NCBI GenBank assembly: GCA_944377825.1
Contig: CALWGA010000040.1
Coordinates: 1 to 55,768, forward strand
Direction of reading: 5' to 3'
DNA: 55,768 nucleotides
Source of the DNA: an uncultured Clostridia bacterium
Lineage (GTDB): Bacteria > Bacillota > Clostridia > Christensenellales > UBA1242
Shown: in pieces, positions 1 through 55,768 of the stretch
Layout of the letters: every line of letters starts with the position of its first letter
How positions within the stretch are numbered: position 1 is the first letter of the stretch
Made by a program: the position numbers and the translations under genes
Notes under the pieces: model-generated
What the model was told of the DNA's origin: nothing
Databases searched by the model: none
The model's input: the letters and a program-made list of their open reading frames with translations, nothing else

Positions 1-2
1 TG

Positions 3-356
3 CGAGCACCGGCACTTGAAGAATATGATGTTTGTAAAAATGACACTCTAGAAAATTGGAAAGAAATGATTGAATGTTTAGACAGTGGCAAAAACTATTT
101 TAGAGATAATATGGAAGTTGAAACATCAATGCTTGAAGATTATTTTAAATTTGATATATTTAATCATCTTAACATCAAAGAAGATGTAAAACTTATCTAT
201 TGTAGCGAAGATATTTCTGTGAGCAATGACAACATTTTCAAGTTAGCAAAATTAAAAAATTGGGAATTGTTTGAAGTTAAAGGTGCCGACCATTTTTGCA
301 GACGAGAACAAGATATTGAAAGAATAACAAACTTGTTTCTTGATATTTTGAAATGA
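3..356 (+). CDS. alpha/beta hydrolase family protein, 5'-truncated by window edge
   Basis: Frame is open from base 3 (RAPALEEY...). The C-terminal region has an acidic residue after a strand (LIYCSEDISV) and GADH, resembling the catalytic Asp/His of alpha/beta hydrolases. Confidence 0.5.
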   Translation, partial: RAPALEEYDVCKNDTLENWKEMIECLDSGKNYFRDNMEVETSMLEDYFKFDIFNHLNIKEDVKLIYCSEDISVSNDNIFKLAKLKNWELFEVKGADHFCRREQDIERITNLFLDILK

Positions 357-415
357 TTGATAAAAAATTATATTGATTGATTTATTTAATAAGGCACTTT
401 TTATTTCAACATAAT

Positions 416-498
416 AAATCTATCCACAACTCTTCACTGAACGCGACGAGCGTTTCTTCGCTGGAAGGCTTGCCTTCCCTTCTCTTTTCACTTTTTTT
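416..498 (+). repeat. CTTCACT-heptamer/hairpin array, copy A
   Basis: AAATCTATCCAC..CTTCACT-[GAACGC gacga GCGTTT]-CTTCGCT-[GGAAGG cttg CCTTCC]-CTTCTCT-TTTCACT. Confidence 0.75.
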
Positions 499-539
499 GA
501 TTCTATTCTAAAAGAGTTTTTATTTGAATAAAATATTCT

Positions 540-1076
540 ATGAAAAAGGGTTCGGTTCGGTGGGCATTTAAAGTCTTTGTGCTGTCACTGTCGCTTTCCA
601 TTGTTTTTAGTTTAATGTCGCAGAGTTTGTTGCCGACATTATCTTCTTTTTTCTCTATCTTTGTAATTATCTTTTTCATCTTTGTGGCGGTGGTGTTTGA
701 CATGATCGCGGTTGCTTTCACAACGATAAACGAAGATAAACTCTTGCCATACAAAGACAAAAAGGGCTACAATATGGCTCTCTCGCTATGTCGAAATGCT
801 GACAAGGTTTCCTCTTTCGGCGGAGATGTTGTGGGAGATATTTGCGGAATTTTGAGTGGAGCGGGCGGTGTGAGTTTAGTTCTCAACATGCACCTTGAAG
901 GCGAACAAGTTAACCTTCTTGTGACTTGCTTAGTAAGCAGTCTTATTGCGGGAATAACAATCTTTTGCAAGGCAATCATGAAAAGTTATTCCATTGAAAA
1001 TTGCGCTAAAATCGCCATAAAAACCGGCTCATATTTAGAGTTTGGTAGAAAAAAAGAAAAGAATAAAAAACATTAG
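540..1076 (+). CDS. conserved clostridial membrane protein (CNNM/CorB transmembrane-like)
   Basis: About 4 hydrophobic segments. Motifs FDMIAVA and ADKVSSFGGDVVGDICGILSG are typical of this family as I recall it. Confidence 0.6.
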   Translation: MKKGSVRWAFKVFVLSLSLSIVFSLMSQSLLPTLSSFFSIFVIIFFIFVAVVFDMIAVAFTTINEDKLLPYKDKKGYNMALSLCRNADKVSSFGGDVVGDICGILSGAGGVSLVLNMHLEGEQVNLLVTCLVSSLIAGITIFCKAIMKSYSIENCAKIAIKTGSYLEFGRKKEKNKKH

Positions 1077-1095
1077 GACAAAGTGAATACAAAAA

Positions 1096-1155
1096 AAGGA
1101 AGAGTGAAGAGTTAAGGCGAACCGCTGGTTCGCAGTGAAGAACTGTGGAAGATTT
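1096..1155 (-). repeat. CTTCACT-heptamer/hairpin array, copy B (inverted)
   Basis: On +: AAGGAAG-AGTGAAG-AGTTAAG-[GCGAACC gct GGTTCGC]-AGTGAAG-AACTGTGGAAGATTT. Confidence 0.75.
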
Positions 1156-1221
1156 TAAAATAGAATATCATTTCTTTATTAAAACCACATTTCTCACAAC
1201 GCCACACTTTCAAACTCTCAA

Positions 1222-1484
1222 TCAATTTTTGATTTTGTGAGAGGAAGGGCTTTGCCCGGCGAGCATAAATCAAAAATCACAAATGTGGCACTCCGAAAAT
1301 GTTTATCATTTTTGGAGATAAGGAGTAAACAAACGAATGGTAAGTGATTTGACGTATGGCAAATCACGAAATGAAGTGCTGTTTACGACGCGGAAGAGGA
1401 ATGGGATGAGAAACCAACGGAGTAGCGGTTAGAAAAATTTTAATTTTTCGTGCCCGCGTTAAGCAAAGTTGGTGTCCGCACCAA
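1222..1484 (+). repeat. ~260-bp dispersed structured intergenic element, copy 1
   Basis: Aligns end to end with the reverse complement of 41431-41687. Contains several hairpins and ends in TTGGTG-TCCG-CACCAA. Confidence 0.9.
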
Positions 1485-1491
1485 AATTTGC

Positions 1492-1520
1492 TTTACAAAG
1501 CGTTTTTAAAATGCTATAAT
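1492..1520 (+). promoter_or_regulatory. sigma-A promoter (probably leaderless transcript)
   Basis: TTTACA-17-TATAAT with extended TG; ATG lies 7 nt after the -10 box; no Shine-Dalgarno. Confidence 0.65.
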
Positions 1521-1527
1521 ACCATGT

Positions 1528-2544
1528 ATGGAAAATTTTTATGATGCAATTTTGGATGCGTTAGTGGATGTTTTCAAGATGATGCCTATTCTCTTTTTGG
1601 CATATCTTCTTGTTTCATACCTTTCGCACGACCATAATCATAAATTTTATGGCTTTCTCAGCAAAAAGAAAAGAACAAGCGTACTTTACGCTTCTTTTTT
1701 GGGTTGCATTCCACAGTGCGGTTTCAGTTCTGTTATTGCTGACCTATATTCAAGGCAAAAGGTGACACTCGGCACGCTGGTTGCGGTGTTTGTGGCAACA
1801 AGTGATGAGGCAATTCCAATCATGATTGCCACGCCGAGCCAAATTTTAAATATGCTCCTTTTAATCGGCATAAAGATAGTTTTGGCGCTTCTTTGGGGCT
1901 ATGGCATCGACTTTGTGGTGGAAATTTGCTCTAAATTAAAAAAGAAAAAGGTGGCAAATGCTACGGCAAAAAAGTTAGACGAAAACGCTAGCGGAACAAA
2001 GGAGTTTTCTCATGCGGAAAATGACCATGTCGACAGTCACGAGTTAAGCGAAGATCACCACCACATACACGAGTGCGGACATATACACAGTGACACCTGC
2101 GACGAGCATTGCCACCATGACGAACAATGCTGTGTTGACAACATCTTTTTGGATGCCTTTAAGCATACATTGGAGATTGCTATCTATGTTTTCATTGCAA
2201 CTTTTATCATAAATCTACTTATCAACTATTTCACGCTTGACATCTTCACAACAATTTTAACCGACAATGGTATTATTCAAATTCTTATCGCGTGCGTGGT
2301 TGGGCTTATTCCAAACTGCGCTTCATCTGTTTTACTTGTCGAACTCTTCACGGTTGGCGCGCTTTCATTTCCAGCACTTGTTGCGGGACTTTCGACAGGC
2401 GCAGGCGTGGGACTTATCATTCTTATTACCAAAAACAAGCATCCACTTAAAAACATCGGCATCCTTTTCTTGCAGTTCTCTATCGGTGTTGTAAGTGGTT
2501 TGATAATTTATGGCATATTTGAACTTTGCGGATTTACATTATAA
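1528..2544 (+). CDS. putative manganese/heavy-metal transporter (10-TM permease with His-rich loop)
   Basis: Motifs GCIPQCGFS, ATSDEAIP and GLIPNCASS; multiple TM segments; central His/Cys-rich loop. Confidence 0.8.
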   Translation: MENFYDAILDALVDVFKMMPILFLAYLLVSYLSHDHNHKFYGFLSKKKRTSVLYASFLGCIPQCGFSSVIADLYSRQKVTLGTLVAVFVATSDEAIPIMIATPSQILNMLLLIGIKIVLALLWGYGIDFVVEICSKLKKKKVANATAKKLDENASGTKEFSHAENDHVDSHELSEDHHHIHECGHIHSDTCDEHCHHDEQCCVDNIFLDAFKHTLEIAIYVFIATFIINLLINYFTLDIFTTILTDNGIIQILIACVVGLIPNCASSVLLVELFTVGALSFPALVAGLSTGAGVGLIILITKNKHPLKNIGILFLQFSIGVVSGLIIYGIFELCGFTL

Positions 2545-2723
2545 TGATATTGTTTTTTACTTTATAGAAAAGTAAAGACAACTTTATAAATTATATTAAA
2601 TATCCAATAAACATCCAAAATTAGTTTGGTTTGTTTGGGTGACAATGCCACTTTCTATAAAATAGTTTCTTAATTAAAAATCATAAAATGTGACAATGTC
2701 ACAAATTTGTGTTGAAAAACGCT

Positions 2724-2931
2724 TGCAAAATCTATTTTTATATGTTATAATCATTTCGTCATTGGACAAATAAGCACTCAAAGCAAATTTTTAAACAGGT
2801 TGCCTGAACGCTTGCAAACTTTGGTTATTTATCTTAATTTTTGAATTTGTTTGCAGGTAAAAGAGTAATCTTGGGTTGGTTTAAAGAGTTAAAACTTTGG
2901 GGAAGGACAAAAACTAGGAGGTAAAAAAATT
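2724..2931 (+). promoter_or_regulatory. rpsB promoter and long structured 5' leader (candidate S2 autoregulatory leader)
   Basis: TTGCAA-17-TATAAT with extended TG. Nested pairings CTCAAAG/CTTTGGG, TTTTTAAAC/GTTTAAAGA and CTTGCAAAC/GTTTGCAGG. SD AGGAGG. Confidence 0.55.
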
Positions 2932-3837
2932 ATGTCAGTTATTTCAATGAAACAACTTCTTGAGGCTGGTGTTCATTTCGGTCACCAAACAAGAAAGTGG
3001 AACCCTAAGATGAAGGAATACATCTTCACTGCAAGAAATGATATTCACATCTTAAATCTGGAACTCACATCAGAGCAAATCGACAAGGCATACAGTTTTG
3101 TTCGCGATGTTGTGACTTCTGGAAAGAGCGTGCTTTTTGTTGGAACAAAGAAGCAGGCACAAGAGGCAGTTAAAGAGGAGGCAGAGCGTTGCGGAATGTT
3201 CTACATCAACACTCGTTGGCTCGGCGGAACTTTAACTAACTTTAAAACAATTAGAAACAGAATTGAGAGATTAAACAAACTCAATCAAATGGAAAAGGTG
3301 GGCGAGTTCGACCTTCTTCCAAAGAAAGAAGTTGCTCTTTTAAAGCAAGAAAGAGACAAACTCGAAAAGAATCTCGGCGGAATTAAGGATATGCATGAAC
3401 TGCCAGGCGTGTTATTCGTTGTTGACCCAACCAACGAAAAAATCTGCGTTCATGAAGCAAACATCCTAAACATTCCAGTTGTATCACTTGTTGACACAAA
3501 CTGCGACCCATCAAATGTCACAGTGGTTATTCCTGGAAATGATGACGCTATCCGCTCTGTTAAACTCATTGCAAGCGCGATTGCAGACGCTGTTATCGAA
3601 GCAGGAGAGGGCGTTTCCATGCAGAAGAACGAAGAAGAGGAAGACGAGAAGGTTGACCTTGAAAGTTTACTCACAGAGGCAAAGCCTAGTCTAGAACTTG
3701 CCGAGGCAGGCGAGGAGGTTAAAAAGAAAAAGCCTAAGAAAAAACCTGCTAAAAAGGCAGAAAAGACCGAGAAAACAGAAGAAAAGAAAGAAGATGTAAA
3801 AGAAGAAAAAGTTGAAGAAAATAAGGACGCTGAATAG
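2932..3837 (+). CDS. rpsB: 30S ribosomal protein S2 (with Lys/Glu-rich C-terminal tail)
   Basis: [27 protein letters not shown]; [10 protein letters not shown]. Confidence 0.99.
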
Positions 3838-3860
3838 TCCTATTTAAAAGGAGATTGATT

Positions 3861-4520
3861 ATGAATTTTACTGCACAAGATGTTGCAAAATTAAGACAAC
3901 AAACAGGCGTTGGCATGATGGAATGCAAAAAGGCGCTTACTGATGCTAACGGAGATTTTGAGAAGGCAATCGTTCTTCTTCGTGAAAGAGGACTTAAAGC
4001 CGTTGATAAAAAGCAAAACAGAATTGCATCTGAGGGGCTTGTTGCTTCTTACATTCACATGGGTGGAAAGATTGGAGTTTTGGTTGAAGTTAACTGCGAA
4101 ACAGACTTCGTGGCAAAGAGCGATGATTTCCAAGTTTTAGTTAAGGATATCGCTATGCAAATCGCTGCTGCAAACCCAAAATATGTTCGTGAAGAGGAGG
4201 TAGACCCAGCGGAACTTGAAAGCGAAAAGGAAATTTTGAAGGTGCAAGCGCTTAACGAAGGTAAACCTGCAAACATCGTTGAAAGAATGATTGAAGGAAG
4301 AATTAAAAAGTATTATGAAGAGGTATGCCTTCTTGACCAACCATTCGTGAAGGATAGCAGTAAAAAAATTAAAGATATCTTGACCGAGGCAACTCTAAAA
4401 ATCGGCGAAAAAATCTCAGTTAGACGTTTTGTTCGTTACGAACTTGGCGAGGGACTCGAAAAGAGAAATGATAATCTTGCAGAAGAAGTTGCAAAACAAG
4501 TTGCAAGCGTAAATAAATAA
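3861..4520 (+). CDS. tsf: elongation factor Ts (short form)
   Basis: GMMECKKAL, EVNCETDFV, RRFVRYELGEG; start reassigned to ATG 3861 after AAGGAG. Confidence 0.98.
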   Translation: MNFTAQDVAKLRQQTGVGMMECKKALTDANGDFEKAIVLLRERGLKAVDKKQNRIASEGLVASYIHMGGKIGVLVEVNCETDFVAKSDDFQVLVKDIAMQIAAANPKYVREEEVDPAELESEKEILKVQALNEGKPANIVERMIEGRIKKYYEEVCLLDQPFVKDSSKKIKDILTEATLKIGEKISVRRFVRYELGEGLEKRNDNLAEEVAKQVASVNK

Positions 4521-4521
4521 G

Positions 4522-4552
4522 AAAAAAGGATAGAAAACTTCTATCCTTTTTT
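4522..4552 (+). terminator. intrinsic terminator after tsf
   Basis: AAAAAAGGATAGAA-aac-TTCTATCCTTTTTT. Confidence 0.85.
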
Positions 4553-4591
4553 AGTGAAGAGTGAGAGAAAAAGGAAGAAGTAAAAGTGAAG
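4553..4591 (-). repeat. degenerate AGTGAAG heptamer run (copy D, no hairpins)
   Basis: AGTGAAG-AGTGAGA-GAAAAAG-GAAGAAG-TAAA-AGTGAAG on +. Confidence 0.5.
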
Positions 4592-4713
4592 AGTTTTAGA
4601 CAGTATTACTTATGATTGCAGGACAAAACACTCACAAAATTGAAATATTTTAGAGTGCGAGGATATCGTCTTTGAAAAAAAATGGTTTTGGTTTATATAT
4701 TAAAAGCATTATA

Positions 4714-4809
4714 AAATCTTTCCACCACTGAAAATCTTTGATTTTCCTTCACTGTGAACCCATGGTTCACCTTCACTAGAAGTCGCAAGACTTCTCTTCA
4801 CTTTTCACT
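4714..4809 (+). repeat. CTTCACT-heptamer/hairpin array, copy C
   Basis: AAATCTTTCCAC-CACT-[GAAAATC ttt GATTTTC]-CTTCACT-[GTGAACC cat GGTTCAC]-CTTCACT-[AGAAGTC gcaa GACTTCT]-CTTCACT-TTTCACT. Confidence 0.85.
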
Positions 4810-4814
4810 TTAAT

Positions 4815-4848
4815 AAAAAAAGTTGAACGAGCATAGTTCAACTTTTTT
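4815..4848 (-). terminator. intrinsic (bidirectional-type) terminator after rpmB
   Basis: AAAAAAGTTGAAC-gagcata-GTTCAACTTTTTT. Confidence 0.85.
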
Positions 4849-5023
4849 AGTTAGCCTTTTTGTTTGCGGTTTTGATGCATTTTGTGCAAGCCTTAACTCT
4901 CTTTCCGTTAATTTCTGTTTCTTGAAGATTAGCATCATATTTTCTATTAGCCTTGTTGTTTGCATGGCTGACAGTTTTTCCGTCCATCTTGCCTTTTCCG
5001 CAGATTTCACAAACTCTACTCAT
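4847..5023 (-). CDS. rpmB: 50S ribosomal protein L28 (58 aa, not in ORF track)
   Basis: Manual translation MSRVCEICGKGKMDGKTVSHANNKANRKYDANLQETEINGKRVKACTKCIKTANKKAN; SD AAGGAG; divergent from yloU-fakA as usual in Firmicutes. Confidence 0.97.
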   Translation of the reverse strand: MSRVCEICGKGKMDGKTVSHANNKANRKYDANLQETEINGKRVKACTKCIKTANKKAN

Positions 5024-5474
5024 TTCCTTTCTCCTTTTATGATTTTATTTACGCGTTTTATTTTAGCACACTTTTATAAAAAAATCAACTATTTTTTCCA
5101 TTTAGTTGTTAAAAATTATCTACTAAGCCAAATTTTCTTAATAGTTGATAGTGAAAGAGGTGTGACAAATATGAATAATTGGTTATTATCAAGGCATATA
5201 AAGTATTAAGCGTAGGAGAATTTTTGACAGTTTTTGAAAGCGCAGATTTTGGTAAATTTTACAAATTAAAACAATATATTTAAACTTAAAAATATTTTGA
5301 AATATTTTTGAAAAAAATATATTTTTTATTTGATTTTGCTTGCGAAAATTTATCATATGTTGTATGATATAGATAGGCAATAGTATTTTGAGTTTTCAAG
5401 ATTTTTAAATATGCCTAGTGAACATAGAGAGTTTTCATTCTATGTTTCAAGCATTGTTCTATCGGAGGAAACTT

Positions 5475-5825
5475 TTGACAGTAGACACTAAAAACTATTA
5501 TGGCAATATCTCAATTAGCGACAAGGCGATACGCACTGTCGCTGGTTTTGTTGCATTGGATTGTTATGGTGTTGTCGACCTTGTTTCCAAGAGCGTTAGA
5601 GACAGTGCACGAGAATTATTCAAAAAGGAATCCTATTCGCGCGGGGTTTCAGTAAATCATATCGACAACCGCATATTCATTGACATACACTGTATCTTGA
5701 AATATGGCGTTTCTATTTCTGCGGTTGCTGAATCACTTAAAAAATCAGTTAAATACTCAGTTGAAAATTTCACAGGTATGATTGTTGACACTGTGAATGT
5801 TCATGTTGTGGGTGTTAGGGTTTAG
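5475..5825 (+). CDS. Asp23/Gls24 family envelope stress protein (YloU-like)
   Basis: GNISIS..AI, CYGVV, KYGVSISAVA, VNVHVVGVRV; TTG start at 5475 after GGAGG. Confidence 0.9.
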   Translation: MTVDTKNYYGNISISDKAIRTVAGFVALDCYGVVDLVSKSVRDSARELFKKESYSRGVSVNHIDNRIFIDIHCILKYGVSISAVAESLKKSVKYSVENFTGMIVDTVNVHVVGVRV

Positions 5826-5837
5826 GAGTTAACTATT

Positions 5838-7472
5838 ATGCAGAAAACGATTAATGGTGCGTCCTTTCGCAAGATGGTGCTTGCAGGGGTTAGCCTTTTA
5901 GAGCAAAATAAAGAATATATTGATTCGCTTAACGTCTTTCCAGTTCCTGATGGCGACACTGGGACAAATATGTTTCTAACGATGAAGTCCGCGATGACCG
6001 AGATAAACAAATGCATGAATAACGACATGTCCGCTCTCTCTGAGGCGTTCAGCAAGGGTGCTCTTCGTGGTGCGAGAGGCAATAGTGGCGTTATCACATC
6101 TCAAATCTTCAAGGGCTTTTGCTCTGTGACTAAGAATTGTAAGGAGATAACCACCAAAGATTTTGCAAAGGCTATGCAGGAAGGCGCGACCATTGCCTAT
6201 AAGGCGGTCACAAAGCCAAAGGAAGGCACAATATTGACTGTCATCAGAGTTATGGCAGAGAATGCCGTCGCACTTGCAAAAAGGCATGAGGACTTTGAGG
6301 TTTTCTTAAAGAAAGTCATCGACACTGGCGAAGAGATATTGAAGCAGACACCTGAGATGCTTCCTGTGCTTAAAAAGGCAGGGGTTGTGGACTCTGGTGG
6401 ACGTGGTATCCTTGTTATCTTCACAGGTTTTTATCGATACATCATGGGCGACGAGGATCTTGAGATGACTTTTGAGGACGACAAACAGCCTCAAACCTTA
6501 GACGATGTTATTGCCGACATCAACAACCTTGGCGACATCGAGTTTGGTTACTGCACTGAGTATATGATTATCCATATGCACAAAAAGACCACTGAGGTCG
6601 ATATTGATAAACTTCGTGAGAAACTTATGGAGATTGGCGACTCGGTTATTTGCATCGGCGACCTATCTCTTGTGAAAGTCCATGTTCACACCAACGAGCC
6701 GAACAAGGCACTCGGCTATGCGCTGGAACTTGGCGAACTTTTCAACTTGAAGATTGAAAATATGCGTGAGCAGAACCGCGAACTTAAGAAAAAGGCGCAG
6801 GCGGTGGAAGAGAGTAAGGAAATCGGCATGATTGCAGTCGCTCCAGGCGAAGGACTTGCTTCTATTTTCAAAGATTTAACAGTAGACGAAATCATCGTCG
6901 GCGGTCAGACCATGAATCCTAGTGCTGAGGACATTGCAACGGCGGCAGACAAAGTGCCAGCAAGAACGGTCTTTGTTTTCCCTAATAATAAGAACATCGT
7001 TTTGGCAGCAGAGCAAGCCAACGATGTGACAAACAAGAATTTGGTTATCATTCCAACCAAGAGCGTGCCAGAGGGCATTTCGGCGGCTATCGCATTTAAT
7101 CCAGAGGCAAGTGTGGAAGAAAATAAAACCGCCATGCTTGATGCGATTAAGTCGGTGCGTTCTGGTCAGGTGACTTATGCCGTTCGTGACACGCATGTTG
7201 ACGGCTTTGACCTAAGAAAAGGCGAGATAATTGGGCTTGACGATAAGGCAATTTTGGCAAAAGGCAACTTGGTGGGCGACACAACCGAAAAACTCATCGA
7301 ATCCATGTTTGATGACAGCATAATCAACATCACTTTGTTCTATGGCGGGGACATTCGCGAGGAAGAGGCAAACGAACTTCAAGGAAAGTTAGCCGAGAAA
7401 TATCCAGAGTGCGAGGTGACAGTGGCATATGGCGGTCAGCCAGTATATTACTACATTATTTCGCTTGAATAG
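5838..7472 (+). CDS. fakA: DAK2-domain fatty acid kinase subunit A (YloV)
   Basis: LNVFPVPDGDTGTNM, GARGNSGVI, VVDSGG, FGYCTE, KVHVHT, GGQTMNPS, GGQPVYYY. Confidence 0.95.
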   Translation: MQKTINGASFRKMVLAGVSLLEQNKEYIDSLNVFPVPDGDTGTNMFLTMKSAMTEINKCMNNDMSALSEAFSKGALRGARGNSGVITSQIFKGFCSVTKNCKEITTKDFAKAMQEGATIAYKAVTKPKEGTILTVIRVMAENAVALAKRHEDFEVFLKKVIDTGEEILKQTPEMLPVLKKAGVVDSGGRGILVIFTGFYRYIMGDEDLEMTFEDDKQPQTLDDVIADINNLGDIEFGYCTEYMIIHMHKKTTEVDIDKLREKLMEIGDSVICIGDLSLVKVHVHTNEPNKALGYALELGELFNLKIENMREQNRELKKKAQAVEESKEIGMIAVAPGEGLASIFKDLTVDEIIVGGQTMNPSAEDIATAADKVPARTVFVFPNNKNIVLAAEQANDVTNKNLVIIPTKSVPEGISAAIAFNPEASVEENKTAMLDAIKSVRSGQVTYAVRDTHVDGFDLRKGEIIGLDDKAILAKGNLVGDTTEKLIESMFDDSIINITLFYGGDIREEEANELQGKLAEKYPECEVTVAYGGQPVYYYIISLE

Positions 7473-7491
7473 TTATCTTTTAATAAGTTTA

Positions 7492-7518
7492 AAGCATCCG
7501 ATTCGGATGCTTGTTTTT
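7492..7518 (+). terminator. intrinsic terminator
   Basis: AAGCATCCG-att-CGGATGCTT followed by GTTTTT. Confidence 0.75.
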
Positions 7519-7678
7519 ACTCAAAATCGAATATAATAAATTTGGTTCTTAAAGTCTTAAACTAATTTTTTGCGTTAAATAAAAAATGTGGTAACTGATG
7601 TAAATTTAAAAAGAAAATTTAATATATTGCTATTGACATTTTCGATTTTTGTGTTAAAATATCTTAAAAGGGGTAAAT

Positions 7679-9577
7679 ATGGAAAACCTTTCAAAAGATA
7701 TTGTAGCAATCGCTGTTAAATATTTTAATATGAGTGAAGAAGAGGCGGTTTCTGCTCTTAATAAAGCGAGAAAAAGGGCTAATTATAGTGAAGAAATTTT
7801 ATATTTAATTTTAACTGCAGTCGAGCCATATTTTGAAAGATATATCAATGTGACGGCTAAAGAACTACAAAGAAAAATCGGAAGGGTGGCGTTTACCAAA
7901 ATAAATTATTCCGCTTTGCATGATAATAGCGAAACATCATCACAAGTTTGGTCAAGACTCAAGGACTTTTTTAAAGACACGAGTAATTATGGCATAAATC
8001 CATACGAAATTTTCTATTCTTCAGTTATCACAAACGCACATTTATTTACAAATAGAGAAGGAAATTTCAGTAATTATAAAGAGACAATATACAATTTTAA
8101 CGCTGTTTCAAGTGCAATAGAAAAACGATTAGGTTTGGCAAGTAAAAAGGTTGCTAATATGTATGAGAAATGCTCTTCGCTTTGCTATAAGGCTGACACG
8201 CTAAAGGTGAGAAATAATTACAGCACTATTAGAGAGTTTTTCTATGGCGATGACTACATATTAAGTATTATTGATGTTAAGGAAATTTTTAGAAATAATC
8301 CCTCTCTTTTCACTTGCTCCGATCGTCAAATAAGAAATGCCTTTTTCTATTTAACCGAAAAAGCAGAGATTTTTAAAACAAGGTTTGAAGATAGTCGAAA
8401 GGTCGGCGAGATTCTTCGTGAGTGGATTATGAGTAACTCCTCTGCTCTCACAATTAACGAACAATGTATGCGAGTCAAAGAGAAGAGAATTTATGACACT
8501 TTATCAAAAGTTTATCCGCAAGATAAGGTTATGAATATAATAAATTCCATATTTGAAAATCCAACCAGCATTTGCGCCATCAATAAAATCTCATCTGACT
8601 TTTTCTACGGCAAAACTGGTAACAACTATGTTGGTGTGATAAAGACGATTGCCTATTTTTTGGATAATTCTCAAAACGGCAAGCCAAAAGAGAATACATA
8701 TAACTATCTTTTGAACACCAAACTTCTCTATTCTGTCGACTATAAAAAACTCTTTGCCTTTCTTAAAAAGGTTAAGGAATATGATGAGAAAAACAAGACT
8801 GAACTTTTGAAATCGTTTACAGATAAGGGCGACGCCATATATCCATATTTCGAGAAATATAGCGATGAAGAGATAATTGAGAAACTTAGAGCGAATAAAA
8901 TTACATATCCTATCAAACTCTACAACATGACAAAAAATATGATTGCGCAAAAGTTTTATGAGATTTTTTCGCCATATCCAGAAGAGAGTTTTGCTTTTTT
9001 AGAAAAATTATTGCATGAGAATTACAATCATGAGGCTATCTGCAAAAATTTGGCTGAGCCTGAAGGATATCTTGACCTTATCATTGAGTCTAAGGATAGT
9101 CATCAAAGGGTGTTTTATACCGAGATGTTAAAAAGTGGCGTCGATAGCTTTTTGGGTGTGTGCCATGAGTATGAATACAAGTATATCAAAAAAAGCTTAA
9201 TAGAGGAAATGAAAGATTTTGACTCGCAGGTTGAATTTTTTATTTCTAACATCGATGACCTTTATGAGAAAGGCGTTGACTCGGCGAAGAAAAGGTATGA
9301 TAATATTGAAACTTTATACGCCACATTTAAGAAGAATACGGAAGAAAAGTTATCTAAAAATAATAATCCAATTCTAAGGCAAGAGCAGTTTTTAGAAAAG
9401 TTAGACGGCGTGATTGAAGGTATTAAAAAATCGCTTCCAGACAAGCAACTTTCCTTGTATGACACAAAAGTGAGTGAAGATGATGAAAAATATAAAACTC
9501 TTCAAATACTAAACGATGTTAAACATAGTTTAATGCGTAATTTTGGAAAAGATGAAAAAATAAAAGAAAAGGCTTGA
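7679..9577 (+). CDS. hypothetical alpha-helical repeat protein (mTERF-like repeats, putative C-terminal clamp-binding motif)
   Basis: 632-aa ORF with its own TTGACA-17-TAAAAT promoter, SD and terminator. Repeat-like segments such as VKEIFRNNPSLFTCSDRQIRNAFFYL; QLSLY near the C-terminus. The ORF is well supported; the fold call is tentative. Confidence 0.5.
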   Translation: MENLSKDIVAIAVKYFNMSEEEAVSALNKARKRANYSEEILYLILTAVEPYFERYINVTAKELQRKIGRVAFTKINYSALHDNSETSSQVWSRLKDFFKDTSNYGINPYEIFYSSVITNAHLFTNREGNFSNYKETIYNFNAVSSAIEKRLGLASKKVANMYEKCSSLCYKADTLKVRNNYSTIREFFYGDDYILSIIDVKEIFRNNPSLFTCSDRQIRNAFFYLTEKAEIFKTRFEDSRKVGEILREWIMSNSSALTINEQCMRVKEKRIYDTLSKVYPQDKVMNIINSIFENPTSICAINKISSDFFYGKTGNNYVGVIKTIAYFLDNSQNGKPKENTYNYLLNTKLLYSVDYKKLFAFLKKVKEYDEKNKTELLKSFTDKGDAIYPYFEKYSDEEIIEKLRANKITYPIKLYNMTKNMIAQKFYEIFSPYPEESFAFLEKLLHENYNHEAICKNLAEPEGYLDLIIESKDSHQRVFYTEMLKSGVDSFLGVCHEYEYKYIKKSLIEEMKDFDSQVEFFISNIDDLYEKGVDSAKKRYDNIETLYATFKKNTEEKLSKNNNPILRQEQFLEKLDGVIEGIKKSLPDKQLSLYDTKVSEDDEKYKTLQILNDVKHSLMRNFGKDEKIKEKA

Positions 9578-9594
9578 ATTATAAATCTAACTAA

Positions 9595-9645
9595 TAAAAA
9601 ATCTTCTGTGATAATCTTTTTACCACAGAAGATTTTTTATTTTTT
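9595..9645 (+). terminator. intrinsic terminator
   Basis: AAAAAATCTTCTGTG...CACAGAAGATTTTTT. Confidence 0.8.
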
Positions 9646-9842
9646 CAAATTTAAACTACATAATATAAGTTTATTAAATTAAATTTTACCTTTTAGAGCA
9701 ATTATAGAACCTTTGTGTGTATTCAAAAGTGGATAGGAAATTGTGACTTATTTCATCTTTCTCAAATCTTTTTATTATTTCATTAATTTGTTTGCAAATA
9801 TTTTTCTTTTATATTATAATAGATTTGTTTTAAGGAGTATTT

Positions 9843-10409
9843 ATGAATGAAATGGTGGATGAGATTTTTTCTTCGCTTAAAAATGATTTAGAAAAAGCAT
9901 ATTCTCATCAACAAGATGAATATCTTGTTATAAGAGCGGGGCGTGCTAACCCTCATATCTTAGATAAGGTTATGGTGGAATATTATGGAGTTATGACGCC
10001 AATCAACCAAATGGGCACAATCTCAGTTTCAGAAGCGAGAATTTTAAATATCAACATTTGGGATGTCAGCCAGATTAAGAACGTTGTGAAGGCGATAAAT
10101 CAGGCGGATATTGGCATTTCTCCAACCGATGACGGCAAAACGATTAGACTTGTCTTTCCAGCGCTAACCGAAGAGCGTCGTAAGGAAATTTGCAAAAATG
10201 TTAAAAAGATTTGCGAAGAGACCAAGGTTGCTATGCGTAACGCTAGGCGTGACAGCCTTGATATGCTTAAAGACCTAAAGAAAGACAACGCGCTCTCTGA
10301 GGATGAACTTTCAGGCTACGAAAAAGACGTTCAAAAGATGATTGATAAATACACCTCTCTTGCCGACGACCTCGCGAGTGAGAAAGAAGACGAGATTATG
10401 AAAGTTTAA
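9843..10409 (+). CDS. frr: ribosome recycling factor
   Basis: IRAGRANPHILD, VEYYG, FPALTEERRKE, KVAMRNARRD. Confidence 0.98.
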   Translation: MNEMVDEIFSSLKNDLEKAYSHQQDEYLVIRAGRANPHILDKVMVEYYGVMTPINQMGTISVSEARILNINIWDVSQIKNVVKAINQADIGISPTDDGKTIRLVFPALTEERRKEICKNVKKICEETKVAMRNARRDSLDMLKDLKKDNALSEDELSGYEKDVQKMIDKYTSLADDLASEKEDEIMKV

Positions 10410-10418
10410 TGGAGTTTT

Positions 10419-11105
10419 ATGAAAAATTTACCTACTCACATCGCTTTTATCATGGACGGCAACAGGCGTTGGGCAAAAAGGCGTGGGCTAAACAAGATGC
10501 TAGGTCACAAAAAGGGTGCAGAGGTGCTTGTTGATGTTATAAAATATCTAAACGAGATAAAAGAAATCAAATTTGCCTCATTTTTTGCCTTTTCCACTGA
10601 GAATTGGAATAGAGAACAGGCGGAAATCGATGCCCTTTTTGAAATTATCGAAGATATGTTTAACGCTCATGAGGAGGAACTTAATAACCTTGATATTAAG
10701 GTTAGGATATTGGGCGATATCACGCGTTTTCCTGTTTCTTTGCAAGAAAAACTTATAAAAGTGCAGGAAAACACCCAAAATAATAGTGGTCTCACTGTGC
10801 TTATGGCGTTAAACTATGGCGGAAAAGGCGATATTGTGCAGGCGGTCAACAAACTTATCAAAAGTGGGAAAAGCGAAATTAGCGAAGTGGACATTTCAAA
10901 AAGCCTTTTGACCTATCCAGCGCCAGACATCGACTTTTTGATAAGAACGAGCGGGGAGCAGAGAATTTCAAACTTTATGCTTTATAATCTTGCTTACAGC
11001 GAAATATATTTTCCAAAATATTATTGGCCATCATTAAGTAAAAAAAGGCTACTTAGGGCCTTAAAAATTTATAGTAATAGAAACAGAAGATTTGGAGGAA
11101 ATTAA
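10419..11105 (+). CDS. uppS: undecaprenyl diphosphate synthase (isoprenyl transferase)
   Basis: PTHIAFIMDGNRRWA, FAFSTENWNR, NYGG, IRTSGEQRISNF. Confidence 0.97.
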   Translation: MKNLPTHIAFIMDGNRRWAKRRGLNKMLGHKKGAEVLVDVIKYLNEIKEIKFASFFAFSTENWNREQAEIDALFEIIEDMFNAHEEELNNLDIKVRILGDITRFPVSLQEKLIKVQENTQNNSGLTVLMALNYGGKGDIVQAVNKLIKSGKSEISEVDISKSLLTYPAPDIDFLIRTSGEQRISNFMLYNLAYSEIYFPKYYWPSLSKKRLLRALKIYSNRNRRFGGN

Positions 11106-12067
11106 TGAAAAAACGAGTGTTTTCATCAGTGTTAATCGTGCTAATACTAGCAATTTTATTCGTGCTGAAAATCTTTGTCAGCGACTATTTCTTCGACGCG
11201 TTTTTTGGCGTTATTGCCTGCATTGCAGCGTTTGAAATGTCGAGACTACTTTCTAAAACAAAACGATATAATTTTCAAGTGTTATCGGTGATTTTTCCAG
11301 CATTAATTTTAGCAAGCCACCTATTATGCGTAAGTTTTGCAAGCACTCAAAGCGATATTTATTGGATTTTATGGGCAATTCTCATCGACTTTGCTCTTAT
11401 GCTCGTGGTGCTTGGAGGCACTTATCTCATTCAACTTATGCGCAGAAAAAAGGTGCTTGAAGAGATGACAACGCGCGAAGTTAAGAATATGTCGGTCTAT
11501 AAATTTACCTTCAAAAAGTGTCTAAACACTCTTCTTGTGTTTGTTTATCCAGCCTTTTTCTTCCTATTCATGATTTTTGTCAACCATATGGGCGATTTGC
11601 CACTTGCAAAGTTCACTGACCTTTCCGTTGACTTTTCAATATTCATCTTGATGACGGCGATTTTAATTCCTATGTTCTCCGACACCTTTGCTATGCTCAC
11701 TGGCTCACTTATCGGTGGCAAGAAACTTTGTCCAAGAATCAGCCCAGGGAAAACCATCTCTGGCACTGTTGGTGGCGCGGTTTGGACGCTTCTTCTTATG
11801 TCGGCGGTTTGGCTCATCTTTGCCAACATCAACGGCTACGACTTTATGTGGTCAAGTTTTCCAATTTGGGCATATCTAATAATTGTGCTTATCGGCGTCG
11901 GCGTGGCAGTTGTGGGCGATTTGTTTGAAAGCATCCTAAAGCGTCATTCTGGCGTTAAAGACACAGGGCGTCTTATTCCAGGGCACGGCGGAATGCTTGA
12001 TAGAATTGATTCCTACATCTTCATCGCACCATACATCATGCTTGCATTTTGGATTTTTGCACTATAA
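11105..12067 (+). CDS. cdsA: phosphatidate cytidylyltransferase
   Basis: SDTFA, ISPGKT, GDLFESILKR..GVKDTG..IPGHGGMLDRIDS. Confidence 0.96.
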   Translation: MKKRVFSSVLIVLILAILFVLKIFVSDYFFDAFFGVIACIAAFEMSRLLSKTKRYNFQVLSVIFPALILASHLLCVSFASTQSDIYWILWAILIDFALMLVVLGGTYLIQLMRRKKVLEEMTTREVKNMSVYKFTFKKCLNTLLVFVYPAFFFLFMIFVNHMGDLPLAKFTDLSVDFSIFILMTAILIPMFSDTFAMLTGSLIGGKKLCPRISPGKTISGTVGGAVWTLLLMSAVWLIFANINGYDFMWSSFPIWAYLIIVLIGVGVAVVGDLFESILKRHSGVKDTGRLIPGHGGMLDRIDSYIFIAPYIMLAFWIFAL

Positions 12068-12167
12068 TATATAGGAACAACTTAAAATATCTACATTTTG
12101 ACACGTCATTTTTAACAACTTGCTAAACAAATGATTTTGAGATACTCATGAAACTATAGGAGTTTAT

Positions 12168-13376
12168 ATGACAACATTTTGGTATGTGTTGCTGGCAATA
12201 GTGATTCTTCTGTTCATGGTTATGGTTCATGAGTTAGGTCACTATATAGCAGGCAAAATTTTAAAATTTAAAATCACAGAATTTTCCATTGGTTTTGGCA
12301 AAGCCATCTTTTCTCGTACCTCTAAAAAGACAGGCGAAAAGTTTTCACTTCGTATCTTTCCGCTGGGCGGATATTGCTCGTTCTATGGCGAAGATGACGA
12401 CGGCACGGCGGAAAAAACCGAAAAAGGCGAGTTAGAAAAGAGTGATGTAGAAGTCGTTGACGCAGAAAAAATAAAAAAAGTTGACGGAGTGCCTTTCAAC
12501 AGTCAAAAACCTTGGAAAAGGATAATCGTCTTTCTTGCAGGCGTCACCATGAATTTCATAACCGCCATTCTCTTTTCGTGGATTCTACTTTGCACGGTGG
12601 GCTATGATATTCCGCAGATTATCGACTATAGCGCAACCATAAATGTCGATGAAAGCGGGCATAGCATTTTTCAAGAGGGCGATGTTATCACACATATCAA
12701 TGGGCAAAAAATCGACTTTGCTTTTGGTGTGAATTTTAATACCGCCATCTCCAATCAAAAAGATGCGGCGAAAGAATACTACGAAAGCGAAAACTATGAC
12801 GGTGGAGAATATGTCTTTAATATGACTGTTCGCCGTGACGGAGAGAGCATTCCATTAGATAATGTCAAAATAATTCAAGAAACCGTGACCGAAACGAACG
12901 CCGAAACTGGCGAAGTGACAACAAGTTATGTCTACCTTATGGGCCTAGAAAGCACGGAAGATAGGGTCTGCACACAGGCATATAAATATGGATTTTTCGA
13001 AGGCCTAGGTCGCTCGTTTTCCATGGCGTTTGGCTTTGCTTGGGTGGTGCTTAAGAGCCTTTGGATGCTTATCACCTTCCAAATCCCTATCACAGAAATG
13101 GGCGGAACGATAACAACAATCGCCACAATGGCGGAGTATTCAGCGATAAATCCAGCAAATCTTTTAATTTTCATTCCACTTATCTCGGCGAACCTTGCCG
13201 TGTTCAACCTGTTGCCATTTCCAGCATTAGACGGAGCACATGTGCTGTTCACCGTCATTGAATGGATACGCGGAAAGCCGATAAACAGAAAGGTAGAAAA
13301 CACCATTCACTTTGTCGGCATATGCATCCTCTTTGCCTTTGTCGTCATCGTCGACATTCTCCACTTTGTGCTTTAG
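12168..13376 (+). CDS. rseP: RIP metalloprotease RseP (site-2 protease)
   Basis: HELGH zinc motif, FSIGFG, PLGGY, PDZ-like region, NLLPFPALDG. Confidence 0.95.
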   Translation: MTTFWYVLLAIVILLFMVMVHELGHYIAGKILKFKITEFSIGFGKAIFSRTSKKTGEKFSLRIFPLGGYCSFYGEDDDGTAEKTEKGELEKSDVEVVDAEKIKKVDGVPFNSQKPWKRIIVFLAGVTMNFITAILFSWILLCTVGYDIPQIIDYSATINVDESGHSIFQEGDVITHINGQKIDFAFGVNFNTAISNQKDAAKEYYESENYDGGEYVFNMTVRRDGESIPLDNVKIIQETVTETNAETGEVTTSYVYLMGLESTEDRVCTQAYKYGFFEGLGRSFSMAFGFAWVVLKSLWMLITFQIPITEMGGTITTIATMAEYSAINPANLLIFIPLISANLAVFNLLPFPALDGAHVLFTVIEWIRGKPINRKVENTIHFVGICILFAFVVIVDILHFVL

Positions 13377-13401
13377 AGCATAGCAAACGCTATGCTTTTT
13401 T
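13375..13401 (+). terminator. intrinsic terminator after rseP
   Basis: AGAGCATAGC-aaac-GCTATGCTTT followed by T-run. Confidence 0.8.
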
Positions 13402-13496
13402 GTTAGGTATAAGATTTATTAGACGCTATATTAAAAATCATCATATAATTTAAAACAATTTCACTTAATTAAAAGCAAATATTAATCAAAAACGAC

Positions 13497-13525
13497 TTGA
13501 CAAAATGGCGGGTAGTTTATAAAAT
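13497..13525 (+). promoter_or_regulatory. sigma-A promoter (probably leaderless transcript)
   Basis: TTGACA-17-TAAAAT; ATG 13533 lies 7 nt downstream; no SD. Confidence 0.7.
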
Positions 13526-13532
13526 ATATAGT

Positions 13533-15062
13533 ATGAATTTTGAGCAGGAATTTAGCAAAAAGTTTGGCGATAGGTTTCCAAATTTATACTTAAAAAATGT
13601 TGTGGTGAGTGGGGACACTTGCACGGTGACCTTCCTTTATCCATCCGCTGACGAAACGCTCACTGACGCCGAAAAAGAGGAAATAACAAAGTTTGTGGAA
13701 GAAAAGTTGGGACTTGTCAATTTAAAACTTAAGGTTAAATTCATGAAGGCGTATGTTGAAGAAAAGTTGATAAGAAAGGAACTTTCTATCATTTTGGAAG
13801 ATAAGTTTAAGTTGCTAAACACCTATATTCACGATGAAGATATCAAAGTGGAGATAACAAACATCGACTGCACAATTACTTTTGATGTCAGTCCGAGACT
13901 ATCGCAATTTTTTGCCGATAACAAGGTGTCGTCATATCTTGCAAAGTTATTAAAAGATAACTTTCTAATGAACTTCAATATAAATTTAAATGTTTTAGCC
14001 GACAAAATAGACGAAGTAGATTTAGACGATATTAAGGTTAAAACGCCGTCTTATAAAACGCAAAGATATGATGTTTTGGTTATCAAAGATGTCATCGGCA
14101 AAGACATACCGCCAAAGCCAGAGTATATTTCAAACATTCAATATCCAAAATCGGCGGTCATACTTGCAGGCTATATTTCCGACCTTGAGCGCAAAGATTT
14201 TGTCATCAAAAAGGGCGCGCGTGCTGGTCAGCAAAAGGCGTATTATAAATTCAACCTAATAGATAGGAAAGGTAGAATGGAGTGTATTTATTTTTGCCCT
14301 AAGAAGAACGAAAGAGATATGGACGCGCTGGAAGAGAATATGTTTTTGCTTTTGCATGGAGATGTCAGGCTTGGGCTTAACGGCAAACTGACGCTGTATG
14401 TCGACAAACTTGCGCTTGCCAGCGAAACAGAACAAAAAGAAGAAATTCAAGCGCCAACGGAGGCAAGAGAAATTGAGATTGAGAGGCTTGGTGCACTTGA
14501 GCAAGACAGCATGTTTGGTGCGGTGGAGAAGTATAACCATAAGATTATGGATAATAACATCGTGGTGTTCGACGTGGAGACGACAGGGCTGAATCCAGAA
14601 ACTGACCAAATAATCGAACTTGGCGCGGTTAAGATTGAAAAGGGGAATATCGTTGAAAAGTTTTCCACTTTCGTCAAGCCAACCATTGAAATACCATATG
14701 AGGTCACAGAACTTACGCATATCACAAACGAAATGGTGGAGGATGCGCCAGATATTGAGGACGTCATCAGACAATTCTACGATTTTTCGAAGGACTGCGT
14801 GCTGTGCGGACATAACATCATCAACTTTGACATCAAGTTTATAAGGCGTTTTGGAAGTTTGCAGAACTTAAACTTTGACAACAACATAATCGACACCATG
14901 AATGAGGCGAGAGTTTCTAGGCTTAAAATTTCGCGTTTCAACCTTGGCACTGTGACGAAGGCGCTGGGTATTGAACTTAAGGGCGCGCACAGAGCGTGGA
15001 ACGACGCTTTTGCCACCGCACAGGTGCTTTTGAAACTAAACGAAATCGGCAGAAAGATGTAG
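13533..15062 (+). CDS. PolC-derived protein: N-terminal domains + OB fold + DEDDh 3'-5' exonuclease, lacking PHP and polymerase core
   Basis: Sits at the polC position between rseP and rimP. OB-like segment (ILAGYISDLERK..YKFNLID..LLLHGDV); exonuclease motifs VVFDVETTG, GHN..NFD and HRAWNDA. Only 509 aa, then a stop. Confidence 0.85.
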   Translation: MNFEQEFSKKFGDRFPNLYLKNVVVSGDTCTVTFLYPSADETLTDAEKEEITKFVEEKLGLVNLKLKVKFMKAYVEEKLIRKELSIILEDKFKLLNTYIHDEDIKVEITNIDCTITFDVSPRLSQFFADNKVSSYLAKLLKDNFLMNFNINLNVLADKIDEVDLDDIKVKTPSYKTQRYDVLVIKDVIGKDIPPKPEYISNIQYPKSAVILAGYISDLERKDFVIKKGARAGQQKAYYKFNLIDRKGRMECIYFCPKKNERDMDALEENMFLLLHGDVRLGLNGKLTLYVDKLALASETEQKEEIQAPTEAREIEIERLGALEQDSMFGAVEKYNHKIMDNNIVVFDVETTGLNPETDQIIELGAVKIEKGNIVEKFSTFVKPTIEIPYEVTELTHITNEMVEDAPDIEDVIRQFYDFSKDCVLCGHNIINFDIKFIRRFGSLQNLNFDNNIIDTMNEARVSRLKISRFNLGTVTKALGIELKGAHRAWNDAFATAQVLLKLNEIGRKM

Positions 15063-15255
15063 AAAAATTTTACAAATTCATAAATTATCAGGGATATTTT
15101 TCTAAATCAATTCAAATTTTTAAGCATTTTTCGGTTTAAAGATTAAATTAATCGTTAAAAAAGCAAAATAATAGGATAATTTCTTTATATTTTTTGAAAA
15201 ATCTATTAAAAAATCTTGCTTTTTTATAAATTATAGGTTATAATATAACTATGCT

Positions 15256-15291
15256 AGAGGCAGGGAGTGGGCAATGTTTGCTCACTCTTTG
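15256..15291 (+). promoter_or_regulatory. rimP-nusA-infB leader hairpin/attenuator
   Basis: GGGAGTGGGCAA-tgt-TTGCTCACTCT followed by TTG, downstream of TTGCTT..TATAAT; resembles the GAGTGGG..CCACTC leader of Firmicute rimP operons. Confidence 0.65.
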
Positions 15292-15310
15292 TGTTAATAG
15301 GAGGAAAAAT

Positions 15311-15769
15311 ATGGCAAAAGTCAAAGAGATAAGCGAAGCAAAAATTCGACCTATCATCGAAGAAATGGGCTATGAACTTGTTGATGTGGAATATAAGAAG
15401 GAATATGACGGCATGAGCCTTATCTTCACAATCGACAAGGAGGAGGGCGTGACCATCGATGATTGCGAAAAGGTCAACAAGGTTATCGACCCCATTATCG
15501 ACGAACTCAATCCAACCGACGACCAACCTTTCACTTTGGTGGTTTCAAGTCCGGGCTTAGATAGGCAACTTAAAACTGACCGCGATTTAAAACGCACTGT
15601 CGGCAAAGATGTGACCGTCACTCTCTTTTCAAAGGTAAATGGAAAGAAGAATTTTGAAGGAACGCTCATTTCATACGACGAAAAAACGATTAAAGTCAAA
15701 GTTAAGGATGAGGAAATGACTTTCGACCGCGACAAGATTGCAGGGCTGAAACTTGTCATTAAATTTTAA
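15311..15769 (+). CDS. rimP: ribosome maturation factor RimP
   Basis: GYELVDVEY, IDDCEKV, LVVSSPGLDR; ATG 15311 after AGGAGG. Confidence 0.97.
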   Translation: MAKVKEISEAKIRPIIEEMGYELVDVEYKKEYDGMSLIFTIDKEEGVTIDDCEKVNKVIDPIIDELNPTDDQPFTLVVSSPGLDRQLKTDRDLKRTVGKDVTVTLFSKVNGKKNFEGTLISYDEKTIKVKVKDEEMTFDRDKIAGLKLVIKF

Positions 15770-15790
15770 AGGAAATTAAAGGAGAAAATA

Positions 15791-16951
15791 ATGGTAAACA
15801 AAGATTTTTTTAAGGCGCTAGACGACTTAGAACAGGAAAGAAAAATAGACAAAGAGACTTTCATTCAAACACTTGAAACCGCTTTAACATCGGCATATAA
15901 GAAGATGTATGGCGAGGCAAAAAGTGCCATGGTTAAACTCTATCCAGAGCGCAACACGATAAGAATTTATTCCTATAAGACGGTTGTTGACAATGTTGAG
16001 GACGAGGATAAAGAAATTTCGCTTGAAGAGGCAAGAAAAACCAAAAAGTCCTATAAAGTCGGCGACATCGTGGCAGTTGAAGAGACCACAAAGGACTTTG
16101 GAAGAATTGCCGCTCAAACTGCTAAGCAAGTTGTTATGCAAAAGTTGAGAGAACTTGAAAGACAACAGGCAGCAAGCGAACTTTCTGAAAAAGAGGACGA
16201 ACTTTTAACCACAGTTGTTAAGCGTATCGACGGCGATAACGTTTTTGTGACCATTCCTGGCACGAACACCGAAGGCGCACTTATGAAGCAAGACCAAATT
16301 CCAGGTGACAAATTTCAAGTCGGTGACAGAGTTAAGGTCTATGTTAAAAAGATAAAAGACTCCTTCCGCGGTCCACAAATTCAGGTTTCAAGAAGCAACA
16401 TCGGTTTTGTTAGAAAACTTTTTGAACTTGAAATTCCTGAGATTGCAAGTGGCGAGGTTATCATTAAAAACATTGCACGTGACCCTGGCAACAGAACAAA
16501 GGTGGCAGTTTACAGCGAAAAACCTAATGTTGACGCAGTGGGCGCATGTGTTGGTAACCGTGGCTCAAGAATCAACACCATTGTCAACGAACTCAACGGC
16601 GAAAAGGTTGATTTGGTGGAATATTCTGACGACCCACTTGAATACATTGCAAGATCGTTGAGCCCAGCGAAAGTGCTTTCAGTGGAGACAAACGATAGTT
16701 TGAATATGAGTCAAGTCATCGTTCCTGACGACAAACTTTCACTTGCCATCGGCAAAGGCGGACAAAATGTTAGGTTGGCTGCAAAACTTACAGGCTGGAA
16801 GATTGATGTTAAGCCTGAAAGTTATGTTAAACCTGTGAAAGACAACAAAGAGCCTGAATATGAACTCACAGAACTTGAGGATGACACCTCTTTTGACACA
16901 ATGAGCGATTTTGACGACCTTGAAGAAATCAACGGAGACGAAGAAAACTGA
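15791..16951 (+). CDS. nusA: transcription termination/antitermination factor NusA
   Basis: FGRIAAQTAKQV, FELEIPEI, ARDPGNRTKVAV, LAIGKGGQNVRLA. Confidence 0.99.
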   Translation: MVNKDFFKALDDLEQERKIDKETFIQTLETALTSAYKKMYGEAKSAMVKLYPERNTIRIYSYKTVVDNVEDEDKEISLEEARKTKKSYKVGDIVAVEETTKDFGRIAAQTAKQVVMQKLRELERQQAASELSEKEDELLTTVVKRIDGDNVFVTIPGTNTEGALMKQDQIPGDKFQVGDRVKVYVKKIKDSFRGPQIQVSRSNIGFVRKLFELEIPEIASGEVIIKNIARDPGNRTKVAVYSEKPNVDAVGACVGNRGSRINTIVNELNGEKVDLVEYSDDPLEYIARSLSPAKVLSVETNDSLNMSQVIVPDDKLSLAIGKGGQNVRLAAKLTGWKIDVKPESYVKPVKDNKEPEYELTELEDDTSFDTMSDFDDLEEINGDEEN

Positions 16952-17208
16952 TGCAAGAAAGATTAAGAATGTGCATTGTTTGCCGAGAGCGTAGTGACAA
17001 AAAGGAACTTGTGCGCGTGGTAAAGAATAAAAACGGCGAAATATTCTTAGATAAAACTGGCAAGGCGAACGGCAGAGGTGCGTATGTCTGCAAGTCGAAG
17101 GAATGTTTCGACAAACTGAAAAAGACAAGGGCGTTAAATAGGGCTTTCAAATGTGAAATTCCGCTTGAGGTTTATGAGAAATTAGGAGAAGAGATTGAAA
17201 ACGCTTAA
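16951..17208 (+). CDS. ylxR: YlxR/RnpM family RNA-binding protein
   Basis: RMCIVC, KELVRVV, GRGAYVC; synteny. Confidence 0.95.
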   Translation: MQERLRMCIVCRERSDKKELVRVVKNKNGEIFLDKTGKANGRGAYVCKSKECFDKLKKTRALNRAFKCEIPLEVYEKLGEEIENA

Positions 17209-17473
17209 CGGACTTTTAAATATCTGCCGAAAGGCTGGATATCTTATAATCGGCGGAGAAAATATCAAAAACAATCCGCATAAAATGTATCTTATAATAC
17301 TTGATAAGTCGGCTGGCTCTTCACTCAAACGCGAAATGAATTACACGGCAAATGGTCGCGGTATTCAACTTGTTGAAATCTCAAATCTTGAAGAGATAAT
17401 CGATATTGTTAACTGCAAGGCGGTGGCAGTGAAAAATAAGGCGCTTAGCGAAGAGATTATTAAACTAATTTGA
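17195..17473 (+). CDS. ylxQ: L7Ae/YlxQ family protein
   Basis: LLNICRKAGYLIIG; TTG start after AGGAG; lies between ylxR and infB. Confidence 0.85.
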   Translation: MKTLNGLLNICRKAGYLIIGGENIKNNPHKMYLIILDKSAGSSLKREMNYTANGRGIQLVEISNLEEIIDIVNCKAVAVKNKALSEEIIKLI

Positions 17474-17526
17474 AAAATTGACGCTTGATATATAAATAAT
17501 CGACATATTTTTAAAAGGAGAACAAT

Positions 17527-19965
17527 TTGGCTAATCAATTAAACGGACTTAAAACTATAAATAACCTACAAAGAGACGGCTCTTTGCAGAATTTATTATT
17601 GTCTATTAAAAATTCAAAACTTGAGGTCGATGCTTTTTCCAAGAAATTGCAAGAGAAAAAGCAGGCTTTATCTGTTAAACAGCGCGAGCAGGCTAAAGAG
17701 CAAACTGCTAAGCAGGCTGTTAAGGAAGAAAAGCAAGTGGATATGGTGGAAACTCCAACTGTCACCAAGAGCGTTGAAGAGAAAAAGGAGTTTAAACCTC
17801 AAGACAACAAAACAAATTTCCGCAAATTTGACAATAAGTTTGACAATCAGAAAAATTTTCAAAACAGAAATGGCGCTAAAACAAATAAACCTCCTTTTAA
17901 TAAAAACAATCAGCAAAAAGACAACAAAAAGTTTGTTTCGACCAAGGCAAACAACTTTAAAAGTTTTGCTCCAACTGAAAGTAGCGCAGTTTTAGCACAG
18001 CCAGAGCGCAATTTTGGCAACAAAAACAAGCGTCGCAATGTTGAAGAGACTAAGAAACAAACGCAAAAACAAAAGAATATGGAGCGTTACTCTGGCAAGG
18101 ATAACAACATCTATGTGCTTGACGACGAGAACAACTTTGAAGAAGCAATGATGGGTTCAAGAAAACTCATTAAGAAGAAAAAAGAGGTGCAAACTGTTAT
18201 TGCTCCAAAAATCACACATGCAGTGTTAAACTCTAGGGAAATCACCATTAAAGATTTGAGCGAAAAGATAGGAAAACCAGTTTCTGAGATTGTTAAAAAG
18301 TGCATGCTTTTAGGCATTATGGCGATGATTAATAGCACGATTGACTTTGACACTTGTGAACTTATTTGCTCCGACTTTGGCATAACGCTGGAACTTAAAC
18401 TTGATAAATCTTACGAAGAAAAACTTATCGATTCTTCGCTTGAAGATGATGAAAAGAATATGGTTAAACGTCCGCCAGTTGTCACGGTTATGGGGCACGT
18501 TGACCACGGCAAAACCTCTCTGCTTGACGCCTTCAGAAAGAGCAATGTTGCTCTCGGTGAAGCGGGAGGTATCACACAAAAAATCGGTGCATATCAAATC
18601 ACTTTCAATAACGAAAAAATCACATTTATCGACACTCCAGGTCACGCTGCCTTCACAAAGATGCGTGCGCGTGGTGCGGAAGTCACCGATATTGCCATTT
18701 TGGTTGTGGCAGCAGATGATGGAATTATGCCTCAAACCGTGGAGGCAATCAACCACATCAAAGCGGCAAAGGTGCCGATGATTGTGGCAATCAATAAGAT
18801 GGATAAACCTGGTGCTAACCCTGACAGAGTTATGCAACAGTTGACAGAACATGGCGTGCTTCCAGAAAAATGGGGCGGAGATGCCATCTGCATTCCAATA
18901 TCGGCGAAAACTGGCATGGGGCTTGACGAACTCAAAAAGATGATTCTGCTTGTTGCCGAAATGGAAAATTTGAGAGCAAACCCTAATCGTAAGGCAACAG
19001 GCGTTATCATTGAGGCTGAACTTGATAAGGCGCGCGGACCAGTTGCCACTGTGCTTGTGAAAAACGGCACGCTTAAAATCGGCGACTCGATAATCAGCGG
19101 TATCACTTACGGCAAGGTTAAAGCGATGTTTGACGAAAACGGCAAGCAGGTTAAAAAAGCGCCACCTTCCACACCAGTCGCTGTCATGGGCTTCAACGAT
19201 GTTCCATCTTCTGGCGACCAAGTGTATTCGGTGGAAGATTCACTTTCAAAACAGGTCATCAATGAAAGAATAAATAAGATTAAGGCGGAACGCGCTAAAC
19301 AAACCTCAGGTGTCAGCGCTGACGACTTTATGTCAAGAATTCATGAGGGCAGTTTGAAGAATTTGAACATTATAATAAAGGCAGACACACAAGGCTCGGT
19401 GGAGGCGCTTAAAGGTTCACTTGAGGCAATAAGAAACGATGAGGTTAAGGTTGTCACAATTCACAGCGGAGCGGGCGCAATCACAGAAAGCGATTTGGTT
19501 TTGGCTCAAACAACAGGCTCTATTGTGATTGCATTCAACATCAAAACGCCTTCAAAAATTATGCAAATGGCAGATTCGCTTAAGGTCACTATCTTTGAAA
19601 CGAAGATAATTTATGAAGCAATCGATGAAATAACCAGACTCTCCAAAGGCATGATGGCAACGAAATACGAAGAAAAATACATCGGCTCGGCGGAGATAAG
19701 AGCGGTGTTCAAACTTTCAAGTGCTGGAAAGATTGCTGGAAGTTACGTCACCGACGGCAAAATTCAGCGTAACGCCATTGCAAAAATCAAGCGTGGAAAG
19801 GAAGTTGTTGGCGAAACATCGGTTGAGTCTCTTAAGATTGTCAAAGACGAAAAAGCCGAAGTCAACAAAGGCTTTGAGTGCGGTGTTAAATTTAAGGACA
19901 ATGTCGATTTCCAAGAAGGCGACATAGTTGAATATTATGTTAAAGAAGAGGTTAAGAATGTTTAA
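17527..19965 (+). CDS. infB: translation initiation factor IF-2
   Basis: RPPVVTVMGHVDHGKT, GGITQ, DTPGH, NKMD, GFECG; TTG start. Confidence 0.99.
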   Translation: MANQLNGLKTINNLQRDGSLQNLLLSIKNSKLEVDAFSKKLQEKKQALSVKQREQAKEQTAKQAVKEEKQVDMVETPTVTKSVEEKKEFKPQDNKTNFRKFDNKFDNQKNFQNRNGAKTNKPPFNKNNQQKDNKKFVSTKANNFKSFAPTESSAVLAQPERNFGNKNKRRNVEETKKQTQKQKNMERYSGKDNNIYVLDDENNFEEAMMGSRKLIKKKKEVQTVIAPKITHAVLNSREITIKDLSEKIGKPVSEIVKKCMLLGIMAMINSTIDFDTCELICSDFGITLELKLDKSYEEKLIDSSLEDDEKNMVKRPPVVTVMGHVDHGKTSLLDAFRKSNVALGEAGGITQKIGAYQITFNNEKITFIDTPGHAAFTKMRARGAEVTDIAILVVAADDGIMPQTVEAINHIKAAKVPMIVAINKMDKPGANPDRVMQQLTEHGVLPEKWGGDAICIPISAKTGMGLDELKKMILLVAEMENLRANPNRKATGVIIEAELDKARGPVATVLVKNGTLKIGDSIISGITYGKVKAMFDENGKQVKKAPPSTPVAVMGFNDVPSSGDQVYSVEDSLSKQVINERINKIKAERAKQTSGVSADDFMSRIHEGSLKNLNIIIKADTQGSVEALKGSLEAIRNDEVKVVTIHSGAGAITESDLVLAQTTGSIVIAFNIKTPSKIMQMADSLKVTIFETKIIYEAIDEITRLSKGMMATKYEEKYIGSAEIRAVFKLSSAGKIAGSYVTDGKIQRNAIAKIKRGKEVVGETSVESLKIVKDEKAEVNKGFECGVKFKDNVDFQEGDIVEYYVKEEVKNV

Positions 19966-20059
19966 TCTCTTTTTTCTTATATTCTCTTTGCTTTTTGGGT
20001 AAAATTTTGTATAATATATATAGGCGATAAAAATAAATTTCGTTTATTATGGAGGGAAT

Positions 20060-20437
20060 ATGTCAAACAGACAAGAGAGGGCAAACAGCGAAATTCAAAA
20101 GTGCCTCATCGAGATTATCCAAGAGAAGATGAATGACCCAAGGCTCAATAAGATTATCAGCGTGACCGAGGTCAAAGTCAGCCCTGATTTTAAATATTGC
20201 AAGGTTAAAATAAGCGTGCTGGATATAAAGGATATTGAAAGCGTCGCATCCGTTTTGCAAAAGTCAGAGGGGTTCATCAAAAAGGAACTTGGTAAGATGC
20301 TTGATATGCCTTTTATGCCAAAGTTGAAATTTGAGGTTGATAAGGGCGCTATAAGCACAATGCGCGTGGAAGAGATTTTGAAAAACTTGCACATTCCGCC
20401 AGCGGAGGACGACGATGATAACAGCGAAAGAGATTAG
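20060..20437 (+). CDS. rbfA: ribosome-binding factor A
   Basis: NRQER, DPRL, VTEVKVSPD, PKLKF. Confidence 0.95.
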   Translation: MSNRQERANSEIQKCLIEIIQEKMNDPRLNKIISVTEVKVSPDFKYCKVKISVLDIKDIESVASVLQKSEGFIKKELGKMLDMPFMPKLKFEVDKGAISTMRVEEILKNLHIPPAEDDDDNSERD

Positions 20438-21371
20438 AGATATGCTAGTCAGCGCAAAGCGTGTGGCCATCTTTGGGCATGTCAGACCTGATTTAGATTG
20501 CTTTGGTGCGATGTTTGGCGCAAAATTCTTATGCGAAAGTTTGGGAACAAAATGCGATATGTTTGCAAATGTTCCTGAAGATTCTTTTTTACTCAATATC
20601 TTTCCTAAAAGGTTTTTAAAGCAAAAGTTTGATAAGAGTAAATACGATTTAATTTTGGTGGTTGACTGCAACACTCTATCTCGCATAGATGAAAGTTTTA
20701 GAAGCGAAGTAAAAGGCAAAAATCTTTTATTTATCGACCACCATGCGCAAAATATTGTTGAAGAAAATGCGGAGTTCTACTTCTTTCCTGAAAAGTGTTC
20801 TGTAAGCATTATGATATATGAACTCATCGACAAGTATAAAATTCCACTTGACGCCACGACTGCCACATACATATTCGCTGGGCTTGTGGGCGACACTGGC
20901 AGATTTCTTCACACAAACACCGACGAAAGTGCCTTCATTTGTGCCTCAAAGCTCACAAAAGTTGGTGCGGACATTCAAAAGGTCTACGATGTTACCTATC
21001 GTTCTTTAACCGTGAACCAGGTTCGACTTAGAAACTTTATCTTTGAAAATTTAAAATCAAATGGCAATGTTTGTTATATCACAGTCAGCGAAAAGGACCT
21101 AAAAAAACTTAAATCTTCTGCTGAGGACCTTAAAATATTTATCGACGATGTAAACAAGATTAAAGATTTTGATGTTGTGATGTTCGCATACGAGGTCACT
21201 CATGGAGAATATAAGGTCAGCCTAAGGTCGAAAAATGGCGTGGTTGTCTCGTCTATTGCCACAAAATATGGAGGTGGCGGACATAAAATGGCGGCAGGGT
21301 TTAGCCTTGTTGGCGACAAAAAGAGTGTGACGAAAAAACTTAAAGCGATTTGTGAGGAATTTTATGCTTGA
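20415..21371 (+). CDS. nrnA: DHH/DHHA1 bifunctional oligoribonuclease/PAP phosphatase
   Basis: GHVRPDLD, VVD, IDHH, GDTGRF, SLRS, GGGGH..AAG. Confidence 0.92.
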   Translation: MITAKEIRDMLVSAKRVAIFGHVRPDLDCFGAMFGAKFLCESLGTKCDMFANVPEDSFLLNIFPKRFLKQKFDKSKYDLILVVDCNTLSRIDESFRSEVKGKNLLFIDHHAQNIVEENAEFYFFPEKCSVSIMIYELIDKYKIPLDATTATYIFAGLVGDTGRFLHTNTDESAFICASKLTKVGADIQKVYDVTYRSLTVNQVRLRNFIFENLKSNGNVCYITVSEKDLKKLKSSAEDLKIFIDDVNKIKDFDVVMFAYEVTHGEYKVSLRSKNGVVVSSIATKYGGGGHKMAAGFSLVGDKKSVTKKLKAICEEFYA

Positions 21372-22212
21372 GAGTGGCATCATCTTAATCAATAAGCCAA
21401 AAGGCATTTCCTCTAATAAGGTTGTCAATATCGTAAAACACACGCTTCACGCCAAAAAGTGCGGACATCTCGGCACGCTTGACCTTGAAGGCGAAGGACT
21501 CTTGCCAGTGACAGTGAATAGTGCCACCAAACTTTTCGATTTTTTCTTGAAGAAGGACAAAACTTATGTAACCAATTTTGTTTTCGGCTATGAAACTGAC
21601 ACACTGGATACCGCAGGAAAGATTGTCAAGCAAGGTGAAGTGAATTTCACGGAGCAAGAACTAGAAACAGCGGTTAAAAGCATGATAGGAAAATATATGC
21701 AAATGCCACCGCAGTATTCTGCCAAAAAGGTCGGAGGAAAAGTGGCGTATAAGGAGGCGAGAAGTGGCAAGAAAATTTCGCTTACGCCAAAGGAAGTCGA
21801 AATCACGGACTTTAAAATTTTAGGTAAGGTAGACGAGAATGTCTATCGCTTTGAAATCACTTGTTCAAGTGGCACATATATTCGAAGCATTGCCAGAGAC
21901 CTTGCATACCACCTCGGAACATATGGTAGTATGCAATGCATACTACGCACAAGATGTGGAAATTTTTATCTTAAAGATGCAGTAAGTTTGGAAGAATTTA
22001 AAAATGGAAAATATAAGCTAATTTCTTGTGATTCGGTTTTTGACTATGAAAAAATTATACTTACAGATAAAGAGTTTTTTAAAATTGAGAATGGTCAAAC
22101 CATCAAAAAAATGTTAGAAAATGGGAAATATAGACTCTATAATAACACCACATTTTTAGGCGTCGGCGAGATAGTTGACAACAACTTGAAACTCAGTCTT
22201 AGATTATTTTAA
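21364..22212 (+). CDS. truB: tRNA pseudouridine(55) synthase
   Basis: INKPKG, KCGHLGTLD, QMPPQYSAKK, CSSGTYIRS; ATG 21364. Confidence 0.97.
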   Translation: MLESGIILINKPKGISSNKVVNIVKHTLHAKKCGHLGTLDLEGEGLLPVTVNSATKLFDFFLKKDKTYVTNFVFGYETDTLDTAGKIVKQGEVNFTEQELETAVKSMIGKYMQMPPQYSAKKVGGKVAYKEARSGKKISLTPKEVEITDFKILGKVDENVYRFEITCSSGTYIRSIARDLAYHLGTYGSMQCILRTRCGNFYLKDAVSLEEFKNGKYKLISCDSVFDYEKIILTDKEFFKIENGQTIKKMLENGKYRLYNNTTFLGVGEIVDNNLKLSLRLF

Positions 22213-22364
22213 ATACAAATCAATTTATTTTTATTCATCCTAAAATTGATAATGATTTGAAATATGAAAGATATAAAATTAAAAACTTATAGTCTTAATA
22301 TTTAAGATGTTTTATAATTCTAAAAATACTAAAAAAATGTTTTATTTCACTTAAAGGAGAAAGT

Positions 22365-23228
22365 ATGGGGAAAATTTTGTTTGGACCTGCGGGGAACAGC
22401 CAGTCATTTTTTGACGAAGGGCACTCATCCACTTTGGAAACGCCAAAATGGGTGAGCGAGCGTGGACTTGACCTATTTGAATATAGTTTTGGGCAGGGCT
22501 ATCGCATGAGCACGGAAACGGCGGTCAAAATCGGCGAAGAATTTAAGAAATACAATATTGAAATGTCGGTTCATGCGCCATATTTTATAAATTTTGCCAA
22601 TCCTGACGAGGAGATGTATGCAAAAAGCGTGGGCTACCTTGCAACAGGTATCAAGTTTTTGAAAAGTTTTGGAGCAAAACGCATGGTCTTTCATCCAGCG
22701 TCTTGCGGAAAAATGACGCGTGACGAGGCAGTGAAACTTATGACTGATAGGCTTAAAGAAACTATGCCGAAACTGGAAGAGGAATTAGGGAACGACCTCT
22801 ATCTTTGCCCTGAAACCATGGGTAAAACCATGCAGATTGGAACATATAAAGAGATAATCGACCTTTGCACAATTTCTCCGCGCCTTCTTCCAACCTTCGA
22901 TTTTGGGCATATCAACGCTCTCACGCAAGGCTCGTTGAAGTCGGCGGACGATTTTAAAAGAATTTTCAACTACTCCTTTGAAAAGTTGGGCGACAGAACG
23001 AAGATTGCGCATATCCACTTTTCAAAAATTCAATACGGAGCGAAGGGAGAGATAAGGCACTTGACTTTTGCTGATGAAGTTTACGGGCCAAGATTTGAAG
23101 ATTTGGTAAATGTTTTAATCGACTATGACCTATCTTGCCATATTATTTGCGAGTCATCCGGCACTATGGCAGAAGATAGCAAAACGATGAAAGATATTTA
23201 TCTGAAAACGCTTGCAAATCATAAATAG
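22365..23228 (+). CDS. endonuclease IV / AP endonuclease 2 family TIM-barrel protein
   Basis: SVHAPYFIN, VFHP, PETMGK, DFGH, HIHFS, ICES metal-ligand pattern. Confidence 0.85.
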   Translation: MGKILFGPAGNSQSFFDEGHSSTLETPKWVSERGLDLFEYSFGQGYRMSTETAVKIGEEFKKYNIEMSVHAPYFINFANPDEEMYAKSVGYLATGIKFLKSFGAKRMVFHPASCGKMTRDEAVKLMTDRLKETMPKLEEELGNDLYLCPETMGKTMQIGTYKEIIDLCTISPRLLPTFDFGHINALTQGSLKSADDFKRIFNYSFEKLGDRTKIAHIHFSKIQYGAKGEIRHLTFADEVYGPRFEDLVNVLIDYDLSCHIICESSGTMAEDSKTMKDIYLKTLANHK

Positions 23229-23416
23229 GTGTGGTATACTATTAACGGTTATTGGTGCGGTTTAGCACTGATTGAAAATTTTATCGACTTAAGTTGGAAT
23301 TTGCTCTGAACAAAATTTGCGAAAAAATTACAATAGCAAGAAACAAAAGGCATTTTGAAACAATTTTCGGTTTAACTCGATGAAATCACAAAAATTTATT
23401 TATAGGAGAAAAGAAT

Positions 23417-23977
23417 ATGGTATCAGCAGGAGATTTTAGAAAAGGAACAACTTTTGAAATGGACGGAGCGGTTTATAACGTTATTGATTTTATGCACGTA
23501 AAACCAGGCAAGGGCTCTCCATTCGTTAGAGCAAAGATTAAAAATGTTATGACAGGGCAAGTTCGCGAAGAAACTTTCAACCCAAGTGATAAATTCCAAG
23601 AGGCAGTGATTGAGAAAAAGGATATGCTCTATCTTTACAACGATGGCGACCTATACTACTTCATGGACAACGAAACATTCGAGCAAATGCCACTCAATAA
23701 GGATGTGGTTGCCGATGTTCTCAATTTCGTCACAGAAAATATGAACACGACCATGTATATGTATAAGGGCGTGCCTTTCGCAGTTTATCCACCAACTTTC
23801 GTGGAACTTGAAGTGGTTGACACTGAGCCAGGTATCCAAGGCGACACATCAAAGGCATCTAAAAAGCCAGCAAAACTTATCACAGGCTACACAATCAACG
23901 TTCCGCTTTTCGTCAACATCGGCGACATCATAAGAGTTGACACGCGTGACGGCTCATACATGGAAAAAGTGAAATAG
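23417..23977 (+). CDS. efp: elongation factor P
   Basis: DFRKG, HVKPGKG, PGIQGDT, VPLFVN, RVDTR. Confidence 0.99.
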
Positions 23978-24128
23978 TTTGCGAGTGTTTTTAAGAAATA
24001 AATATGTAAAGATAAATTCTTTCGAATTTTACTTAAAACACTTTCATGAAAAGTATTGATTTAATCGCATAATTTTCTTACATTTTTAGAAAAATAAACT
24101 ATTTCAATTAAAAAATTTTCCAAATTTC

Positions 24129-24160
24129 AAAGAGATTAATCTTTTAGATTAGTCTTTTTT
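24129..24160 (+). terminator. intrinsic terminator downstream of efp
   Basis: AAAGAGATTAATCT-tt-AGATTAGTCTTTTT(T). Confidence 0.7.
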
Positions 24161-24288
24161 GTATTATCTTAAATTTACTTGATTTATTTTTGTTTTTATT
24201 TTATACTTGTAAGGTCGAAAAGTAAAAGTAAGGTCATTATTTTTTAAGATTTATTTACAAATTTTAAACTATTTTTAAGGAGTTCAAC

Positions 24289-26712
24289 GTGTTAGATAAG
24301 AAATATAACGCACAATAAAAAGAAGCAAAGTGGCAAAAGTATTGGCAGGAGAATGGCATATACAAATTTGACCCAAAGTCATCTAAACCAACCTTCTCCA
24401 TCGACACGCCACCACCAACGGTAAGTGGAAAACTTCACATTGGGCATATTTCTGGTTTCACGCAGGCGGATATGATTGCGCGTTATCATCGTATGCAAGG
24501 CAAAAATCTTTTTTATCCACTTGGATTCGATAATAATGGACTTCCAACAGAATTATTGGTAGAAAAAGAGAAAAAAATTCGCGCTCACACTCTGCCACGT
24601 GAAGAATTCACTCAAATTGCACTTGATTTAGTTTCTAAGTATAATCAATCCTATCGTGACATGATGGTTAAGGCGGGTATGTCTTGCGATTTAGATTTGG
24701 GATATAACACGATTGATAAGAAAAGCCAAAAGACAAGCCAAAAATCCTTTATTGAACTTGCGAAAAAGGGGATTGCATATCGCGAAAATAAGCCGTCGCC
24801 ATGGTGTTGCAAGTGCCGAACAAGTGTGGCGACCGCTGAACTTGAAGATAAGGAACTCGACAGCGTGTTTAACTATTTGAACTTCAAATTAGCCGACGGC
24901 TCTGGAACTATTCCTATTGCCACAACGCGTCCAGAGTTTTTGCCAGCATGCGTGGCTATCTTTGTTAATCCAGAGGATGAAAGATACAAAAATCTCATCG
25001 GCAAGAAGGTTAAAGTGCCTCTTTTTGAAGAGAATGAGGTGACCGTGCTCGCAGACAGCAAAGTAGGAATTGATAAGGGAACAGGAATCGTTATGTGTTG
25101 CACTTTCGGTGACCAGACCGACGTTGAGTGGTGGAAAGAATATAATCTTCCGCTCAAGCAGGCCATTGACGAGGGCGGTAGGATGACAGAAATCGCTGGT
25201 AAATATGCTGGCATGAAGGTGCTTGAGGCGAGAAAAGCGGTCATTGAAGATTTGAAAGCGCAGGGCTATATCTATAAACAAGAGCCGATTAAACACTCTG
25301 TGAAAGTGCATGAAAGATGCGAAGAGCCTATTGAGTTTCTATCAAAAAAGCAGTGGTTTATCAAAACCTCCACGCCAGAACTTAAAAAGAAATGGGCAGA
25401 ACTTGGCGACGAACTTGTTTGGCATCCAGAGAGCATGAAAGTGCGATATATGACTTGGGTGAACAACCTAAATCAAGATTGGTCAATCTCTCGCCAGCGC
25501 TATTTTGGTGTGCCATTCCCTGTGTGGTATTGTGCTGATTGTGGCGAGCCTATCTTTGCCGACGAAAGCGATTTGCCAGTCAATCCATTAAGAGATAAGC
25601 CAAAAACTAAAAAATGTTCAAAGTGCGGTTGCGTGGAATTTGTGCCAGAAAGCGATGTTATGGACACATGGGCTACATCTTCAGTCACACCTCAAATCAA
25701 CTGCAACTGGGCAGATGACGAAGAAGGATGCAAAAAGCGTATGCCAATGGATATGCGTTTCTGTGGACGTGATATAATCACCACTTGGAGTCTTAGAACG
25801 ATAATCAAAGCCTACTATCACCAAAATTGCCTGCCTTGGAAGATGCTTATAGTCAATGGCTGGGTTATGGCTGACAAAGGCATAAAGATAAGCAAACATC
25901 TATCTAATTCAAAAATGGACCTTCAAGATTTACTTTCAACCTATGGCGCTGATGTCATAAGGTATTGGTGCGCAATCGGTGCGTATGGCAGAGATGTTAT
26001 GTTCAGCGATGATGGACTAAAAGATGGCTACAAACTTTTGAATAAACTTTGGAACGCGTCAAAATTTGTGCTGTCATTCCTTGAAAATTACACTCCGAAA
26101 AAGCCGAAAAAGATTTTGCCGATGGATAGGTATATCATGCATAAGTTTAATGATGCCTACAAAAGAACGTGCGCGCAATACGATAATGTTGAAATGGGCT
26201 ATGCTAAGGCAGAGATTGAAAAATTCTTCTGGAACTTCTGCGATAACTATATAGAACTTGCTAAAAATCGTCTATATAAGCCAGAAATTTACGGCGAAGA
26301 TGCAAAAGAGTCGGCACAGTGGGCTTGCTATAATGTGCTTCTGGGTATGCTTAAACTCTTTGCCATCACAATGCCACATATAACAGAAGAAATCTATCAA
26401 GATTATTTCAGAAAGTTTGAGAAAGAAAAGAGTATCCATCTTTGCATATTAAAACCTATTGAAATTGAAAAAGAAGAAAATATTATTGAAAATGGCGATG
26501 AGGTTTTGGAAATCGTTTCAAAAGTAAGGCAATTTAAAAGTGAGAATAAACTCAGCCTTAAAACCGAAATTGAAAATATGACAATACAAAGCGAAAAAAT
26601 TGACTTTATAAAAGAGTGCGAGGACGACATCAAAGCGGTGACATCCGTTCGCGAACTTGAGTATAAAACAGGCAAATTTGATGTTAAAATTGGCAAAGTG
26701 ATTGAAGAATAA
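24289..26712 (+). CDS. valS: valine--tRNA ligase (archaeal-type, ~807 aa) interrupted by in-frame TAA at 24316-24318
   Basis: SD AAGGAG then GTG: MLDKKYNAQ*KEAKWQKYW..IDTPPPTVSGKLHIGH, continuing in frame into ORF 24472. Also GTGIVMCCTFGD, WSISRQR, DVMDTWATS and KISKH. Confidence 0.93.
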
Positions 26713-26771
26713 AATCTATCTTAAAATTTTTATCCAAAGTCACTTTAAACTAACTAAAAACAAACATAATT

Positions 26772-26798
26772 AAAAGGGGTGCTGACGCACTCTTTTTT
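26772..26798 (+). terminator. intrinsic terminator after valS
   Basis: AAAAGGGGTGC-tgac-GCACTCTTTT(TT). Confidence 0.8.
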
Positions 26799-26867
26799 GT
26801 TGTTTAAGTTTTGGTCATTTGAAATAAGTTATATGGTGTTAGGTTAAAAAAATAATTTAAAATAATG

Positions 26868-26896
26868 GTATATTTTTCTTATTTTAAAGCAAAATA
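26868..26896 (+). promoter_or_regulatory. candidate sigma-G (forespore) promoter
   Basis: GTATA-17-CAAAATA resembles the Bacillus/Clostridium sigma-G consensus. Confidence 0.45.
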
Positions 26897-26937
26897 TTAG
26901 TAACAAGGAAACATCCTTGGAAAACGGGAGGTAAACT

Positions 26938-27087
26938 ATGTTCGGAAAGAAAAAAGCGTCGAAAAAATGCAACGCGAATTCTGAAGCATCCAGCGAGAAT
27001 GCTTCAAGAGCAAAGAACTGTGAAGCAGGAAAAGAAGCAAAATCTTGCAAAAACTGCAAAGGTTCTAGTGCAAAAAACTGCAAATAG
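26938..27087 (+). CDS. small 49-aa Lys/Ala/Ser/Cys-rich protein with KNC repeats (not in ORF track)
   Basis: Strong SD GGGAGGT; MFGKKKASKKCNANSEASSENASRAKNCEAGKEAKSCKNCKGSSAKNCK; followed by a terminator. Confidence 0.8.
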   Translation: MFGKKKASKKCNANSEASSENASRAKNCEAGKEAKSCKNCKGSSAKNCK

Positions 27088-27100
27088 TTGTTTCTCGTAG

Positions 27101-27128
27101 AAAAAGAACGCAAGTCGCGTTCTTTTTT
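27101..27128. terminator. bidirectional terminator between small ORF and rluA-like gene
   Basis: AAAAAGAACGC-aagtc-GCGTTCTTTTT. Confidence 0.85.
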
Positions 27129-28098
27129 ATTTCAATTTTTTCAGCACAGATTTAAAATCTTTTGGATATGGAACGCCGAAAACAAAGTCTTTATCTAGTT
27201 CATTATTGTGAAATTTGATTTTTTTAAGATGCAAATAACTATGATTGTATAGGTCGTTTATTCCATAAATTTTATCGCCGATAAGTGGGTGGTTTATCGA
27301 AGAAGCGTGAAGGCGTATTTGATGAGTTCTGCCTTTAAAAATCTCCGCTTTAACAAACGTGAGAGAGTAGTTCTCTTTTACAATTTTTCTTTTATCTTTC
27401 ACATTAAGTGCGATTTTATTTATGACCATGCGAAAATTCCTATTAATCTTACACTTAAAATTTAAAAATTTCACATCTTTCAAGTTACAAAGTGGGGTGA
27501 AAGTGGTTTTTGCGTATTGACCAAAAGGCGAAACGATGCGTTTGCGATTGTTTATTCCATTTTCAATCACTGTGTAGATAGGTGCTTCCACAACTGTTTT
27601 CTTTGTCATATTGCCATGGCAAATGGCATAATATTCCTTTTCGATGTTCACCGTGTTTTGATAGGTTATTGTGTCTTTTGCAACAAGGATAAGCCCTGAT
27701 GCGTCTTTATCCAGCCTATTCATAATCCTAAGCGTGAAATTGTCGTCGTCTATATACGCGCAAATCATGCCTGCAAGGTTGTTGTGATAGTGACTGCGCG
27801 ATGGGGTGGTGGGAAGAAGGGCAGGCTTGTTGACAACAAGGTAGTAGTCATCTTCGTAGACGATGTTGAGTGGAGAGTAAATCTTTTCAATCTCCGTGCC
27901 TTTAAATGGATTGCGGTCTATTTTAAGAATGTCGCCAATTTTCAAGTTATGGTCAATATTCACTGCTTTGCCATTTATCATTATCGCGCCAAAATATGAG
28001 CGAAGGTTTTTGATAAAATGCTCACTGAAATTCTTTTGTTTCAAACATATATAGACGCTGTCATAATCTTTTTCGATTTTTATCTCTAAGTATTTCAT
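27127..28098 (-). CDS. RluA/RluD family pseudouridine synthase
   Basis: IVYEDDYYLVVNKP, NRLDKDASG (catalytic Asp), GRTHQIRLH, HPLIGDKIYG. Confidence 0.93.
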   Translation of the reverse strand: MKYLEIKIEKDYDSVYICLKQKNFSEHFIKNLRSYFGAIMINGKAVNIDHNLKIGDILKIDRNPFKGTEIEKIYSPLNIVYEDDYYLVVNKPALLPTTPSRSHYHNNLAGMICAYIDDDNFTLRIMNRLDKDASGLILVAKDTITYQNTVNIEKEYYAICHGNMTKKTVVEAPIYTVIENGINNRKRIVSPFGQYAKTTFTPLCNLKDVKFLNFKCKINRNFRMVINKIALNVKDKRKIVKENYSLTFVKAEIFKGRTHQIRLHASSINHPLIGDKIYGINDLYNHSYLHLKKIKFHNNELDKDFVFGVPYPKDFKSVLKKLK

Positions 28099-28191
28099 AA
28101 CAACCTATTTTAACATTTTTTACAAATATGTCAAAATAAATAAGGCAATTTACTTGACAAAATTTTGCTGTTATTTTATACTATCCATGTA

Positions 28192-28422
28192 AAAACGATG
28201 ATGAAAGACTAGTAGGTTTGTCATTTTTCCACAGAGAGCCCTTTTTGCTGAGATAGGGCGAAAAACACAAATTGAATTCACTTTCTAGTTGCTCCTTGAA
28301 CGGAAAACAAGTAGGGGATGTCGCGCGGGCAGGCGTAATTGCTTTAATAAGGTGCCTTTTGGCATGAAATTAGGTGGTACCACGATTTGATAATCGTCCT
28401 AATATTTTGGGGCGATTTTTTT
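28192..28422 (+). promoter_or_regulatory. Phe T-box riboswitch leader
   Basis: Downstream of TTGACA-17-TATACT. Stem I motifs AGAGA and GCTGAG; specifier GAA-TTC-A (Phe, 28277-28279); T-box AATTAGGTGGTACCACG; terminator AATCGTCCTAA..TTGGGGCGATT-TTTTT. Confidence 0.95.
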
Positions 28423-28462
28423 AATGCGAAGTGCCATAGTCGTTTGCTTATAAGGAGAGAAT

Positions 28463-29482
28463 ATGAAAGAAAAACTTGAACAAATTTTAAAAAATGCACA
28501 AAGCGAGATTGAAAAGTGCGACGATGTGAAAAGTCTTGACGAGGTTAGGGTTAAATATCTTGGCAAGCAAGGGGAACTCACAAGCATACTGCGCAATATG
28601 AAGGAAATTCCTCCAGAAGAAAGAAAAATGGTGGGTATGCTTGCAAACAGCGTTAGAGAGCAGGTGGAGAAGGCGCTTGGCGATAAAAATTCCATACTTG
28701 AAGAAGAGGCACTTGCAGAAAGTATGGAGAAGGAAAAGATTGATATAACCATGCCTGGAATTGGCGTGAAAAGGGGTGCATTACATCCACTTACTAGGTT
28801 TAACAACAAGTTTATGGATATTTGTGTTGAGATGGGTTTCACTGTTATTCAAGGACCAGAGATTGACACAGATTACTATAACTTTGAGGCGCTCAACGTG
28901 CCAAAGAACCATCCAGCACGCGATATGCAAGACTCGTTATATATCACTGACAATATTCTCTTGAGAACGCAAACGTCGAATATGCAGGTGCATGCGATGG
29001 AAGAACTTAAACCACCATTTAAGATTGTTTGCCCTGGCAGAGTTTATCGAAATGACGACGACAGTTCGCACTCGCCAATCTTCAATCAGTTTGAAGCGCT
29101 TGTGGTCGACGAAAATGTTGGGCTTAAAGACTTGATGAAGATGATTGACATAATCTTAAAGCGCTTGTTTGGCGAGAATGTTAAGATGCGCGTGCGACCA
29201 TCATACTTTCCTTTCACGGAGCCATCCATTGAAATTGATGCCACTTGCCAGATGTGTCAGGGTAAGGGTTGTTCGCTATGCAAGGGCACAGGCTTATCCG
29301 AAGTGTTCGGCGCGGGCGTGGTCAATCCAAAGGTTTTGGAGATGTCTGGAATCGACAGCAAAAAGTATAGCGGTTTTGCGTTCGGTCCGGGAATTGACAG
29401 AAGCGTTATGGTGACAAATAAAATTCCAAACATCAAATATTTGTTTAGAAATGATATGCGCTTCTTAAAGCAACTACGCTAG
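28463..29482 (+). CDS. pheS: phenylalanine--tRNA ligase alpha subunit
   Basis: NFEALN..HPARDMQD, LLRTQTS, PGRVYR, RPSYFPFTEPS, GFAFG. Confidence 0.99.
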   Translation: MKEKLEQILKNAQSEIEKCDDVKSLDEVRVKYLGKQGELTSILRNMKEIPPEERKMVGMLANSVREQVEKALGDKNSILEEEALAESMEKEKIDITMPGIGVKRGALHPLTRFNNKFMDICVEMGFTVIQGPEIDTDYYNFEALNVPKNHPARDMQDSLYITDNILLRTQTSNMQVHAMEELKPPFKIVCPGRVYRNDDDSSHSPIFNQFEALVVDENVGLKDLMKMIDIILKRLFGENVKMRVRPSYFPFTEPSIEIDATCQMCQGKGCSLCKGTGLSEVFGAGVVNPKVLEMSGIDSKKYSGFAFGPGIDRSVMVTNKIPNIKYLFRNDMRFLKQLR

Positions 29483-29524
29483 ATGTTGTTGTGTTATGCT
29501 TGCATACTACACTGTATATAGATT
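29476..29524. promoter_or_regulatory. tandem NrdR-box-like pair (copy 1)
   Basis: ACGCTAGATGTTGTTG and ACACTGTATATAGATT, starts 33 bp apart; core TTGCATACTAC. Confidence 0.5.
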
Positions 29525-29620
29525 TTGATTTTGCTATAAAGTGAACTAATTTGTAAAAGATAAAAAATTCTATTACTTATTATAATTATAAGAAAATTTC
29601 TATTCTAATAAGGAGACGAT

Positions 29621-32017
29621 ATGAAAATATCATATAACTTTTTGAAAGATTTTGTCGATATCAATGTTTCGCCTGAGGAACTTGCTGAAAAACTCTCCAC
29701 TTCTGGCTTTGAGGTGGAAGAGGTCATATATCAAAACGAGCATTTGCACGATGTGTATGTGGGCAAGATAACAAAAATGGAAAAGCATAAGGATGCCGAC
29801 AAACTTCAAGTCTGCACGGTGGATGTTGGTAGTAAAACTGTGCAAATAATAACATCTGCAACCAACGTTTTTGAAGGTGCAGTTGTTCCTGTGTCGCTTG
29901 AAGGCGCGGACCTATGCAACGGCGTGAAGATTAAGCCGACAAATTTCCGTGGTGTTGAAAGTGACGGCATGTTTTGCTCTGGCGAGGAACTTGGCATCGA
30001 TGAAAACTACATTGAAGGTGGCGGAGTAAATGGTATTTTGATTTTGCCAAACAGCATGAAGATAGGCGAAAAGATTGAAGATGCCTTACTTTTAAACGAT
30101 ATTGTTTTTGACATAAATATCACACCAAACCGACCTGATTGCAACAGCGTTATCGGTATTGCAAGAGAAATTTCGGCAATTTACAATCTTCCAATGAAAG
30201 AGATTGATTATTCTTTTAATACTTGTGGGGAGAATGTGAATGATTATATCTCAGTTGATGTGAAAACGAAAAAATGTCCGCGATATATGGCGGCGTATGT
30301 CAAAGACTTAAAACTCACGCGCTCGCCACTTTGGATGAGGTCGAGACTTTTTGCATGCGGAATTAAGCCGATAAACACCATTGTTGACATCACAAATTAC
30401 ATCCTTCTTGAGCAAGGTCAACCTATGCACGCGTTTGAGTATAAGCATTTAAGTGGTAAAAAGATTATCGTTCGCGACGCTAAAAAGGGCGAAAAGATTG
30501 CGGTTTTGAACGGAAACACCTATGAACTTGATGAGAACGACATGGTTATTGCTGACAGCGAAAAGCCAGTTGTGATTGCAGGCGTTATCGGCGGAGTTAA
30601 TTCTTGCGTTGAGCCTAACACCACGGAAACTGTTTTTGAGTGCGCGGTTTTTGACCTTAAAAGTGTGCGACTTACAAGCAGAAAAATCGGCGTAAGCACC
30701 GACTCTTCACTTCGATATTCAAAGGGCGTATATGTTGACACTCCTATTTGTGCCTTAAAGCGTGCGTTACATTTTGTCGACAAACTGGGCGCTGGAAAGA
30801 TTGTGAACGGCATTATCGATAAGTGCAGTGTGAAAACCAAAAAGCGCTCTTTCACGGCGTCTATGAGTAGAATTGACAGAATTTTAGGTGTGAAGATAGA
30901 GCGAGATAGGGTGCTTCAAATACTAAATAGCCTTGGTCTCAATGCAACTCTCTCAGGCGACAATCTTCATGTTGAGCCACCATACTATCGCGAGGACATC
31001 GAGTGTGAAAACGACATCGCGGAAGAACTCATTCGAATTTATGGATATGATGTCTATAACAATCTTGATGGCGAGGCGTTTGAAAATTCCTCCGTCACAA
31101 TCGGTGCGTATGAACCGCGTTTGGTTTTTGAAAATAATTTGAAGAATGAACTTGTTGATTTCGGTTTCTATGAAACGCTGAACTATTCGCTCTACTCTTC
31201 CACGGCGTGCGAAAAACTTTTGATAAATGACGAAAGAAAGAATGTTATCAAAATAGCAAATCCAATTAGTGAGGAACTTTCAACTGTCAGAACGGTTATG
31301 GCACATGCACTCTTACTTGACATCAAATTTAATCTTTCTGTTGGTAATAAAGATTTGCGTTTCTTTGAGGTGGGCAGGATTTATCTTCCAAAATCTTTGC
31401 CACTCACTGAACTTCCTGTCGAAAATAATCGTCTTTCGATTGCAGTTTGCGAAGATGGGTATAATTTCTTTATGCTCAAAAATGTGGTTGGAAACCTACT
31501 TATCACAACTTCACTAAACTACAAACTTGTTCGCTCCACTGAGCCATATTTGCACAACGGAATGAGTGCGGACATCATTGCCGAAGATGGCAAAAAGGTG
31601 GGGTATTTTGGCAAAATTCATCCAAAAGTTTTGAAAAACTATGATATTTCACACGATGTCTATTATGCCGAACTTGACACTGACTATCTCTCCAGTCTCA
31701 AAGAAAAGACCTACAGCGTGAAAGAGGTTTCAAAGTTTGCTGAGGTGGAAAGGGATATTGCGGTTGTTGTGGATGAGGATGTGACAAATGAGCAAATTTC
31801 GTCTGCCATCAAGTCGGCGTGCGGAAAACTCTTTAATGGCGTCACTCTCTTCGATGTTTACAGAAGCGATAGTCTAGGCGAAAACAAGAAGAGTTTGGCG
31901 TATAAAATTCATCTTTTAAATGAAGAAAAGACGATGACTGCTGACGAAATCAACGCTGTTATCAATAAGGTTTTGAAGAGTTTGGAATATCGCTATAAGG
32001 CAAAACTGCGCGCGTAG
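29621..32017 (+). CDS. pheT: phenylalanine--tRNA ligase beta subunit
   Basis: H.DADKL, ITPNRPDC, VDITNY..GQPMHAF, IAEELIRIYGY, FDVY, KSLAY. Confidence 0.99.
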   Translation: MKISYNFLKDFVDINVSPEELAEKLSTSGFEVEEVIYQNEHLHDVYVGKITKMEKHKDADKLQVCTVDVGSKTVQIITSATNVFEGAVVPVSLEGADLCNGVKIKPTNFRGVESDGMFCSGEELGIDENYIEGGGVNGILILPNSMKIGEKIEDALLLNDIVFDINITPNRPDCNSVIGIAREISAIYNLPMKEIDYSFNTCGENVNDYISVDVKTKKCPRYMAAYVKDLKLTRSPLWMRSRLFACGIKPINTIVDITNYILLEQGQPMHAFEYKHLSGKKIIVRDAKKGEKIAVLNGNTYELDENDMVIADSEKPVVIAGVIGGVNSCVEPNTTETVFECAVFDLKSVRLTSRKIGVSTDSSLRYSKGVYVDTPICALKRALHFVDKLGAGKIVNGIIDKCSVKTKKRSFTASMSRIDRILGVKIERDRVLQILNSLGLNATLSGDNLHVEPPYYREDIECENDIAEELIRIYGYDVYNNLDGEAFENSSVTIGAYEPRLVFENNLKNELVDFGFYETLNYSLYSSTACEKLLINDERKNVIKIANPISEELSTVRTVMAHALLLDIKFNLSVGNKDLRFFEVGRIYLPKSLPLTELPVENNRLSIAVCEDGYNFFMLKNVVGNLLITTSLNYKLVRSTEPYLHNGMSADIIAEDGKKVGYFGKIHPKVLKNYDISHDVYYAELDTDYLSSLKEKTYSVKEVSKFAEVERDIAVVVDEDVTNEQISSAIKSACGKLFNGVTLFDVYRSDSLGENKKSLAYKIHLLNEEKTMTADEINAVINKVLKSLEYRYKAKLRA

Positions 32018-32255
32018 AAACTTTACAAGTTGCTTTATAAAAATTTTACAACTTCTCTTTGTTATTAAATTTCTTTATGGTATTACATGTATATATAATA
32101 TATTTGTGTATACTAATAATACCTATTTAAATACGGCTCATTTACGACAAAAATCGCAAAAAATCTTTTTGGCGTGAATGTTGAAAGTTTTTTAGGCTAA
32201 ATAAAGGATATATTAATTAAAATAAATAAAGGATAATATTAAATAAAGGAGCGAT

Positions 32256-33377
32256 ATGATTTTTCTTGACAATGCGGGAACAACATCGATGTTTAAGGAA
32301 TGTGTGGAAATATATTCTTTTTACGCATGCGATGAGTTCTATAATCCTTCCGCGGTTTCAAGAATAAGCGCCTTTGTGCATGCTAAACTTGATGAGGTTA
32401 GGCGCGATGTGTTAAAAAGACTCGGCGCAATCAAAGGTTCGGTCATCTTCACTGGCGGTGCAACTGAGAGCAACAATCTTGCCATTAAGGGCGCGGTCAA
32501 AAATGGTGACTTTGAGTATGTTTTTTCAAGTGGCGAGCATCCATCTGTCTACAACGTGGCTAGGGCGTTAGAATTGGAAGGGAAAAAGGTTCATTTTGTG
32601 AATTTGGACAAGGATGGGCGTGTCAATCTTAGCGAATTAGAAAAGGTGATAAATAACAAGACAAGGCTTATAAGTTGTATGCTTGTCAGCAACGAAACTG
32701 GCGCGATTAATGATATAAAAAAGATTGTGGAGTTAAAAAATCGTCTTGCTCCAAGGGCGCTTGTTCATGTTGATGCGGTGCAAGGCTTTATGAAGATTCC
32801 TTTTTCGGTGGAAGATTTAGGCGTGGACGTGCTTTCGTTTAGCGCGCATAAATTTCATGGACCGAAGGGAGTTGGTGGGCTTTACATTCGTTCGCTTCAA
32901 CTTATTAAAAACATCATCGAGGGTGGCGGACAGGAGTTTGGGCTTCGCTCTGGCACAGAGAATGTTCCAGGAATTATGGCTATGCAGACCGCACTTTCGA
33001 AGATTGATGTTAAAGAAAATTACAAACATGTTTCAAAATTAAAAGAGAAATTTAACTATATTCTTGAGAATGAAAGTGGCATTAAAGTGCTAGATTTTCA
33101 CGGCTCGCCATACATAGAGGTTTTGATTTTTAGTGGTGTGAAAGGCGAGACCATGCTTCACGCTTTGGAAGAAAAGAGCGTCATTGTTGGTCTTGGCAGT
33201 GCATGTTCGGCGAAAAAGGCAGGGAATAGAATTTTAGAAAATATAGGATATAATAAAGATGAGATTTTGTCCTCTTGTCGAGTTAGTTTCAATGCGTATA
33301 TGAGCGAAAGTGAGATTGAAGAGGCAGGCAAAATTATTGCTATGGTTTACAAGGATATGTTAAAGAGGTTGAGTTAA
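32256..33377 (+). CDS. cysteine desulfurase (IscS/NifS class V PLP enzyme)
   Basis: FLDNAGT, FTGGATESNN, EHPSV, HVDAVQ, SAHKFHGPKG, RSGTEN, GSACS. Confidence 0.95.
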   Translation: MIFLDNAGTTSMFKECVEIYSFYACDEFYNPSAVSRISAFVHAKLDEVRRDVLKRLGAIKGSVIFTGGATESNNLAIKGAVKNGDFEYVFSSGEHPSVYNVARALELEGKKVHFVNLDKDGRVNLSELEKVINNKTRLISCMLVSNETGAINDIKKIVELKNRLAPRALVHVDAVQGFMKIPFSVEDLGVDVLSFSAHKFHGPKGVGGLYIRSLQLIKNIIEGGGQEFGLRSGTENVPGIMAMQTALSKIDVKENYKHVSKLKEKFNYILENESGIKVLDFHGSPYIEVLIFSGVKGETMLHALEEKSVIVGLGSACSAKKAGNRILENIGYNKDEILSSCRVSFNAYMSESEIEEAGKIIAMVYKDMLKRLS

Positions 33378-34537
33378 TGGAAGAAAGAAAGGTATTACTA
33401 CTTAAATTTGGCGAACTGTTTTTAAAGGGCAAAAATAAACGCGATTTTGAAAGGTTGCTCATGGACAACATCAGGCGAAAACTTGCGGGCTATAATTTTT
33501 CAATGGAATACACAAGCGGTAGGATTGTTATCGAAAATTACGATGAGATAGAAGAGAGTGTTATCGTAGAAAAGTTAAAAACGGTTTTTGGGCTTATCGG
33601 CATTGCAAAGGCAGTGGAGATTGACGGCGACTATGAAAATATAAAAAAGTATGTTTCTTCCATCAAACTTTCTGGCACTTTTAGGGTAAGCGCGAAACGC
33701 GCCGACAAACGCTTTCCTATGACTTCGGTGGAAATAGAGAGAAATTTGGGCGAGGTGCTTTTAAATTCCAACGAAAATTTGAAAGTTGACCTGCACACTC
33801 CAAAGACTATTCTCTATGTGGAAGTGCGATTTAACGGCAAGTGCTATATCTATCATAAAAACATCAAGTGCGCTGGCGGACTACCACTCGGCTCGGGCGG
33901 TGAGGCGCTCCTTCTTCTCTCAGGCGGTATCGATAGTCCTGTCGCTGGCTACCTTATGGCAAAGCGTGGGCTTAAAATTCAAGCGGTTCATTTCCACTCC
34001 TACCCATACACCAGCGAGCAAGCCAAGGAGAAGGTGATAAAACTTGCGCGAGAACTAACGGACTATGTCGATGAGATCAAATTACATATCGTTTCTTTCA
34101 CGAAAATTCAAGAGCAAATTCATATGAATTGTGACTCAGAATATATGATAACAATCATGCGCCGGATTATGATGCGTATCTCTGAGAAGATTTGTGAGCG
34201 TGAGAACTTGGGCGCGATTATCACAGGTGAGAGTTTAGGGCAGGTTGCCAGCCAAACCATGCAAAGCATAAATGTCACAAACTCTGTCGTATCTCTTCCA
34301 GTTTTTAGACCGCTCATCGCTTTTGATAAAGAGGACATTATGGACATCGCAAATAAGATTGGCACATATGAGACCTCCATTTTGCCATACGAAGATTGTT
34401 GTACGGTGTTTTTGCCAAAACATCCTGTCATTAAGCCGACGATAAAACGCGCTGAACATTTGGAAAAATTTTTAAATATAGATGCGCTTGTCAAGGAGGC
34501 GATAGAGACCGAAGAGGTTATATTGATAAAAGGATAA
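33377..34537 (+). CDS. thiI: tRNA 4-thiouridine(8) synthase
   Basis: GELFLKGKN, THUMP region, LLSGGIDSPVA, GESLGQVASQT, PYEDCC. Confidence 0.97.
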   Translation: MEERKVLLLKFGELFLKGKNKRDFERLLMDNIRRKLAGYNFSMEYTSGRIVIENYDEIEESVIVEKLKTVFGLIGIAKAVEIDGDYENIKKYVSSIKLSGTFRVSAKRADKRFPMTSVEIERNLGEVLLNSNENLKVDLHTPKTILYVEVRFNGKCYIYHKNIKCAGGLPLGSGGEALLLLSGGIDSPVAGYLMAKRGLKIQAVHFHSYPYTSEQAKEKVIKLARELTDYVDEIKLHIVSFTKIQEQIHMNCDSEYMITIMRRIMMRISEKICERENLGAIITGESLGQVASQTMQSINVTNSVVSLPVFRPLIAFDKEDIMDIANKIGTYETSILPYEDCCTVFLPKHPVIKPTIKRAEHLEKFLNIDALVKEAIETEEVILIKG

Positions 34538-34628
34538 CTTTTTTGTCGTTTCCATATATTCAAAATTATCAATATTTATGAAATCAAAAATCATAATTTT
34601 TCATTTTTCTAAATTTATATAAAAAATT

Positions 34629-34724
34629 AATGTATAAATATGCATAAAATCGCTTGCATATTTATTTATTTTATTGTATAATAATTAAAACGAAATGAAT
34701 AAACATAAATTTATATTTATTCAT
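34629..34724 (+). promoter_or_regulatory. argR promoter with ARG-box-like operators
   Basis: TGTATAAATATGCA, TGCATATTTATTTA, TGAATAAACATAAA and TTTATATTTATTCA resemble TGAATAAWWATTCA and flank TTGCAT..TATAAT. Confidence 0.7.
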
Positions 34725-34776
34725 AAATCTCTACAAGTGCGTAAAATAGGCGCTTGTAGGCGTTAAGGAGAAAGAG

Positions 34777-35229
34777 ATGGCAAGGAGTTTAAGACAATCG
34801 AAAATCTTAGAATTAATATCTGTTAAGGAGATTGAAACGCAGGATGAACTGGCAAAAGAGTTAAAAAATGCCAACTTTGACATCACGCAAGCGACAATCT
34901 CAAGGGATATTAAGGAACTTGGACTCACCAAAATTCTTTCGCCGAGCGGAAAATATAAGTATGCGATTTTGGGGAGCGAAGGTCAGGGCGTTTCAAGTAA
35001 GTATATCAACATCTTCAAAGAGTGCGTCATCTCTGTGAAAAATGCCTTGAATCTTGCCGTTATAAAAACGATTAAAGGTATGGGCGGAAGCGTGGCTTCA
35101 TTTATCGACAAACTCAACCTAATCGAACTTATGGGCACAACCTTTGGCGATGACACCGTGCTTTTAGTTTTTCCATCAACCGCTCTGTCAAGTGAGGCGG
35201 TTGTCACTCTCAATAATATTTTGGCTTAG
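34777..35229 (+). CDS. argR: arginine repressor
   Basis: RQSKILELI, IETQDEL, TQATISRDIKEL, GDDT. Confidence 0.96.
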   Translation: MARSLRQSKILELISVKEIETQDELAKELKNANFDITQATISRDIKELGLTKILSPSGKYKYAILGSEGQGVSSKYINIFKECVISVKNALNLAVIKTIKGMGGSVASFIDKLNLIELMGTTFGDDTVLLVFPSTALSSEAVVTLNNILA

Positions 35230-35239
35230 GAGGAAGAGT

Positions 35240-36889
35240 ATGCTTTCTTCTCTTTTTATTTCAAATTTTGCACTTATTAAAAATTGTGAGGTTAATTTTA
35301 ATAAGGGTTTCAATGTTATTCTTGGTCAATCGGGCGCTGGTAAAAGCATTTTGATTGAGGCAATAAGTTTTGTGCTTGGCGCTAAGGCGGACAAAACGCT
35401 TCTTCGCACAGGCGAAAATCTTATGAAAGTTGAAGCAGTTTTCGATGATGTCAGCGAAAAGACTAAAAGTAAACTTGAAGAACTTGGCATAGACTCTGAC
35501 GACGAACTTGTCATCTCGCGCACGCTGAACTCGGACGGCAAAAGCGTGATACGCGTCAATGGCTCGGTTGTTGTTTTGAAAGCGCTTAAAGAAATAACGG
35601 CGGACTTTGTTGATTTTTGTGGTCAGCATGACAGCATTGGGCTAATCAACACCAACAATCATCTTGCCTTTCTTGATAAATTTATCGGCAGTGATGTTGA
35701 CGGATACTTGACACAACTAGACGGATATTTCAATGAGTTAAACGAAATTGAGAAAAAGATTAAGGCGCTGGGCGGAGATGACAGCGAACGCAACAGGCTT
35801 AAAGAGATTTTAAGATTTCAAATTGAAGAAATTGAAAGTGCTAACCTTACGCTTGGCGAAGAAGAGGAACTACGCGATAAATTCAATTACATATCTTCGG
35901 CGGAAAAGATAAGTGAAAATGTCGGCGAGGCGCTTAATAAAATTGAAAAAGACAACTTTTCTGCATCTAGTCTTGTTTTTGAAGCAAAGAGTGCTCTCTC
36001 AACATTAGGCGAATTTCAAAACATCTCCGAGTGTCAGGACAGGCTTGAAAGTGTATATTTTGAACTTAAGGACATCGCCGAGACTTTGGAAGGCGTGCTT
36101 GACAGCACCAACTATGACCCTGTGGAACTAGAGCGTATCGACAAACGCCTTGATTTAATCAAAGATTTAAAGCGAAAGTATGGCAAAAACATCGAGGAAA
36201 TTTTAAAATTTTTAGACGATGCGAAACAGAGACTAGAAGAACTAAGTGGCAGCGAAGAACTTTTAGTGAAGTTGAGCGTGCAAAAGGGTGCGGTGTTAAA
36301 TAAGATTGCAGAAACATCCTCAAAACTTTCCACTCTAAGAAAAGAAAAGGCGCATGGGCTAGAAAAGAGAATTGAAAATGAACTAAATGACCTTCAAATG
36401 AAAGGCACAAGTTTTAAGGTGAATTTTGAGAAATGCGAGCCAACACGCAAAGGTCAAGATTTAGTTAAGTTTATCTTTTCGGCGAATGTTGGAGAAGAGT
36501 TAAAAGATTTGTCTAAAACTGCGTCTGGTGGCGAACTTTCAAGACTCCTTCTTGCGTTTAAAAATATCATGCTAGATAAAGAAAGCACTGTCGTTTTTGA
36601 TGAGATAGACTCCGGCATAAGCGGTCAGACAGCAGGAAAGGTAGCTGAGAAGCTAAAAAATATCTCAAAATACCTACAAACAATCTGCATTACGCACACG
36701 CCGGTGGTGGCAAGCAAGGGCGACGAGTTTATTTTGGTTGAAAAGCACACCGAAAATGGCGAAACAATATCAACAGCAAGGTCGATTAAAGGCGAAGAGA
36801 TTGTGAAAGAGATTGCAGGACTTATCGATGGCAATGAAAACATCTCCACAACCGCATTAAACCACGCGAAAGAATTATTATCGAAATAG
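35240..36889 (+). CDS. recN: DNA repair protein RecN
   Basis: NFALI, GQSGAGKS, GQHD, ASGGELSR, FDEIDSG, ITHTP; ATG 35240 after AGGAGG. Confidence 0.97.
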   Translation: MLSSLFISNFALIKNCEVNFNKGFNVILGQSGAGKSILIEAISFVLGAKADKTLLRTGENLMKVEAVFDDVSEKTKSKLEELGIDSDDELVISRTLNSDGKSVIRVNGSVVVLKALKEITADFVDFCGQHDSIGLINTNNHLAFLDKFIGSDVDGYLTQLDGYFNELNEIEKKIKALGGDDSERNRLKEILRFQIEEIESANLTLGEEEELRDKFNYISSAEKISENVGEALNKIEKDNFSASSLVFEAKSALSTLGEFQNISECQDRLESVYFELKDIAETLEGVLDSTNYDPVELERIDKRLDLIKDLKRKYGKNIEEILKFLDDAKQRLEELSGSEELLVKLSVQKGAVLNKIAETSSKLSTLRKEKAHGLEKRIENELNDLQMKGTSFKVNFEKCEPTRKGQDLVKFIFSANVGEELKDLSKTASGGELSRLLLAFKNIMLDKESTVVFDEIDSGISGQTAGKVAEKLKNISKYLQTICITHTPVVASKGDEFILVEKHTENGETISTARSIKGEEIVKEIAGLIDGNENISTTALNHAKELLSK

Positions 36890-37075
36890 TAATCATCTTT
36901 TTTATACAATCATTTTGAACTAGAAATATAAAAATATTCTAATTAAAAAAATTATAAGACCTTTTCAACTTTTGAATGTTAAGAAAAGAGAACATTCTAT
37001 CCAATGTCTTAATTATTTTTTAATTTTATTAAAAACTAATGACAAACAGTAATAATGTGTGGTATAATATAAAAT

Positions 37076-37810
37076 ATGAAAAAAAGTGCATACGATATAG
37101 ATATCTTCTTTAAAGATTATGTTTTAAATAATAGTAAATTTTCTTTTGATAGAGCGGTAGTCTTAAAAGAAAATTTAAAAAATAAAAAAATAACATCAAT
37201 TTTAGATTTGGCTTGTGGCACAGGCCTGTTTTTAAATGAGATGGCCAAAAATTTTGATTTAAAATATGGCGTAGGTCTAGATTTGAGCGAGAACATGATA
37301 AAATATGCTAAAAATCATAATCAATCACAAATTTTGGAATTTATTAAAGGAGATATGACCGATTTTTGCTTGAAAAAAACCTTTGATCTAATAACTTGTA
37401 ACTATGATGCAATCAACCATCTTAACTTATTTGAAGATTGGCAAAAGATGTTTGATAAAGTTTATGAGCACTTAAATAGTGGTGGGATTTTTACTTTTGA
37501 TTTTAATACTTTATTAAAGTTAAAGAATTTTAATAGAGATTCATACTATGAATGTGAAGATTATAATTGTGTATGGCACAATACAAACAAAAATAATAAG
37601 TTTAATTTTAATTTTTCATACTATGTAAAACAAAAAAATGGAAACTATAAACTAATAAAATCAAGTCAAACCGAATCCACATTCTCTCATAAATTGATAA
37701 CTAAAGCACTTAAATTATCAGGCTTTAACCATATTGAATTTTGTGATAAAAATTTTAAAAAATGCTGTCCAAACAAAGTTTTTAGATGCTTTGTTATTTG
37801 TAAAAAATAG
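37076..37810 (+). CDS. class I SAM-dependent methyltransferase
   Basis: ILDLACGTG, GLDLSENMI, GDM, FDLITC..DAINHL, GGIFTFD. Confidence 0.92.
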   Translation: MKKSAYDIDIFFKDYVLNNSKFSFDRAVVLKENLKNKKITSILDLACGTGLFLNEMAKNFDLKYGVGLDLSENMIKYAKNHNQSQILEFIKGDMTDFCLKKTFDLITCNYDAINHLNLFEDWQKMFDKVYEHLNSGGIFTFDFNTLLKLKNFNRDSYYECEDYNCVWHNTNKNNKFNFNFSYYVKQKNGNYKLIKSSQTESTFSHKLITKALKLSGFNHIEFCDKNFKKCCPNKVFRCFVICKK

Positions 37811-37830
37811 TAAAAGAATTGGAGTTAAGC

Positions 37831-38289
37831 ATGGAAAAGAAAAGAGAGCGCGCAAGAGCAATTATTGTTCGTGAGGGCAGGCTTGTTTCAATGTATCGTG
37901 AAAAACAGGGGAGAATTTATTATACTTTTCCTGGCGGTGGCATGGAAGAGAACGAAAGTGAAGAAGCTTGCGTAAAACGCGAAGTGTTTGAAGAATTTGG
38001 TATCATTGTGAAACCAATCAAAAAGGTTTACACTTACGAAAATAAAATTAGCAAAGAACATTTTTATCTTGCAGAATGGCTTTCTGGTAAGTTCGGCTCT
38101 GGCGAGGGTGAAGAGTTTCAGGATAATCAAAATAATGGAGTTTATATACCAAAGCTTATTAAAATTTCTGACATACCAATGCTTCCGCTTGTGCCACCAG
38201 AAGTGGCTTCCGCTTTCTATTCTGACTACATAAAAAATGGCAATGACATTCGAAATGATGTTAAGTTTATTTTTGGTGAGATAAAATAA
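37831..38289 (+). CDS. NUDIX hydrolase
   Basis: Nudix box FPGGGMEENESEEACVKREVFEEFG. Confidence 0.92.
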   Translation: MEKKRERARAIIVREGRLVSMYREKQGRIYYTFPGGGMEENESEEACVKREVFEEFGIIVKPIKKVYTYENKISKEHFYLAEWLSGKFGSGEGEEFQDNQNNGVYIPKLIKISDIPMLPLVPPEVASAFYSDYIKNGNDIRNDVKFIFGEIK

Positions 38290-38345
38290 CTTGACAAAAT
38301 AATTTAGAGTTTGTATCATGTTTTCAGGTAAATTAAGGAGGTATT

Positions 38346-38987
38346 ATGGAAATTTTTGTTTCAGGAGAAGGAAGAAAGGAGTTAGCGCCAAATTTAATTG
38401 GCTTAGATTACACATTTAAGGCAAAAGAAAAAACTTATGAAAAGGCAGTTGAGATAGGCACAAAAATAGTGGCTGATTATTTGCAATTTTTGATTTCCGA
38501 AGGCTTTAGTAAAAGTGATTTTAAAACATCTAGTATGCGTGTAAGTGAAGCTAGTACTTATGACGCAAAAACTAAGAAATACATAAAGGATGGGTATCTT
38601 TTTGTCCAAGAAGCGAGCATTGAGTTTGATTATGACTTAAAGCGTATGGCAAAAATAATTGAAGCAACTTCAAAACTAAAAACGCCACCAACCTATGAAA
38701 TAGTTTTCGATATTAAAGATAAAGCGCAAATGGAAGATGAAATTGTCACACTTGCTGTCCTTGATGCAAAGCATAAAGCAGAAAATATCGCAAAGGCAAT
38801 GGGCAAGCAGATTAAAGAATGTAAAAGGGTGGAATATTCTACAAATGATAGGGGATTTTCTGGGCATTACGATATGATGGAATGTCGAATGATGTCAAAA
38901 GAAAACTCTGCTCAAAACATTGAACAGGTATTTGTGCCAGAAGATATAGTATTGACGAAATCGGTTAATTGTGTTTTTGAAGCTTAG
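38346..38987 (+). CDS. SIMPL (DUF541) domain protein
   Basis: IFVSGEG..APN, AVLDAKHKAENIAKAMG, PEDIVLTKSVNCVF. Confidence 0.8.
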   Translation: MEIFVSGEGRKELAPNLIGLDYTFKAKEKTYEKAVEIGTKIVADYLQFLISEGFSKSDFKTSSMRVSEASTYDAKTKKYIKDGYLFVQEASIEFDYDLKRMAKIIEATSKLKTPPTYEIVFDIKDKAQMEDEIVTLAVLDAKHKAENIAKAMGKQIKECKRVEYSTNDRGFSGHYDMMECRMMSKENSAQNIEQVFVPEDIVLTKSVNCVFEA

Positions 38988-39163
38988 TAGTATAAGAATA
39001 TTTTTTAATAAAAAATGCTATAAAAATAATATAGTGTTATTTATCATTGCTTTTTAGCTTTCCTTTAAGAGTTTTGGCTTGCAGAATTTTTTAAGTTTAG
39101 TTATAGATTTACAAACGTTGCTATTTATTTGACAAAATTGTCAAAATATTTTAAACTTAGTGT

Positions 39164-39652
39164 ATGAGAGTTTTAGGAATTGACCCCGGCTATGCAATTG
39201 TCGGCTACGGGATTATTGAAACAAGCGAAAATAATAAGATTATCGACTATGGTGTTATCGAAACGCCAAAAGAGGATCCATTGCCTATAAGGCTTCAGCA
39301 CATCGATGAGGCGCTTAGGGTTATCTTTGAGACCTACAGGCCTGACGAGGTGGCGATTGAGGAACTTTTCTATTTCAAGAACCAAAAGACCGTTATTCAA
39401 GTGGCGCAGGCGCGCGGTGTGATAGTGCTTGCAAGTCAAAAATATTGTGGGCGCACTTTTGAATACACACCTATTCAAATCAAGCAGGCGCTGACAGGCA
39501 ATGGTCATGCAGAGAAGAGACAGATGCAGTATATGGTCAAAAATGTGCTTGGGCTTAAGGATATTCCGCGTCCGGATGATGCTGCGGATGCGCTCGCGGT
39601 GGCGATATGCCATGGGCAAATCAATCCTAGGCTTAATTTTAATATGATGTGA
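39164..39652 (+). CDS. ruvC: Holliday junction resolvase RuvC
   Basis: VLGIDPG, AIEELF, QARGV, PDDAADALA. Confidence 0.98.
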   Translation: MRVLGIDPGYAIVGYGIIETSENNKIIDYGVIETPKEDPLPIRLQHIDEALRVIFETYRPDEVAIEELFYFKNQKTVIQVAQARGVIVLASQKYCGRTFEYTPIQIKQALTGNGHAEKRQMQYMVKNVLGLKDIPRPDDAADALAVAICHGQINPRLNFNMM

Positions 39653-39811
39653 GAAGTCTAGACTTGTTTTCTTGATTTGCTTATCTAGTTTTAAACAAAA
39701 ATTTCGAATATTTCGTATTCCGAATATCTCGAAAAAAGTTACAAAAATTGTTTTTTAAACGAATGCAACTTTAATATTTAAAACGATTGAAAAAATTTAT
39801 GTGAGGAAGAT

Positions 39812-40417
39812 ATGATTTCATTTTTAGTGGGAACGATTGAAGAAAAATATGAAAATACGCTTGTTATGGATGTCAACGGCGTGGGTTATGAACTGCAAAT
39901 TTCCAATAACTCGCTTGTGGCACTTCCAAACACCAACGAAACTTGCAAAATCTACACATATTTGCATGTGAAAGAGGATGGAATTGCGCTTTTTGGGTTT
40001 GCTTCGCAAGAAGAAAAGAACATTTTTATGAAACTTATCACGGTTTCTGGCGTTGGTCCGAAAATGGCAATCGCGATACTTTCTGGCATGAAGATAAGCG
40101 ACTTAGTTGTGGCAATTTCACGCGAGGATGTTTCGCTTTTATCCAAAATCAAGGGCTTGGGCAAGAAAACTGCCGAGCGCGTTTGCCTTGAACTTAAGGA
40201 TAAGATATCAGTCGCAGGCTACGGCACAGACCTATTCAACTACAAGGAAAATCTCGACAACTTCTATGATGAGAACGCTCTTAATGATGCGGTGGAAACG
40301 CTTATCAACTTGGGCGTCAACAAGAACGAGGCTTATAGGCTGGCGCGCGCAAATGCCGGCGATGGTGCAACCGCGGAAGAGATTATTTTGAAAGTTCTTC
40401 GCTATTTAGGGCGTTAA
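39812..40417 (+). CDS. ruvA: Holliday junction branch migration protein RuvA
   Basis: DVNGVGY, LFGF, VSGVGPKMA, GLGKKTAER. Confidence 0.98.
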   Translation: MISFLVGTIEEKYENTLVMDVNGVGYELQISNNSLVALPNTNETCKIYTYLHVKEDGIALFGFASQEEKNIFMKLITVSGVGPKMAIAILSGMKISDLVVAISREDVSLLSKIKGLGKKTAERVCLELKDKISVAGYGTDLFNYKENLDNFYDENALNDAVETLINLGVNKNEAYRLARANAGDGATAEEIILKVLRYLGR

Positions 40418-40431
40418 ATTTGGGGTGAGAT

Positions 40432-41430
40432 ATGGAAGATAGATTTATAACAAGCACAAAGAATTTTACTGATGCTGAGATTGAAACTTCGCTTCGACCA
40501 ACAAGCCTAGATCAATATGTTGGACAAGATAAAATTAAGGAAAGTTTGAAGGTCTACATTCAGGCGGCAAAGTCGCGTAAGGATGCACTCGACCACGTGC
40601 TTTTATATGGTCCACCAGGCTTAGGTAAGACAACACTTTCGCACATTATTGCGAAGGAACTAGGCTCGCAAATCAAAATCACATCAGGTCCTGCCATTGA
40701 GCATGCTGCCGACCTTGCGGCGATACTGACCAATCTTAACAAAAATGATGTTTTGTTTATCGACGAAATTCATAGGCTAAATAAGACCGTTGAGGAAATT
40801 CTCTATCCTGCCATGGAAGATTTCGCGCTTGATTTTATTGTCGGCAAAGGTCCATCGGCGAAGAATATGCGACTTAAAATTCAACCTTTCACGCTTATCG
40901 GCGCGACCACAAAGGCGGGTATGCTGACAAGTCCACTCCGCGATAGGTTTGGCGTTATCTGCAGGCTCGAATTATATTCAGACAAAGACCTACAAATCAT
41001 CATTAAGCGTTCGGCTGAGATTTTGAATATCAAAATTGACGAAAGTGCCAGCCTTGACATCGCAAAGCGTTCGCGCGGAACACCAAGAATTGCTAATCGT
41101 CTTTTAAAGCGTGTTAGAGATTACGCCGAAGTTTTGGGCAGTGGCGAGATAACAAAGGAGATAACCGACCAAGCGCTTGCAAAAATGGAAATTGACGAAC
41201 TTGGGCTTGACTTTATCGACAGAAAGATACTTGAAAGCATAATCTACAAATTCGGTGGCGGACCTGTGGGACTCGACACGCTGTCGGCGACCATTGGCGA
41301 AGATGCAGGCACGATTGAAGATGTCTATGAGCCATATTTGATGCAATTAGGATTTATTGCAAGAACCCCACGCGGGCGTATTGCAATGGAAAACGCATAT
41401 CATCATCTTGGACTAGACTACAACAAATGA
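40432..41430 (+). CDS. ruvB: Holliday junction helicase RuvB
   Basis: [42 protein letters not shown]. Confidence 0.99.
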
Positions 41431-41687
41431 TTGGTGCGGACACCAACTACGCTTTTACGCCGGCACGGAAAATTAAAAATTTTTCTAACGGTTGCTCCGA
41501 TGGTTTCGCAATCCTCTTCGGCGTCATAAACGGCACTTCATTTCGTGATTTGTCTTACACCAAATCACTTACCATTCGTTTGTTTACTCCTTATCTCCAA
41601 AAATGGCATTTTCGGAGTGCCACATTTTGAGATTTTTGATTTATGCTCGTTGAACACAGTTCTACACTTCGCAAAATCAAAAATTGA
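41431..41687 (-). repeat. ~260-bp dispersed structured intergenic element, copy 2 (inverted)
   Basis: Reverse complement matches 1222-1484; starts immediately after the ruvB stop codon. Confidence 0.9.
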
Positions 41688-41790
41688 ATAAATATAAACA
41701 AAAACACTTTAATATTATATTTAAACATAGAACAAAGCACAGTTTGTTACCAAGAATTAGGATTTTTTGATAGAATACAAAAGGAACATT

Positions 41791-42831
41791 ATGCAAAGAG
41801 AATTATTACGATCTACTTATCATTATGATTTGCCAGAGGAGCTTATTGCTCAAACTCCGGTTGAACCACGCGACTCGTCGCGTCTTTTATGCTATAATCG
41901 AAAGACCGAAAAGGTGCAAGACCTACATTTTTATGATATCTACAACTTTTTGAATAAGGGCGATGTTTTGGTTGTCAATAACACGCGTGTTTTGCCAGCT
42001 AGACTTTATGGCTTTAAGCATACTGGCGCGAAAATTGAGGTGCTTCTTCAAAAGCGGATAGATTTGACACATTGGGAAGTGATTGCAAAACCATTTAAGC
42101 GTTTGGATGAAGGAACAGAAATTGTTTTTAACGAAAACATTTTTGCCGTTGTTGTTAGTAAGGAAACTTTTGGTTCTTGTGTCATTGAATTTAAGTATGA
42201 CCTAAAAAAGACCTTTGAAGAGCATTTGATGGAGATAGGCACTGTTCCACTTCCGCCATACATAAAGGAAAAGTTGAAAGACCCAGAGCGCTATCAAACT
42301 GTCTATGCCAAAGTGGAAGGTTCAAGTGCAGCGCCAACTGCGGGGTTACACTTTACTAAAGACTTATTAGCAAGATTGAAAGATAAAGGTGTAGAGATTT
42401 GTGAAGTTTTGCTCCATGTTGGACTCGGCACATTTAGACCGGTTAAGGAAGATAATATTTTGGAACATAAAATGCACAGCGAATATATTGAGGTGTCCAA
42501 AGAGGTGGCAAATAGACTTAATAAGGCAAAACAAGAGGGTCGGCGAGTTATCGCTGTCGGAACGACCTCAGTTAGAGTTTTGGAAAGTGCAAGTGACAAA
42601 ATAGGTCACATTCTTCCAGTCAAAAAAGAGACGGACATCTTCATTTATCCGCCATATAAATTTAAGTTTGTGGATGCACTCATCACCAACTTCCACTTAC
42701 CAGAGTCGACTCTTATTATGCTTGTTTCTGCCTTTATCGGCGACATTGATAAAACGCTTGAATTATATAAACACGCAGTAAATAGTCGGTATCGTTTCTT
42801 CAGTTTTGGCGATGCCATGTTTATTGAATAA
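41791..42831 (+). CDS. queA: S-adenosylmethionine:tRNA ribosyltransferase-isomerase
   Basis: YDLPEELIAQ, PLPPYI, RYQTVYA, AAPTAGLHF, VGTTSVR, TNFHLP, RFFSFGDAM. Confidence 0.99.
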   Translation: MQRELLRSTYHYDLPEELIAQTPVEPRDSSRLLCYNRKTEKVQDLHFYDIYNFLNKGDVLVVNNTRVLPARLYGFKHTGAKIEVLLQKRIDLTHWEVIAKPFKRLDEGTEIVFNENIFAVVVSKETFGSCVIEFKYDLKKTFEEHLMEIGTVPLPPYIKEKLKDPERYQTVYAKVEGSSAAPTAGLHFTKDLLARLKDKGVEICEVLLHVGLGTFRPVKEDNILEHKMHSEYIEVSKEVANRLNKAKQEGRRVIAVGTTSVRVLESASDKIGHILPVKKETDIFIYPPYKFKFVDALITNFHLPESTLIMLVSAFIGDIDKTLELYKHAVNSRYRFFSFGDAMFIE

Positions 42832-42832
42832 T

Positions 42833-42881
42833 ACACCATATATGGTGTAGTATGCAATAATACCACAACAAGATATTGTTA
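42833..42881. promoter_or_regulatory. tandem NrdR-box-like pair (copy 2)
   Basis: ACACCATATATGGTGT and CAACAAGATATTGTTA, starts 33 bp apart; core GTAGTATGCAA. Confidence 0.55.
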
Positions 42882-42971
42882 AGTTGTTTTGTGCTATTTA
42901 TCTAGATTTTTATTCGGATAATCGGACAAAATAAATTTTGATATATTCGATATAAAAAATTTTTGAATTAG

Positions 42972-44141
<1,170 letters not shown>

Positions 44142-44368
44142 ATTTGAAACTTTTTATTGATTGAGATTGAAAAAATGAAACTTGTTTGTTTCATAGGTTT
44201 TGTGTGTGAAAAAATGATAAAAGACAAAATTAGACACAATTCGCTAAAAATTTTTGCACATAATGTTTGCTTTTTAAAGTTGTATGTGTTACAATAATGC
44301 TTGTATATTAGGTTAATTATGTTATTTATATATTAATTTTATCTAATAACTATAAAGGGAGAAAAATT

Positions 44369-45637
44369 ATGCATGAATTTACTTTAAAAGACGACATGGT
44401 AACACTTAGCGTTAAAGTCACACAAAAAGAATGGGAGGAGAGACTTCAAGAGGCTTATGAAAACAATAAGTCCAGATTTTCTATCACAGGCTTCAGAAAA
44501 GGTCACGCTCCAAGAAAGGTTATTGAAAAAACCTATGGCGATGACATCTTCTTTGAAGACGCTGTTCAAATGATTGCCAACACTGAAATTATTGATTTTC
44601 TAACCAAAAATCCAAAGTTGGAGCCACTTCAAGCGCCAAATATTAAAAATGTTGTTATGGACAACAACGGTCTCAGTTTTGACCTAAACTTTGAGGTTAT
44701 GCCAGAGATTAAACTTTGCAAATACACAGGTCTTGAGTTCAAAAAACTTTCCACCAAGGTGACTGACGCGGACGTTGAACACGAGATAGGACACCTTTTG
44801 AACGACAACGCCACTTTCACCGATGCTGAAAGAGAGACCAAGAACGGCGACCAAGTTGTTATCGACTTTGTTGGATATGTTGACGGCAAGGCGTTCGAAG
44901 GCGGAAGAGCGGAAAACTATCCATTGGAACTTGGCTCTCACACCTTTATCGAAGGCTTTGAAGAGCAACTCGTTGGCAAAAAAAAGGGCGACGATGTTAA
45001 GGTTGACATTAAATTTCCAGAAAACTATGTTGACTATCTAGCAGGCAAAAGCGGATATTTTGATGTTAAAATCAAAGAAGTAAGAGAGAAAACTCTTCCA
45101 ACTCTCGATGACAAATTTATTTCTAATGCGACAGAATATGAAACCGTTGAAGAGTATAAAAAATATCTACAGGAGCATATTCAATCTATGAAGGAAGACC
45201 GCTCAATCGCAAGGCTCAAATCTGACATCTATGAGTATCTTCTCAAAAACACCAATGTTAAGGCACCGCAGTTCATGATTGACCAAGAAGTTCACGCGGA
45301 GATGCACGAAATTGAAGATAGAGCGAAGAGTTTTGGCATGACAATGGAACAGTATTTCGACGCAGTTAAGATGCCAATGGAAGAATATAGGAATATGTGC
45401 GAAGAGAGAGCAAGTAGGTCAATTAGAATGCACTACATCTTCGAGCAACTCTTTGACAAGTTAAAAATAACCGCTTATGAAGAAGAGATAACTGCACAAC
45501 TTGAAAAAATGAAAGCAACTGATGCCGATGAAAACGCAAGACTTCAAGCCATCCATATGGTTAAAGTCAACAAGGTGTTCAACTACCTTTGCGAAAATAA
45601 CAAACTTGTTGAAGTCGACACGGTGGAAGAATTATAA
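44369..45637 (+). CDS. tig: trigger factor
   Basis: GFRKGHAP ribosome-binding motif; FKBP domain (IDFVG..FEGG..FIEGFEEQL). Confidence 0.97.
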   Translation: MHEFTLKDDMVTLSVKVTQKEWEERLQEAYENNKSRFSITGFRKGHAPRKVIEKTYGDDIFFEDAVQMIANTEIIDFLTKNPKLEPLQAPNIKNVVMDNNGLSFDLNFEVMPEIKLCKYTGLEFKKLSTKVTDADVEHEIGHLLNDNATFTDAERETKNGDQVVIDFVGYVDGKAFEGGRAENYPLELGSHTFIEGFEEQLVGKKKGDDVKVDIKFPENYVDYLAGKSGYFDVKIKEVREKTLPTLDDKFISNATEYETVEEYKKYLQEHIQSMKEDRSIARLKSDIYEYLLKNTNVKAPQFMIDQEVHAEMHEIEDRAKSFGMTMEQYFDAVKMPMEEYRNMCEERASRSIRMHYIFEQLFDKLKITAYEEEITAQLEKMKATDADENARLQAIHMVKVNKVFNYLCENNKLVEVDTVEEL

Positions 45638-45685
45638 AATTTAGTAAATCAAAGGTTAAAAATATAAATTTTAAGGAGGTTTATT

Positions 45686-46273
45686 ATGTTAGTACCAATG
45701 GTTGTTGACCAAACAGGAGCAAACGAAAGGTCATACGATATTTATTCAAGATTACTTGAGGATAGAATCATCTTTTTAGCGGGCGAAATCACAGACGAAA
45801 CGGCAAATATTGTGATTGCTCAACTTATCTATCTTGAAGGAAAAAATCCAGACAAGGATATTTTCATATATATTAATAGCCCGGGCGGTTCAGTCAGCGC
45901 TGGCATGGCAATCTACGACACCATGAACTACATCAAGTGCGATGTTTCCACAATTTGTGTCGGTCTTGCCGCTTCAATGGGCGCGTTCCTTCTTTCAAGC
46001 GGAACAAAGGGCAAGAGATTTGCGCTTCCTAACAGCGAGATTATGATTCACCAGCCACTCGGCGGTGCTCAAGGTCAGGCAAGCGACATCGAAATTCAGG
46101 CACGCCATATTCAAAAAATTAAGGCAAAACTCAACAAAATTTTAAGCGAGAACACAGGCAAACCACTTGAAATAATTGAAAAGGACACTGACCGCGATAA
46201 TTACATGACTCCAGATGAAGCAAAAGAATATGGTCTTATCGATAATATTTTTGTGACAAGAAAGGCAAACTAA
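45686..46273 (+). CDS. clpP: ATP-dependent Clp protease proteolytic subunit
   Basis: [30 protein letters not shown]. Confidence 0.99.
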
Positions 46274-46295
46274 GAAACAACTTTAAAGGAGATGT

Positions 46296-47576
46296 ATGAA
46301 AGATATTGAAGTTTACTGCTCCTTCTGTGGTAAGCCACAGAGTAGCGCAAAAAAGTTGATAGCAAGCCCAAATGGCGAGGCGTATATCTGTGATGATTGC
46401 GTTAGAATTTGTCTTGATATTATTAAGCAGGATAGTTTAAAAATCAAAGTCTATAAAGACCTTGAAATACCTTCGCCTAAGGAGATTAAAAAACAACTTG
46501 ATAACTATGTGATAGGGCAGGACCAAGCAAAGAAGGTGCTTTCGGTTGCCGTGTTCAATCACTATAAAAGGATAAACTACAACAATCACTTAAAACTTGA
46601 CGGCAAGAAAAAGAAAAACGAAAACAGCGTCGAACTTGAAAAGAGCAATATCTTAATGATAGGTCCAACAGGTTCAGGAAAGACGCTTTTGGTTAAAACT
46701 TTGGCAAAAATCTTGGATGTTCCTTTCGCAGTTGCCGATGCCACAACACTCACTGAAGCGGGATATGTGGGCGAGGATGTTGAAAATGTACTTTTGAAAC
46801 TCATTCAAAACGCTGATTACGACATTTCGCGTGCAGAGCGTGGCATAATCTACATCGATGAAATAGATAAGATTTCAAGAAAAAGCGAAAATCGTTCAAT
46901 AACACGTGACGTGGGCGGTGAGGGCGTGCAACAGGCGTTACTTAAAATTATTGAAAGCACGATTGCGTCCGTTCCGCCACAAGGTGGAAGAAAACATCCG
47001 CATCAAGAGATGCTTCAAATCGACACCACAAACATTCTCTTTATTTGCGGTGGAGCGTTTGTGGGCTTAGATGATATAATATATAAAAGGATGGCTTCTT
47101 CCGCGCTTGGCTTCAATGCGGAGATTAAAAATTCCTCTGAAAGAGCGAAAATCAACTACTCGCAAGACGTTCAGCCTGATGACTTAATCAAGTTTGGTCT
47201 TATTCCAGAGTTTGTGGGCAGACTTCCAATTATCACAGGGCTTGACAATCTCGATGTCAACGCGCTTGGGAAGATTTTGGTTGAGCCTAAGAACAGTTTG
47301 ATTAAGCAATACACAGAACTTTTCAAAATGGATGGCTTTGAACTTGAGTTTGAGAAGGACGCCATTACCTATGTTGCAAATAAGGCTTTGGAACTTAAAA
47401 CGGGCGCAAGAGGTATAAGAACCATCATGGAAACAAGAATGACTGAACTTATGTATGACCTTCCAGACCCAAAAGTCTATGAAAAGGTTATAATCACCAA
47501 GGATTTCATGGAAAAAGGCTCAGCGCCAACGCTCATCGCAAGACCTCAAACTGAGGCTAAGGAAAATGTGGGCTAA
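46296..47576 (+). CDS. clpX: ATP-dependent Clp protease ATP-binding subunit
   Basis: CSFCGK..ICDDC zinc finger, [30 protein letters not shown]. Confidence 0.99.
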
Positions 47577-47736
47577 ATTTGAAGGGATTGTTGGTTTATT
47601 TATTAGTAATAGTTTTTATATTTTAAACATAAATCCTTTATTCAAATTTAATCATATTAAAAAAATAACAAATTTTGTGAAAAGTTTTGCAAAACAGTTG
47701 ACAGGTGAAATTTTATATGCTATAATATCGGCGTAT

Positions 47737-47850
47737 GAAAGTAGAAGTTTCCTTCTCACCTGTCGAATTTTGTTTTGACATGGTCACAAAATTTAATAAA
47801 CTATTTTATTATTTTTTGGTGGGAAACATTCTTTCTGCCAAATTTTTTTT
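47737..47850 (+). promoter_or_regulatory. L20 leader (infC-rpmI-rplT autoregulatory RNA)
   Basis: Downstream of TTGACA-17-TATAAT. Contains AGAAG..CTTCTCACC..TGTC..GACA..GGT and a terminator-like TTTGGTGG..CTGCCAAA followed by a T-run, upstream of infC. Confidence 0.75.
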
Positions 47851-47866
47851 AAAGGAGATTACGACA

Positions 47867-48382
47867 ATTTTTAAGGAACAATTAATTAATGAGCAAATCA
47901 CCGCCAAAGAGGTTCGTTTGATAGGAACGGATGGCGAGCAACTCGGGGTTATGCCGATTGAGAAAGCAAGGCAAATCGCTGATAATGAGGGACTTGATTT
48001 GGTTCTAATGTCAGGAAGTTCCAATCCTGCTGTTTGCAAAATCATGGACTATGGCAAATATCGTTTTGACAGCATTAAGCGTGAAAAGGAACTCAAAAAA
48101 AATCAAAAAATTGTGGAACTTAAGGAAATTCAACTCACAATGCGCATCGACCAATATCACATCAATTTCAAACTTAAAAACGCTCAAAAGATATTGCAAG
48201 ACGGCGATAAGGTCAAGGTTTCTCTTCGCATGAAAGGTCGTGAACAGGCCTATTCTAAGAATGCCGTTGAGGTGGTTGAAAACTTTGTATCCGCGCTCAG
48301 CGAGTTTGGAACAACCGATAAAAAGCCAGAGATTGTTGGAAGAAATGTCATTGTTGTAATCAGTCCAAAAAAGACAAAATAA
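47867..48382 (+). CDS. infC: translation initiation factor IF-3 (ATT start)
   Basis: AAGGAG-9 nt-ATT TTT AAG; INEQI..VRLIG, VCKIMDYGKY, GDKVKV. Confidence 0.95.
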   Translation: MFKEQLINEQITAKEVRLIGTDGEQLGVMPIEKARQIADNEGLDLVLMSGSSNPAVCKIMDYGKYRFDSIKREKELKKNQKIVELKEIQLTMRIDQYHINFKLKNAQKILQDGDKVKVSLRMKGREQAYSKNAVEVVENFVSALSEFGTTDKKPEIVGRNVIVVISPKKTK

Positions 48383-48395
48383 AAGGAGAAAAGTT

Positions 48396-48590
48396 ATGCC
48401 TAAGCAAAAAACACACAGTGGTGCAAAAAAGCGTTTTTCACTCACTGCAACAGGAAAGGTTAAGTATGCAAGACCTGGCAAAGGTCACTTCTTAACAGTA
48501 AAAAACAAAAATCGCAAGAGAAAACTTAGAAAAGGGTCTTATATTGCAGGAAAGAATGCAAACAACATTAAGACGCTCCTTTGCAAGTAA
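48396..48590 (+). CDS. rpmI: 50S ribosomal protein L35
   Basis: MPKQKTHSGAKKRF. Confidence 0.98.
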   Translation: MPKQKTHSGAKKRFSLTATGKVKYARPGKGHFLTVKNKNRKRKLRKGSYIAGKNANNIKTLLCK

Positions 48591-48602
48591 TGGAGGTAGG
48601 TC

Positions 48603-48950
48603 ATGAGAATTAAAAGAGGCGTGAACGCAGTTAAAAAGCGTAGAAAAATCTTAAAATCAGCCAAAGGTTATTTTGGTGCAAAGAGTAAACTCTATAGAAC
48701 CGCACGTGAGCAGGTTATGAAATCTGGTCAATATGCTTATATTGGCAGAAAACAAAAGAAGAGAGATTTCCGTGCACTTTGGATAACAAGAATCAACGCT
48801 GGTTGCCACCAAAACGATATCTCTTATTCAAGATTTATCTCTGGACTTAAGAAAGCAAATATCGCATTAAACCGTAAGGTGCTTGCAGACATTGCCGTTC
48901 GCGAGCCAGAAACTTTCGCTAAACTTGTTGAAACAGCAAAGAAGGCTTAA
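48603..48950 (+). CDS. rplT: 50S ribosomal protein L20
   Basis: [33 protein letters not shown]. Confidence 0.99.
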
Positions 48951-49672
48951 TGGAAAGGGCGAGCAAAGACCTAATTTCAAACTTAAAAAAGCAAAAACGT
49001 GATAAGTCTTTGCTTTTTTTGGATAATGTCAAAATAATAAAAGATGCTCTTCCATATATTAAGGTGGAATTGATTTTGACAGCGAATGAAAAATTGACTT
49101 TTGATGCAGGCGATGTCAAAGTTTATAAAACCGATGCAAAAACCATTGAAATGCTTGCTGACACTGTCACTCCGCAAGGGATAATTTGTGTGGTAAGAAT
49201 GGAGAAGAAAACTTTAATCGTTCCAAAAGGCAACTTTTTGGTTTTAGACTCGCTTCAGGACCCGGGAAACATGGGAACGCTTATTCGAACATCGGTTGCC
49301 TGTGGTTTTGACGCAGTTTTCAGTGTGGACTGTGTGCATATCACAAATTCCAAACTCATTCGAAGTTCGGTGGGCGCGGTGTTTAATCAAAAAATTTACG
49401 AAATGACAAAGGAAGAGTTTATAACCTTTGCTAAATCTAACAACTTACTGCTTGCCAAATGCGACATGAATGGCGAAAATGTTTTCGCTAAAAATTTCGA
49501 AAAGAATTTAGGTATTGTTGTCGGTAACGAAGGTCAGGGAGTGAGCAGTGAAATATCCAATCTTTGTCAAATTTCTCTTTCCATACCTATGAAAGGTAAT
49601 ATCGAAAGTCTAAACGCAGGCGTCAGTGGTTCAATCATCATGTATCAAATTGCAAAATCAAATTTAATTTAG
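48950..49672 (+). CDS. TrmH/SpoU family RNA methyltransferase
   Basis: LQDPGNMGTLIR, GNEGQG, IPM..ESLNAGV. Confidence 0.93.
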   Translation: MERASKDLISNLKKQKRDKSLLFLDNVKIIKDALPYIKVELILTANEKLTFDAGDVKVYKTDAKTIEMLADTVTPQGIICVVRMEKKTLIVPKGNFLVLDSLQDPGNMGTLIRTSVACGFDAVFSVDCVHITNSKLIRSSVGAVFNQKIYEMTKEEFITFAKSNNLLLAKCDMNGENVFAKNFEKNLGIVVGNEGQGVSSEISNLCQISLSIPMKGNIESLNAGVSGSIIMYQIAKSNLI

Positions 49673-49683
49673 GAGGTGTTTAT

Positions 49684-50400
49684 ATGTCAGGTCACTCAAA
49701 ATGGCACAATATTCAGGCACGTAAGGGTAAGTCCGATGCCGCACGTGGAAAAATATTCACAAAAATCGGTCGTGAAATCGCTGTTTGCGTTAAAGCAGGT
49801 GGTCCTGACCCGAACACCAATAGCAAACTCCGTGATATCATCGCAAAGGCGAAACAAAATAACATGCCAAACGATAATATCGAGCGTTCCATTAAGAAAG
49901 CGTCTGGCGAACTTAGCGGAATTAACTATGAGGCTATCACATATGAAGGCTATGGCGTGGGCGGTTCGGCAGTCATCGTTGAGTGCTTGACCGACAACAA
50001 AAACCGAACAGCAGGAGATGTTCGTCACGCCTTTGATAAACACGGCGGAAGTTTGGGCTCATCAAACTGCGTTTCATACTTATTTAATAGAAAAGGCATT
50101 GTCATTGTTTCGAGCGTTGTGGATGTCGACACTCTTATGATGGACGCACTCGACGCTGGTGCTGTCGACGTTGTTGAAGATGACGACCTTGTTCAGGTTA
50201 TTACAGAGCCGAATGAACATGTGAAAATGGAAGAGGCACTCACAAAGAAAGGTTACACCGTGATTTCAGCGGACACCGAACTTGTGCCAGACAACTATGT
50301 CGACTTAAACGAAGAACAATTAGGTAAATTTAACAGAATGATAGACGCACTCGAAGATTTAGACGATGTTCAAGAGGTTTATCACAATGTAAATATGTAA
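49684..50400 (+). CDS. YebC/PmpR family protein
   Basis: MSGHSKWHNI, YEGYG, LTDNKNRT, DDVQEVYHN. Confidence 0.97.
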   Translation: MSGHSKWHNIQARKGKSDAARGKIFTKIGREIAVCVKAGGPDPNTNSKLRDIIAKAKQNNMPNDNIERSIKKASGELSGINYEAITYEGYGVGGSAVIVECLTDNKNRTAGDVRHAFDKHGGSLGSSNCVSYLFNRKGIVIVSSVVDVDTLMMDALDAGAVDVVEDDDLVQVITEPNEHVKMEEALTKKGYTVISADTELVPDNYVDLNEEQLGKFNRMIDALEDLDDVQEVYHNVNM

Positions 50401-50424
50401 GGCAGATTTATTCTGTCTTTTTTT
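50399..50424 (+). terminator. intrinsic terminator
   Basis: AAGGCAGA-tttat-TCTGTCTT followed by T-run. Confidence 0.75.
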
Positions 50425-50667
50425 ATATTACTTATCAAAATCAAAACCTAATTTTCTTTAAATTTTACCAAATTTTCTATAAATTCCGCTATTTTTTCTT
50501 CAAATTTTGCCATATTTTTTAGAGTTTTAAGGCGGAATTTTGAGAATATTAGGCTGGAAATTTAATAATTAAAATTTTATATTAAATAGTTTGACAAAAC
50601 GCTAAAAAAAGTTTAAACTAGAATTGTGTGGGAAACCACGCAAATTTTATAAAGGAGAAATGCGAAA

Positions 50668-52251
50668 ATGGGAGGAATGTTATTAGACGTCACTCCTGCA
50701 ATCGCATCTGTAATAGCAATCGTTTGTCTAATTGCGGGTCTTTTGATTGGTGGCGGAGTAATTATTCTTTATACCAATAAAAAAATGCAAAAAAATAAAT
50801 CAAATGCTGTTAAAATCATTGAAGATGCGTATGCAGAGGCTAAGACGATAAAAAAAGAAGCCATGCTGGAAAGCAAGGAATTAGCACAAAAAGCGAAAGA
50901 CGAGGCTGATGAAGAGGTCAAAAATAGGCGCCAAGAGGCTGTAAAACTTGAAGAAAGACTCAATCAACGCGAAGAATTTATCGAGAAAAAGGAACTTTCT
51001 TTAGATAAAAGAACGGAACAACTTGAGGACGAAAAGAAAGAAATCGCTGAAATTAAGCAAGGTCTCGAGAAAGAGAAAGAAAACTTGAATACTCTTAAAG
51101 ACCAGGCTATGCAAGAAATCGAAAAAGTGGCAAAGATGTCTAAGCAAGAGGCGGTCGATATGCTTGTGAACACTATGCGTGAGGATGCTCAAAAAGAGGC
51201 ATCGAAAATTGTTAAGCAGATTGAAGAGGACGCGAGAGAAAACGGCGAACTAAAGGCGCGCGAAATTATCGGACAGGCTCTTCAAAAATGTGCCACTGAA
51301 ACAACTTCCGAGATGACCGTCTCTGTCGTTTCGCTACCTAATGACGAGATGAAAGGCAGAATTATCGGTCGTGAGGGCAGAAATATTCGTGCAATCGAAG
51401 CGGCAACTGGCGTGGAACTTATCGTGGATGACACACCAGAGTCTATCACAATCTCTGGGTTTGACCCGATTCGAAGAGAGGTTGCAAGGCTCGCACTTGA
51501 GAAACTTATAACTGACGGCCGTATTCATCCAACCAGAATTGAAGAGATTGTGGAGAAAATGCAACGCGAGGTTGACAAAACCATTAAACAGGCAGGCGAC
51601 GAAGCGTGCAACGAAACTGGAATTTACAATTTAAACATTGAACTTGTTAAAATTTTAGGCAGATTGAAATATCGAACAAGTTATGGGCAAAATGTTTTAA
51701 AACACTCCATCGAAACCTCAATCATCGCTGGACTTTTGGCGTCCGAAATAGGCGCAAATGTGAAAATAGCCAAGCGCGGTGGGCTTCTTCACGACATCGG
51801 CAAGGCGCTCGACCATGAAATGGAAGGCACTCACGTTCAAATCGGCGTGGAACTTGCAAGAAAGTATGGCGAAAGTGAAGAGGTTGTGCACTGCATTGAG
51901 GCGCACCACTTCAATGTGGAATTTAAAACGATTGAGGCAATCATCGTGCAGGTTGCGGATGCCATTTCATCTTCAAGACCTGGCGCTAGACGTGATTCCT
52001 TTGAGAACTATATTAAAAGATTGCAACAACTTGAAGAGATTGCCAACAGTTTCAAAGGCGTGGAAAAATCCTTCGCGGTTCAAGCGGGAAGAGAAGTGCG
52101 CATAATTGTGAAACCTGAAGAGATTTCTGACAGCCAAGCAATGTTTATGGCAAAGGAAATCGCATCAAAGATTGAAAATGAAATGCAATATCCAGGTCAC
52201 ATCAAGGTCAACGTGATAAGAGAAAGTAGGTTCATTGAAACCGCAAAGTAA
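50668..52251 (+). CDS. rny: ribonuclease Y
   Basis: N-terminal TM, coiled coil, KH (KGRIIGREGRNI), HD (LLHDIGK), QAGREVR. Confidence 0.99.
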   Translation: MGGMLLDVTPAIASVIAIVCLIAGLLIGGGVIILYTNKKMQKNKSNAVKIIEDAYAEAKTIKKEAMLESKELAQKAKDEADEEVKNRRQEAVKLEERLNQREEFIEKKELSLDKRTEQLEDEKKEIAEIKQGLEKEKENLNTLKDQAMQEIEKVAKMSKQEAVDMLVNTMREDAQKEASKIVKQIEEDARENGELKAREIIGQALQKCATETTSEMTVSVVSLPNDEMKGRIIGREGRNIRAIEAATGVELIVDDTPESITISGFDPIRREVARLALEKLITDGRIHPTRIEEIVEKMQREVDKTIKQAGDEACNETGIYNLNIELVKILGRLKYRTSYGQNVLKHSIETSIIAGLLASEIGANVKIAKRGGLLHDIGKALDHEMEGTHVQIGVELARKYGESEEVVHCIEAHHFNVEFKTIEAIIVQVADAISSSRPGARRDSFENYIKRLQQLEEIANSFKGVEKSFAVQAGREVRIIVKPEEISDSQAMFMAKEIASKIENEMQYPGHIKVNVIRESRFIETAK

Positions 52252-52423
52252 GAGATTTTTTTCTAGACCACTGCATATCAATAAAATGTAAGCGGATTGT
52301 AAGTTGAAACTAATAGCATATTATCAAAGAACAACCAAGTGCGAAGCATTTGAAAGAGACTAAATATAGTTTAAATAAACCTCATGCAGTTTGCTTTCAT
52401 ATTGATAAAGATTAGGAGAAAAT

Positions 52424-52900
52424 ATGTTTAAGTTGAAAAAGAACACCGAAAATAATGAAGAGATTGTAAAGGCAGAACCGCCAAAAGAAACCAAACAAGA
52501 AGAAATTTCTTCAGAAACTGAGTTAAAAACAGATGCTAGCGCTTTAGAAGAGCAGACCGTCAGCGTGCAAAGTGTTACCGAAACAGAGACTAAAGGCAAG
52601 AAAAAGGAAGAGAAGAAAGAAGAAAAAAAGGTGATTAAGTGGGGACCGAATAGAGTTCTTCAGTGCTTTGCCTATTTTTCAGTGGTTCTCATTGCCATAG
52701 CCATGATTTTGCGCTTGATTTTCAAAAATCAACCTGACATTGCCATCTATATGCAGGGCGTGGGCGAGTGTTTAGCGTATATCGTTTGCATTTGGCTTGG
52801 TTTTTACTTCACACGAAAACGCGGAAATATTTGGTGGCTAATCGGCTGGATAATCGCTTCGGTAATACTTGTGATTTTCTATATTTTTGCGATTGTTTAA
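52424..52900 (+). CDS. hypothetical membrane protein (charged disordered N-terminus, 3 TM)
   Basis: SD AGGAG; Glu/Lys-rich N-half; three hydrophobic helices. Confidence 0.7.
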   Translation: MFKLKKNTENNEEIVKAEPPKETKQEEISSETELKTDASALEEQTVSVQSVTETETKGKKKEEKKEEKKVIKWGPNRVLQCFAYFSVVLIAIAMILRLIFKNQPDIAIYMQGVGECLAYIVCIWLGFYFTRKRGNIWWLIGWIIASVILVIFYIFAIV

Positions 52901-53071
52901 AATTTAATGTAGTTAATTTCTTGAATTAATGTAGTTGTTTTATAATTTAACATTATTTAATAGGTTAGCAGTTGGTAAAAAATTTATGTAAATTTATCTC
53001 TTTGCATTAAAATTTTAATCTCAACAACTAAAAACACTAAATATGCTAAAATTTATATTTAAAAGGAAAGT

Positions 53072-53455
53072 ATGAAAAAGAAAAACATCGTTTATATCAT
53101 AAGTGCTGTTATAATAGTTTTATGCGTTATTTTCGCTCTACTCATCGACGTGTGGGGGAGTTTTTCCTATTTCGTGCTTGCCTTGATGACGGTTTTTTCG
53201 TTAGTTTGGGCAGGATATTTGATTTATAACTACTGCACCGATTTTAAAAAGCAACTTGAAGAAGATTTTTCTTACTATAAAGCCGAGAAAATCAACTCAA
53301 CTTCTGTCACATCTGAAGAATTTGAAAAGAACGAGCAGGCATATCGAAAAGAATTTAATAAGTCGGCAAGAAAAAGCAAAATCTTTGAAATTTGCAAGAT
53401 AATTCTTTGTTTTGACTTTGCTGGGCTCTTCATCTTTGCCATGTTTGTGGCGTAA
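53072..53455 (+). CDS. hypothetical membrane protein (3 TM)
   Basis: SD AAGGA; two N-terminal and one C-terminal hydrophobic helices. Confidence 0.7.
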   Translation: MKKKNIVYIISAVIIVLCVIFALLIDVWGSFSYFVLALMTVFSLVWAGYLIYNYCTDFKKQLEEDFSYYKAEKINSTSVTSEEFEKNEQAYRKEFNKSARKSKIFEICKIILCFDFAGLFIFAMFVA

Positions 53456-53504
53456 AAAATTTTAATTTTGTTAATTTAATTAAATAATATCAAAGGAGAA
53501 AAAA

Positions 53505-54437
53505 ATGGCTAAATTATTTGTAAGATGCAGGGGGGATTCACAACCTGAATATGATGTCTGCGTAATAGGCGGATGTTCCATCGATTTAACGACCTACGAG
53601 GATGGCTCAAGCGAGTTATTTTTCGGCGGAAAAGGCGCAAATCAAGCGGTTGCAGCAGCGCGTGCTGGTGCAAAAACTTGCATGATAACTAAGTTAGGTA
53701 AAGACGAATACTACGAGCCGATAACCGACAATCTTATCAAAAACGGCGTTGATGTCTTTGTCAGCACAACAACCAAAGCCAAAAATGACGTCACAAAAAT
53801 ATATATCAAAGATGGCGACAACACCATTGAGCGTCATAACGAAATGATAAACACATTCGGCAAAAAATTGGTCGAAAAATTTAAGGATATCATTCTTGCG
53901 TCGAAATATATTGTCATTCAAAATAAAGCGCCATATTCTTTCACAAAATATTTGGTAGATTTTTGCTATGCAAACAAAAAGAAGGTGGTTTTAACCCCTT
54001 CAAATCCAACGCAACTTGTTGTGAGTGAGGAAAGTAACCGAAAACTTATAGACAAAATTGCATATATCTGTGCCAATGAGAAGGAAACCAAGATTGTTTT
54101 TGGCAATGAAGATGTTGTAGATGTGGTCAAAAATCATCCAAAAAAACTTATCACAACCTTGGGCGCAAGGGGACTGATTTATGCTGAAAATGGCGAAGTG
54201 ACCACGCTTCCAGCGCTTAAAACCAAAAATGTGATTGACACAACGGGCGCAGGCGACACCTTTTGTGGCAATTTTGTTGCAAATCTTGCACACGGCTATT
54301 CTTTTGCTGAAGCAATTAGGGTGGCACAATATGCTTCTGCCTATAAAATTAGATATAAGTCTGCACAAGCCGGCATGCCAACAAGTGCGGAGTTAGAGCG
54401 ATTTATAAAAGAAAATTCCAGTAAGGAAAGGAGGTAA
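53505..54437 (+). CDS. PfkB/ribokinase family carbohydrate kinase
   Basis: GGKGANQAVAAAR, ANEKE, TLGARG, DTTGAGDTF. Confidence 0.92.
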   Translation: MAKLFVRCRGDSQPEYDVCVIGGCSIDLTTYEDGSSELFFGGKGANQAVAAARAGAKTCMITKLGKDEYYEPITDNLIKNGVDVFVSTTTKAKNDVTKIYIKDGDNTIERHNEMINTFGKKLVEKFKDIILASKYIVIQNKAPYSFTKYLVDFCYANKKKVVLTPSNPTQLVVSEESNRKLIDKIAYICANEKETKIVFGNEDVVDVVKNHPKKLITTLGARGLIYAENGEVTTLPALKTKNVIDTTGAGDTFCGNFVANLAHGYSFAEAIRVAQYASAYKIRYKSAQAGMPTSAELERFIKENSSKERR

Positions 54438-54439
54438 CT

Positions 54440-55207
54440 ATGACCTTTCCTTATTTTCGTGAATTTGATTTTGCTAAAAAATTAATAAAAAGAACTTACG
54501 CTCATTTATCCAGCAAGTCTTTGAGTGCCAGCATAAAAGCCGATGAGTCTATTGTGACAAATTTAGATGTTCAACTTGAAAAAACATTGATTGAAAATAT
54601 AAAAAGGAAATTTACTCTCGACAATTTCTTAACCGAAGAAACTTCAAATAAAACTAATCTTACCGACAGAACTTGGGTGATAGACCCAATCGACGGCACG
54701 GCATTTTTTACTAGGCATTCAAATTTTTTTACCATGCAACTTGCTTTCTACGACAAGGGCGAAACACAATTTTCAATTATCTATGACATATCATTGAAAA
54801 AAATGTATAGCGCGATAAAGGGGTTGGGTGCATATATAAACGGCAAAAAGATTACAAATCGTAAACAGGCCGAGTATGGAAGGTGTAATGTGTGCATTTG
54901 CGGTTCTCCAGCGAAATGGGGCGAGGTGACAGCGTCTAATTTTGTAAAAATCTATAAAAATGCAAGAAGTCACTATCTCTCGCCACAATTTTTAATAATA
55001 AATTCCTCAGGTTATGCCTACACGCTACTTGCAAATGGAACGATAGATTTTTTAATAGAGGCGGTTAAAACGCCATGGGATTATATGCCAGGGGACCTAC
55101 TTGTCAAAGAACTTTCAGCATCTTACCACTTTTTCGATAACGCCAGATATTATTCCTTCTGTCCAGAACTTGACAAATTTTTGGAGTTAGATAAAGCAGG
55201 GGAGTAG
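54440..55207 (+). CDS. inositol monophosphatase family protein
   Basis: VTNLD, LTEE, WVIDPIDGT, PWD. Confidence 0.88.
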   Translation: MTFPYFREFDFAKKLIKRTYAHLSSKSLSASIKADESIVTNLDVQLEKTLIENIKRKFTLDNFLTEETSNKTNLTDRTWVIDPIDGTAFFTRHSNFFTMQLAFYDKGETQFSIIYDISLKKMYSAIKGLGAYINGKKITNRKQAEYGRCNVCICGSPAKWGEVTASNFVKIYKNARSHYLSPQFLIINSSGYAYTLLANGTIDFLIEAVKTPWDYMPGDLLVKELSASYHFFDNARYYSFCPELDKFLELDKAGE

Positions 55208-55426
55208 GGCAATATAGAAGAGTAAATAAAATAAAGTAGGAGATAACAATTTTTTCTAAAGTTTGTGTGTTAAATTGGGTTTATATATCAAATTATATAA
55301 CAAAATAAGTGATTAATTATGATATTTTTCGGATCAATAAAACTTTGCTTTTTGAAAAAATAAGGCGATTTTATATTGTCTAAACGTTTTCTATCTATTC
55401 GCAAAAGACAGGTTTTGCGAATAGAT

Positions 55427-55474
55427 ATTCTATATTTCGAGTAGTATGCAATAAAAACACACAAAATGTTGTGG
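55427..55474. promoter_or_regulatory. tandem NrdR-box-like pair (copy 3)
   Basis: ATTCTATATTTCGAGT and ACACAAAATGTTGTGG, starts 32 bp apart; core GTAGTATGCAA. Confidence 0.5.
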
Positions 55475-55768
55475 TGTTATGCATTTTCTTATATTTTATC
55501 ATTTTATTATAGAAAATTTATATTTTTTCTTATTGTTGTTTATATTTTATTAGTAAATTTTAGTTAAAAACATTTAACTCTTTATATGTGGAATTTGTTT
55601 GTGAAATGCGTTTTAATCAATTTTCTTTATTTTAGACGAATAACTCTTCATCTTTTACATAATATTTTAGCAAAATTAACTTATAAATTTTTATATGAAA
55701 TTTATAGAGAAAACTTGTATACAAAATATACGAAAAGAAATATATAAAATTTTAACCTAATATATCTA

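Follow-up and report, generated by a model that had tools for sequence, protein, structure and literature searches.

A modular, strand-specifically folded repeat of one genus of small-genome gut Clostridia, with copies inside 16S rRNA genes

REP/BIME sequences are mosaics of hairpin modules that occupy short intergenic spacers, mostly at gene ends, and that show compensatory stem changes while lacking terminal inverted repeats (TIRs) and target-site duplications (TSDs). Palindrome-associated elements derived from IS200/IS605 have strand-specific hairpin ends and likewise carry neither TIRs nor TSDs. To our knowledge, small interspersed repeats are well described in a few cultured pathogens but have hardly been documented for the reduced genomes of uncultured gut Clostridia. 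The BOX repeats of Streptococcus pneumoniae are small, non-coding, multi-copy, intergenic and modular, built as boxA-boxB(n)-boxC, according to the part of Croucher et al. 2011 (PMC3049150) on which we draw. That part of the paper also describes terminator-like pneumococcal SPRITE repeats, enriched near gene 3' ends and between convergent genes, carries a remark on BIMEs as attenuators, and places pneumococcal selfish repeats almost nowhere in divergent gaps, the same pattern as reported below. A further comparison comes from ribosomal RNA: Clostridium paradoxum is recorded as having heterogeneous 16S intervening sequences (excerpt of PMC4859166).

The window, meaning the whole 55,768-nt stretch of DNA analysed here, is contig C40 of a draft assembly (G000) of 852,688 bases in 55 contigs, 75.8% complete. 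A preliminary description had singled out positions 1222-1484 on the plus strand (copy A) and 41687-41431 on the minus strand (copy B) as two copies of one structured element. These segments do align end to end, with a mean column identity of 85% (355 alignment columns, unrelated flanks included), and their borders are sharp (TCAATTTTTG at one, CACCAA at the other). Both copies contain the stems named in that description: ATTTTTGATTT/AAATCAAAAAT, with a compensatory exchange of GGGC/GCCC for GAAC/GTTC in its inner hairpin, CTCCGAAAATG/CATTTTTGGAG, and GTGATTTG/CAAATCAC. Copy A folds to -81.2 kcal/mol where shuffles average -64.6 +/- 5.1 (z -3.25); for the reverse complement z is -5.5, and both strands thus beat shuffled sequence.

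The 260-nt segment consists of three modules, M1, M2 and M3, rather than one unit. A BLAST query with the element returns 58 G000 matches that cover separate thirds of the query, which confirms a dispersed, multi-copy element. Iterated nhmmer profiles of the modules (M1, 59 nt; M2, ~110 nt; M3, ~90 nt) match the assembly at 25 M1, 52 M2-type and 24 M3 positions, 101 in total, where the preliminary description had counted only two copies of a single unit. The M2 profile broadens to a superfamily of long hairpins, which we divide into M2a and M2b. Chaining neighbouring matches yields 70 elements: 41 of M2 alone, 15 of M1-M3 (the commonest form that bears M1 or M3), four of M1-M2-M3 (the two window copies, C48:3459-3716 and C12:5243-5496), four of M3 alone, three of M1 alone, two of M1-M2 and one of M2-M3, the last two forms being truncated by contig ends. 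At least seven elements of G000 lie at contig ends. The outer modules are therefore constant and the inner one optional (15 M1-M3 against four M1-M2-M3), and a 9-nt linker in the M1-M3 units occupies the place that M2 takes in the window. Contigs of other copies show the same alternation when aligned to copy B, with 5 or 9 other letters in place of M2 and joints running from 41519 to 41627 or 41631. Tandem multiple M2 modules between M1 and M3 were not seen among the G000 elements, and the M1 side of other copies carries a variable assortment of further modules. RNA and DNA libraries both show roughly tenfold higher sequencing depth over the element bins, an effect of copy number.

In copy A, M1 (1222..1280, plus strand) is a 59-nt long hairpin from ATTTTTGATTT to AAATCAAAAAT that contains the covarying inner hairpin. 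M2 (1281..1391, plus) is nested, comprises two hairpins, and stands in place of the 9-nt linker. M3 (1392..1484, plus) is the conserved domain of about 90 nt, covered by the covariance model R1 and the cross-species alignment introduced below, and has the form GGAAGAGGA...GAAACC...TAGCGGTTAG, a variable hairpin, then CGTG.CCGCG...GGTG. An upstream repeat block, M0 (1094..1221, plus), rich in GTGAAGAG-type words and small hairpins, forms a portion of the same inserted mosaic, with 18 partner alignments over 1091-1281; since self-BLAST returns a single repeat block at 1094-1489 with up to 25 partners, copy A extends upstream of 1222 and starts at 1094; M0 has partners of its own. Comparison of the assembly with itself places further repeat blocks of the window at 415-494, 4771-4809 and 41421-41698, of which 415..494 is an M0-like block of the same mosaic system (eight partners). 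Across the assembly, 128 repeat blocks with at least three partners sum to 20,885 nt, or 2.4% of G000.

Copy B lies between ruvB (40432..41430, plus; Pfam RuvB_N, AAA_lid_4 and RuvB_C) on its left and queA (41791..42831, plus; Pfam Queuosine_synth, E 1.3e-136) on its right. Its M3 (41431..41519, minus) is antisense to ruvB and follows directly on the ruvB stop codon TGA at 41428-41430; M2 (41520..41628, minus) and M1 (41629..41687, minus), the latter placed by its alignment to copy A and a profile match, complete the unit. The rest of the ruvB-queA insert (41688..41790, plus) is AT-rich and non-repeated and contains a promoter-like site for queA, TTACCA-18-TAGAAT at 41747-41776 (plus). A near-consensus promoter-like site, TTTACA-17-TATAAT with a TG, likewise precedes the gene downstream of copy A (1492..1520, plus), 8 nt past the end of M3, so that in both cases the promoter-like site lies just beyond the block.

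Two further pairings of the preliminary description fared less well. The GGCAC/GTGCC enclosing stem is in neither the minimum-free-energy fold nor the consensus fold; it would join M2 with M3 and cannot be general, because 15 of the 19 M1..M3 units lack M2. The TTGGTG-TCCG-CACCAA hairpin does end both window copies, but it is a minority variant, found in three of 13 aligned M1-M3 units, and the consensus fold pairs GTTGGTG with AACCAAC instead. The statement that the element lacks TIRs, a target duplication and a shared ORF stands. By eye, neither TIRs nor target duplications appear in 15 M1-M3 and seven M2-bearing copies aligned with 40-nt flanks, nor do the flank alignments show a conserved target word at the element ends, and a 33-codon frame of copy A ends after six codons in copy B. 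With this truncation a leader peptide is rejected, also because stem-length changes in M3 shift the frame between species. A classical MITE is rejected as well, as no TIR joins the M1 start and the M3 end and no direct repeat flanks the element (by eye).

We read the element as a non-autonomous, modular mosaic repeat of the BOX/BIME kind that belongs to one genus and has probably spread via a single-stranded form, a reading to which we give a probability of about 0.55. The comparison with BOX, for which we again rely on part of PMC3049150, is architectural and not one of sequence. As in BOX, a middle module is optional without disturbance of the outer fold, and the repeat is tightly folded, transcribed with its neighbours and restricted to a narrow clade. 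The ends of BOX, in contrast, are TIRs that pair together and resemble ISSpn2 (same part of PMC3049150), whereas M1 and M3 are separate hairpins without a TIR, the fold is strand-specific, and unpaired bases of M3 are conserved across 29 species. REP/BIME sequences and the REPIN-RAYT system of Proteobacteria resemble the element in their mosaic hairpin modules at gene ends and their lack of TIRs and TSDs; the element differs in being much longer (155-260 nt), in not being a simple palindrome, and in its Firmicute host.

The ruvB-queA site records both gain and absence of the block. We measured this spacer in 28 relatives within the genus (two further ruvB loci without queA fall outside the set): it spans 10-64 nt in 17 of them and is longer in 11. 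In G046, whose RuvB is 95% identical, the site is empty: the ruvB stop codon is followed only by a ribosome-binding site and the start of queA. A metagenome relative (RuvB 96%) is empty too, with 26 nt separating the stop codon from the queA ATG, and a contig of such an empty-site relative (run X10) joins 41406 to 41779. By contrast, the sister species G076 (RuvB 98.8%) has M1-M3 without M2 immediately behind the ruvB stop and an M0-type module next to it, where G000 has M1-M2-M3 followed by unrelated AT-rich DNA. The RuvB C-terminus is equally long in filled and empty genomes, which places the block after the stop codon and not within the gene. The block thus arrived in the line shared by G000 and G076, and its make-up has altered since then, among other things in the presence of M2 and the subtype of M3.

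Among metagenome ruvB loci, just one of 80 has a match to the R1 model, and there the match sits elsewhere in the locus. Presence/absence polymorphism within the species was not found: contigs from each of three other studies retain the element between ruvB and queA, and the RuvB metagenome scan returned no conspecific contig, its best matches being 96% and 95% identical. With no such polymorphism seen, we count current mobility as unproven. One contig from an RNA library runs from inside ruvB through all of copy B without a difference; it fits co-transcription, although contigs show neither strand nor proof of transcription, and the uncovered stretch 41713-41795 in the RNA run carries no information.

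The element is confined to one genus of small-genome gut Clostridia and belongs to no described RNA or transposon family. R1 finds matches in 54 of 100 other species of the genus, at one to 23 per species, with the highest numbers in G076 (23), G042 (17), G062 (15), G106 (12) and G078 (11), and none in the other 46. There were no matches in 146 genomes from 94 other genera of the same order, nor in the four congeners that were part of that 150-genome draw. BLAST against relatives gives weak partial matches only, and a covariance model is needed to follow the element across species. An exact pattern of the M3 core occurs at 117 loci or more in a species-level genome collection, at least that number being counted, nearly all in metagenome-assembled genomes from the guts of chickens, rabbits, deer and mice, whose titles read uncultured Clostridia, Christensenellaceae or Eubacteriales (in one case Candidatus Caccovivens faecavium); the few matches in unrelated phyla are probably due to chance. 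Sequencing runs that contain the window are mostly labelled chicken gut metagenome. The preliminary description could assign no known family, and Rfam 15 has no match. At the gathering score the whole window holds only a T-box (28189-28404), the interval 1000-1700 searched at E<=10 gives only chance miRNA matches outside the element, eight G000 loci give tRNA only, and eight loci of other species at E<=0.1 give tRNA and SSU rRNA only. A literature search on the genus name returned nothing on such repeats.

The earlier suggestion of a link to IS200/IS605 or REPIN, with copies beside a TnpA/RAYT, TnpB or reverse transcriptase gene, finds no support in the genomes scanned. Y1 transposase (PF01797) is absent from the incomplete assemblies of G000 (75.8% complete) and of the high-copy relatives G076, G062, G106 and G042, which sets the element apart from REPIN-RAYT, as no RAYT/Y1 gene occurs in any of the five. 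The single IS200-like PF01797 match is on contig G078:C121, and no M1, M2 or M3 lies within that 2.35-kb contig. TnpB (PF07282; control positive in eight of 14) and reverse transcriptase (PF00078) give no match in the five genomes, and IS110 and DDE_Tnp_1 none in G000 and the high-copy relatives scanned. One rve gene occurs, in G000 only, with no modules nearby; large serine recombinases are present in three of the five (G076, G062 and G106) and absent from G000 and G042. A scan for PF04986 was uninformative, as its control stayed silent everywhere. Among the transposase and recombinase families scanned, no insertion sequence has ends similar to the element. These are draft assemblies from which repeats and insertion sequences are often missing, so that absence of an enzyme is not proven. 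The element shares strand-specific hairpin ends and the lack of TIRs and TSDs with IS200/IS605 derivatives, and differs from them in that, apart from the one IS200-like gene of G078, neither TnpA(Y1) nor TnpB turned up in the scanned genomes, no Rfam IS605-associated RNA matches, and no target word is seen. A retron or group II intron fragment is not supported either, given the lack of a PF00078 match in the five genomes.

The fold is under selection on the strand first described. In the consensus of 13 M1-M3 units of G000, 44 pairs are predicted, 15 of them changed on both sides, and M1 and M3 form independent domains. The covariance model R1 was built from these 13 units and collected 37 matches (36 distinct sequences) from 29 other species and G000. 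Within this set 96.2% of pairing cells are paired compared with 74.5% in shuffles, compensatory change affects 35 of the 44 pairs, including both-side change in 14 of the 14 pairs of helix 1 (M1), and none of 500 shuffles matches the observed values on any of five measures. The alignment is fitted to R1, which favours structure; we argue that the signal is real because pairing drops to 38-54% when partners are slid by one to three columns and because single columns hold many pair types. The covariation proposed from two copies thus persists across species, and with it the selection on structure. The strand follows from wobble pairs. An A:C cell here would be a G:U on the opposite strand, and G:U cells outnumber A:C cells by 63 to 5 overall, by 45 to 1 within M3, by 41 to 8 in M2a and by 78 to 4 in M2b, always in favour of the same strand, so that the conserved single-stranded form is that of the preliminary description.

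The main rival to the mosaic repeat, and in our view an improbable one that still deserves weight, takes M3 with its 5' hairpin to be a functional RNA domain processed from longer transcripts. On this view the copies that lie in sense within rRNA and tRNA operons, or in the leaders or trailers of mRNAs, would give a stable RNA or a protein-binding or processing signal, and the dispersed antisense copies would be by-products. One argument for it is the anatomy of M3. Across species the domain reads GGA(A/G)G(A/G)GGA ... UGGGA ... GAAACC, a stem, UAGCGGUUAG and a free-varying hairpin, then a 3' part CGUG(U/C)CCGCG ..., a stem, and GGUG ... CCCA. Its unpaired words are conserved across the 29 species while the sequence of the apical stem differs in nearly every one, and the wobble bias within M3 points the same way; some species have an unrelated hairpin in place of the 5' one.

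The ribosomal and tRNA operons offer a second argument for a processed RNA. Four species (G085, G163, G078 and G137) have a sense copy that stops 6-9 nt short of the 5' end of 16S, and by coordinates this is also true of G112 and G086. On contig C24 of G000, M1 and M2b lie in sense just upstream of a 16S gene that starts at 8501, and an M1-M3 unit starts in the helix-6 loop, ~135 nt from the start of the gene, and is cut off by the contig end. In G141:C3 and G133:C34 the whole unit is in helix 6 with 16S sequence on both sides, that is, extra sequence within a variable helix flanked by rRNA, as in rRNA intervening sequences; the Rfam SSU model in G141 spans 353 nt for its first 142 positions. 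G086 has the same helix-6 insert by coordinates, and all four helix-6 inserts are in sense. The helix-6 loop is short in four other species, and the second 16S start of G000 (C31) carries a different insert of ~170 nt. The resemblance to rRNA intervening sequences, as far as the excerpt of PMC4859166 goes, thus covers both the extra sequence in a variable 16S helix and its difference between operons of one genome; the insert differs in being a copy of a repeat dispersed through the genome, for which a limited literature search found no report. In G043 a copy within a tRNA array ends 3 nt before the next tRNA.

Some positions are kept across species, examples being the site upstream of the C12_12165 orthologue and the one that separates the C37 and C50 neighbours, which a processed RNA would also explain. 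Several observations speak against it: among copies between tandem genes 19 of 38 are antisense, as is copy B of the window, copy number ranges from 0 to 23 among congeners with 46 of 100 species lacking a match, and no Rfam family is matched.

A second alternative, less probable than the first and in our judgement quite doubtful, holds that the modules are cis elements that serve the host (terminators, attenuators or 3' stabilisers) and were duplicated to gene ends, as has been suggested for SPRITE and REP. The gene context was taken from 69 R1 hits in 29 other species, with three weak second hits omitted and neighbours called by a simple long-ORF rule and ARAGORN. Nineteen hits lie between tandem genes in antisense, 19 between tandem genes in sense, 19 between convergent genes and one between divergent genes; 11 have one neighbour missing. 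Of 62 M3 ends, 37 come within 20 nt of the gene next to them, and 29 of these face the 3' end of a convergent gene or tRNA; in G000, 15 of 22 assessable M3 ends abut such a 3' end. The M1 end comes equally close to a neighbour in only 4 of 65. That M3 or M2b abuts a stop codon or tRNA 3' end would suit a cis element, as would the M2b copies beside tRNAs, whose hairpins sit between an A run and a T run, and good folding on both strands.

In the part of Croucher et al. 2011 (PMC3049150) drawn on, SPRITE is enriched at convergent gene 3' ends, which would also suit such a role, and the element is like it in the 19 convergent against one divergent placements and in the terminator-like look of M2b next to tRNAs. 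It departs from SPRITE in that M1-M3 has no uridine-rich tail and that the conserved strand is usually antisense to the abutting gene, which counts against a cis element, as do the lack of a consistent T tract after M3 in the cross-species alignment, the ruvB-queA spacers of 10-60 nt without the element in most relatives, and the presence of elements inside 16S. Our own reading of the context is that tiny ancestral spacers have been filled by the inserted block with M3 as its terminal module; this explains the flush position better than a special target at the stop codon, which we rejected. The 19 to 19 split also argues against a need for transcription in a given sense at the present site. 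Since the window copies are opposite among co-directional genes and the tandem copies split evenly, we dropped an IS608-like lagging-strand rule that would tie orientation to replication or transcription.

A slighter prospect again is that M3 represents a new class of self-spreading structured RNA, with master copies that lie in the sense orientation inside rRNA and tRNA operons, the 16S leader and helix-6 loop among them. Such masters would be highly transcribed and excised by normal processing, and the folded RNA or a single-stranded DNA copy of it could seed insertions at gene ends without a classical transposase. If true, this would explain why one strand folds, why copies occur in either orientation and why no mobilising gene turned up.

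That the copies are independent sRNA genes, each with its own promoter and terminator as in a multi-copy sRNA family, is very improbable. Strong strand-specific covariation would fit, and terminator-like scan matches occur at the TTGGTG/CACCAA hairpin of both window copies; against this, promoter-like sites lie upstream of M1 in 23 of 93 copies, where shuffles give 23.3 +/- 3.7 and the opposite strand 17, scans found none upstream of either window copy on the element's strand, the terminal hairpin is the minority variant, and copies reside inside 16S and tRNA arrays. Of the two preliminary alternatives, a non-coding RNA and a non-autonomous element, the latter fares better; an independent RNA gene is at odds with the lack of promoter enrichment and with the 19 to 19 orientation. 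A resemblance to integron attC sites, which we take to lie in a folded strand antisense to the upstream gene and a variable terminal hairpin, was rejected because the AAC...GTT words lack conservation between species and because housekeeping genes and tRNAs flank the element.

The mosaic repeat fits best in view of its modules, its lineage-specific copy number, its gain at an orthologous site, its occurrence in either orientation, its lack of a promoter of its own and its avoidance of promoter gaps. Its basic unit consists of the 5' hairpin M1, a 9-nt linker and the irregular hairpin domain M3 of ~90 nt; M3 makes up one end of the inserted block, the variable modules M0 and M2b join on the M1 side, and the second repeat M2 has taken the linker's place in both window copies. 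In our proposal, blocks land in the very short spacers of a compact genome and then fill them, as well as in the spacers of tRNA and rRNA operons and in the helix-6 loop of 16S, places where a self-folding insert would do little harm. Copies sit in either orientation and would be passively transcribed with their neighbours. As only one strand's fold is conserved, the element is probably copied or recognised as a single strand, RNA or single-stranded DNA, of the strand first described, with M3 as the putative recognised end. The modular build, the filled and empty states of one orthologous site, the covariation, the strand asymmetry, the distribution and the context are observed, and the mechanism of mobility, the single-stranded intermediate and any effect on host transcripts are what we infer. 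Several observations pull the other way: the scans returned no mobilising enzyme, no within-species polymorphism was seen, some sites are common to several species, and the conserved unpaired bases of M3 would equally suit a role in the host.

The element goes beyond an ordinary mosaic repeat in four respects, namely its strand-specific fold, the conserved unpaired bases of M3, the lack of a known transposase, and the copies in 16S helix 6 and in operon spacers. An organism of about 1 Mb, whose spacers are otherwise trimmed to 10-60 nt, devotes 2.4% of its assembly to repeats of this kind. The helix-6 insert makes the V1 region, a target of amplicon surveys, longer and more diverse, and the repeat is also a likely cause of the breaks in these assemblies at rRNA operons and many other sites. 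Spread through RNA or single-stranded DNA without a classical transposase, if true, would be a new mechanism.

A full M1-M3 unit, the commonest form of the dispersed mosaic repeat in which the 59-nt hairpin M1 is combined with the ~90-nt domain M3, occupies the loop of 16S rRNA helix 6 (V1) in the sense orientation. In the assembly that contains the window (G000), this unit lies outside the window at contig C24:8501-8757 and is truncated by the contig end. Complete sense units with 16S sequence on either side are found at the same place in two other species of the genus, L260 (G141:C3) and L284 (G133:C34); in four other species, the helix 6 loop is short at the equivalent position. At the other 16S start in G000 (minus strand of contig C31:1-349), helix 6 holds a different insert of ~170 nt that has no relation to M1-M3, so that V1 differs between the two 16S operons of this genome.

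The M1-M3 unit is also found outside the mature rRNA. In four species, a sense unit stops 6-9 nt upstream of the mature 16S 5' end (loci L285 in G085, L273 in G163, L267 in G078, and L261 in G137), and, as judged by coordinates, this arrangement recurs in G112:C16 and G086:C2. A further sense unit lies between the fourth and fifth genes of a six-gene tRNA array (L095, G043:C12, locus positions 894-1796).

The mosaics that contain M1, M2, and M3 include an additional repeat family, M0, which consists of arrays of GTGAAGAG-type words alternating with small G+C hairpins (window 1094-1221 and 415-494; G000 C24:7510-7700). No repeat modules were found near the IS200-like Y1 transposase gene L102 (G078:C121:498-854), which adjoins a tRNA on a 2.35-kb contig from a metagenome-assembled genome with 5% contamination. 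The ruvB-queA spacer holds an additional small gene of ~200 codons, with a run of eight G inside, in G018 (L048), and measures 550-670 nt in some other relatives. Within the window, a full-length T-box leader is present at 28189-28404 (+), scoring 108.5 bits versus a gathering score of 93, and a near-consensus promoter-like site (11/12, with TG) at 1492-1520 (+). Just 8 nt downstream of this site, the ArsP_2-like permease ORF has its first ATG; translation probably begins at an ATG further along, or else the mRNA is nearly leaderless.

In G000, several tRNA 3' ends are accompanied by M2b-type long hairpins, located 3-10 nt away in convergent orientation (C6:823-915, C10:33441-33534, C14:132-226, C18:18049-18141, C42:13306-13405, and C33:8342-8432). 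These tRNA-adjoining copies have an A run at one border and a T run at the other, a layout resembling that of two-way terminators.

Follow-up and report, generated by a model that had tools for sequence, protein, structure and literature searches.

What kind of element is a short intergenic array in which a constant heptamer alternates with perfect hairpins of changing sequence? The array lies at 4714-4809 of the window, by which we mean the whole analyzed stretch of 55,768 nucleotides from an uncultured Clostridia bacterium. A first-pass annotation, made from the letters alone, had described a periodic array of CTTCACT linkers and variable hairpins, and the sequence agreed with that description base for base, with 3 perfect 7-bp stems and periods of 24 and 25 nt (Table 1). 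The other features reported there were likewise present: recurrences of the pattern at 416-498 (+) and 1082-1160 (-), the second with the hairpin GCGAACC/GGTTCGC, an AGTGAAG run at 4553-4591, and, as supported by Pfam and by folds, a location between the convergent genes tsf and rpmB, outside both of their terminators.

The identities of tsf (3855-4520), rpmB (4847-5023, minus strand), and rpsB were backed by Pfam. The array sits between the terminator-like hairpins of tsf (4522-4552) and rpmB (about 4815-4849), the latter of which also precedes rpmB in 4 related genomes, here called G104, G099, G053, and G082. RNA folding returned exactly the 3 hairpins and the rpmB terminator (-35.4 kcal/mol, z -5.4). 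On the tsf side, AGTGAAG (in plus-strand reading) occurs at 4553-4559 and 4585-4591, and when 4553-4809 was folded as one unit, the AGUGAAG run was predicted to pair with the CUUCACU linkers while the hairpins branch out (z -8.3). The segment at 4609-4709 aligned to 4 copies of a larger module, B, with scores of 53 to 69, compared with a maximum of 44 in 200 shuffles, and contains 2 back-to-back promoter-like sites, 4672-4701 (+) and 4676-4647 (-), which are consensus matches only.

Hairpin 3 with its linkers (query 571-610) had matches of 95% to 98% identity at other loci of the genome, and DNA contigs from 3 runs ended abruptly at 4780-4799, as is expected for a repeat longer than the word of the assembler. 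It was also observed that contigs of 1 RNA run and 2 DNA runs carry a family-like hairpin of 16 letters beyond 4591, followed by a head like that at 1133-1155, so that other strains have a longer array on the tsf side.

Table 1. Repeat features and neighboring elements in the window, with positions and strands.
Feature	Position	Strand	Remarks
TATAAAAT box	4710-4717	+	Part of head module
Head TCCACCACT	4718-4729	+	Variant of family consensus TAAAATCTTCCACAACT
Head module, box and head	4710..4729	+	One of 57 heads in the genome
Hairpin 1, GAAAATC/TTT/GATTTTC	4730-4746	+	Followed by CTTCACT 4747-4753
Hairpin 2, GTGAACC/CAT/GGTTCAC	4754-4770	+	Followed by CTTCACT 4771-4777
Hairpin 3, AGAAGTC/GCAA/GACTTCT	4778-4795	+	Followed by CTTCACT 4796-4802
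Tail heptamer TTTCACT	4803-4809	+	Closes array 4730..4809
Bidirectional terminator-like hairpin, shared with rpmB	4815..4849	.	From fold; outside the repeat
Diverged 3' part of module B	4609..4709	+	Local alignment to 4 B copies
Hairpin-free partner arm	4553..4603	-	Pairs head-to-head with the plus-strand array
Parts of partner arm		-	Degenerate head 4592-4603, CTTCACT 4591-4585, pyrimidine-rich filler, CTTCACT 4559-4553
Second array	411..499	+	CATAAT box, head 416-431, CTTCACT 432-438, hairpin 439-455, CTTCGCT
Second array, remainder	After CTTCGCT	+	Hairpin 463-478, CTTCTCT, TTTCACT, T-run
Third array	1082..1160	-	TAAAAT box and head 1160-1141, CTTCACT 1140-1134
Third array, remainder		-	Hairpin GCGAACC/AGC/GGTTCGC 1133-1117, CTTAACT, CTTCACT 1109-1103, tail
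A-D'-B composite upstream of third array	1156..1487	-	A 1487-1392, D' 1391-1290, B 1289-1156
Second A-D'-B composite	41431..41687	+	No array behind it

The heptamer was found 20 times in the window, compared with 6.55 expected and a maximum of 13 in 100 shuffles. The assembly from which the window is taken (G000; 852,688 bases in 55 contigs, 37% G+C, 76% complete) contains 330 copies, at a density of 1.40 per kb in intergenic DNA (crudely delimited) versus 0.20 per kb in open reading frames. There were 60 clusters of heptamers; once the 2 that fell within genes had been removed, 58 arrays remained, with a total of 82 hairpins; 9 arrays had no hairpin, 25 had 1, 15 had 2, and 9 had 3. The arrays follow a polar grammar, in which an AT-rich TAAAAT-like box and a head (consensus TCCACAACT) are followed by CTTCACT linkers with or without a hairpin (7-bp stem, loop of 3 to 4 nt) and by a tail of the TTTCACT type, and all modules of an array share a single polarity. 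Within the arrays, CTTCACT was counted 162 times and TTTCACT 36 times, while each other heptamer was seen at most 8 times. A unit is often ended by a small CAAACGC...GCGTTTG hairpin, after which a new head may come. Pure tandem runs of the heptamer and one 17-nt tandem duplication were also present, and identical modules occurred at several loci of the genome.

Among 43 exact CTTCACT-N17/18-CTTCACT units in G000, 29 contained a perfect stem, 9 a stem with 1 mismatch, and 2 a stem with 2 mismatches, while 3 were stemless. Shuffled spacers gave 0.15 stems per replicate, compared with the 38 of 43 observed at no more than 1 mismatch, and the reversed pattern gave 0 to 1 units in every genome searched, compared with 43 in G000; a chance origin is therefore excluded. 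The pattern search that the first-pass annotation had proposed recovered many further copies, here and in related genomes, and its description of the locus as a modular element is supported.

To describe the hairpins, we analyzed 100 units, 62 from G000 and 38 from loci of 6 relatives. The loops were of 3 nt in 83 units, 4 nt in 14, and 5 nt in 3, and covariation was seen at each stem position; at position 2, for example, the pairs were G-C in 36 units, A-U in 35, C-G in 20, and U-A in 6. The 100 units had 35 distinct 5' arms, which follow the pattern G-R-A-A-R-Y-C and can be grouped in some dozen classes. The geometry is thus conserved and the sequence is variable within a vocabulary, so that the earlier proposal that hairpin size is conserved and sequence is not holds for the geometry and the covariation, but not for the sequence, which is drawn from that limited set.

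Since a perfect palindrome is identical on both strands, a functional strand can be named only from loops and wobble pairs. GNRA loops were found among 9 of the 14 four-base loops on the CTTCACT strand and in none on the opposite strand, but 8 of the 9 belonged to one class. Of 700 pairs, 48 were not of the Watson-Crick type, with 22 G-T versus 12 A-C on the CTTCACT strand. The GNRA loops and the G-T excess hint weakly at selection at the RNA level; as a means of naming the functional strand they were rejected as too weak and non-independent.

The arrays are one module type within a larger mosaic. BLAST identified 23 copies of module A (about 95 nt), 24 of module D', and 28 of module B, which forms a long hairpin of about 130 nt, in the genome. 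A comes before B, with D' sometimes inserted between them, and B precedes many of the heads; behind B, the arrays occur in both orientations. By inspection against a crude map of open reading frames, about 14 of 21 copies of A begin within about 15 nt past a stop codon and in the orientation of the gene, and A also begins 3 nt past a tRNA-Ala and 3 nt past a tRNA-Met gene, again in the orientation of the gene. Compensatory changes were seen in the folds of A and B across 12 aligned copies. Membership of a known RNA family was rejected: the Rfam covariance models gave no family match for the arrays, with scans of 300-1600 and 4450-4900 far below threshold (best E 0.21), none for A, B, or D', and nothing significant at 1156-1487. 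The sole match at gathering score in the window was a T-box leader at 28189-28404 (+).

The repeat is restricted to a small group of uncultured gut Clostridia. Hairpin-type units were identified in 8 of the 154 species of the genus, with 85 in G082, 43 in G000, 42 in G104, 8 in G099, 4 in G053, and 2 each in G015, G095, and G042, while 13 further genomes of the genus had 1 to 2 pattern matches that were not hairpins by inspection. The pattern search found no hairpin unit in 12 other families of the order. The 15-mer of head plus linker, with at most 1 mismatch, was found 36 times in G104, 18 in G082, 10 in G053, and 9 in G099. In a search of 185,579 species with one genome each, 56 among the 80 loci listed came from 5 records of metagenome-assembled genomes (MAGs) labeled as uncultured Clostridia, whereas the other 24 were singletons in unrelated taxa, 23 of them without a stem. 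Two GC-rich hairpin units flanked by CTTCACT were noted in an Acidimicrobiaceae MAG (L111) and 9 copies of CTTCACT on one strand in a Labilithrix chromosome (L163); both are probably unrelated local repeats. A scan of JGI metagenomes gave 58 loci, 5 of which contained a unit with at most 1 mismatch in the stem, and only 2, from the same assembly (L292 and L310), had the family grammar by inspection. The runs containing the window were from chicken or unspecified gut metagenomes. A phage or plasmid origin was rejected, as no BLAST match was found in phage and plasmid collections and the single match among viral contigs was not a hairpin unit.

To follow the array between related species, we compared the window at 1-5300, which is syntenic in G104, G099, G053, and G082. 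The tsf genes of these array-bearing species are only 85% to 91% identical, yet the heptamer and the head are conserved exactly. The tsf-rpmB junction is confined to this five-species subclade; in the other relatives examined, the 2 genes were located on separate contigs and none of 18 had an array after tsf. Within the subclade the spacer (window 4521-4852; L039, L046, L052, and L056) is a variable slot. In G099 and G053 it is free of arrays and contains a Thy1-family (thyX-type) gene; elsewhere it contains a GT2 glycosyltransferase gene with a minus-strand array of 5 hairpins in G104, a truncated GT2 gene with a minus-strand array of 4 hairpins in G082, and no gene, but the hairpin-free run and the plus-strand array of 3 hairpins, in G000. 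The segment at 1068-1391, with array, B, and D', was missing from the orthologous site in G104 and G053, while G099 and G082 had other minimal units there. The spacer before the gene at 540 contained a plus-strand array in G000 and G104, which at 411..499 is identical in the 2 genomes, and a minus-strand array with other modules in G053, G099, and G082.

For a comparison across the genome, we rebuilt G104 (813,182 bases) and examined 22 true array loci with both flanks on one G104 contig, at flank identities of 81% to 99.7%. Arrays were identical at 4 loci, had the same hairpins and a different tail at 1, differed in module content at 13, and were absent from 3. At several loci, an entire hairpin was exchanged between identical flanks, or its presence or absence was bounded exactly by heptamers; at C26, a GGAAGGC/GCCTTCC hairpin was swapped for GGAAATC/GATTTCT between identical flanks.

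Relative to genes, the 40 array-bearing spacers that could be classified comprised 27 tandem, 11 convergent, and 2 divergent ones, where the baseline was 314, 76, and 76, so that convergent spacers were over-represented and divergent ones under-represented. In tandem contexts, 15 arrays were oriented with the genes and 17 against them, after the removal of 2 false positives in coding sequences.

Among named repeat systems, CRISPR shares with the arrays a regular alternation of constant and variable units and a leader-like head. CRISPR repeats are constant units of about 24 to 48 nt that separate unique spacers. The roles are inverted in the CTTCACT arrays, where the constant unit is unstructured and the variable unit is structured, and there are at most 3 hairpins per array in G000, at about 58 loci. 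Membership of the CRISPR class was rejected, since the constant unit is 7 nt long and the variable units recur at several loci. Cyanobacterial STRRs are tandem repeats of heptamers. The available part of a report on TAACTGA repeats in Beggiatoaceae, Cyanobacteria, and Bacteroidetes describes direct heptamer repeats in many intergenic regions of a patchy set of taxa, with a mechanism that the source gives as not known (PMC4679880). Both resemble the arrays in relying on a specific heptamer, and pure tandem runs occur here too, but the TAACTGA-type repeats are without intercalated hairpins and are mostly located just upstream of start codons.

A closer likeness is to the REP and BIME elements of enterobacteria and pseudomonads, which are also short extragenic palindromes in high copy number, mainly downstream of genes, as are the 82 hairpins in 58 arrays. 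As far as the accessible portions of 2 reports go, these are small extragenic hairpins that form mosaic arrays with short conserved linkers, mostly between convergent or co-directional genes, with compensatory changes that keep the hairpins (PMC2817692, PMC3733652). REP palindromes are described in one of these extracts as having an unpaired conserved GTAG or CGTC tag at one end (PMC3733652). Neither tag was found on either strand of the arrays, in which each hairpin is preceded by ...CACT and followed by CTTC... in the 3' direction. REPs also make up just one or a few sequence families per genome, alternate in orientation, and, in the GTAG type, are associated with RAYT transposases, whereas the CTTCACT arrays have diverse hairpins, one polarity per array, and invariant heptamer separators. 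The co-occurrence of RAYT genes suggested in the first-pass annotation was not observed, as PF01797 (Y1_Tnp) had no matches in the 5 array-bearing genomes G000, G082, G104, G099, and G053 (76% to 99% complete), in a search where the control was positive in 6 of 14 genomes. With both tests, tag and RAYT, negative, we place the arrays among the mosaic repeats, as a variant, and in no named family.

The neisserial intergenic mosaic elements (NIME; dRS3 plus RS), in the part of the source available, consist of a short constant unit in alternation with variable units, of which there are over 100 families; their arrays vary in number and length among strains, lie beside variable genes, and were proposed to have a recombinational origin, in which a site-specific recombinase would use the constant unit as its target (PMC1797815). 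In NIME, however, the constant unit is a 20-bp palindrome and the variable unit is 50 to 150 bp, as opposed to an unstructured 7-mer and a hairpin of 17 to 18 nt in our arrays, and the dRS3 of NIME is a known phage integration site, to which nothing comparable was found for the CTTCACT arrays. BOX modules are 45 to 59 nt long. Compared by description, they are conserved in sequence and are without the grammar of a 7-nt linker and interchangeable hairpins and without head-to-head pairing. The sections available from Croucher et al. describe BOX, RUP, and SPRITE of Streptococcus pneumoniae as elements without a transposase of their own, transcribed with their neighbors and judged to be parasitic; BOX (boxA-boxB(n)-boxC) is polar and modular, and its internal modules vary in number; the elements are plentiful in one species and sparser in its sister, and the 3 elements are, in that text, almost absent outside these 2 species (PMC3049150). 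The placement and orientation of array-bearing spacers resemble the pattern described there (PMC3049150). No published description of the CTTCACT-hairpin family was found in the literature searched, supplements apart.

The array most likely behaves as fast-reshuffling selfish DNA and not as a gene. The reading that we prefer, with moderate confidence, is that it represents a single copy of an interspersed repeat that is non-coding, modular, and restricted to one lineage, similar in kind to BIME, NIME, and BOX, that is reshuffled at the DNA level. The clade-restricted expansion, the neutral orientation, the avoidance of promoter regions, the sharing of modules, and their turnover all point to a repeat that has proliferated recently. 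Of the 3 options offered by the first-pass annotation, that of a REP-like mobile repeat fits best because the family has expanded in one clade, turns over rapidly, and lies at the 3' ends of genes, although REP proper is ruled against by the missing tag and the RAYT result.

Under the interspersed-repeat reading, the family would have multiplied in a few related species and would persist beside the 3' ends of genes, where it may be least harmful, and reshuffling at the DNA level would be far faster than point substitution. Hairpins flanked by short direct repeats are a classical substrate of slipped mispairing. A hairpin between 7-nt direct repeats could thereby stimulate the loss and duplication of modules, while the common head, linkers, and modules could promote template switching or ectopic conversion between arrays, which would account for the module swaps and the flips in orientation. 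Intrastrand template switching in quasi-palindromes may also keep the arms complementary without selection on RNA, and effects at the RNA level, such as stable 3' hairpins or a weak terminator formed by the last hairpin and the U-rich tail, would be by-products. The exact conservation of the heptamer and head suggests, nevertheless, that something recognizes them.

An alternative that we consider unlikely is that the arrays are the arms of foldback-type elements or the substrates of a dedicated recombinase or transposase, an enzyme that would find its site in the heptamer or the head and there swap, add, or flip hairpin cassettes, as a miniature analogue of NIME/dRS3 or of integron attC logic. 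It agrees with the invariance of the heptamer and head across species, with the module swaps between identical flanks, with the change of orientation at one orthologous spacer, and with the recombinase proposed for the constant unit in the accessible text on NIME (PMC1797815). It also agrees with the arrangement of close pairs, defined as arrays no more than 400 nt apart in G000 and G104, of which 13 were head-to-head, including that at 4553-4809, 4 tandem, and 0 tail-to-tail. This 13:0 order is not explained by random recombination and, together with the conservation of the heptamer and head, leaves room for a role at the RNA level or for a recognition system dedicated to the arrays. When the close pairs were considered as MITEs, 13 of the 17 consisted of head-to-head arms; at the loci compared, defined termini, a target-site duplication, and an empty site with clean borders were all absent. 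This counts against the interspersed-repeat reading as well, under which transposition stays hypothetical. An inverton reading of the 4553-4809 pair was rejected, because no opposite-strand joint was present among those listed at 4591-4747 in 3 DNA runs, in which contigs span the center of the pair in the reference orientation.

The search for a partner enzyme also argues against such a system. Besides Y1_Tnp, neither IS110 (PF01548) nor TnpB (PF07282) was found in G000, G104, G082, G099, or G053, 3 of which are assemblies of 76% to 80% completeness; the lone PF07282 match was below the cut-off and within a frame of 730 amino acids. A reverse transcriptase gene with an RVT_1 domain in a 346-aa open frame was observed at L257:1501-2112 (G104:C35) and in L256 (G053:C18), and was rejected as a partner because RVT_1 was found only in G104 and G053 and not in G000, G099, or G082, the richest genome. 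Only one tyrosine recombinase, a single conserved gene, was common to all 5 genomes at a high score; we take it to be a putative housekeeping enzyme of the Xer type. In G000, this gene (C18:6149-7353, minus strand) has an array directly upstream and co-oriented; as a specific lead it was rejected.

An orphan protein of about 940 to 1,060 amino acids was encoded at G000:C43:3774-6773 (-) and, in G104, at L259:1501-4311, with no Pfam family and no usable match in the protein atlas. Its first 136 residues were 97% identical between G000 and G104 and the remainder about 42%; judged from these sequences, the protein appears to be hypervariable or mosaic. Of the 154 genomes of the genus, 7 had the gene and 6 of these 7 also had arrays, a co-distribution that is confounded by kinship. 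In G104, the gene for the 937-aa protein is flanked by inverted arrays, and arrays adjoin the gene only in G104 and G000; an autonomous element around it was rejected, as the homologs in G099, G053, G082, and G095, 4 of the 6 genomes, had no arrays within 1.5 kb. Should the heptamer and head nonetheless be the crossover sites of a new recombination system, or the arms of a foldback transposon with an enzyme of a novel family, which we regard as improbable, small hairpin cassettes would be exchanged, added, and flipped by this system, which would drive the extreme variability of intergenic spacers, the turnover of accessory genes by gain and loss, and changes in gene order in a clade of gut Clostridia with genomes of about 1 Mb.

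It is equally doubtful that the arrays are cis elements at the 3' ends of genes selected by the host, acting as leaky terminators, insulators, or barriers to 3' exonucleases, as has been proposed for REP. The enrichment of convergent and depletion of divergent spacers are in line with such a role, as are the many array tails that abut stop codons and the palindromic nature of the hairpins, which could function in either orientation. In the terminator scan, the hairpins at 463-478 and 4778-4795 qualified, each being a last hairpin followed by CUUCACUUUU. Transcription was assessed from assembled contigs, in which stretches without RNA cover are uninformative (for example, 601-900 and 4801-5100 in X17); one contig from an RNA library (2,608 nt, about 5% divergent) covered 1-502 and ended there, while DNA contigs continued. 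This single study gives a weak hint that the upstream gene and the array at 416-498 share a transcript, the end of which lies at the U-rich tail. But hairpin-type units are missing from 145 of the other 153 species in the genus, orthologous genes freely gain and lose arrays, the array at 4714-4809 lies beyond the genes' own terminators on both sides, and the reverse orientation leaves the hairpins without a U-tract.

Least probable is that the unit of head, array, and tail is a small RNA gene with a TAAAAT-box promoter and with single-stranded CUUCACU linkers that would offer Rho or an RNA-binding protein many binding sites at once, as a platform or a decoy: in 36 of the 57 heads a TAAAAT-like box, TAAAAT being the -10 hexamer of promoters seen in relatives, stands 2 to 5 nt before the head, promoter-like sites lie directly upstream of all 3 arrays in the window, 2 of these arrays run into terminators, the independence of orientation from neighboring genes fits autonomous units, and the GNRA loops are confined to the CTTCACT strand, but a TAAAAT/TATAAT-like box within 18 nt upstream of 36 of the 57 heads compares with 42% of random intergenic 18-mers, promoter-like sites are frequent in this AT-rich DNA (17 versus 10.4 expected), no consistent -35 element was seen by inspection, internal heads follow immediately on another unit, only 11 of the 58 arrays had a terminator-like site at the tail or past it (compared with 7% of random intergenic windows), the number and identity of modules differ between sister species, and the sole RNA evidence is a single contig, which runs on without a break from the upstream gene. 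The lack of an orientation bias and the presence of terminators in just 11 of the 58 arrays argue against a general strand-specific role at the RNA level.

Modular interspersed repeats such as REP/BIME, NIME, and BOX have been described in a small number of well-studied pathogens, and there is still debate over how they spread and what they do. As an interspersed repeat, the heptamer-hairpin family has an unusually simple grammar, consisting of one 7-mer and a small vocabulary of hairpins, and resides in very small genomes. It explains assembly breaks, variable spacers, and apparently novel structured RNAs in these metagenome-assembled genomes, and should be masked ahead of non-coding RNA discovery in this clade. 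The exchange of modules that is visible between sister species makes it a tractable system for studying how arrays grow, shrink, and move without a recognizable transposase.

Follow-up and report, generated by a model that had tools for sequence, protein, structure and literature searches.

What has become of polC in a clostridial genome in which the place of this gene is held by a reading frame encoding 509 amino acids? PolC counts as the hallmark polymerase of Gram-positive bacteria of low GC content. The question was raised by one stretch of DNA, 55,768 nucleotides from an uncultured Clostridia bacterium (contig CALWGA010000040.1), hereafter the window. An initial annotation, made from the sequence alone, had recognised at a locus of the order rseP-X-rimP an uninterrupted ORF with a consensus promoter of its own, and had proposed that PolC had there been reduced to its N-terminal region, OB fold and exonuclease, converted rather than decayed into an epsilon-like trans-proofreader for a DnaE-only replisome.

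A short gene at the polC locus

The frame and its neighbours (Table 1) proved to be as annotated: the translation is free of stops down to a TAG codon at 15060-15062, rseP lies upstream, and the downstream flank encodes RimP, NusA, YlxR and IF2. Genes of this kind, called short forms below, stand 5' of rimP-nusA in all 20 loci examined and 3' of rseP in 19 of them, and the full polC also precedes rimP in four of eight PolC loci, namely the four whose flank reached rimP. In databases, the protein is merely named 'ribonuclease H-like domain-containing protein'. Its start codon is ATG, as in the orthologs, a longer TTG start (13497) falling within the -35 hexamer. The announced promoter was confirmed, matching the consensus at 11 of 12 positions; promoter-like sites in the region number seven against 5.7 expected, which is no enrichment. 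Since the -10 box ends 7 nt 5' of the ATG and a Shine-Dalgarno sequence is absent, the mRNA is probably leaderless; in most orthologs of the genus, a TATAAAAT-like box (judged by eye) lies 5-9 nt upstream of the ATG. Upstream, the terminator-like hairpin appears to set the gene apart from rseP. Downstream, the initial annotation had seen no polymerase remnant in a gap of about 250 bp before rimP; the gap turned out to be 188 bp, and the absence itself held, as all three frames are closed and tblastn with eight PolC proteins returned only chance matches (E > 1).

Table 1. Features of the PolC-remnant locus, in positions of the window
Feature	Coordinates	Strand	Remarks
rseP	12168-13376		upstream flank of the PolC-remnant gene
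Terminator-like hairpin and T run	13375..13398	+	3' of rseP; 10-pair stem, then TTTGTT
Sigma-70-type promoter	13497..13525	+	TTGACA-17 nt-TAAAAT; 11/12 consensus matches
PolC-remnant gene	13533..15062	+	509 aa; NTD, OB, linker with candidate clamp motif, DEDDh exonuclease
N-terminal domain (NTD)	13533..14012	+	residues 1-160; two alpha/beta subdomains; PolC NTD homology (hhalign, AF2 model)
OB fold	14073..14426	+	residues 181-298; PolC OB homology
Linker	14427..14552	+	residues 299-340; poorly conserved; replaces N-terminal PHP half
QDSMF, candidate beta-clamp-binding motif	14502..14516	+	residues 324-328; Q-x-x-[LM]-F
DEDDh 3'-5' exonuclease domain	14553..15047	+	residues 341-505; PolC type
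Spacer, PolC-remnant stop to rimP	15063..15250	+	188 bp; stops in all three frames
rimP	15251..15769	+	gene after polC in Firmicutes

Taken as a whole, the protein aligns with PolC over 483 columns (hhalign, E 3.2e-59), and its best structural match in Foldseek is PolC 9qpc_A (E 1.5e-20, 386 columns aligned). The N-terminal half had been described as PolC-like, and an origin unrelated to PolC is contradicted by hhalign comparisons of both its domains with 28 PolC N-termini: the NTD alone gave an E value of 1e-9 (probability 96.5%, 134 columns) and the OB fold alone, against PolC columns 222-327, an E value of 1.7e-17. Controls were not significant, ranging from 0.05 to 0.76 for the two domains overall and, for the NTD, reaching 0.52 with reversed PolC, 0.29 with DnaN and 0.049 with DnaE. 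The NTD match is significant only with deep profiles (205 and 28 sequences), a shallow profile giving E 1.2e-3 and a probability of 19.6%, and when the N-terminal profile was run against PDB sequences, the NTD drew no match and the OB fold only weak ones (YhaM, E 1.8e-4; DnaE OB, E 0.88). In cryo-EM structures, the NTD of PolC is unresolved (PMC12592400). The Pfam OB model (PF01336) matches residues 211-293 with E 3.2e-5 and 24.2 bits, under its 27-bit cut-off.

The loss of PHP and of the catalytic core, as it had been annotated, was also confirmed. No Pfam PHP match occurs in the protein, whose chain stops after the exonuclease, and the Pol III alpha core (PF07733) has no match either in the protein or anywhere in the window's own assembly. 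The models of full PolC are left far from their cut-offs (NF001688, 173.4 bits vs 873; TIGR01405, 160.9 vs 1043), and PolC columns ~325-410 are without counterpart in hhalign, their place being taken by an unrelated linker that has no match to PHP. Judged by its sequence, the gene is an orthologous descendant of polC from which both PHP halves, palm, thumb, fingers and HhH have been lost.

The exonuclease, its linker and the remaining polymerase

The exonuclease was rightly described as complete. It carries the motifs DVE (347-349), NFD (431-433) and HRAWND (486-491), matches Pfam RNase_T (PF00929) over residues 344-499 with E 2.3e-34 and 119.7 bits (cut-off 24), passes TIGR00573 (111.9 bits vs 71.5) and finds its best NCBIfam match at positions 410-585 of the PolC model. 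Among 205 members of the family, D347, E349 and D433 are kept in every one, and H486 and D491 in 204. The last helix of the AF2 model ends at residue 502, seven residues before the end of the chain, and no C-terminal tail follows the nuclease in any of 21 aligned orthologs.

The linker in front of it is disordered in the AF2 model, with pLDDT below 50 at residues 306-309 and 322-329. Peptides that bind the beta clamp lie in flexible regions and follow the consensus Q-x-x-[LM]-x-F or are pentapeptides of the QL[SD]LF type. QDSMF, located exactly where the initial annotation had placed it and 22 residues upstream of the first exonuclease motif, fits the pentapeptide form, with its conserved Q and F in a flexible region. 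Conservation across the clade bears this out: none of 21 orthologs departs from Q or F, and among the 205 family members the two residues are kept in 195 and 180, respectively, within an otherwise variable linker. Of 18 named MAG loci, 16 place the motif 21-25 residues upstream of DxETTG; in the short form of genome G028 it reads QMSAF, alanine taking the hydrophobic position. Complex prediction of DnaN with residues 296-509, run without controls, gave a median of 0.22 (runs 0.06, 0.38, 0.22) against a mark of 0.32 and weighs on neither side as to clamp binding. Clamp binding, contact with DnaE1 and nuclease activity are what we infer for the remnant.

Which polymerase would such a protein accompany? 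Pol III alpha was surveyed in 21 short-form relatives, 18 genus-mates and three genomes from other families (G025, G028 and G030), and each encodes exactly one, of the DnaE1 type (NF005298 above cut-off). The DnaE-only replisome of the initial annotation thus stands as regards the single DnaE1, and falls as a novelty: a single DnaE1 had already been noted in some Clostridia (PMC3919608), and the replisome type itself is therefore not new. In the five genus-mates that are 99-100% complete, matches to the PolC model are confined to the short gene, DnaE1 and one frame of G146, the only one of the five with a second exonuclease-like frame (347 aa, PolC model positions 418-602). No DnaE was found in the window's own assembly, which is 75.84% complete, and we infer from the relatives that the replicase partner of the window's remnant is DnaE1. 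Every one of 20 DnaE1 sequences retains the nine residues of the PHP active site (HHDHEHCDH) and the clamp motif GQxS[LMF]F. Given this intact PHP site, the remnant need not be the sole proofreader; it would rather be a second one, like mycobacterial DnaQ, and not a sole epsilon in the manner of E. coli. Insertions in DnaE1 were considered as a docking site and rejected; they are limited to the genus, apart from one partly shared with G025, and absent in other short-form families, so that they do not track PolC loss.

The reading that we consider probable is that a descendant of polC kept NTD, OB fold and DEDDh nuclease, gained Q-x-x-[LM]-F in its linker, and serves as an accessory exonuclease beside DnaE1 as sole replicase. 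A single DnaE1-type polymerase would carry genome replication in the short-form lineage, and the remnant would be a polymerase-free accessory 3'-5' exonuclease at the fork. Of the two clefts of the beta-clamp dimer, DnaE1 would hold one through GQxS[LMF]F and the linker motif of the remnant the one left free; the OB fold and NTD may go on contacting single-stranded DNA and the clamp loader as they did in PolC, an NTD contact with the loader having been proposed for PolC (PMC3919608); and the nuclease would act in trans on mispaired primer ends left by DnaE1, trimming them alongside the PHP proofreader that DnaE1 itself appears to have kept intact. In B. subtilis, errors of DnaE are corrected in trans by the exonuclease of PolC within a ternary complex (PMC5627055), and in mycobacteria DnaQ binds the clamp and acts alongside the PHP proofreader, but its clamp motif is dispensable for antimutator function (PMC11348249), which counts against the model. 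So does the intact PHP of DnaE1, beside which the need for a trans-proofreader is not obvious. The failure to find a DnaE in the window's own assembly, the more rapid change of the remnant than of DnaN within the genus, and the alanine in the motif of G028 weigh on the same side.

The same PHP signature agrees with another role, that of an exonuclease which associates with the clamp and serves repair or the processing of DNA ends (excision in mismatch repair, gaps, stalled forks), for which parts of PolC would have been re-used as a tether to clamp and single-stranded DNA. MutL is present in 30 of 31 relatives, the window's own assembly included, so that mismatch repair exists there and needs an excision nuclease; the sole RNase_T-type nuclease found in that assembly is the PolC remnant, and clamp motifs are common to many repair proteins. 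We nevertheless hold this role to be unlikely: the domain descends from the PolC proofreader, the PolC NTD and OB fold that were retained with it are, to our knowledge, not known in repair nucleases, and the polC locus beside rimP-nusA-infB has been kept. The trans-proofreading of DnaE that PolC already performs in B. subtilis also argues for the accessory proofreader rather than for a repair enzyme.

It seems less probable still, indeed improbable, that the protein is mainly a structural part of the replisome, its NTD, OB fold and clamp motif joining DnaE1, clamp loader and clamp, with the nuclease secondary. In its favour, NTD and OB fold, domains without an ascribed catalytic role, have a low dN/dS (0.04-0.12), binding of the clamp loader has been proposed for the NTD of PolC (PMC3919608), and loss of dnaQ in E. 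coli also impairs polymerisation (PMC11348249). However, the lowest dN/dS belongs to the exonuclease (0.01-0.06), a sign that catalysis itself is under selection, and the most conserved feature of the whole protein is its set of catalytic residues (204-205 of 205).

Distribution, selection and significance

In an order-wide sample of 201 genomes, 100 carry the short form and 99 a PolC above cut-off, while PolC is split over contigs in G131, G197 has neither, and no genome has both. The 38 families sampled divide into 17 with the short form and 21 with PolC, none being mixed, and in a quick DnaE1 tree the split between the two needs only one change. Short-form frames measure 489-596 aa, except in four genomes in which the gene lies at contig ends. 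As a side observation, most of 80 related loci found through exonuclease patterns are ordinary PolC of other Clostridia.

In three pairs, the dN/dS of the remnant is 0.077, 0.086 and 0.061, with every scorable domain at or below 0.12; within the genus its identity is 39-57% vs 67-87% for DnaN, i.e., the remnant evolves faster. Two further studies contributed runs X2 and X3, whose contigs continue across the 3' end of the gene into rimP and show no indel in the gene. The gene is under purifying selection and is a product neither of decay nor of misassembly, in line with the initial annotation. That polC is truncated or decaying here, that the assembly is at fault, or that a split PolC has its polymerase half elsewhere, as might be suggested by the incomplete assembly from which the window comes, with no pol III alpha found in it, and by a PolC model alignment running six codons beyond the TAG, is scarcely credible when half of the order's sampled genomes (100/201) share the architecture at dN/dS of 0.06-0.09, independent contigs bridge stop and rimP, the spacer is closed in all frames, and the five near-complete genus-mates hold no PolC polymerase core outside DnaE1. 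Neither a full-length polC nor a separate PolC polymerase piece was found elsewhere in near-complete relatives. Read-through or recoding of the TAG was rejected as well, given the closed frames of the spacer; in other genomes the same overhang crosses TAA, TGA or TAG, which does not suggest recoding either.

More tentatively, as something possible rather than probable, we suggest a lineage-wide 'exonuclease-only PolC': 17 of the 38 families would have moved from a PolC + DnaE1 to a DnaE1-only replisome and kept the docking parts and the nuclease as an accessory subunit on which DnaE1 would depend for fidelity or fork stability. Short-form gut Clostridia appear to copy their DNA with a polymerase other than PolC, and a whole lineage without PolC polymerase implies that the DnaE1 of Clostridia suffices to replicate a genome; the role of the PolC + DnaE1 pair in Clostridia has been called uncharacterised (PMC3919608). 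The exonuclease and N-terminal modules, kept under strong selection, point to the indispensable parts of PolC, and the remnant can be seen as an intermediate between built-in and separate proofreaders. If true, the 'exonuclease-only PolC' would show how a clamp-docked stand-alone proofreader arises from a polymerase with a built-in one, and the short-form lineage would offer a natural system for the study of trans-proofreading and of co-proofreading with PHP. On the practical side, PolC-directed antibiotics have been designed to spare PolC-less organisms (PMC12592400), and the short-form gut Clostridia would lack the polymerase domain that these antibiotics target.

Comparison with known systems

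Our literature search found no description of an NTD-OB-exonuclease PolC remnant. The accessible part of Timinskas et al. (PMC3919608) restricts PolC variants that lack the exonuclease insertion to Clostridia and Negativicutes, and a polymerase-free NTD-OB-exonuclease protein is not mentioned in that part. With PolC itself (NF001688, TIGR01405), the remnant is colinear over NTD, OB fold and DEDDh exonuclease and shares the position before rimP; it differs in having neither PHP, palm, thumb, fingers and HhH nor the C-terminal QLSLF, and in its new internal Q-x-x-[LM]-F.

The epsilon subunit of E. coli (DnaQ) carries the clamp motif QTSMAF. Like it, the remnant is a separate DEDDh polypeptide with a clamp-type motif beside the nuclease in a DnaE1-only replisome, and to this extent the epsilon-like trans-proofreader of the initial annotation survives, by its separate exonuclease and conserved motif. 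Its likeness to epsilon is otherwise limited: the motif precedes the nuclease whereas that of epsilon follows it, the C-terminal tail with which epsilon binds alpha's PHP domain has no equivalent, about 300 extra residues stand at the N-terminus, and the PHP site of the accompanying DnaE1 is intact, which that of proteobacterial DnaE1 is not (PMC3919608).

Closer in this last respect is mycobacterial DnaQ, a DEDDh exonuclease with a clamp motif beside a PHP-intact DnaE1, for which a co-proofreading model has been proposed (PMC11348249); the remnant differs from it in being derived from PolC, with NTD and OB fold, and the likeness is known for the shared DEDDh fold only. The trans-proofreading of B. 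subtilis (PMC5627055) involves the same nuclease lineage, errors of a DnaE-type polymerase and a DnaE-PolC-template complex, and trans-proofreading of DnaE could be an ancestral activity that the remnant has kept. There, however, the exonuclease sits within a working PolC and its partner is DnaE3, whereas the remnant has no polymerase of its own and its partner would be DnaE1.

The polC locus and descent of the remnant

The initial annotation had described an uninterrupted reading frame of 509 aa with its own promoter at the polC locus, and both points were borne out: the frame of the PolC-derived protein (hereafter the remnant) is open until its stop codon, and TTGACA-17-TAAAAT matches the promoter consensus at 11 of 12 positions. 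All four motifs it had read in the protein were recovered in the translated frame. An alternative TTG start at 13497 begins on the same base as the −35 hexamer, and since all orthologs align from the ATG, we consider the latter to be the start codon. The gene follows frr, uppS, cdsA and rseP and precedes rimP, nusA, ylxR and infB, the classical Firmicute polC locus, with the gene order of B. subtilis. Related short forms lie upstream of rimP-nusA in all 20 further loci examined and downstream of rseP in 19, while full polC also has rimP next in four of eight loci, those whose flank extended to rimP. The spacer before rimP measures 188 bp rather than the ~250 bp first estimated; no frame stays open through it, and it bears no similarity to PolC, in agreement with the claim that no polymerase remnant persists there.

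Features of the remnant gene and its product in the window
Feature	Residues	Nucleotides	Strand	Description
Remnant gene		13533-15062	+	open frame, 509 codons, TAG stop
OB fold	211-293			Pfam, E 3.2e-5, under gathering score
QDSMF	324-328	14502-14516	+	translated frame
RNase_T	344-499			Pfam, E 2.3e-34
DVE	347-349			exonuclease motif, translated frame
NFD	431-433			exonuclease motif, translated frame
HRAWND	486-491			exonuclease motif, translated frame

It is worth mentioning that six of the 43 window ORFs of at least 150 aa (beginning at 540, 1528, 13533, 15251, 37076 and 47735) lack a Shine-Dalgarno sequence and display, upstream of the ATG, a TATAAT or TAAAAT box that ends 6-8 nt short of it, unlike most genes of this genome, which carry a strong AGGAG. 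Both the remnant and rimP belong to this set, and, as judged by eye, most of the remnant's orthologs in the genus have the box as well. Such an arrangement suggests that these ORFs may be expressed from leaderless mRNAs.

Domain mapping with Pfam returned an RNase_T domain and a sub-threshold OB fold, and the top NCBIfam model was PolC, matched only over model positions 410-585 and at 173 bits (cut-off 873). In profile-profile comparison, 21 short forms (the window's genus plus three further families) matched eight full PolC proteins from their order with a probability of 100% (E 3.2e-59), and the match is colinear (short-form columns 13-510, PolC columns 18-586). Because the exonuclease dominates the whole-protein score, the N-terminal domain (NTD) and the OB fold were compared with PolC separately. 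With shallow profiles the OB fold reached E 1e-10 and the NTD only 1.2e-3; with deeper profiles (205 short-form family members against 28 PolC N-termini) the values were 1.7e-17 for the OB fold and 1e-9 for the NTD (probability 96.5%, 134 columns), upholding the proposal of a PolC-like N-terminal half. The controls were non-significant for NTD and OB fold, respectively, with reversed PolC (0.52 and 0.11) and DnaN (0.29 and 0.76); against DnaE the NTD scored 0.049 and the OB fold, as expected, 2e-7 on DnaE's own OB fold. PolC columns ~325-410, the first half of PHP, have no counterpart in the short form in this comparison, and a linker of ~45 residues without match to PHP takes their place. The remnant lacks both PHP and the polymerase core, as initially proposed. 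Its AF2 model (mean pLDDT 83) comprises three folded modules plus a linker that is disordered at residues 306-309 and 322-329, and the closest PDB structure is the cryo-EM PolC 9qpc_A (E 1.5e-20, 386 columns).

Integrity and distribution of the short form

A decaying gene and a misassembled locus are the alternatives to be weighed against conversion of PolC. The dN/dS ratio of the remnant against an ortholog of 85% identity is 0.077, and two further ortholog pairs give 0.086 and 0.061; by domain the ratio amounts to 0.10-0.12 (NTD), 0.04-0.08 (OB fold) and 0.01-0.06 (exonuclease), the linker being saturated in two of three pairs. The five DEDDh residues are conserved in 204-205 of 205 members. 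With respect to assembly, the stretch 13300-15400 occurs in 20 public runs; these come from nine studies and are for the most part chicken-gut metagenomes. Two contigs from different studies cover the locus (X2, 11,134 nt, over 13460-15900; X3, 2,203 nt, over 13086-15288), and all their indels lie upstream of the remnant start, none inside the gene; at least one of them is independent, perhaps not both, because the source sample may itself be among these runs. Strain differences over the stretch in public runs are mostly transitions. The remnant gene is neither a product of decay nor an assembly artefact. Descent from PolC by conversion, not decay, in a DnaE1-only lineage is strongly supported.

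Among 30 relatives, an ortholog of 511-538 aa (28-57% identity) occurs in 18/18 genus-mates and in G025, G028 and G030, which represent three further families, and each of these genomes has a single pol III alpha match, 1200-1283 aa in length. The nine other families carry a full PolC gene or a fragment thereof plus DnaE. We then considered 201 genomes evenly sampled across the order (199 at least 90% complete). PolC exceeded the cut-off in 99, and G131 additionally holds a PolC split across two contigs; the short-form N-terminal profile matched 104 genomes at E ≤1e-5, and the short form is present in 100, with frames of 489-596 aa except in four genomes that have the gene at a contig end. Four weak profile matches were discounted, three (G020, G103, G171) inside full PolC and one (G185) in an unrelated 410-aa frame. 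Short form and PolC never occur together in any of the 201 genomes, which divide into 17 short-form and 21 PolC families, none mixed. The sole genome with neither form, G197 (family f37, 2.0 Mb, 96% complete), has no N-terminal profile match, no PolC above the cut-off and an exonuclease-level match only (E 5.4e-39); perhaps its gene has diverged further or undergone more reduction. Genome sizes, as ranges read off and not compared statistically, are 0.8-2.3 Mb for short-form versus 1.3-4.5 Mb for PolC genomes.

A single truncation event is sufficient, but not proven, to explain this distribution, since one branch of a quick DnaE1 tree (SH-aLRT 100) separates 12 short-form rows (four families) from eight PolC rows (eight families); the tree is unrooted, spans 12 families only, and DnaE1 may have shifted after PolC loss. 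Run against a library of 1.84 billion representatives, the N-terminal profile found 622 proteins at E ≤1e-3, 215 of them at ≤1e-30, and the longest among the best 150 of the 622 does not exceed 577 aa. Relatives with full-length matches are labelled uncultured Clostridia, Christensenellaceae, Christensenella sp. and Candidatus Scatosoma, and the only database name for the protein is 'ribonuclease H-like domain-containing protein'.

DnaE1 and the candidate clamp motif

The single pol III alpha of short-form genomes is of DnaE1 type, with NF005298 bit scores of 1454 and 1359 (cut-off 1260) in matches that run its whole length and take in the region beyond the OB fold. Across five genus-mates with 99-100% completeness, each PolC-model match fell in the short gene, DnaE1 or a second frame of G146, and nothing matching the polymerase core of PolC was found outside DnaE1. 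That G146 frame, exonuclease-like and 347 aa long, is unique among the five. A few genus-mates, though not most, have such a second small DEDDh exonuclease (G146:C22:626-1195; G008:C2:43523-44017, 205 aa), with 33% identity to the exonuclease domain. The window's own assembly (55 contigs, 852,688 bases) yielded DnaN and the remnant as sole RNase_T-type nuclease but no pol III alpha (PF07733, NF005298); given its completeness of 75.84%, the replicase gene is most likely unassembled or missing from the bin. MutL (PF01119) was detected in 30 of 31 relatives, genomes of ~1 Mb among them (G000:C48:9083-9433 in the window's assembly), so mismatch repair is retained despite genome reduction.

DnaE1 of the genus shows an insertion of 17-22 residues between PHP and palm, partly common to G025, a palm insertion of ~9-12 residues (KPPVLKYYF) and an acidic stretch preceding the OB fold; the insertion columns (~341-362, 555-563 and 1130-1136 in L041-L049, the genus-mates' sequences) are absent from other short-form families. 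All 20 DnaE1 sequences contain an internal clamp motif, GQxS[LMF]F, and, regardless of PolC in the genome, the nine PHP residues HHDHEHCDH (string from PMC12926913; columns assigned from sequence context).

In the remnant's linker, Q324 and F328 are invariant in 21/21 orthologs, the G028 motif being QMSAF. Across 205 members, position 1 is Q in 195, position 3 is N, S, D or T in 195, position 4 is L, M, I or F in 199, and position 5 is F in 180 and L in 16. Mean column conservation is 0.61 for the motif, as for the exonuclease, versus 0.32-0.34 for the surrounding linker, and the motif lies 21-25 residues ahead of DxETTG in 16 of 18 named MAG loci. The eight full PolC proteins of the order have no equivalent at the linker position and end, at the extreme C-terminus, in NQLSLF; the short form has therefore lost the PolC clamp motif and carries a candidate one at a new position.

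The initial annotation had envisioned an epsilon-like proofreader for a DnaE-only replisome. Because the DnaE1 PHP site looks active, a second proofreader fits better than a replacement of epsilon. In the most likely scheme, DnaE1 would copy both strands, and the remnant would occupy the clamp dimer's second cleft through its linker motif, retain former PolC contacts through OB fold and NTD, and excise mispaired 3' ends in trans. Precedents appear in three reports: PolC exonuclease of B. subtilis proofreads DnaE in trans in a DnaE-PolC-template complex (PMC5627055), mycobacterial DnaQ binds the clamp and acts jointly with the PHP proofreader (PMC11348249), and a clamp-loader contact was proposed for the PolC NTD (PMC3919608). 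A clamp-tethered trans-proofreader is a plausible, as yet unproven, role.

Comparison with known replicases

Some Clostridia with DnaE1 only, and PolC without exonuclease in Clostridia, were already noted by Timinskas et al. (PMC3919608). A survey from 2026, which covered over 3000 complete genomes, distinguishes three replicase combinations and several DnaQ groups, and the part of its text at hand makes no mention of a polymerase-free PolC remnant (PMC12926913). Further full-text searches returned no account of such an architecture; the supplements of both papers may include it as unassigned DnaQ homologs. Without PHP and polymerase core, and below the PolC-model cut-off, the remnant falls outside PolC; it belongs to the DEDDh/DnaQ family and differs from epsilon in lacking the C-terminal tail. 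From its sequence, it seems reasonable to regard the remnant as a stand-alone DEDDh putative proofreader, a new PolC-derived architecture with a wide and previously unremarked distribution.
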